From Eledone cirrhosa (taxonomy: Eukaryota): 64,000 bases of DNA. Under the pieces are notes generated by a model. That model did not search any database and was not told the DNA's origin. It was given only the letters and a program-made list of their open reading frames with translations. The stretch's first letter is position 1. Each line of letters opens with the position of its first letter. The stretch covers positions 380,246,001-380,310,000 of the forward strand of contig OZ024740.1 in NCBI GenBank assembly GCA_964016885.1, given 5' to 3'. The translations under genes and the position numbers were made by a program. Below, piece after piece: positions 1-64,000 of the stretch.

Positions 1-11605: not shown

Positions 11606-14267
11606 CTACAGGATGGTATACAGAGAAGGCCCATTTACACGAGCCATTCTCGCCACTATCACCCACCTTTCATAAAACTGCCTGTGGCCAAGCATCTCTC
11701 TCTCCATTCTTATCCTTCTTCCGAAGTGATATCGGAAGAAGTAGACCAGACTATGGCCAGAGAGGAAGTTGCCTGACCTCAGACCTTTCAATCGTGTCCA
11801 CCAAACAACCTCTTTCAACATGGCTATTACGCACAGAAAAACCGCCTTTGCTTCCTTTGTGAAGAGGGGAGGCGGCTTGATTGTCATCACGGACTCGGCG
11901 GTCAATCGAATCGGTGCCACCCGCGACAGCAGTCGTTCGGCGTAGCCCCACAGATCAGCCACGCCCGGACATTGCACCAATGCGTGCGCAACGGTTTCTT
12001 CGTGACGCACGCATCTAAGGCAAATCTTTTTCGAGGGATCCCTGCCCGGGCGCCCGTGTCTGTAGAGCCTCTCTCGAACGGGTAGAGCCCCCCGGTAGCA
12101 CTGCCAGGCTAGTGACTTCTGGAAGTTGTCCATTGGTCCCGGGCCGAAGTCCTACCGAAAAGGCTGGCCAGTTCGTCCTCTTCCATGTCCAGCGACTCTC
12201 CAAGGGTGTCATCGCCCCTGCTGGCCACCAGCCCTCTATAGAATGATGAGGTAGATTCTCCACCGATGGTCGGGCCCGCTTGCCAGAGAGCCCTGAGCGC
12301 CTGAGCACACTCAGTGTGCCAGTCTCCCAGTTTTCCGGATCTTTTCTTGACCCAGGACTGCAGCTCGGTGAGCGAGACGAGTCTCGGAAAGGCTCGTTTC
12401 ACGAACGGAGCCCACACAGGTTGACCAGTGAGGAATACCTGTAGGTGCCGTAGCCTTAATGCGTGCCTACGCATCATCAACCCCGGCAACCCCAGCCCTC
12501 CTTTCGAAGGTTGTTGGCAGCAGATGGATCTTCTCACCATAGGAGGGCGCTTCTTCCAAAGAAATTGGAAGAGCATGCGTTCCATGGTGGTGAGTGTTTC
12601 CTTAGGGCAAGGCACGACAGTCAGGCGGTAGTAAGTGACGGACGCTATGTAAATGTTCGCCACCTCCGCCCGACCTTTTAGGGACAGCTTACACTTGGCG
12701 CATTTCTGGGTTAGTGCAAACACCTTGTTCGTAACCTCGTCCCAGTTCTTTTCCACCTGGAGGTCCGGTCCAAACCAGACCCCAAGCAACTTCACCGGGC
12801 CCTCCGTCCAGTGTCCGACGACACCGTCGGGAGGCATCGGTCTGCCTCTCCACGTTCCGAGTTGCAGCCCGATGGATTTTTCCCGGTTCAGTTTCGCTCC
12901 TGACAACCTTTCGTAATCCTCCAGTAAGGAACCGATCGCCTCGATCTCCGAGTCGATCGATACCATTACTGTTACGTCATCGGCGTAGGCCGACACCGCT
13001 TTGCTCAATCCTGGTTCTAGGGGGATACCCTGCAACAACTCCAACTTCCTCAGTAAAGGCTCGAGAGTCAATACGTACAGAAGGGAGGAGAGATGGCACC
13101 CCTGTCGAATGGATCGTGTGATTTCGAACGGCTTCGAAAGGTAGCCGTTCACCTTGATCCTAGAACAGATGTGGTTGCTATGTAAGGCAGTGATCCAGCC
13201 TCTGAAAACAGGACCGAACCCAGCCGCCGCTAGCACCGTATCCAGGTAACCATGGTCGACCCTATCGAAGGCCTTAGACTGATCCAAGTTGATCATGGCC
13301 CCACCGAAGCCGGGTTTGTGGCCAACCCTCTCTATGATGTATCGCATGAGGTGGAGGTTATCGTGAATGGACCTGGATGGGATAGCACATGTCTGCGCAT
13401 CTCCCACCAGGCAACCCACGACAAGCGCAAACCTCTTTGCTAACACCTTGGCCAATCTGCTCTCCTTAACTAATCTGCTAATCCGGTTTCTGTAAGTCTC
13501 TTTTGCCGGCAAAGACAAATTAAGTTTCCAGTAACCGGGACCCTTTTTATGTGTTTTCTCGAGATTGACTACGCAGGTCACTAATTTGTGATCCGTGTAG
13601 CCAACCGTGCGCATTTCTGGACAGCTTAATATGTCCCTATCCTTACTTCTAACTAAGAATCTATCTAAGTACGATCTAGATTGACCACTGTGGTTTCTCC
13701 AAGTCCAGGTAGGCACAGTTGGAAAATCTAGTCGATATCTATCGACCAAGTTAAAACGGTCGAGTAACCCCTTGAGGCTGTTACACCCCCCTCTATTAGG
13801 ACATGCTCCTGCATAGTCCCAACGTGCATCTAGGATGTCATTCCAATCCCCCGCTAGAAGCAGGGAACGCGACGTTCCCAGAAAAGTCTCCAAACGTTGG
13901 AAGAAGTCGGGCCGTTCAGCTCCGAAAGGGGAGTAGACGGCGACCAGTCTCAAGGCCGCACCTTCACTACTGCCAACGTCTAGCACCAACAAACGACCCT
14001 CCGGGTCCGAGTGCACAACCTGTACGGCAAGACCCAGGTGTTTTTGCAGCAGTACGACAACCCCACCCCCACCTCCAGGTTGACAGAGAGATGCATGCAC
14101 CTCAAAGTCATCGAAGGTAGGGCCAGCTGCCGCACGACGCTGATCCGAGTCTCACAGATAACCATTACATTTATACCACATGACCTGAGGTCATTTAGAA
14201 GCTTTGCTTGCTTCCAAGTTGAGCCCAGGCCACGTGCATTCAAACATCCTACTCTTAACACATCCAT
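11606..14267 (-). pseudogene. Tx1-like ORF2 (APE endonuclease, reverse transcriptase, Zn-binding); frameshifted and internally deleted
   Basis: LNARGL, ICET, AGDWN, SYLDRF, TDHK; LDQSKAFDRVDH, IRQGCHLSSLLY, YADD; CLRC..ETVAHALVQC; split across three ORFs. Confidence 0.92.
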
Positions 14268-14311
14268 GTGGGCGGCAGAGCCAAAGGAGAGTGTAGAGAC
14301 CTACCTTTCCG

Positions 14312-16207
14312 CTACCCGGGGTTCGGGTCGCACGACTTCCATGGGTCGGGGGTGTTGGGTGAAGGGGTGTCTTGTGGTGGTGTGGGGTCGTCAGTGTGTG
14401 GTGGGGTTGGGGTGTTTGGAGTTGTGTTGGGGAGGGGAAGGGGAGGGGGAAAGCTTTTTAGTAGGACGCGGTTTATGGGTTTGACAGAGGGTGGTCCTAC
14501 GTCCTCCTTAAAATCCTTTTTTAGTTTTTGGTAGAGGTTCATTGGGATTTTTATTAATTTTAAATGTGGGTAGTTTTCTGAAGAAACAAAGTTTACACCT
14601 TCGGTTTGTACCGAAGGATTATTGTATATGAGTTCATTTAATTTATTATTGTTTCTGTTGATGTAAGTATAGTGTAATGTCTTTTTTTCGGATGGTGTGA
14701 GTGTTTCGAAGAGGGAAGGGGCAGGTTTGGTTTTGTTTATTGCTGGAGGGGTGTTTTGTGTTTTGTTGGATTGTGTTGACATTTGGGTGGGGGTTGTTTG
14801 GCCTTGTGTGTTTTGCACATGTTTTCTTTTTTTCCTTTTAATCTGTCTGAAGGACTCCGTTTCTTCCTCCGAATTCGTTGGGTTATCTTCAGTGTTGGAG
14901 GGAAGAGGTATGTTTGCTGGTAATGTTTCCGTGTTGGTTTTCTTTGTGGGGGAGATGGATGTCACTATGTTAGACTGTGTTGTGTGTTGTGGCTGCGGTG
15001 GTTGTGTTGTTTTATTGAGTGAGGGGTTGGGTGGGCCTGTATTTTGTTTTGAGGTAATGTGTTGTGGCTGTTTGGGTTGTGGTGGTGGTGTAGTTTTACT
15101 GAGCGACGGGTTGGGTGGGACTGAGTTTTGTTGTTTGTTTATCTGTTGTGGTGGTGGTGGTGGTGGAGCTGGTGTTGGTAGCAGGGTTTTCTTTTTGTTG
15201 AGTTGGGGACAAGCGGCCTTCAGGTGCCCTCTGCCTGCACAGATATGACAGGACGGCCTTCTCCCCTCCACGCTAATGTTTATATACCCGTGGCCCTCTA
15301 ATAGGATTCTGTCGGGTATTTGGGCGATACGTTCAGGCTTCATTTGCACTACCAGCTCTATACCTGTTCCACTGAACGCATTGCCTGTGGTTTTCCCAAT
15401 GGAAATCACGTTGTCATTCACTGGATCGATGAAGCCAGCTATGAGCCAGCAGTAGTCCACATCTGGCATCATTGCATCCAGCCATATGCGTTGAGTTCTT
15501 TTACCCATATAAGATGGATAAAAGGTAAAATTTTTCGAACGAATCGGTGACAAAGCACATTTTTTTACCGCCGATTCGTTCTTAATGATAATTGCTAGGC
15601 TTCCATACAGTCTGTCTTTTCTTATGAAAGTGATTTCATTAAGTACTTTTGTGAGTACTGTTTTGGTTTCTGCTTGAGTTGGCTGTTCAGGTTTTTTTTG
15701 AAGTGCTGTTGATGGTTCGGAACACGACCGTTCGACTTTCAATGTCTTTGGTGAGTCCTTGAGGCATTTTTACCGATAAAATACCATTCTCTCCTTCACT
15801 TATGTATTGTTTGGCGTCTGTGATTCTTCGTGCCACATCTGAAATATTTTCAGGTATATATGTCAAAGATTTCTTTGTTGTTTCTGCAAATGAAATCTTG
15901 TTGACTTTGTCGTCTGCTTTGCTTTCTGTTATGATGTTGTTTTCAAATGTTATTTTTGTGTTTGTTGTGTATTTGTTTGTGGTATTAATATTGTCATGCA
16001 ATTTTTCAAATTTTTTTTTTCGTTGTTGGAATCCATGTCCAGATTTGTGTTTTCGTCATTTTTCTCCGCAGATTCGTCTGTTTTTATTTTATTTTTTCCT
16101 TCCTTCTCTATGACGTTAGTTGGGAAGGAAGGGGGGACTGAAGCGTGCGAGCTTACAACTCTTACCATTGTCCCCCCACCACTATTTTCGTTCGCTTCGT
16201 TTAACAT
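14312..16207 (-). pseudogene. Tx1-like ORF1 (gag-like, CCHC zinc knuckle, Pro/Gln/Thr-rich tail), two frameshifts
   Basis: Overlapping ORFs 16207-15950, 16001-15687 and 15742-14312; CHICAGRGHLKAAC = CX2CX4HX4C. Confidence 0.85.
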
Positions 16208-16451
16208 TTCTGTCAGACGATTGAAATTGTTTTTGCCACAAAATTTTTAAAAACAGGTTTTTCACCTCTAGGAGGGGTAAAGATGAGCTGACCCACCGTC
16301 TGACAGTTCAGACGGGGGGTGAAGCTACACAATAGTATCAAAATTAAATTTGAACTCACAAAATTTCCGCAATAAATTTGAACAAAACTTCTGCGCGAAG
16401 TGAATTACATCCACACTGTAGAACAGACGACAGCTAGATTAACCCATATAT

Positions 16452-16495
<44 letters not shown>

Positions 16496-16571
16496 ATATA
16501 CACGGGTGTGTATGATTGTGTATAGAAGATTATATTAATAAATTGGTAATTTTGTACTACTCATCTCTTTT

Positions 16572-17591
16572 GTGAATTGGAGAGATACTCTGGATGAGTT
16601 CAATATCCTACTGAATAACCTACACCCATCTCTCCAATTCGCAAAAGAGATGAGTAGTACCAAATTACCATTCCTAGATATAATGATAATCAAAAACGAC
16701 ACCACCATTACCACGGATATATATTATAAACACACAGACACCCATCAATATCTGAATTTTAAGTCGTGCCATCCACCTCATACAAAACACAACATCCCAT
16801 TCTGCCTAGCCAGAAGAATTTGTACCATTGCAGAAGATACGAATACCAGGTACAAACGCCTAACAGAACTAAGAGAATTCTTGCTCAAACAAAAATACCC
16901 ATCTCTACTTATAGAAAATGGCATACAGCCGGCTATAAAAATACCTATACAACAACTTAGGACAACCCAAGGAAGAAGAAACCAAGAACTAGTCATACCA
17001 TTTATAATGACACACAACCCATGTCACCAGAATATCTTCAACACTGCCAAAGCAAACCTACCGATCATTGCTCAAAGTAATGAATTAAAAGGCTTAATCA
17101 CAGATCGATCTTTAACTCTTAGTAAAAGACAGTCGAAAAATTTGAAGCAGTTACTAACAAAAGCAAAGTTTGACCTTAACAACAAAGACCAATCATTCAC
17201 TGTATCTAAATGCAATGATAGTCGATGTGGCACATGTCAATCCATACACGCCGGTCAATATATGAAAACAAAAACTGGAAAAATATTCCCAAATGCAAAT
17301 ATGAACTGCAAAAGCAGAAATCTAACTTACTGCGTTAAATGCCCGAATTGTGAAGAACTATATGTCGGTCAAACTGGAAATGCACTATCGGAACGTGCAC
17401 GGGTACACCGACAGCAAACCAGAGACCAAAATGTCCGTCAGATACCCCTAAGTAACCATCTAGCAACCTGTGGTCAGGGAATATTTATAATATTCCCATT
17501 CTACAAATTACACAGCCCAAGTGAAATCAAGAGAAAAATCAAAGAAAAGAATTTTATTGATAAACTCAAACCCAAGCTAAATGAACAATAA
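16572..17591 (+). CDS. 5'-truncated Penelope-like polyprotein: RT C-terminus/thumb plus GIY-YIG endonuclease
   Basis: LNNLHPSLQF, LPFLDIMI, YYKHTDTHQYLNFKSCHP, NLTYCVKCPNC..YVGQT, ERARVH, KLKPKLN. Confidence 0.9.
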   Translation: MNWRDTLDEFNILLNNLHPSLQFAKEMSSTKLPFLDIMIIKNDTTITTDIYYKHTDTHQYLNFKSCHPPHTKHNIPFCLARRICTIAEDTNTRYKRLTELREFLLKQKYPSLLIENGIQPAIKIPIQQLRTTQGRRNQELVIPFIMTHNPCHQNIFNTAKANLPIIAQSNELKGLITDRSLTLSKRQSKNLKQLLTKAKFDLNNKDQSFTVSKCNDSRCGTCQSIHAGQYMKTKTGKIFPNANMNCKSRNLTYCVKCPNCEELYVGQTGNALSERARVHRQQTRDQNVRQIPLSNHLATCGQGIFIIFPFYKLHSPSEIKRKIKEKNFIDKLKPKLNEQ

Positions 17592-17699
17592 TAATGGAGT
17601 ATTAATCCTACTATGACTATGACTACGACCACTAACAACAACAACAACAACAATAATAATAATAAAAGTGATGTTGATGGTGATGATTACTAGAAAATG

Positions 17700-18110
17700 C
17701 TATTTTCATCATTTCTAAAAATAGCAAAACAATTGATGCTTTGGATAGGGTCAATTAGTAATCGTTAGACATGCTCAACCAACCGTGTCACCTAAACCAA
17801 TCAGCTTTAGTAATCCAGTGAAACTACACACCGATTGGTCGAAATACAGTTTGCAAGATTTAGCATTCTGGAGCCACTTTTTACTGTATATAAGGCACAA
17901 AATTTACCCATCTCTTTACAGTTGAAAATTGCAAACTTGACTGTCACCACACAATATGAACCTGAAGATTGCGAAAGCATGAAAGTACTTGTTCAATTAA
18001 CACTTAACATATAATATTCTACCATACTATTTCATTCTAATACCATTATACATTTTAAAGGATTGTAAATAAAACGAGTAAATCAGGCAAAGTTGGAATT
18101 CCTTTTATTA
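17700..18110 (+). mobile_element. Penelope 3' pseudo-LTR (CCAAT boxes, TATA, hammerhead, polyA signal)
   Basis: ccaatc 17797, gattgg 17833, tatataagg 17887, HHR 17957-17995, aataaa ~18068, ends in (TA)n. Confidence 0.75.
17957..17995 (+). ncRNA. Minimal Penelope-type hammerhead ribozyme
   Basis: tgaac CTGAAGA t-tgc-gaaa-gca-t GAAAGTACTT gttca; palindromic AAGTACTT. Confidence 0.75.
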
Positions 18111-18368
18111 ATATATATATATATATAAAGTAATTCCGTCGGAAAGGTACAGGAAAAAAGAGTGCTCTATGTAGGTTACAGAGCTTATTAGTTATGTAAT
18201 AAACAACATAAGATAATTATTTCATTTACCAGTGGTTTCTTGAAAGCTGATATATCTGCTTTCAGTTGTCAGAATGAATAAAACATGGTGTTTTTATTAA
18301 AATGTCGATTTGAAAACAAAATATAAGAAATATGAAAGTGAAGCTGAGGAAACAACGGGCGAAGAAGA

Positions 18369-18422
<54 letters not shown>

Positions 18423-18424
18423 TT

Positions 18425-18480
<56 letters not shown>

Positions 18481-19019
18481 AAATAAATAAACAAACATAC
18501 ACACACTCAACCACGCGCATTTACTAGCTGGTGGAAAACCCTACCGAATAATTACATATGGTTTTGGTTTTCTATATTTATTTGTTTATAAATATATACA
18601 TACAACTATATGTATAATATGCATACATACACACAAAAATATATATACACACACACAAGTTACTCTGGTAAGTAAGTCACGCAAAGGTTATAAACCAGGA
18701 TCAGTAGATTGTAATCTAGATAAAATTTAAACTACTCAGAGGTCGTAAACTAAAATTATAGAAAAAAATTAATGGAAACTTTATTTATGAAAACTAAAAA
18801 GAAGGAGAGAATGGAAGAAAAAAGAGAGAAAGAATCATGAAATGGTGAGGGGTGACAACGTCTACATCCTTGGCTGGACAGTATACCTAAGCTATATTCC
18901 ATGAACAAGATAAGTAAAGTGTTGGCACAGAGAAGAGACAGCAATGTCCACCGCATCAACCATTCTACCTCGTAGGACTCCTACCTTGTTACGAGTCTTC
19001 TAGTATATTGATTTCTAAT

Positions 19020-19430
19020 TTAAATACAAGGGCAGCAAATTTGGAGTAAGGGCAAAGTTGATTAAATCAACACCAGTACTTTACTAGTATTTTATTTTAT
19101 CGACCCCAAAAGGATGAAAAGCAAAGTTGACCACGACAGAATTTAAACTCAGAATGTAAAGAGTTTCAATATATACCACAATGTCATTTTATTCGACGTT
19201 CTATCAATTCTGCCAATCTACCACCCTTAGAACCTTTTAATACATAGCTACATAAGGGTGGTGGATTGGCAGTATCGGTAGAGCGTCGGACAACATGCTT
19301 TATGGCCCTTTACGATCTGAGTTCAAATTCTACCGAGAGTAGCTTTGCCTTTCATTCTTACGGGGTCGATGTAATAAAGTACCAGCAATGCACTGGGGTC
19401 GATTTAATCGACTTACCCCATCCCCCAAAT
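19020..19430. mobile_element. Two divergent tRNA-derived SINEs with Meta-domain-like core (minus 19020-19230, plus 19255-19430)
   Basis: B-box gagttcaaattc; core ttgcctttcattcttacggggtcgatgtaataaagtaccag. Confidence 0.75.
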
Positions 19431-20384
19431 CAGAAACCAATATGTTGCTACACACGTCTTATCCGGCTCACTTCACATTCAGCTTTGGTCCAGTCAATGC
19501 TGAATACAATTCTGTGTATCTTCACTGTACATTCTGTCTACAGAATTGCAAGTGTTCTTGAAAAAGAGGGTATCTAAACCGGTATTCCATAGCATTTGGC
19601 TTAATGTTACAATCACACATGGTGTCATTTGAGGAGCTGTAGCTCTAAGTGCTGATTACTACATTGTCCCCACCAATTTTTTCTCAGTCAATTTAAGATA
19701 ATTCCACTTTGATCCTGTTTCATCCGAACCAAGTAGTAGCCGTTCCCCTGCTTTTATTGACATTATTTTAGAGGGCGGTTGGCTGTCTGTGATTCATTTC
19801 TTCCTAGAAAGCCTTTCGTACCACACTTAGTGTGATACCAGGTTTTTCTTAGCACCAGACTAATAGAATACAATCTTTCCCTCCTTTGAGCATGTTAACT
19901 TTCAGAGATTAATTCATAATTTCTAAAAACTACTTTTCTTTATCTTACACACTAACAATTGCCGCTAGGATTTTGTCTTCTTTCTAAGTGGAGAATACCA
20001 ATAAATTGTGTGTTGTTGTTTGTTGTAATTTGTTTATTTGTTTTTTTCACGTAAAGCATTCAATAAATCACATTTTAATTTAATTATATAAATTCATGCA
20101 AATCGCAATTTGAGTTAGCTCATTTCATTTTTAATTATACAAATCATACTCGCCAAAAAATATGCGTAACTCTTTTTCTACATGTAAAAGCAATTTCAAC
20201 TGATCAGCAGGCTTGGTTATAGTACACCATACTAAGAGACTGGCAGAAGTCTAATGACAGCAATGGCTTGTGAATTTGCTTTGAGGAATAAATATTTAGA
20301 CACTTAATATTATCTCCTCTTCTCTAAGATGGTGATTAACGATTACCGCCGGGGTATATACGCTTTCTCCCAATAGCAAATAAA

Positions 20385-20575
20385 TTATAATTGTTTCTAC
20401 TTGTTGGCACAAGGCCAGCAATTATCCCAGTGCATTACTGGTACTTTATTTTATCGACCCCGTAAGAATGAAAGGCAAAGTTAACCTCAGCGGGATTTGA
20501 ACTTAGTCCGTAAAGGGAAGTAGCTCTTTGCTGCAAAGCATGGCGTCCGACCCTCTACCGATACTGCCAATCCAA
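20385..20575 (-). mobile_element. tRNA-derived SINE, Meta-like core
   Basis: Reverse complement closely matches 63755-63945. Confidence 0.8.
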
Positions 20576-20745
20576 ATGTTTGAGGTTTGTGTTATTTCTT
20601 TTAAAACATTTTATTTCTAATAAAATCCAAGTTTACGACTTCCCGTTTTCATACACTATCTAGCTGAAATACAACAATAATATAAGCTGCTTTTTATGTC
20701 TACATCTCAAAATAATTCATTAATGTCACTGATTCGAGCGGAATG

Positions 20746-20835
<90 letters not shown>

Positions 20836-20838
<3 letters not shown>

Positions 20839-21043
20839 CAAAGGAATTGTGGTAAGGAACCAGATGGACCATAACGCACCAGAGTACTCAATACTTGGGG
20901 TAGTAGAGTGGGAAATAGGAAAAAGTATGACCCCGACGGCAGAGCTCAAGCCGTTTCGACGGCTATTTCTGGACTAAAAAATAGTCCAGAAATAGCCGTC
21001 GAAACGGTTTGAGCTCTGCCGTCGGGGTCATACTTTTTCCTAT
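20836..21043. mobile_element. Family A fold-back element with ~60-bp near-perfect hairpin
   Basis: taggaaaaagtatgaccccgacggc...ctggacta aaaaa tagtccag...gccgtcggggtcatactttttccta. Confidence 0.85.
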
Positions 21044-21280
21044 ATATATATATATATATATATATATGAATATACAGAAAGAAATGTTTTATTCTGTGAA
21101 AAAGAATCATTTCACAAATAAATATTTAATTTACATCACAAGCGGGGCAGTAAGCTAGACGTGCGACGATTTTGAAAGCAATCTGTAAATACATCATACA
21201 TACATACATACGTACATACATACATACATACATTCATACATACATACATACATACATACATACATACATACATACATACA

Positions 21281-24186
21281 TAGCGGTGAACGAAATAGCT
21301 GGCAATTATCTGAAGGCTATACGATCTAAAGGTGTAGAAACGACATTTGAAACGCTCAATGTTTTGTTATATGTTTCAGCTGTCACATTGCTATCATATA
21401 ACACACATCTAAAACCACGCAATCAAGATACAAACAGAAAGCCTGAACCAGCGTGGATGCGAAATTTAAAAACCAAAATTTTGTCCCTGAGACGAAGTAT
21501 CTCACACATCGCAGTCGTTATGAAATGCAACATAGAGAGAAACTTCACACGACACCAGGAAGACCTAAAGAAAAAGTTAGAGAGACGATTTGGAGATACC
21601 AAATTTAAAACTTTGAACTCCAAATTACACCAGTTGAAACAACAACTCACAGCTACAACAGAAAGACTAAAATATAAGTCAACAGCCCATAAACGACAAG
21701 TGCTAAATAGATTGTTTGCCAGAGATCCTAAATCAGTTTATCGCAGCTTCGGTGGCAAAAGCTCAATCCCTGTAAACGACACCCCTTCAAAAGAACAGGT
21801 TGAGAACTACTGGAGATCTGTATGGGAAACGGATGACGGATTCAACAGACAAGCTAATTGGCTAAAACAACTGGAACAGGACTACTGCCAACATGTCCAG
21901 ACAAAACAATATGACATAGATGGGTCAATACTGGAAACAGCTCTACAGAAAATGTCGAATAGGAAATCGCCAGGCCCAGACCTCATTACAGGATACTGGT
22001 TGAAGAATTTCACTTTCTATCGGCAAGATCTCATACGGCTGTTTACAGAAACCATTAAGGGCACACAAGAACTGCCCAGATGGTTATCAACTGCCACTAC
22101 TCTCCTCATTCCCCAAAATAGCCAAACCACCCTTGCTAAAAATTACCGCCCAATTGCCTGCCAAAACATCATGTATAAATTATATACTGGGTGCCTTAAC
22201 CTGTTCTTACAGGATAACTGTGCTACCAACATCATAACACCTGAGCAAGCTGGTGGAAAGAGGGAGGTGTGGGGTTGCATAGATCACCTACTAACTAATA
22301 AAATGATTCAGGAAAAAACAACAAAGAATCGCAGAAACATGACTGTCGTGTGGCTGGACTATCAAAAAGCATTTGATAGTGTACCTCATGGGTGGATTAT
22401 TAAGGCTTTACAGTTAGCTAAAGTCCCACAACCATTAGTAGCTGCTGTTGAATGCCTGACCAAGAACTGGTACACCAATTTGATCCTTAGAGGTGAGAAG
22501 GAGCAGGTTAAGACTGATAGGATACATTACCAGAAGGGCATCTTTCAGGGTGATAGCTTGTCAGTACTACTCTTCGTTCGCTCACTGAATCCACTATCTT
22601 ACCTACTCAGGAAACAAGGTGGACAAAGAAGTGGGCCCAGAAGTATCTCCCATCGTTTCTTTGTTGATGACCTGAAGTTGTATGGGCCAAATATCAATGA
22701 CATCAAGAAACAATTGGACCTCATTACACAATTTTCAACCGACATCAAAATGAAATTTGGTGAGTCCAAGTGTGCATATTTGGCAGTAAAACGTGGAAGA
22801 GCTGTGCCCTCCTCTAGAAATCTAGATATGAACGGCCTGACAATACAACCTCTGCAGTCAGGTGACAACTACAGATATCTTGGACAGGATGAGAATGTCA
22901 GATATGATGGACCCATAAATAAGGAGAGAACCAGAACTGAATACCTCAGAAGAGTAAAAAAAATATGGTCATCAGAACTGTCAGCATACAACAAATACAT
23001 TGCCCACAATACCTATGCTGTGCCAATTCTAACGCCAACATTTGGCCTACTGAACTGGTCATTGCAAGAACTAAGTGAGATGGATGTTAGAACTCGAAAA
23101 CTTCTCAGTGTTACTGGGAACTTTAACATCAATGGTGATGTGGATAGGCTATACTTCTCACGCAAGGAAGGTGGCCGGGGTCTAAAATCAATATTAACAA
23201 CATATGAGACCCGGATAGTAACACTGAAGCAACACCTTCAACAGAGGAAAAAGGTTGGCGACCATCTTGCTCAGGTTTATGAGCATGAAAAAAGAAATAT
23301 CATTAGAATAGCGACTGATCTGGAGGAGAGATATGGAATAAAGCCTGATATAAATCTCTCACCCAGAGAAATCGGAAGATCCTATTCAATGTTCAAACAA
23401 GAAAAAAAAATTGACCAATTTACAGAGACAGTTGTGCATGGATACTTGAGGCGTAAAACACAGACCATAGAGGGGATAAACCACTCAAAAAGCCTGGCAT
23501 GGAGTTCCGACAAGTTTATGACATCACACCTTGAGGGATATCTCTATGCAATACAGGAACAAGAACTCCCTACCAAATATCTGCTGCACAAAAGAGGAGG
23601 GCCAGCAGCTGACAATAAATGTAGGCTATGTAAAACAAAGATCGAGGATGTAAGCCACATTGTTGTCAGCTGCGAAAGAATGTCATCTCGCTACTACCTC
23701 CCCATGAGACACGATGGGATAGCTAGAACTATCTGGAACGCACTTCGGAAAACAAAATTAACAACAAACGAGGAAGAATATATTGAGATAGATGGCACTA
23801 AGGAATACTGGTGGAACCTGAAAATAAAAACTGCCACCAAATTAAAGCACAACCGGCCTGATATTGTAGACCACACATTGAAAACGTGTTCTGTTGTGGA
23901 GATCAGCTGCCCACTTGATGTAAACGTTGTCAGAAAAATACAGGAGAAGGAGGACATCTACGGACCATTGATGAGGAGCTTACAAATCCAGTATCCAAGA
24001 TACACCTTTAGCTTCATACCCATCATTATTGGTGCTACGGGTTATATACCAACCCGCTTGGACCAAAGTATGACCGAACTTGGATTTGCGGACAAAAAGC
24101 GCAGCTCCCTAATTCATAGTCTACAAATGGCTGCGATAGCTGGCACCTTCAAAATATGCAAAACATTCTTGCGATTCAAGGGATGA
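21281..24186 (+). CDS. Reverse transcriptase, CCHC and restriction-like endonuclease ORF (open, 5'-truncated; the N-terminal residues of the track ORF are microsatellite)
   Basis: KSPGPD, NYRPIAC, LDYQKAFDSVPH, GIFQGDSLS, FVDDL, YRYLG; CRLC..EDVSHIVVSC, MRHD, HNRPDIV..EISCP, KEDIY. Confidence 0.9.
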
Positions 24187-24267
24187 CAATTTCTTTTCTT
24201 TTACAACCTTGCCACCAGGAAGGTGGCCGGTCAAAAAAATATACTCGAAATTAAGAGAAAGAGAAAA
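21281..24267 (+). mobile_element. 5'-truncated RLE non-LTR retrotransposon (R4/Dong-like) inserted in (CATA)n
   Basis: Long ORF with RT and C-terminal restriction-like endonuclease; (CATA)n on both flanks. Confidence 0.9.
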
Positions 24268-24289
24268 CATACATACATACATACATACA

Positions 24290-24895
24290 TGGTGGCTGCA
24301 AACTCTGCTAAGAGTATTGCAATCGCTTTTCCGATTACAGAAAATGGTGCACCTTTAGGCTACGGCCAGCCACAGAAACCTGTAACATATCCTGAACAAG
24401 TAATGCCTTGCTATGAAGGTTTTCTAAGCCAATCCATACAACAAAAGGACATAACCTCATAACAGTTGGAAAAGGGCTTCTTGAGAAATACTCCTTGCAT
24501 GATAACCAAAAGCTCATACCCAGAGAAATTGCATAGCAATACCACAAATAATGCATGGATGAAAAGCTGCATGTTTATCAGCAGAAAGTCATACATGGCT
24601 ATATTTACCAGAAAGATTCAAAGTGAGAGTAACAGAAAAAAGTAAAGGAATCTATCTTGGACCATATTAGTTCTCACTTTGAAGGATATTTTTTCGCAAT
24701 CCAGGAACATGAAATAGCAATGAAATAACGAATGCACAAAAGAGATACGGATGCAGGCAAAACACTTAGATGTAACAACAGTCGCAGACTCTGTGGAAGA
24801 AACATCGAGGATGTCACCCGCATCAGAAGCAGCTGTTCAAAGATGTCATCAAGATACTACCTACTTATGAGGCATGATGTGGAGGACATACGTAT
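24290..24895 (+). mobile_element. Deleted derivative of an R4/Dong-like element
   Basis: SHFEGYFFAIQEHE..RLCGRNIEDVTRIRSSCSKMSSRYYLLMRHD, homologous to 23520-23720. Confidence 0.7.
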
Positions 24896-24991
24896 ATATA
24901 ATATGAAAGAGTTAAAACCTCAATAAAGATCCACACATGCAATAACATTCATACCTGTCCACTCATACACCTGCATGCATACATACATGCA

Positions 24992-25090
<99 letters not shown>

Positions 25091-25270
25091 GTATGTATGT
25101 ATAATAGAAAAATTGAGGAAGTTTCGTTTACATATGAAAAATTTTATTGCGTATCGACCTGTTACGCGTGTTTCGCAGAGGATTGGCTCAAGTTGACCCA
25201 TGTTGACCCAAGTTGACCCATGGACCCAACTCCAGTATCGATCTGCTCCGCAGACTGGTGATGCGACAAA

Positions 25271-25321
<51 letters not shown>

Positions 25322-25326
<5 letters not shown>

Positions 25327-25605
25327 TTATTAGAGGTAGTGTAGTACCTATGTTGTGTGGGGAAGTATATATTCAGCAATCTTCAAATTGTTGAATATAC
25401 ACTTCCCCACACAACATAGGTACTACACTATCTCTAATAAGAATACAATAAGACTCTCCTACTCCACTACACCTAACCTAGCTAGGAATATAGCCAATCT
25501 CAAAACTATATATATACCCTCTCCCCCCCCCCCCCGACTCTCAAGAGCGTGAACCTAATAAACCTTTATTTGTCGGCCTCTCTGTTTTGTTCCCGTCTAA
25601 ATTTG

Positions 25606-25610
<5 letters not shown>
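25322..25610. mobile_element. Penelope coding fragment with ~60-bp fold-back hairpin
   Basis: 25322-25445 is a palindrome; plus strand encodes FPTQHRYYTISNKNTIRLSYSTTPNLARNIA (Penelope RT-to-GIY-YIG linker). Confidence 0.7.
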
Positions 25611-25663
<53 letters not shown>

Positions 25664-25669
<6 letters not shown>

Positions 25670-26650
25670 ATACTTTGGGAGGGTCATGTTGCCAATGAGA
25701 AACACACGCACCAGTTGCTTTCACTTCAATTTATTATATATTTATAAATTTATAAATTTATAAATTTCTGGCTGGTTGGTTCCACAACCAGATAGTTGTT
25801 TATATATAGTCATAGTTCTTTCGTCACACACTCTGTGACCTCTTCAGTGACTGGGGATTCCTTTCTTTGTTTCTGTGCCTCTCCTTTGTTCTGTCCTACG
25901 CCATTTTGTTTCTGTGTGTGTGTTGTGTGCTCAGTCTGCGCATGCGCCACATCCGGGTGTCTGTGTGTGTTTATGTTCATTTATTTATTTGTTTATTTAC
26001 ATGTTAATGGTTGGTTGTTTGTTCTATGTGTGTGTGTGTTTTCATTTTGTCCTTAATTGTAAGTTGTGATGTTGCTGTTCCACTCATATTTTCTATTTAA
26101 TTTTGGTTGTAATTCTTTTTATTTTTTTATTTTTTTAATGTTTATTGCCTCTGTAATTTGTCTAAACATTGCGTCTTTTCTGTGTGTAGATTCTATTTTT
26201 ATTTCTATGTTCTCTAATTTACCCTTGTGTTCTATCTTAACATGTTGGTAGAGTACAGATGATTCTTTATTATCTTGAATAAATGAACATAAACACACAC
26301 AGACACCCGGATGTGGCGCATGCGCAGACTGAGCACACAACACACACACAGAAACAAAATGGCGTAGGACAGAACAAAGGAGAGGCACAGAAACAAAGAA
26401 AGGAATCCCCAGTCACTGAAGAGGTCACAGAGTGTGTGACGAAAGAACTATGACTATATATAAACAACTATATGGTTGTGGAACCAACCAACCAACCAGA
26501 AATTTATAAATATATAATAAATTGAAGTGAAAGCAACTGGTGCGTGTGTTTCTCATTGGCAACATGACCCTCCCAAAGTATAACAATATCGGTTTCAACA
26601 CACGATTTCAGATAAAGAATCTTGCTAAACAAATTCAGAAACGAAATATA
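25664..26650. mobile_element. Penelope 3' end (minus; GIY-YIG C-terminus 26119-26280) with inverted pLTR pair
   Basis: 25664-25985 is the reverse complement of 26278-26590; SVLYQHVKIEH..RQITEAINIK; HHRs at 25808-25852 (-) and 26411-26455 (+). Confidence 0.85.
26411..26455 (+). ncRNA. Hammerhead ribozyme in pLTR (copies: 25808-25852 minus, 45418-45463 plus, 56221-56267 plus)
   Basis: agtca CTGAAGA g-gtcaca-gagtg-tgtgac GAAA gaac TA tgact. Confidence 0.75.
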
Positions 26651-27648
26651 TATATATATATATATATATATATCCTACCCTCACCTTCAGCGCTTCTGTC
26701 TCGACCTCGTCAGTCAAATTTCTTGACATCTTTTTGTCTATCGACCACACTCACCACACACTTTCTTCCTCTATCTTCTATCAGCCCACTGATTCCTATT
26801 CATACACTGACTTCGCATTCTGCCCCCCCCCCCCCAAAAAAAAAAACCTCTCTGTACCCTACTCCCAATTATGCCAGCATTAACAGTTTCCCAAGTGATG
26901 GCGACGTGAATAAACCTGTTTTTTCTCCAGGATTTTCTTTCGTTTCTGCCACTGTCCTTCTCCTCTATCTTTCTATTTCTTCATTAATTTCTAAATTTAT
27001 TCTTTGCTTAACGACTAGCGTCCGAAACGTTAAGACATTTTTCCAACTATATCAGCGTAAAACTAATAATATCTTTCTTAATTGTACTGTCATTTGCTTT
27101 GTCATTGCTGTTTGTCTTTTACATAAAGGCACACACACACAAACACACAAACATATAAAAGCAGGCTTCTCCGTTAATCTATATGTGTATATGTTCATAA
27201 GTCGAACTTTAGACGTACAAATATAGACTAAATAGATATGGATGTCGCAAAGATCGCTAGTATAAAGGAAAGCAATAACTAGGCAACAATAACAGTAGCA
27301 TAGTTATTTACACTCTCGAAACTTCGATCGTACTGTCAGTATCTAATTCCATTGAAATACTGTCTTTTTTATTCACTTATTATTGACAGTATGTAGAGAA
27401 CATACAAACGTAGTTAAAAATAAAACACTTTATTCATAAATGAACCATTATTCATAAATGAACCATATGCCCCTTAACCAATTTAAACCTAGCTGATGAT
27501 TCATTAAGATCAAACAAATTGTCCTGGGATTTGGTTTACTGACTGTTGTGGAACGACCTCTACCAGACTCGTCCACTGTGCTACTGCGGATATAACCCAC
27601 CAGTGTTCTGCCACCACTATATATATATATATATACACACACATACAC

Positions 27649-27681
<33 letters not shown>

Positions 27682-27691
27682 CATTTATATA

Positions 27692-27784
<93 letters not shown>

Positions 27785-27792
27785 ATATATAT

Positions 27793-27841
<49 letters not shown>

Positions 27842-27937
27842 TAGCTCTGTACAATACATAGAGCACTCTTCTTTCCTTTACCTTTTCTACGGAAATACTT
27901 AACACACACACACTCGCACACATATGTGTGTATTATG

Positions 27938-28009
<72 letters not shown>

Positions 28010-28013
<4 letters not shown>

Positions 28014-28705
28014 ATTTTACAATACACTGTATGCTTAATTAAAAGCATTTCGAAGACCTTACGCTATTGTTTTAGAGTAGTGACAGTCTCACTTACTTTA
28101 AATTTTCACCAAACAGGGGGAGATAAAGCTGACAGAGCTCTGTTTCGGACTTTTTGGTACTTATCAAAGCTAAGTACCCCACCTGTTTGCTGAAAATCAT
28201 GAATGTTTGATTCTTATAGAATTCTAGTAATAATCAGGAACGGATTATACAGAGCGGTTGCCGGTCAAGCAGAAATTGAAAATTAGTATTGGTGCTCTGA
28301 AATAGCGATATATATATGAATGTATATATAGTGTATTTTGCAATACACTGTATGCTTAATTAAAAGCATTTCGGAGACCTTACGCTATTGTTTTAGAGTA
28401 GTTACAGTATAATCAGTATAATCAGTTCCTGATTATTACTAGAATTCTATAAGAATCAAACATTCATGATTTTCAGCAAACAGGTGGAGTACTTAGCTTT
28501 GATGAGTACCAAAAAGTACGAAACAGAGCTCTGTCAGCTTTATCTCCCCATGTTGGCTGAAAATTTAAAGTAAGTGAGACTGTCACTACTCTAAAACAAT
28601 AGCGTAAGGTCTTCGAAATGCTTTTAATTAAGCATACAGTGTATTGCAAAATACACTATATATACATTCATATATATATCGGTATTTCAGAGCACCAATT
28701 CCAAT
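28010..28705. mobile_element. ~322-bp-unit tandem plus inverted HHR element related to the 310-bp array
   Basis: 28011 repeats at ~28333; 28420-28705 inverted; shares gagcggttgccggtc and gctctgaaa(c/t)agcgat with 59191-61565; HHRs 28127-28171 (-) and 28495-28539 (+). Confidence 0.8.
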
Positions 28706-28828
28706 TATATATATATATTACATAGTAAATAGCTCTGTACAATACATAGAGCACTCTTCTTTCCTTTACATTTTCTACGGAAATACTTAACACACACACA
28801 CTCACACACACATATGTGTGTTTGTATG

Positions 28829-28865
<37 letters not shown>

Positions 28866-28868
<3 letters not shown>

Positions 28869-29031
28869 ACGAACGAAGTGTGGGTAATAGGTAAATGTTC
28901 AAGGCCCCGACGGCAGAGCTCAAGCCGTTTCGACGGCTATTTCTGGACGCAGAAATAGCCGTCCAGAAATGGGCGTCCAGAAATAGGCGTCGAAACGACT
29001 TGAGCTCTGCCGTCGGGGTCCTGACTATTTT

Positions 29032-29037
<6 letters not shown>
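28866..29037. mobile_element. Family A fold-back element with complex apex
   Basis: ccccgacggcagagctcaagccgtttcgacggctatttctggacg...cgtccagaaataggcgtcgaaacgacttgagctctgccgtcgggg. Confidence 0.8.
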
Positions 29038-29068
<31 letters not shown>

Positions 29069-29074
<6 letters not shown>

Positions 29075-30041
29075 GAAAGGTATAGAGATTGTTTTAGCGA
29101 GAAGCTAATAGTATTCTATAACATATATGCGACTATATCGTCAAGATGGGAAAAGTAGTTAACGTAAGATTTAGGAAAAATAATTCAAACTCATCTCAAA
29201 AGAGAATCAGGATACAAATTCATCCAGAGAATTTAGTGAAATCCAGGGAAAAATCAATAGACCTTTAACTCATGATAAAATAACATTTAAAACACTTATC
29301 CTTCAATTTGGAATAACATCAAATGCTCTGTATAGTCTTAAAAGACTATTTCATGAAAACTTTCAGTGGAGATGGTCACGGTTGGATTTCAATCGTCAGC
29401 AGAGCTCAACAGATAACCAGAGCTACCACAGTATTATAAGCCGAAAGGGGAATTCTAAAACTGGCTAGTTCGCCATCATGCGTGATTATGAAAACGCACA
29501 TGAGGAAAAACGGGGCTAGTGACGTCAGGATGAAAGTGAATGTTTATTTACAAGAAATACCAGTCAAATACATTCTGAAAAAAAACTCTACAAAAGGAGT
29601 TCAGCAAATAGCAATAATTATCACAGTTTTTATTAAAAAAAACGGGATTAGTCACAGATAGTTTAAGCACTCTAGGAAAAGAATCCGAGTATAAGTATAA
29701 ATGAAAGGTATAGAGATTGTTTTAGCGAGAAGCTAATAGTATTCTATAATATATATGCGACTATATCGTCAAGATGGGAAAAGTAGTTAACGTAAGATTT
29801 AGGAAAAATAATTCAAACTCATCTCAAAAGAGAATCAGGATACAAATTCATCCACAGAATTTAGTGAAATCCAGGGAAAAATCAATAGACCTTTAACTCA
29901 TGATAAAATAAAGTTTAAAACACTTATCCTTCAATTTGGAATAGCATCAAATGCTCTGTATAGTCTTAAAAGACTATTTCATGAAAACTTTCAGTGGAGA
30001 TGGTCACGGTTGGATTCCAATCGTCAGCAGAGCTCAACAGA
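29069..30041 (-). mobile_element. 628-bp-period tandem (1.55 units) pLTR/retrozyme-like element with hammerhead in each unit
   Basis: 29069-29412 is repeated at 29697-30040; minus strand gctctg CTGACGA..GAAA tagtcttttaagacta TA cagagc at 29325-29405 and 29953-30033. Confidence 0.75.
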
Positions 30042-30042
30042 G

Positions 30043-30103
<61 letters not shown>

Positions 30104-30239
30104 GTATAGGATTATCCAAGATGTAGTAATGGTTAATTACTACACTGGATATGGTTGACGTACGGTAAGAGGTTACTCTACGAGTTATGGAAGAATTGTT
30201 GAAGAAACTTAGTTCCTGATCCTTCAGTATTCCGGAGTG

Positions 30240-31834
30240 TATATAAAGAATGAATAATAACAGGTAGACATCATAAAAAGGTAATTTATTCCGTGTGCTT
30301 ACAAGTGTTTCCACGGTGGTACTGCAGCCTAGTTATGCTACGTGCAAATTCACAAGTACTTGCAGAACTCAAATATCCAATGCTGTGACCACTGTTTCCT
30401 CAGAGCAGAATGGTAAAATGTACAATGTAAAAACCCTTAAGTGGGATTGTTGGGGAAGATAGAGTAGAAAAGGAAGAGAGAAAGGTAGGGAAGAGGGAGA
30501 GAGAAAGGAAGATATGCAGGGGTTGGAGAAGTAGGAGAGAGTGGCTTGCAGATATCTTAATCAAACCTTGAAGCATACATAAAAAACTTAACTTAAGGCA
30601 ATTAAACAACTCTACAAAACAAAACATTTTAGTAACAGATGGGCAGAACGCAATATCTGCCTCCCAACCACTAAATGGGAGACGGGTATTACACAACCCA
30701 CCTGTACCGCTATCACAACCTATCCATGGTGTACCCGCTACCCACAACAAAGAATGTAACTGCCATCTACCTGAAAGATGTCCATTGAGGAATGAATGCC
30801 TAAAGTCCAACATTGTTTACCAATGTACGGTTGAATCGAACGACCAGAAATGGTATTATATCGGATCGACCACCACATCGTTTAAATCTCGCTGGTACCG
30901 TCATCGATTCTCAATCAAACATCCGAATCACCGTTTTGTGACCACGCTCGCCAACAAGACCTGGCAACTCCGTGAACACAACCAACAGTTCACCTTAAAA
31001 TGGGATATACTTTCCAGCGCAAGTGCATATCGGAGTGGATGGAAGTACTGCAGGTTATGTAACCTTGAGCTCTTTTACATATTAAAATCCAAAAACAAAC
31101 TACTTAACGATAGAATTGAACGATCATTATACTGCAACCACAAACTAAAAGCTAAATTCTCTCACTATAAAATAACTTAACATTCGAACCCGTAACTATA
31201 ACACCGCTTTCTAGTTAACAACCTTCTCTTCCCCCCACATTACAAGACAATACACTGCTTATCACTATACATGGTAACTCAGTGCAATTCCTAGATTACT
31301 ACTACAAACCCAAAGTTCACTCACCACACAAACTTTGTCTGTTCCCTCTCTACCTATCTCTCTCTACATCCATTACACTCTCTCTCTCTCTCGCCTTTGG
31401 CCTACCTCCCTCTCAACATCTATGAACCTGCCCTCTGGGGCAATAAATAATTCCGACCTTAACTATCAACGCATCTCTCCAAAAGTAACCAGTATAATAA
31501 AACCCCTACCATAACATTTTGATTAAGATATCTGCAAGCCACTCTCTCCTACTTCTCCAACCCCTGCATATCTTTCTTTCTCTCTCCCTCTTCCCTACTT
31601 TTCTCTCTTCCTTTTCTACTCTATCTTCCCCAACAACCCCACTTAAGGGTTTTTACATTGTACATTTTACCATTCTGCTCTGAGGAAACAGTGGTCACAG
31701 CATTGGATATTTGAGTTCTGCAAGTACTTGTGAATTTGCACGTAGCATAACTAGGCTGCAGTACCACCGTGGAAACACTTGTAAGCACACGGAATAAATT
31801 ACCTTTTTATGATGTCTACCTGTTATTATTCATT

Positions 31835-31840
<6 letters not shown>
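30240..31840 (+). mobile_element. Truncated Penelope-like element with ~325-bp inverted pLTRs
   Basis: 30240-30565 is the reverse complement of 31519-31840; GIY-YIG ORF in between. Confidence 0.88.
30785..31180 (+). CDS. Penelope-like GIY-YIG endonuclease domain (fragment)
   Basis: ECLKSNIVYQC..YYIGSTTTSFKSRWYRH..TTLA..CRLCNLE..LLN..CNH. Confidence 0.85.
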   Translation: MRNECLKSNIVYQCTVESNDQKWYYIGSTTTSFKSRWYRHRFSIKHPNHRFVTTLANKTWQLREHNQQFTLKWDILSSASAYRSGWKYCRLCNLELFYILKSKNKLLNDRIERSLYCNHKLKAKFSHYKIT

Positions 31841-31867
<27 letters not shown>

Positions 31868-31870
<3 letters not shown>

Positions 31871-31996
31871 CGAAGGAAATGTGGTAAGGAACCAGGTGGA
31901 CCATAACGCACCAAAGTACTCAATACTTGGGGTAGTAGAGTGGGTAATAGGAACCAGTAAGACCCCGACGGCTGAGCTCAAGCCGTTTCGACGGGT
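31868..31996 (-). mobile_element. Family A element without the fold-back arm
   Basis: Same 130-bp sequence, ending at ccgtttcgacgg. Confidence 0.8.
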
Positions 31997-31998
31997 AA

Positions 31999-32123
<125 letters not shown>

Positions 32124-33955
32124 AAGAGAGAAAGAAAGAGCTAAGCTAGTCAATAAGAGAGGGAGAGAGAGAGCATAAAATTAGTAACATTTTGACAGAA
32201 AAGACCTGTAGTGTATATGTAGGATCATAAATAGACAGATAGCTAGCTAGGTATATATAAATAGAAATATATTTGATAGATAGATAGATACACACATACG
32301 TACATACATACATATATACATATGAAGCGTGTGAAAGAAGAGAAATAGAAAGTTATCTATCCCTTTGTTAACTACTATATATCGCGCACATGTTTAAACT
32401 TGTGTCTCATATCATTGTACACTCAGCATCGTACGTTGTATATTTGTGCGTCGTGTCTTAAAGCAGATAAGCTCGACGTCTCTTTCTGACCGAGGTCATC
32501 TTCTCATGTGTACCAATGTGATAGTTTATCAAAATATCATTTGGTTCATAAAGCTTCTTTTTCACATTTTGGACTTAGTGTTTTAGTCATATAATGTTTT
32601 GTTTATTCTCAATACACGTGTTTCTCTCACAAAGTTGACTTAAAAAACATAGATATGAAAAAGAAAGATAAAATCAAAATTAAGTAATGAGAAAAAGTAA
32701 TGAGTAACAGGGGAAAGAACAAAGAAGGGTTAATCTGGCTGTATGGGAAAGTAGAGGAAAAGACTACAAAGGCCATAAATGAGAGGAAAAGAGAAGAAAA
32801 AGCAAGGATTCTTGGGTCACAGAAGAAAGGTAGAGGGTGATGGGCTTCGCGCCTTGTCGGGGTGGTGTTTCGGCTGCACCCCGTGGACAAAACTGCAAAG
32901 GTACCCACTGCAACAGCCAGCCCACCTCGGCTCCTTCCTCAGACGGGCTGGTGACGTTCCAATTTTGCGGAGAAGCTCGGCAGTTCGGGGTCCGAGGACG
33001 CCTGAGGTGTCAACAGGTATTATGGTCTCTTAGTTATTATGACTAAATTGTAAATAAATTTATTTACCATATGTAGCGTCTGGATGGCAAAATCAAACTT
33101 CGGATAAATTTAGTGTTTGTTTACGTCTCTATTTCGTTGAGTTCAAATCCTTCCGATGTCTACTGCGAAATGCCCAACACAGCGCTTTCCTCCAGATGAA
33201 ATAAATAAAATATAGTAATGTCTCTGCAAAAATCCTGTCTACCCAATTGTAATTAAATACCACAGCTGTAGGAACAACACCCTGTGCAAAGCAATGGTCT
33301 ATTAGTTGAAGCAGTAGCATAACCCCGTAGAGTTGTAGCAAGGAATGTTTAACTGATTTGTCCGAAGATATTATATGAAGTTATTATATGAACTTCATTG
33401 ATAGCCCTATGCCACAATGGAGTTAAGAAAAATTCGCCAGATTAGTGATTTGTAAAGTATAAAGACAACTACCTGAAATATAACCAGTTAAAGAAAGAAA
33501 CTGGGGCATGTAAAGCCGCACAATCAATATTCATTGCATAAACTCTTCTAGAACGTTTTTATGTTTAAAGAAAACAAAAGAAATACCACTAATCAGGTAT
33601 GTCCTGTAGCGTATACTCTAAAAGAAGTAGTTAATGTATATACACATAAACATACAAACAAACATTTATGTATATATTTGAAACTGAATCTTCCTTTCAT
33701 CGCTTCTGAATGCGTTGCCAAACGGTATACATAGAAATCTGATTACTACGAAAGGGCATCCTAGTTTCATATAAAATTATATAAATTCTGCTTTAGGTAT
33801 TGGGTTCTTTTTATTACTTTTGTCGCAGGTGTAGTTGTGATTTTTCAATGATTGTGCGGCAGGTTGGGCAACTTCTACAGTAGTTGTGTCGCTTCTACTA
33901 TAGTTTCGCTGTTGGCCCATACCTTATGGGTGGAAATCGGTAAACGGTTCATCAT

Positions 33956-34021
<66 letters not shown>

Positions 34022-34295
34022 ATATAGGTTGGTGCATGAAGGCCTCTAACTTGCTTTAGGCTTGATTTTCATGTAGCAAGATGTCTAGATATCCTCTTCC
34101 TCACCAAGCATTCAGGCCTCCTGGGGTTGTCGCGGACGTCTCAAACATGTAATAGGTTGTATTTTGTAACATGTTACCTATATGATTCACGAGCGATCAT
34201 ACATACTCATACATGCATACATACATACACACATACATACATACATACATACATACATACATACATACATACATACATACATACATACATACATA

Positions 34296-34800
34296 CACAA
34301 AAGAGATAGGGATGCAGGCAAAACACCTAGATGTGATAACAAGTGCAGACTCTGCAGAACTAACATCGAGGATATCACCCATGTCATCAGCAGCTGTCCA
34401 AAGATGTCATCGCGGTACTATCTACCTATGAAGCATGATGTAGTGGCCAAAACAATGTACAATACAGTTCGTAAAAAAGATAGCCCCGATAATAAACACA
34501 TTAAAAACTATAGCAATGGGGAAGACATCCATGTACAATCCATTAATGGAACAGTAAAAATATGTAAAACATTCCAAAAATTGTGCATCTAATAACTGCA
34601 TATACACATGTACACATACAACTCAAAACATACACATCCACACTTACAATAACATTCATATCTACACATGCATGCAGACTTACATACATATCTACCTAGT
34701 TGATGTTGTGTAAATTCCAATGAGAGAGTCTTGTGTCTATGTTAGAAACCGACTCTCTCTCTATTGGGAAACAATTTGTGAAATTATAAAACCAGAAGAA
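34296..34800 (+). mobile_element. R4/Dong-like 3' fragment in (CATA)n
   Basis: DNKCRLCRTNIEDITHVISSCPKMSSRYYLPMKHDVVAK..GTVKICKTF. Confidence 0.8.
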
Positions 34801-34814
34801 CATACATACATATC

Positions 34815-35232
34815 ATGACTGATTACTTAAAGGAATACTAGTAGAAACTAAAAATAACTGCCTACAAATAAAAACACAATCAGCCTGATATTGTTGATTG
34901 GCATCCACAATTGAGACGATACTCAGTTGTAGAATTCAGCTTCTCGATCGATGCTAATGTAGTGAAGGAGATATAAAGAGGAGGATATCAACGGACATTT
35001 ATTTACGAGTTTACCAATCCAGTACAACAAATACACGCTCCGTTTTTATATATTATTGTTGGAGCTACAGATTATATACCAACACGCCTAGACAAGATTT
35101 TGGTTGCTTGGAACCTTCTTATCATTCAAAGCATGTTGCAAGGGACGACAGGAATTTCCTTTTCTTTACAGCATTACCCCCGGGAAGGTAGCTGGTCAAT
35201 ATAAACTCTAAATAAAGAAAAAGAAATATACA
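34815..35232 (+). mobile_element. Degenerate R4/Dong-like RLE C-terminus and 3' UTR
   Basis: aaaacacaatcagcctgatattgtt and attattgttggagctacagattatataccaacacgcctagac match 23845-24062; same 3' end abutting (CATA)n. Confidence 0.75.
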
Positions 35233-35392
35233 TACCTGCACGCACGCATGCATACATACATACATACATACATACATGCGTGCATACAAGCATTCATGCA
35301 TGCGTACATACATACATACATGCATACATACATTCATACATGCATGAATGCATGCATACATGCATACATACATACATACATACATACATACA

Positions 35393-35423
<31 letters not shown>

Positions 35424-35623
35424 GAACATGTGTATCTGGTCAGGTATATGCCATTGTGCATGTTTATACGTTTAAATATCAAAATGAAATACATAACTTG
35501 GCGTATCAACAAAATGCTGAGCTATGACTTTAATACCAATCAGAAACAAGTACAGGATTGATAAGATCAACTGAAAAACATTAAGATAGTACCCCAGCAT
35601 TTCACCGTATATTGATAGAAACA

Positions 35624-35723
<100 letters not shown>

Positions 35724-35734
35724 CACACTAATTA

Positions 35735-36040
35735 GAACGTTGAACTTACAATCGTAATGCTGTGAGTTCGAATCCCGTACGTTCGAATGCCGTCGTTGTG
35801 TTCTTCAGAAATCACTTTATTTCAAGTTGCTCCTATTCACTCGGCTGTAGAAATAAGTTGCAACGTCATTGGTGCCAAGCTGTATCGGTCATTGCCTTTC
35901 GCCTGGGCAACATCGGTGGCGTAGAGAGGAGAGGCGGACATGCATGGGCGACTGCTGGTCTTCCGCACACACACCTTGCCTAGGCTTGTGCTTGGAGAAC
36001 TTTCTAGATACAAAACCTTGGGCATTCGTGACTGAAGGGG
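35735..36040 (+). mobile_element. tRNA-derived SINE (CORE-like family)
   Basis: B-box gtgagttcgaatccc; cactttatttcaagttgctcc shared with 870-955. Confidence 0.7.
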
Positions 36041-36061
36041 GGGGGGGCTGTGATATATATA

Positions 36062-36258
36062 TAACAAAGAGGGTGTGGTAAGATACCAGGTGGACCATAA
36101 TGCCCCCGAATACTCAACACTTAGGGTAGTAGAGTGGGTAATAGGAAAAGAGTAAGGACCCCGACGGCTGAGCTCCGGCTGTTTCGACAGCTAGATCCGA
36201 ACTAGATCTAGCTGTCGAAACGGCGGGAGCTCAGCCGTCGGGGACCTAATTCTTTTCA
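36062..36258. mobile_element. Family A fold-back element
   Basis: ccccgacggctgagctcc..cagctagatc cgaacta gatctagctg..gagctcagccgtcgggg. Confidence 0.8.
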
Positions 36259-36330
<72 letters not shown>

Positions 36331-36331
<1 letters not shown>

Positions 36332-50070: not shown

Positions 50071-53000
50071 CTAGCAGTTTAGCCCGGCGTTGCTCGGGTT
50101 TGTTCATTTGCTATGAAAAGTTATATTCAGGTAAACGTAGCTTGAAAACGCATAAGCTTATCAATTAAGTGCATAAAGCAGTTGAACCGGTTATTAATAG
50201 TTACGAACCAATTAGCATTTTGCACAATCAATGATGGGTTAATAATCTTCCAATAGCGAATTTAGTAGACCAAAGTTGCAAGATGGTGGCCCTGATGCCG
50301 CTGGGTGTCAGATCTGTCCGCTATGGGTGACCCTACCAGTTTTCCACACGGCATAGCTCCAACACCTCCAACACCTGCAGCAACATCTATAGCACCTCTT
50401 TGTAGACGATATTGCGTGTCATCCCTTGAGGAGTGTAAGCAAAAAGTCCATTCCTGCTCTCTAGGCGGGAACAGGCAACATAAAGTTGGCCATGAGAGAA
50501 GCATGGCTCCCCCAAATGGATGCCGGCCACTGACAATGTTTGCCCTTGTGACTTGTTAATGGACATGGCAAAACCGGGAATTGGGATCGCCGGAAATCGA
50601 ACGGGATATCTGACGCCAAGGGGAAAAGGTTCATCCTTGGAATGAAAAATGTGTTCCCCTCTCCCGAACCCAGTTACAATGGTGGCCTCAATCAAATGCG
50701 GCGTCAGTGACTTGACGACGATGCGAGTACCGTTGCACTGCTTTGGTGGACGCAAGTTCCTTATTAGCATAATGGGACAGCCAACCCTAAGCTTAAGAAT
50801 TTGAGGTGGGAGCCCTGGGGGCTCAAGGGAATTAAATAACTCAACCGGATAATTAACGATATCGTTGGGATCTGACGTCCGGTCGATAGATTTGAAGATG
50901 TGTTCTTTACCGGGAATCTTCTCAATCAGCTGCTTGTTAATCATGGTATTTTTCGGAGCAAGGATGGCTCTTTCGCTGAGCCAATCAAGATTTTTAAAGT
51001 TAGATGAGACATTAGGAAAAACTGCTTCCCAAAGGTCAGAAGGGCTGCTCACAATGTTGTACAGGGAGTCGATTGCTATGCGGCCCTTGTCATCCGCAGG
51101 GATCTTGCCCTCACCAAGTGCTAAAATATTCTGAGCAAATGCTGAAGACATGTTGTCACCATGCAAATGAGCACGCATATTTGTGCTCAGGTACAAACTC
51201 TTCACCTGGAGTCACAACATGGACGACTTAAGGCAGGCACGCACTTCATCAGCTCTTGTCCCTTTGGGGATGACAGGCAGCGTTTGCCGAAAATTCCCTG
51301 ATAGCAGAAGGGTTACGCCACCCATAGGAGCCGTAGAATCCCTAATGTCTTTCTGGGTCCTGACCAATGCCTCAAGGGCACCCTTGTGTGCCATGGAGCA
51401 CTCATCCCAAACAATGAGGCAACATTTTTTGAGAACCAGAGCTTCGTGTGAACTCTTGCTGATATTGCATGTTGGTGTCTCAGTTTTTACTAAATCCAAG
51501 GGGAGTTTAAAGGTTGAATGTGCTGTCCTGCCACCCGACAGCAAAGTAGCAGCGATCCCGGAAGATGCAACGGCCAACGCAAATTTTTTCTCCTGACGAA
51601 TCTTAGCGAGAATCAATTTCGTTACATAAGTTTTTTCGGTACCCCCAGGAGCATCGAGAAAGTAAATACCCCCAGTCTGATTTTGAACCGCGTCAATGAT
51701 AGTTAAATAGTCCAACCTTTGGTCCGACAGAAGTTTGGGCTCATTTTCCTCTAAGTATTGGGAAAGAGATTCGATGTCATGCTGTTTCCCGCAACAAATC
51801 CGGGGCCAACGTGTTAGCTTCCTCTCTGACGGTTGACGGCAAGCCATACGTCGCCAACTCGCTCCCACCCATGTCGAGGAGGGCGTCCTCGATATCAATG
51901 AGTGCCCTGTTGTAGATAATGTCGCTGTAACCAACTTCCACTAAAATATACTGCAGATGAGCCAGGCGCAGGAAGTCCTCAGATATGAAGTCTCTGTACT
52001 TGACCCATAAAGATTTGGGATCACCCAATTCACACTTTTGAAGCAAAATGACAAAGAGTTCCCGTAGACCTTTAGGTGATTTCAACAAATCACCCTCTGC
52101 TAAAGTGGAATCCTATTGCGAATCAACTTCCAAAATACCACGCTTAAAGCAGGCTTCCCGGTACGTATCACATATTTCTCCATCAACAGTTTTGAGGTCC
52201 TGAAAACTTTGTGGGCCTACAACTTCATGCAGAAGAAGGCGGAGATGAAAGCACTCATATTGACTTGGGGGGGCACAGTGTAAACCCTTCCAAGGCGGCT
52301 GTCAAATTTTAGACCAGGATGTCTTTCAGCAGCCTGAGCTGACTTTCTTCGCACCCAAGTGTTTTTCGACCATATAAAGTAGGGTGGAACCTGGGAGTAC
52401 ACAATTGTTTGCGTAAATGTATCGAACTGGCAAAGTTTGAAGAAACCCGTCAGAGTGGTCTCTTTCGGATCGGCGGCCAACTTGGCGGTGGTTTGGTCCG
52501 TAAAGTAAACCCTTTGCACATTTTCCAAATGTACCGCAAGCTGTACGATGGCGGGGTGACGTTGGTGTAGGGGTAAACCAAATAGGCGCCAAAAAGCTTC
52601 ATTGCTACTGATGTACCGCCTCGCCAGGTATTCTGTGACCTCGTCCTTGCTATTTTCAGCTTGAAATGCGAACATTGTGGCATCAGAGCCCTTATTTACA
52701 TATTTGCATATGTATTTTATCGACTTGACGGAGTTGCAAAACTCAACGTTGATGTGGGCGTTGAACATCTTCAAGAGAAGCGTGCAGTAAGGGACCACCC
52801 ATCTATTGTCGACTTGACCTCCTCTTACTGTTGTGGTGAAGCCACCGTTCTCGGGCCGTCGCCGCCTGTACAGGGGGTACCCGTCGCCACCAGTCTGAGT
52901 CTGGTCAACACATTTTTGGGGGTATCCTTTACTGCACGACCCCCCCCCCTTTCAGACACGTCTGATGCTCATTAGGACCCGACGCACACGGACCATGTTA

Positions 53001-54563
53001 GCTTTGACGATGTCATGTAATTCCTGGTCAGTTGCTGGGTTAGGGATTTCAGCCGAAATGAAGCTGTCTATGGCATTTGAATTGATTTTATCAGTTAACC
53101 AAATCAAAATGTGAGCATGTGGCAGCCTTCGTTTTTGCCATTAGACGGTGAACATGTCACATTTTACAGCTCCAAATACCTGACTTTTTTTTATTAAAGT
53201 CATGAGTTTAGCCAGTTTCAGTCTGAACACTCTGGCAATGAGGTCATGTCTGTTTGAATAATTTTGCCCAGGAAAAGGTTCACGGGTTACATTCCGATTC
53301 ATATGTCTACAGCATTAATCTGTTATATGAAGTGATATTTTGCGGGTTGTTATTTGCAATAAGCCGATTAAAAATGCCCCAGATAAGCCGTATGTCAATA
53401 CGGAACGTTCAATACGGAACGCTCCACTGCAGTGTTGTCATATAGGGAGTGAAGAGCGACAGAGAGAGTAAAGCAGTTAAATTATAGAGAGGGGGAATAT
53501 ACGGAACGCTCCATTTGATCATATACATTGTTTCTCTCTCTGCAGTGTTGTCATATAGGGAGTGAAGGGCGACAGAGAGTGTAAAGCAGTTAAATTATAG
53601 AGAGGGGGAATGATCATGATCGATTTTTGCCCTTATTGTTGATTGATTTGAAATGTTTTTGCTTCATGACCTTCTCCTGACCAAAAGCAATAATTGTCCC
53701 GACTTTGAATAGAAGCCCGTGAAAAAGGTTTTCTCATTAATTTTTTGTCTCATATTGAGAAAAACAAAGAAAGAAAATTACAAAAAGGACAACAATAAAA
53801 TATAATGTCTTTGTTGAGAATCATGTAAATAAATGCTTAAGCGTCGTTATTGTTACGTTTGTTGTTTTATAAATTCACCTGTTGCTTTTGAATATTTGTT
53901 ATTTGATGTAAAATGTAAGTGTGTAAAATATAACGTTGAGAGAGCAGTATGTATTTAGTGTTATCGGCTTTTTAAATGTTGATATTTGATGTATGAGTGT
54001 CGTTATGACTGTAGGGAGGGGGAATAATCTATTGTAGAGAGAGGAAAGAGCGACGGAGAGAGTAAAGTTCTGGTTGTTGTGATGCTTAGGTTTCAAAGTT
54101 TGTGTCGCGTTCCTTCAAGTTTTGTCGTTGTTCTAAATTATAATGGCGATAGGGTAGTAGACGGAGGCAGCAACCTTTTAAAGAGAGTTGCAGAGGAGAT
54201 TGAGGGGGGAGTAGAGAGAGTGATGAACCTTTTAAAGAGAGTTGCAGAGGAGATTGAGAGTGGAGTAGAGGAAAGGATGAACCTTTTAAAGAGAGTTGCA
54301 ATATGTATGTAGTTTCATATATTTTTTATGGTAGTAGTGAGAGGAATTAAGCGTGTAAGAGAGAGGGTTACAGCATGTATTTAGTTTTATCGATTTTTTT
54401 TCATAGAAGCAGGACATTTTTGCCAAAAATAATTACGCGTTGACCTGCCCTGGTGAATTTGGAGCACATTGGGGAAAAATCATCAAAATCGGTAGAGAAA
54501 TGTGGAAATGCATACAAATCATACACACACAGACAAACATCTACCGTTTTATATATAGAGAGA
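50071..54563 (-). mobile_element. Helitron (decayed autonomous type) with both termini
   Basis: Minus strand A|TCTCTCTATATATAAAA at 54563; hairpin cccgagcaacgccggg then CTAG|T at 50071; Rep/helicase remnants. Confidence 0.9.
50387..53255 (-). pseudogene. Helitron RepHel (HUH Rep plus PIF1-family helicase), multiple frameshifts/stops, N-terminus lost
   Basis: WQKRRLPHAHILIW (~53100-53140), KSIKYICKYVNKG, FLDAPGGTEKT, IVWDECSM, GNFRQTLPV, FAMSINKSQGQTL, HGQLYVACSR. Confidence 0.93.
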
Positions 54564-54669
54564 TGAATAAAATAATTTAAACTTTCATTAATTCTTTTAA
54601 TTACATCAACAGTAAACGCAACATTTCTGTACGTTCTCAATGATCACACATGCAGTAGGGGCTAGTATT

Positions 54670-56270
54670 AAAACTATCCTAAAGGACCACAAGTTTAAAT
54701 TTAGTGAGATGAGAAAATTTACACCCAGGATGAAGGAGCAGCCATTGGCGTCAGCATAGCTGGCGATGTTGCCAACCTATTTATGGTATGGAGGGAAAGG
54801 AGACTCAGAGAACTCCTAGAAGAGAACTCAATAGCCCTAGTCATGTACTCACGTTACGTAGATGATATCAATGTAGCAATAAAAACACCCCTACAAGAGA
54901 GTACCAATAAACCCGAATTAGAAACTAACATAATGGAGAGCATCCAGCAGATAGCTAATTCCATACTCCAGAGCATAACAGCAACTATCGAGTACCCTTC
55001 CAAACACCCTAACAATAGACTACCAGTATTAGACACTGAACTCTGGTTAAACACTATAAACGAGAAAGCCCAAATTCTCCACTCACATTATGCTAAACCA
55101 GTGGCCTCCAAATACCTTATACACAAAAATTCAGCAATGTTCAATAGTGCTAATTTTAATATTCTGATCGCAGACTTGGTAAGAGTGATGAAGAATGTAT
55201 CCTGCATGTGCGATCCAACTGAAATGGAAAGACACATACATCACTTCATCAATCGCATGCAGTCCTCTGGCTACAGCCAAAGAGACAGAATCAGGATGTA
55301 CAAAGGAGCCACAGAGAAATATAAGACCCTCATAGAGATGGATATGAAATGTATTTGCCCATTGTACAGGAGCAAATTATGGAATAGCATAGATAGGACT
55401 AAACATAAGATAGGGAAAGCCACTTCACTGTACGACAACCAGAGATGTCAGAGTGACATGCTCGTGGATGCAACCCCTGGAGATGAATTAGCTAACCAAT
55501 TTAGAAAGGCCCCAAGAACGACGCATTTAAAGATTGAAGTCGTAGAAAAGCCGCGAACTACCATAAAATCCCAGATCACCAAAACATACCCCTTTAAGAA
55601 AACCCACTCTACTAATAAGAAACGTGTTATATGTAGAATAAATCCACAAATAAATTGTAAAACTAGAAATGTGCTCTATATCAGATGTACAGAGTGCACT
55701 TGCAGAAACATGACAACGACATACATAGGTGAGACAGCTCGGATCATAGGGGAGAAGATAGACCAACACTGGAGTGAACTAAAACGACAAAAAATGGTTC
55801 GGTACTATATGAACACTCCGGACAGAGACACGGTGGTAATATAGACAACATACAAATTAAAATAATATCTAAACATAGAAATGACTGAACAGGTAGACAA
55901 ATCAGAGAAGCAACTGAAATAGAACTAAGAAAACCGAAGCTGAACAGAAAAAAATAGATGGAATAACAACAACAACCATAAACAAACACACAATAGTGAC
56001 CTCAGAGAAATATAAACAAATATACACAGGTACAATAACAACAACCACACATAAACACACACTAGTGAACAAAGATAGAATACAAACACATACAGGCTCG
56101 GACACGAACACACACCAAACAGCAAACACACACAAACGCATGCGCAAACAGAGACAAGAATAAATAAATAAAAATAATAATGGAATAGACATTACAATAT
56201 AACGGGAGGAAACATAATAGTACCACTGATGATGTCACAGGTGTGTGATGAAAGAATTCAATAGACTATA
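54670..56270 (+). mobile_element. Degenerate 5'-truncated Penelope-like element (RT, GIY-YIG, pLTR with HHR)
   Basis: Upstream EGAAIGVSIAGDVANLFM; GIY-YIG tail continues past a frameshift (RQIREATEI..KPKLN); CTGATGA..GAAA at 56226-56253. Confidence 0.85.
54783..55844 (+). pseudogene. Penelope-like RT/GIY-YIG ORF fragment
   Basis: YSRYVDDI, LPVLDTEL, HYAKPV, CKTRNVLYIRCTEC..YIGETAR. Confidence 0.88.
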
Positions 56271-56619
56271 TATATATATATAAATATATATATATATTTA
56301 TATCTGCATTTTTAACCGTTAGTTAATCAATGATAAACATTAACTATAAGGATATAAAATATACAGAAACGAAAACCAATCCAAACCAAACAGGGAGTGT
56401 GTTTTATTATTTCTGGCAATATTATAACAATATGACCCTCCCCAAATATAACAATATATAAGGAGAAATAAGATTTCGCTTCAAGCATAGCTTTATACAA
56501 TATGTATAGAAATTTCGTATTTCTAAAAAAATACGGTTTTAGGAAGCCGCAGCTATGCAAACACCGGGGGGCTAAAATCCTCTGGTGGTGTCCAGCAGAA
56601 GCAAGGGGGGGGGGGTGCA

Positions 56620-56663
56620 ACCGTCTATGCATTTCAGGCTTTACTGGCCTTCGTCAGGACGGT
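56620..56663 (-). ncRNA. Minimal type I hammerhead ribozyme
   Basis: Minus strand: accgtc CTGACGA aggc-cagtaaa-gcct GAAA tgca TA gacggt; palindromic ATGCAT. Confidence 0.8.
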
Positions 56664-56745
56664 CCCTCCCTCCGCTTGCTACTGCTGGACTTGAAAATAG
56701 TCGAGAATATATAGTTTTCTCGTCTGTGTAAATGAGGTGATTAAT

Positions 56746-56816
<71 letters not shown>

Positions 56817-56824
<8 letters not shown>

Positions 56825-57462
56825 GAGAAGAAAGAAGAATACTACGTGGTTGCACATGGGTTACATATGATAAAAATAGTCCTTCGTCAGTGTTTTCCAA
56901 CCATCATTGGTATTTCATCGCATTAAAAATCATATACCTCAGGTTGGTGCGAGCAATAACTAAAAAAAGTTATTGGGACCAGTAAATCGCGTAAAGCGAG
57001 GGGGACAAGTAAACAACATAGAAGGATAAAAGCAAACCAAAGGTAGGAAAATAAACAAGCAACATGGTTGTCCGGTCAGCATAAGCTGGGTGGATTTCAT
57101 GAGCGAGAGAGGTACAGACCGTCCGACGTGAGTGAGATGTAAGCAAGAAGAGACCCACTACAAGCCAAACGGGAGGAAGTGAAAAGGGGAGAAACAGAGA
57201 GTGAGTGAGTGGAAGTGCGAGGAAGAGGTCAGTCGAGAGAAAGTGTAACTGACAGAGAGGGCGAAAGAAGGTGAGAGAAACAGAGAGAGCGAGGAAGCAG
57301 TAAGAGAGAAACAGACAAACGCAGCCGAGGTAAATATATATAAAAAACATGAGAAGAAAGAAGAATACTGCGTGGTTGCACATGGGTTACATATGATAAA
57401 AATAGTCCTTCGTCAGTGATTGTCCAACCATCATTGGTATTTCATCGCATTAAACATCATAA
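56817..57462 (-). mobile_element. ~526-bp-period partial tandem pLTR-like element
   Basis: 56818-56935 is repeated at 57344-57460; TATA-like tatatataaa; CTGACGA on minus; (TA)n flanks. Confidence 0.6.
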
Positions 57463-57480
57463 TATATATATATATATATA

Positions 57481-58036
57481 TCCTCAGCATTCTCGTGTAG
57501 CTCCCATCCACCATCTGAGTGAGTTTCTTGGTCAGTGTCCAAGTCTCAGACCCGTACAGCAACGAAGAAACGGATCTTCAGGTCTTTATGAAGGTCCGAC
57601 TTCCACACTGATTTCAAACCATGGTACGCCGCCCAGGCTTTGCTCTTCCTCTCGACCACATCATCTTCCGTATTTCCAATCTTTGCTCCCAAATACAAGT
57701 ATGCTGAGGATGGCTCTGAACATTAATCAGTATACACTGAGGATGAAGAACTCAGATCTGTACGGGAGCCTCCCAAAAGTAAGCTCGAAAGTGACACAGC
57801 GGAGACTAAGGTTAGCTGGACATGCTCACCGAGATCTAAAGTTGACACAGCACTCAGTGCTCCTGTGGGAGCCCCTGCATGGACACACTGGAAGTGGAAG
57901 ACAGAGGTTAACATATGTTGATGCCCTAAGGACAGACACTGGTCTCTTGGAGACGCAGGACATGGCAGCGATAATGAGGGACAGAGACCGCTGGAGAGAA
58001 CTCGTCCATGGATCTCGGGAATTTTACCCGCCCTAG
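57481..58036. mobile_element. RTE-clade LINE 3' fragment with 5' inversion
   Basis: Minus 57696-57481: YLGAKI..KAWAAY..VWKS..LLYGSETWTLT..DGSYTRMLR; plus 57701-58036: MLRMALNI..RRLRLAGHAHR..LLWEP..GRQRLTYVD..DRDRWR. Confidence 0.85.
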
Positions 58037-58054
58037 ATATATATATATATATAT

Positions 58055-59154
58055 ATAATAACTAGAAATTGATTAACATATAAATATACATGAATAATCA
58101 CAGGAGATAATTTTTTGTTCGCGTGTAACCACGCATAGCTAGTATAGGTAATATTTACCTTTAAGAGTGATTAACCTTCCTTGTATATATCCCATTAAAG
58201 AAATATATTTCACCAATTAATCAGATGGTAAGTCACGGAAAGTGGATATTATTGGATTGTCAACAAGGAAAGTGTAATAATGTCCAGCCATTCGTCCTTA
58301 CAGAGTGAGTTCAAATCTTCATCTAGCCGTTACCACGTGTTGTGTCTACACAAGATAGCGGTTTCGTTTCAGTGGCGCGAATAGATATTCGACAACTAGA
58401 AATAGAAGTCAAATTCTCTTCAACAGAAATAGCTATACAATTAAGGAGCCGTATATATATATCTAAATCCAAAATTAAGATAAAATAAATTAAATGAATT
58501 TAATCTAAATCGAAATTATGGGTGTCATGTCATAATGTATGCGCCATATATCCTGGAAATTAAGCTCAAAGATAAATCCGAGCATATTATAATAACTAGA
58601 AATTGATTAACATATAAATATACATGAATAATCACAGGAGATAATTTTTGCTCGCGTGTAACCACGCATAGCTAATATAGGTAATATTTACCTTTAAGAG
58701 TGATTAACCTTCCTTGTCGAATACCTATTCACGCCACTGAAACGAAACCGCGGTAACGGCTAGATGAAGATTTGAACTCACTCTGTAAGGACGAATGGCT
58801 GGACATTATTACACTTTCCTTGTTGACAATCCAATAATATCCACTCTCCGTGACTTACCATCTGATTAATTGGTGAAATATATTTCTTTAATGGGATATA
58901 TACAAGGAAGGTTAATCACTCTTAAAGGTAAATATTACCTATACTAGCTATGCGTGGTTACACGCGAGCAAAAATTATCTCCTGTGATTATTCATGTATA
59001 TTTATATGTTAATCAATTTCTAGTTATTATAATATGCTCGGATTTATCTTTGAGCTTAATTTCCAGGATATATGGCGCATGCATTATGACATGACACCCA
59101 TAATTTCGACTTAGATTAAATTCATTTAATTTATTTTATCTTAATTTTGGATTT

Positions 59155-59160
<6 letters not shown>
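58055..59160. mobile_element. 534-bp-unit tandem plus inverted element carrying a SINE-like segment
   Basis: 58055 repeats at 58589; 58716-59160 inverted; gagttcaaatc B-box at ~58307. Confidence 0.8.
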
Positions 59161-59192
<32 letters not shown>

Positions 59193-59349
59193 TGGAATAA
59201 ATGCTCTGAAACAGCGATACACATGTGAGTATAGACATAGAACACCCGAAAATACCCTGTATGTTTATAATAAACACCCTGAAGACCTAATCGCTATAGA
59301 ATAGAATACGCCACGTATTACAATTAGATTCTCGATAAAAGCAAGGGAA

Positions 59350-59392
59350 GTAATCTACGCGTTTCATTCTTGTTAGAATTCATCAGGACTAC
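59350..59392 (-). ncRNA. Minimal type I hammerhead; also 59660, 59970, 60280 (minus)
   Basis: Minus strand: gtagtc CTGATGA attct-aaca-agaat GAAA cgcg TA gattac. Confidence 0.88.
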
Positions 59393-60783
59393 ATATCCAG
59401 TGCTTTTATCGAGAATGACACAGCCAGAGACTTATAGAACACTTAGCTGTGTACTGGAACTGGTTTGAAAGAGCGGTTGCCGGTCCGGCAGAAATTAGAA
59501 ATTGGAATAAATGCTCTGAAACAGCGATACACATGTGAGTATAGACATAGAACACCCGAAAATACCCTGTATGTTTATAATAAACACCCTGAAGACCTAA
59601 TCGCTATAGAATAGAATACGCCACGTATTACAATTAGATTCTCGATAAAAGCAAGGGAAGTAATCTACGCGTTTCATTCTTGTTAGAATTCATCAGGACT
59701 ACATATCCAGTGCTTTTATCGAGAATGACACAGCCAGAGACTTATAGAACACTTAGCTGTGTACTGGAACTGGTTTGAAAGAGCGGTTGCCGGTCCGGCA
59801 GAAATTAGAAATTGGAATAAATGCTCTGAAACAGCGATACACATGTGAGTATAGACATAGAACACCCGAAAATACCCTGTATGTTTATAATAAACACCCT
59901 GAAGACCTAATCGCTATAGAATAGAATACGCCACGTATTACAATTAGATTCTCGATAAAAGCAAGGGAAGTAATCTACGCGTTTCATTCTTGTTAGAATT
60001 CATCAGGACTACATATCCAGTGCTTTTATCGAGAATGACACAGCCAGAGACTTATAGAACACTTAGCTGTGTACTGGAACTGGTTTGAAAGAGCGGTTGC
60101 CGGTCCGGCAGAAATTAGAAATTGGAATAAATGCTCTGAAACAGCGATACACATGTGAGTATAGACATAGAACACCCGAAAATACCCTGTATGTTTATAA
60201 TAAACACCCTGAAGACCTAATCGCTATAGAATAGAATACGCCACGTATTACAATTAGATTCTCGATAAAAGCAAGGGAAGTAATCTACGCGTTTCATTCT
60301 TGTTAGAATTCATCAGGACTACATATCCAGTGCTTTTATCGAGAATGACACAGCCAGAGACTTATAGAACACTTAGCTGTGTACTGGAACTGGTTTGAAA
60401 GAGCGGTTGCCGGTCCGGCAGAAATTAGAAATTGGAATAAATGCTCTGAAACAGCGATACACATGTGAGTATAGACATAGAACACCCGAAAATACCCTGT
60501 ATGTTTATAATAAACACCCTGAAGACCTAATCGCTATAGAATAGAATACGCCACGTATTACAATTAGATTCTCGATTAGGTCTTCAGGGTGTTTATTATA
60601 AACATACAGGGTATTTTCGGGTGTTCTATGTCTATACTCACATGTGTATCGCTGTTTCAGAGCATTTATTCCAATTTCTAATTTCTGCCGGACCGGCAAC
60701 CGCTCTTTCAAACCAGTTCCAGTACACAGCTAAGTGTTCTATAAGTCTCTGGCTGTGTCATTCTCGATAAAAGCACTGGATAT

Positions 60784-60826
60784 GTAGTCCTGATGAATTC
60801 TAACAAGAATGAAACGCGTAGATTAC
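60784..60826 (+). ncRNA. Minimal type I hammerhead; also 61094, 61404 (plus)
   Basis: gtagtc CTGATGA attctaacaagaat GAAA cgcg TA gattac; palindromic ACGCGT. Confidence 0.88.
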
Positions 60827-61558
60827 TTCCCTTGCTTTTATCGAGAATCTAATTGTAATACGTGGCGTATTCTATTCTATAGCGATTAGGTCTTCAGGGT
60901 GTTTATTATAAACATACAGGGTATTTTCGGGTGTTCTATGTCTATACTCACATGTGTATCGCTGTTTCAGAGCATTTATTCCAATTTCTAATTTCTGCCG
61001 GACCGGCAACCGCTCTTTCAAACCAGTTCCAGTACACAGCTAAGTGTTCTATAAGTCTCTGGCTGTGTCATTCTCGATAAAAGCACTGGATATGTAGTCC
61101 TGATGAATTCTAACAAGAATGAAACGCGTAGATTACTTCCCTTGCTTTTATCGAGAATCTAATTGTAATACGTGGCGTATTCTATTCTATAGCGATTAGG
61201 TCTTCAGGGTGTTTATTATAAACATACAGGGTATTTTCGGGTGTTCTATGTCTATACTCACATGTGTATCGCTGTTTCAGAGCATTTATTCCAATTTCTA
61301 ATTTCTGCCGGACCGGCAACCGCTCTTTCAAACCAGTTCCAGTACACAGCTAAGTGTTCTATAAGTCTCTGGCTGTGTCATTCTCGATAAAAGCACTGGA
61401 TATGTAGTCCTGATGAATTCTAACAAGAATGAAACGCGTAGATTACTTCCCTTGCTTTTATCGAGAATCTAATTGTAATACGTGGCGTATTCTATTCTAT
61501 AGCGATTAGGTCTTCAGGGTGTTTATTATAAACATACAGGGTATTTTCGGGTGTTCTA

Positions 61559-61638
<80 letters not shown>

Positions 61639-61825
61639 AAGAGGTTGGAGATGAGAGAGAGTGAAAAGAGAGAGCGAGAGAGAAAGAGAGAGAGAAAGGT
61701 GGACATGTATACACACACACTTCATGTATTAGTAAGCTTTTGTAAAACTTTCTTAAGGACACAGGCTAAAATTGGTGAAAGACATGCTTAACAACTTGAA
61801 AATGACTTCTGGTATTTAGAGAATC

Positions 61826-61910
<85 letters not shown>

Positions 61911-62679
61911 CGCTCTCTCTCTCCCCCGCTCTCTCTCTCCGTTCGTGTAATATAGACAAAAAGGTATCATGGAATTAGGAGGAAAGAAAAAAAAACTGAG
62001 ACAATGTAAAATTAATCATATGAAAATGACACATAGAGAAATAAAATGACATAAAGAAAAATAAAGAAAAAAAACAGATAGTGCACTGCAGTGCACTATC
62101 TGAAACACAAGAATAAATGATCTAAAGATTGATGAAGCAAAAAATGCGCAAGCGCGCGTGTGGTGCGTACGTGTGAAATTGCACAAACTTATTCCGTTTC
62201 ATGTAACACGCACTGTTTAGCCCCATGTCAACCCTGATCAACTAGGCCTATGATTAGATGCATTCCAGTCTTTTAATATTTCTGGGGTTTTTTCCACTAT
62301 GTAATTTTTATGTCTATTTCTTGTTGTTAAGAGATAGACTTGATCTTTCACCTGGTTTAGTAGAGCTGAAGTTTGTCGACATCCTGGAAATTTATCACTG
62401 ATTTCTGATCTCAATACAGGTGAGCTACAACAACCTGAAACATCTCGTATGCAAGACGAAGTAGACCCTGGTTAAGTACCATCATCTGATCAATTTAATT
62501 TACTCTGTTGCAAGCATTTGGTCAAAATATCCGGATTAAGGATAACTTCCTCACACCAGTTTAGAAGGTCCTGAAAAAAATATAGGCTGATAAATGCTGT
62601 CCTTTCTTCTCAAACTAAACGATAAAAGAAGACGGTAGGGTAAGATTTAAGAGAATATGGCTGCTATTTCTAGAATCGT

Positions 62680-63500
62680 TAGAGTATTGAACAAACATGT
62701 AGCAATATGTGTCCTGATTTGAAATCCCGTCGAAATGAACTTTTCTTCTCAGTTTTTCGAGGTCGGTTGAATAAAGTACCAACCAAGTGTTAGAGTCAAT
62801 ATAATCGATTTTTCCTTTTCCTCAAAATTGCTGTTTTTGTGTCTACATCAGACACTACCATATTGCATCTTTATTAAGACGGCAGATTGGGTGTTGGATA
62901 AATGCTTTGTGGTATTTGATTATGATTTTCTTTCTTCTGATTTCAAATCTCGCCGAGGACAAGTTTACATTTCATCCTTCTGGGTTCGATAAAATAAAGT
63001 ACCTGTCAAGTACTTGAGTTGATTTGATCGACTACCCCTACTTCACTCATCCACCACCACCACTACACCAAAAATTAAATTGCTAGTCTTTCGCCTAAAT
63101 TATACATCATTTTATTACACCTTAATTGCTTTTTATTGCATTCTTTTTTTCTTAATTAAATTGAAATGTCTAGTTAATTTCGAGATGAAGGTGTTTGGGG
63201 GGAATCCAACTGGAAGCCATACGGTTAAATCAACTTAGTATTATATTTCTAATTTTTTGGAAAGCTAATTGATCGTTTATTAATTAATTGTAATTAACTG
63301 CTGATTAATAATGTTTTCTACAATTGGCACAAGGCCGGCAATTTGAAGGGAATAAGAAATTCAATTACTGCTACCCAAGTTCTTTACTGATACTTATTTT
63401 ATCGACCCCGAAAGAATGAAGAGTAAAGCTAGTCTCCACGTGATTTTAACCGAATAAGTAAAGAACCAGAATTATATGCCGCAAATCATGTTGTCCGATA
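62680..63500. mobile_element. Cluster of degenerate Meta-like SINEs (plus 62700-62850 and 62870-63100; minus 63310-63500)
   Basis: tttcatccttctgggttcgataaaataaagtacc and its reverse complement tttatcgaccccgaaagaatgaa. Confidence 0.7.
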
Positions 63501-63754
63501 CTCGACCGATACTCGACATTAACTACAATACTTAAAGAAAATCGTCCATTCCTAGAGCTTTTATCAAAATAAATCATCAAGACAATGCCTAACTACCACA
63601 GAGCATCTATCTTTACGGACGCACAACTTCAATATAGTCAAAACTATATCTAAAACAGAGGGCTTCATCTTTACAAAGTTCAGATGATGCACACAATGGG
63701 GTACTGCATCCACATCTTGGACGATGCTGTTGCTGCTATATTATATATTATTGT

Positions 63755-63945
63755 AGATTAGCAGTATTGGTAGAGGGTCGGACGCCATGCTTTGACGTAT
63801 AGAGTTACGGCCCTTGCCATTCTGAGTTCAAATCCCGCCGAGGTTAACGTTGCCTTTCATCCTTACGGGGTCGATAAAATAAAGTACCAGTAATGCACTG
63901 GGTAAATGCTGGCCTTGTGCCAAAAGTAGAAACAATTATATATTA
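63755..63945 (+). mobile_element. tRNA-derived SINE, Meta-like core
   Basis: A-box-like ttagcagtattggt, B-box gagttcaaatccc, core gcctttcatccttacggggtcgataaaataaagtaccag. Confidence 0.82.
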
Positions 63946-64000
63946 TATTACATTGTATATTTTTTTCTAAAAATGACTGTCTAAACACGTGCTTTCTTTT

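Follow-up and report, generated by a model that had tools for sequence, protein, structure and literature searches.

How does a tandem array of ribozyme-carrying units come to reverse its orientation midway? The question is raised by a locus near one end of a 64,000-nucleotide stretch of Eledone cirrhosa DNA (contig OZ024740.1; hereafter the window, with positions counted from its first letter). The first-pass annotation had offered two answers: either multimeric cDNA snapped back on itself, or two target-primed events were joined. Based on the members of the same repeat family in the genome assembly that we searched (3.0 Gb, a single haplotype), we arrive at a different view. The head-to-head inversion is the normal insertion form of this 310-bp family and not an accident, and the window array is a real, young non-LTR retrozyme insertion of the Penelope type. 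As to its origin, we consider it likely that the reverse transcriptase/endonuclease of a Penelope-like element (PLE) primed both cut (TA)n strands at two sites, A and B, of one circular ADAR-edited 310-nt RNA.

The array and its ribozymes

The array consists of two arms that are reverse complements of each other and overlap by 4 nt. The left arm (59189..60576; 1388 bp, 4.5 units) has its ribozyme sense on the minus strand and the right arm (60573..61566; 994 bp, 3.2 units) on the plus strand. They meet in a head-to-head (5'-to-5') junction with the 4-nt microhomology cgat (60573..60576), which is where the switch of orientation had been placed at first reading. TRF describes both arms as tandems of a 310-bp unit with 100% internal identity (4.5 and 3.2 copies); this bears out the earlier claim that the units are identical, and the perfect identity of the arms also agrees with the proposed very recent activity. 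No reading frame of at least 150 aa is found over the array. If the unit is numbered from the first base past the predicted cleavage site, the left arm has its 5' end at position 20 and its 3' end at position 167 (site B, the 'tail' end), and the right arm has them at positions 63 and 126 (site A, the short end). The interval between the two end sites, unit positions 126-167, can be located at 60946..60987 on the plus strand. Both outer ends run into (TA)n target tracts (59157..59189 on the left and 61563..61606 on the right), the left one also terminating a neighbouring insertion of a 533-bp family. Because both ends lie inside (TA)n, a target-site duplication is unreadable. The array had been described as a palindrome with arms of about 1 kb and with both 3' ends pointing outward into (TA)n. 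The reverse-complementary arms and the outward direction of the ends stand; however, the central 39 nt are non-paired (in the closest register), the two outer ends differ, being at unit positions 167 and 126 (41 nt apart), and the right arm reaches 61566 instead of 61565.

Every unit contains one type I hammerhead with a GUA site and a palindromic stem III, as judged from sequence and fold. Four hammerheads are on the minus strand, at 59336..59401, 59646..59711, 59956..60021 and 60266..60331 (predicted cleavage after 59356, 59666, 59976 and 60286, respectively), and three are on the plus strand, at 60775..60840, 61085..61150 and 61395..61460 (predicted cleavage after 60820, 61130 and 61440), in the same numbers and on the same strands as previously noted. 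The cleavage-to-cleavage monomer (60821..61130, plus strand) is 310 nt long and would represent the RNA circle. For the 87-nt ribozyme region, the predicted fold has an energy of -30.6 kcal/mol (z -7.0; three of the seven identical copies were folded) and comprises stems I and II plus a 14-bp distal extension of stem I, and the circular fold of the commonest 310-nt unit has a z of -4.4. At the gathering score Rfam gives no match to the array, and its Hammerhead_HH9 model matches all seven copies weakly (23 bits versus a gathering score of 52, E 0.019). Core and fold, with HH9 below gathering, are in agreement with the canonical type I hammerhead, palindromic stem III and GTA site recognised at the outset. 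Matches to miRNA families at the junction were below threshold and due to the hairpin, and they were discarded.

The array is not the only mobile sequence in the window. Directly next to it lies another two-armed insertion (58041-59157), which belongs to an unrelated 533-bp tandem family and has the left (TA)n in common with it. The junction overlap of this insertion is at 58714-58717 and its two fixed end sites are about 130 nt apart; for the 533-bp repeat and its relatives, one short and one long end are seen in most loci shown, some ends being truncated. As a candidate hammerhead, the motif in the 533-bp unit was rejected, as it is without the canonical core and no hammerhead fold was obtained. 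Farther away are a GIY-YIG PLE fragment (16542-17591), two LINE-type RT frames (12109-14151 and 21154-24186) and a PIF1 helicase fragment (50387-51940), which we take to be Helitron-like.

The ends of the 310-bp family across the genome

The first-pass annotation had tied its reading to the existence of other genomic copies, and the 310-bp unit indeed has at least 400 matches in the assembly. On the forward strand, patterns designed on the two ends matched 762 times at site B (control, 0) and 789 times at site A (control, 37), from which we infer a family of about 1,500 insertions; forward-strand counts were used, reverse counts being inflated by overlapping matches. When 20 stretches were picked by similarity alone, 18 of them held head-to-head arrays, in which one arm ends at about 126-139 (site A) and the other at about 163-172 (site B). 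At these similarity-picked loci, both A and B outer ends run into (TA)n. Site A is an AU-rich stretch, and across insertions site B lies about 30-40 nt downstream of it. The matches listed within the first 96 Mb of contig C1 comprise 47 B and 51 A ends; all 39 outward-facing pairs formed by these listed ends are A+B, and 20 ends are unpaired.

For a closer analysis, 82 pieces were fetched, which gave 79 insertions, the window included, after dropping a duplicate (L097, a copy of L075) and two pieces of the complex locus L051. Among the 79 insertions, 66 are A+B, 10 have only A and 3 only B, and there is no A+A or B+B. In other words, each of the 66 two-armed insertions is head-to-head and has one A and one B end. 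The A ends lie at about 126-133 and the B ends at about 163-172; one 'A' arm, that of L102, reaches 147. All 11 further two-armed loci with both ends in view are A+B as well. That the inversion in the window is a one-off event is thus not supported. The assignment to non-LTR retrozymes, on the other hand, is supported by the short non-coding unit, the single hammerhead in each and the dispersed multi-copy family. One arm alone is present in 13 of the 79 insertions. It is worth pointing out that in one such seemingly single-armed locus (L093, G000:C1:41160415-41170015) the 5' flank reads as a site-B end of about 6 bases. Some one-armed copies may therefore be extreme two-armed ones, as this locus hints.

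The template of the two arms

The most informative feature of the window copy is its set of base changes. The first 20 stretches together with the window contain 161 full units, and 143 of these have the commonest sequence. The window unit differs from the latter at 14 sites, and all 14 differences are A>G on the ribozyme strand. They lie within 60865..61061 on the plus strand (60865, 60897-60899, 60920, 60921, 60930, 60931, 60933, 60954, 60956, 60964, 61046 and 61061) and recur in each pass of the left and the right arm. Since other insertions, older subfamilies included, carry A at these sites, G in the window is derived. Among sporadic single-pass changes, A>G accounts for 5 of 53. Four patterns covering three edit clusters match only the window locus in the whole assembly, and patterns with two Gs revealed no second copy in the assembly edited at the window's clusters.

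Hyper-editing is absent from the other 78 insertions of the first sample; in nine of them, both arms are fixed for one or two rare changes, whatever their kind, a count that excludes L046, which belongs to an older subfamily. Searches with one site set to G led to 19 stretches. In nine young-subfamily loci found by one A>G, where the G is not restricted to one isolated pass within a longer array, there are 22 further non-backbone changes, 19 of which are A>G too; the remaining ten stretches have the G in a single pass or represent older subfamilies. Five loci (L212, L214, L215, L216 and L218) have A>G sets of their own that are common to both arms, spread over 22 units in L214 and amounting to 12 changes in the short arms of L216. 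Counts for single sites alone are no proof of editing, since the control T145C is also fixed, at three multi-unit loci, compared with three A144G loci having more than one match. Of the other controls, T240C gave three and A241C/T five single-unit matches and no multi-unit loci, whereas A241G gave five multi-unit loci. The A61G search gave five matches, single-unit only.

The 14 changes would have been made by ADAR, and deaminase-domain genes of the ADAR/ADAT family are encoded in the genome. By themselves, the window's 14 sites show no ADAR neighbour bias (a 5' U and a 3' G being preferred and a 5' G disfavoured by the enzyme). For pooled sites, of which three were hand-chosen (one by context), both a 5' U (18/32 versus 18/62, p 0.014) and a 3' G (9/32 versus 7/62, p 0.048) are weakly enriched. 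The stems of the folded circle are not enriched in the 14 sites (p 0.53) or in the pooled sites (p 0.21), and editing within the circle's own stems is thus not supported. The site-A end of the window, at 126, is found there in only 3 of 76 A ends; in this one case, the position fits the loss of an AUAUAU stretch through the edits at 134 and 136. Outside the window, A276G (UAG context, hammerhead stem I) is found on three subfamily backgrounds (L060, L071, L099, L101, L102 and L210), which suggests that unit position 276 is a recurrent editing site.

Because the edit set is repeated in 7.7 tandem passes and in two orientations, it can be regarded as a molecular barcode of the template. Since, on the ribozyme strand, the edits read A>G and not T>C, the template was sense RNA, and the barcode in edited copies ties all units and both arms to one ribozyme-strand RNA molecule. 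The family as a whole points in the same direction: the subfamily haplotype agrees between the arms in all 41 informative loci (25% when shuffled), at no locus are the two arms fixed for different bases at a site, and rare variants and edits are common to both. The identical edit set in all passes and the lack of a 5'-end pile-up make a circular template, as supposed in the first-pass annotation, the most likely one. The 5' ends are scattered round the unit, only 3 of 132 being within 3 nt of the cleavage site, which is at chance level. Of 63 scored junctions, 44 have 0-16 shared bases, and in 26 of these 44 at least 2 nt are shared, compared with 18% for random joins. The other 19 have extra bases or were mis-scored or left unresolved by the script; the window is one of them (the script gave -22, the true overlap being 4).

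Passes over the ligation site, 708 in total, contain just 2 mismatch calls, and the 29 inserted bases counted at this site come down to one fixed base in three loci. One extra base right after the cleavage/ligation site, fixed in all passes, was noted in L051, L058, L108, L211 and L214 (C in three loci, T in two), and contigs of the public run X1 have G or GG. Such a base might arise at the ligation junction. Words of the 310-bp unit also occur in public runs labelled as many organisms (two contig sets were examined). In run X5, there is one 340-nt self-closing contig, which fits a circle or a tandem array equally well.

The strongest rival to the circular template is PLE priming at the same two sites on a linear one, either a homogeneous multimer or a monomer re-entered by end-to-end template jumps on the same molecule. 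The multimer would come from an edited source array absent from the assembly or from viroid-like RNA-to-RNA copying of an edited circle. Supporting this idea is the in vitro work of Frangieh 2024 (PMC11167929), according to which unprocessed linear RNA is the main substrate and ribozyme cleavage is dispensable. The mixed arrays L067 and L099 are also easier to explain by multimer templates. Variants recur at intervals in the long arrays L062 and L066 (with a 7-unit period) and L067; in L099 (G000:C1:61292588-61302188) position 276 is A in the four target-proximal passes of the B arm and G in the later passes and the entire A arm. Such a pattern could have arisen if, while copying proceeded, the RNA was edited or the template changed, the B arm having been the first to start. 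The recurring variants and the switch within an arm indicate that DNA-level duplication or mixed templates do occur. Furthermore, with the assembly representing one haplotype, an edited source locus could be missing from it. Nonetheless, we find a linear template unlikely. A monomer copied repeatedly is needed, because editing of a transcript from an unedited array would differ from unit to unit, and because a linear monomer would limit the arms to 133 and 165 nt. The assembly contains no edited source, several independent loci would each need a lost one, and a lost source would itself require the repeated copying of one monomer. Template jumps, judging by R2, should leave added bases as well as 5' ends at the cleavage site, and neither is seen here.

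The snap-back proposed in the first-pass annotation, in which multimeric cDNA folds back and the second arm is copied from the first in a way related to the self-priming model of Arkhipova 2013, accounts for the identical arms and for the microhomology at the junction, and the lengths of the window's arms (1388 and 994) are compatible with it. The rest of the family makes it quite improbable. Eight of 66 arm-length pairs fall in the range that is impossible under snap-back, the A and B lengths are uncorrelated (r -0.01), and the longer arm is A in 33 insertions and B in the other 33. Among 75 single-pass variants there is only one candidate mirrored between arms. The constant A+B ends are left without explanation, and edits that are A>G on the ribozyme strand indicate copying from sense RNA.

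A short two-armed seed might alternatively have been expanded in the DNA by unequal crossing-over or slippage. Local amplification of retrozymes is favoured by Li, Clavereau and Pollet 2026 (10.64898/2026.07.22.740005), and the 7-unit-period variants of L066 and L062 as well as the duplication of a whole insertion (L075/L097) could be taken as its traces here. However, to hold the edits at 226 and 241 both arms of the seed must already comprise a whole unit spanning the ligation site, which leads back to a circle or a multimer, and in 54 of the 66 two-armed insertions, young as they are, both arms exceed one unit with almost no divergence. We therefore give this possibility very little credence.

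Still less probable is the second answer given initially, that separate target-primed events, each on an RNA of its own, were joined. Each outer end does resemble a separate priming in (TA)n, and the haplotype switch inside one L099 arm might be seen in this light, but A+A and B+B insertions would then be expected, and neither the haplotype concordance of the arms (41/41) nor the sharing of rare variants and edits by the two arms would follow. Finally, although public-run contigs (two sets) show no strand-changing joint, we can hardly conceive of the inversion as a fold-back read or assembly artefact, a concern raised already at first reading, because a fold-back should repeat one end and its flank in mirror image while here the ends differ by a fixed rule kept in four unrelated repeat families, the flanks are unrelated, and contigs of the independent run X1 show loose TA ends at both A and B.

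Probable Penelope-type mobilisation and known systems

If a circle is copied from two fixed sites, which enzyme might be responsible? PLEs described by Craig 2021 (PMC8557442) have an inverted 5'-truncated copy at the 5' end, (TA)n targets and a tail of 30-40 bp that is frequently one-sided; how their tandem and inverted insertions come about is described there as undefined. The same form is reported by Arkhipova 2013 (PMC3846280), where self-priming on an antisense template is proposed; for the present family this is contradicted by the strand of the edits. The anole PLE protein, a predicted dimer, cuts and extends both target strands in vitro, using two internal RT starts that are one tail length apart (Frangieh 2024, PMC11167929). 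Since PLE reverse transcription starts internally, an RNA 3' end is unnecessary. By analogy with the anole element, 60946-60987 may be a pair of reverse-transcription start sites together with the 'tail', and the 310-bp family is likely to be moved by a Penelope-type retrotransposon enzyme.

The genome has at least 150 scored GIY-YIG places (10,596 candidates), and of eight long frames scanned, four contain RT and GIY-YIG, three RT only and one GIY-YIG only. In two RT+GIY-YIG elements, L166 and L172, the arms meet head-to-head and both ends lie in (TA)n, one of them reaching 65 nt farther than the other. PLE coding sequence was also observed in near-perfect palindromes of 3.3-3.6 kb (L165 and L166; G000:C1:97884000-97893999 and C1:438608500-438618499). 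A third family, related to the 310-bp unit, has one short and one long end in most loci shown, with some ends truncated. Unit positions 59-190 form a block conserved across at least three families, which makes it a candidate binding site for the enzyme. No PLE sharing this block was found by BLAST and a four-copy profile in 50 GIY-YIG loci (30 of 3 kb and 20 of 10 kb); this search matched only other non-coding relatives. What the 310-bp unit was seen to have in common with PLEs is a short end motif of the CCAAT/CTAAT type. The PLE fragment of the window (16542-17591) was rejected as a partner, being without the block. Relatives of the 310-bp unit that do have it are located at 27987-28706 and 41699-42098 of the window, the first of them head-to-head.

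Based on these observations, it is tempting to outline the following course of events. A source array would be transcribed, and hammerhead cleavage and host ligation would give a monomer circle, as in other animals. ADAR would edit 14 adenosines, and the inosines would be read as G by the reverse transcriptase, leaving the A>G pattern. A PLE ribonucleoprotein, to which PLEs of this genome and the in vitro work point, would cut the TA tract, and a PLE dimer would prime one strand at A and the other at B, in keeping with the A+B rule. Each primer would be extended for several turns round a covalently closed circle, giving identical passes, and the cDNA ends would be joined through short microhomology, enriched at the junctions, presumably by host end-joining. 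Taken as a whole, we lean towards one circular ribozyme RNA that is rolling-circle copied from two fixed starts by a dimeric Penelope enzyme, with ADAR edits serving as barcodes. If this is the case, tandem, inverted and 'tail' PLE structures would be explained by a single model, the edited copies would be the first direct genomic record of animal retrozymes moving via circles, and RNA editing would, in the germ line, supply a mobile family with heritable sequence variants. As a ready-made inverted repeat, each insertion is likely to provide dsRNA on which editing and silencing can act; the edited copies imply that editing in turn returns variants to the genome. Since the family offers roughly 1,500 young insertions, follows a strict end rule and carries a barcode in its edited copies, the mechanism lends itself to computational testing.

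The 310-bp family resembles metazoan non-LTR retrozymes in its non-coding tandem units (150-400 nt in that class) with one type I hammerhead each, a self-paired circle (here a predicted one), dispersed arrays and the presence of PLEs in the same genome. Circles were demonstrated for coral, mussel and axolotl retrozymes by Cervera and de la Pena 2020 (PMC7229834), who put forward a circular template for the PLE RT as a hypothesis, without direct evidence. Li 2026 linked retrozymes to PLE pLTRs and observed cleavage in one of nine predicted elements; pLTR homology, present in Xenopus families, was not found for the 310-bp family in the 50 GIY-YIG loci searched. As far as the parts of these two studies consulted go, they deal with direct tandem arrays only and contain neither an insertion-end rule nor a direct record of the template, whereas they demonstrate circRNA and cleavage, which for the present family are predicted from sequence.

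With EN+ PLEs, the family shares the inverted 5'-truncated head-to-head copy, the one-sided 30-40 bp tail, (TA)n targets, 5'-junction microhomology and, presumably, two internal RT starts on both target strands. In the sections of the EN+ PLE papers considered, the tail is optional or often one-sided, and neither a strict one-A-one-B rule nor a single RNA molecule for both arms is stated. Unlike EN+ PLEs, the 310-bp family is without an ORF and its tandem unit is the whole element. In LINE-1 twin priming, too, both target ends prime on one RNA, which results in a head-to-head inversion joined through microhomology, but only a minority of L1 insertions arise in this way, the template is a linear poly(A) RNA and the second site varies, lying beside the stop of the first cDNA. 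In contrast, the inverted form is the majority outcome here (66/79), both sites are fixed, both arms can extend over many unit lengths and the 5' end of the B arm is not tied to site A. Retroelement copies hypermutated from A to G, with clustered changes on the RNA-sense strand fixed by reverse transcription, have been attributed to ADAR; unlike them, the window array has the same edit set in each of its 7.7 tandem passes and in both orientations. No paper on the A+B rule, a single-template origin or edited retrozyme or PLE copies was found in the main texts of the open-access literature searched, and the portions of PMC9977147 and PMC11722881 that were covered add nothing on the retrozyme template or PLE insertion points. 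Against this background, the retrozyme class and the inverted-plus-tail form of insertion are known, while the A+B rule, the origin of both arms from one template and the edit barcode appear to be new relative to that literature.
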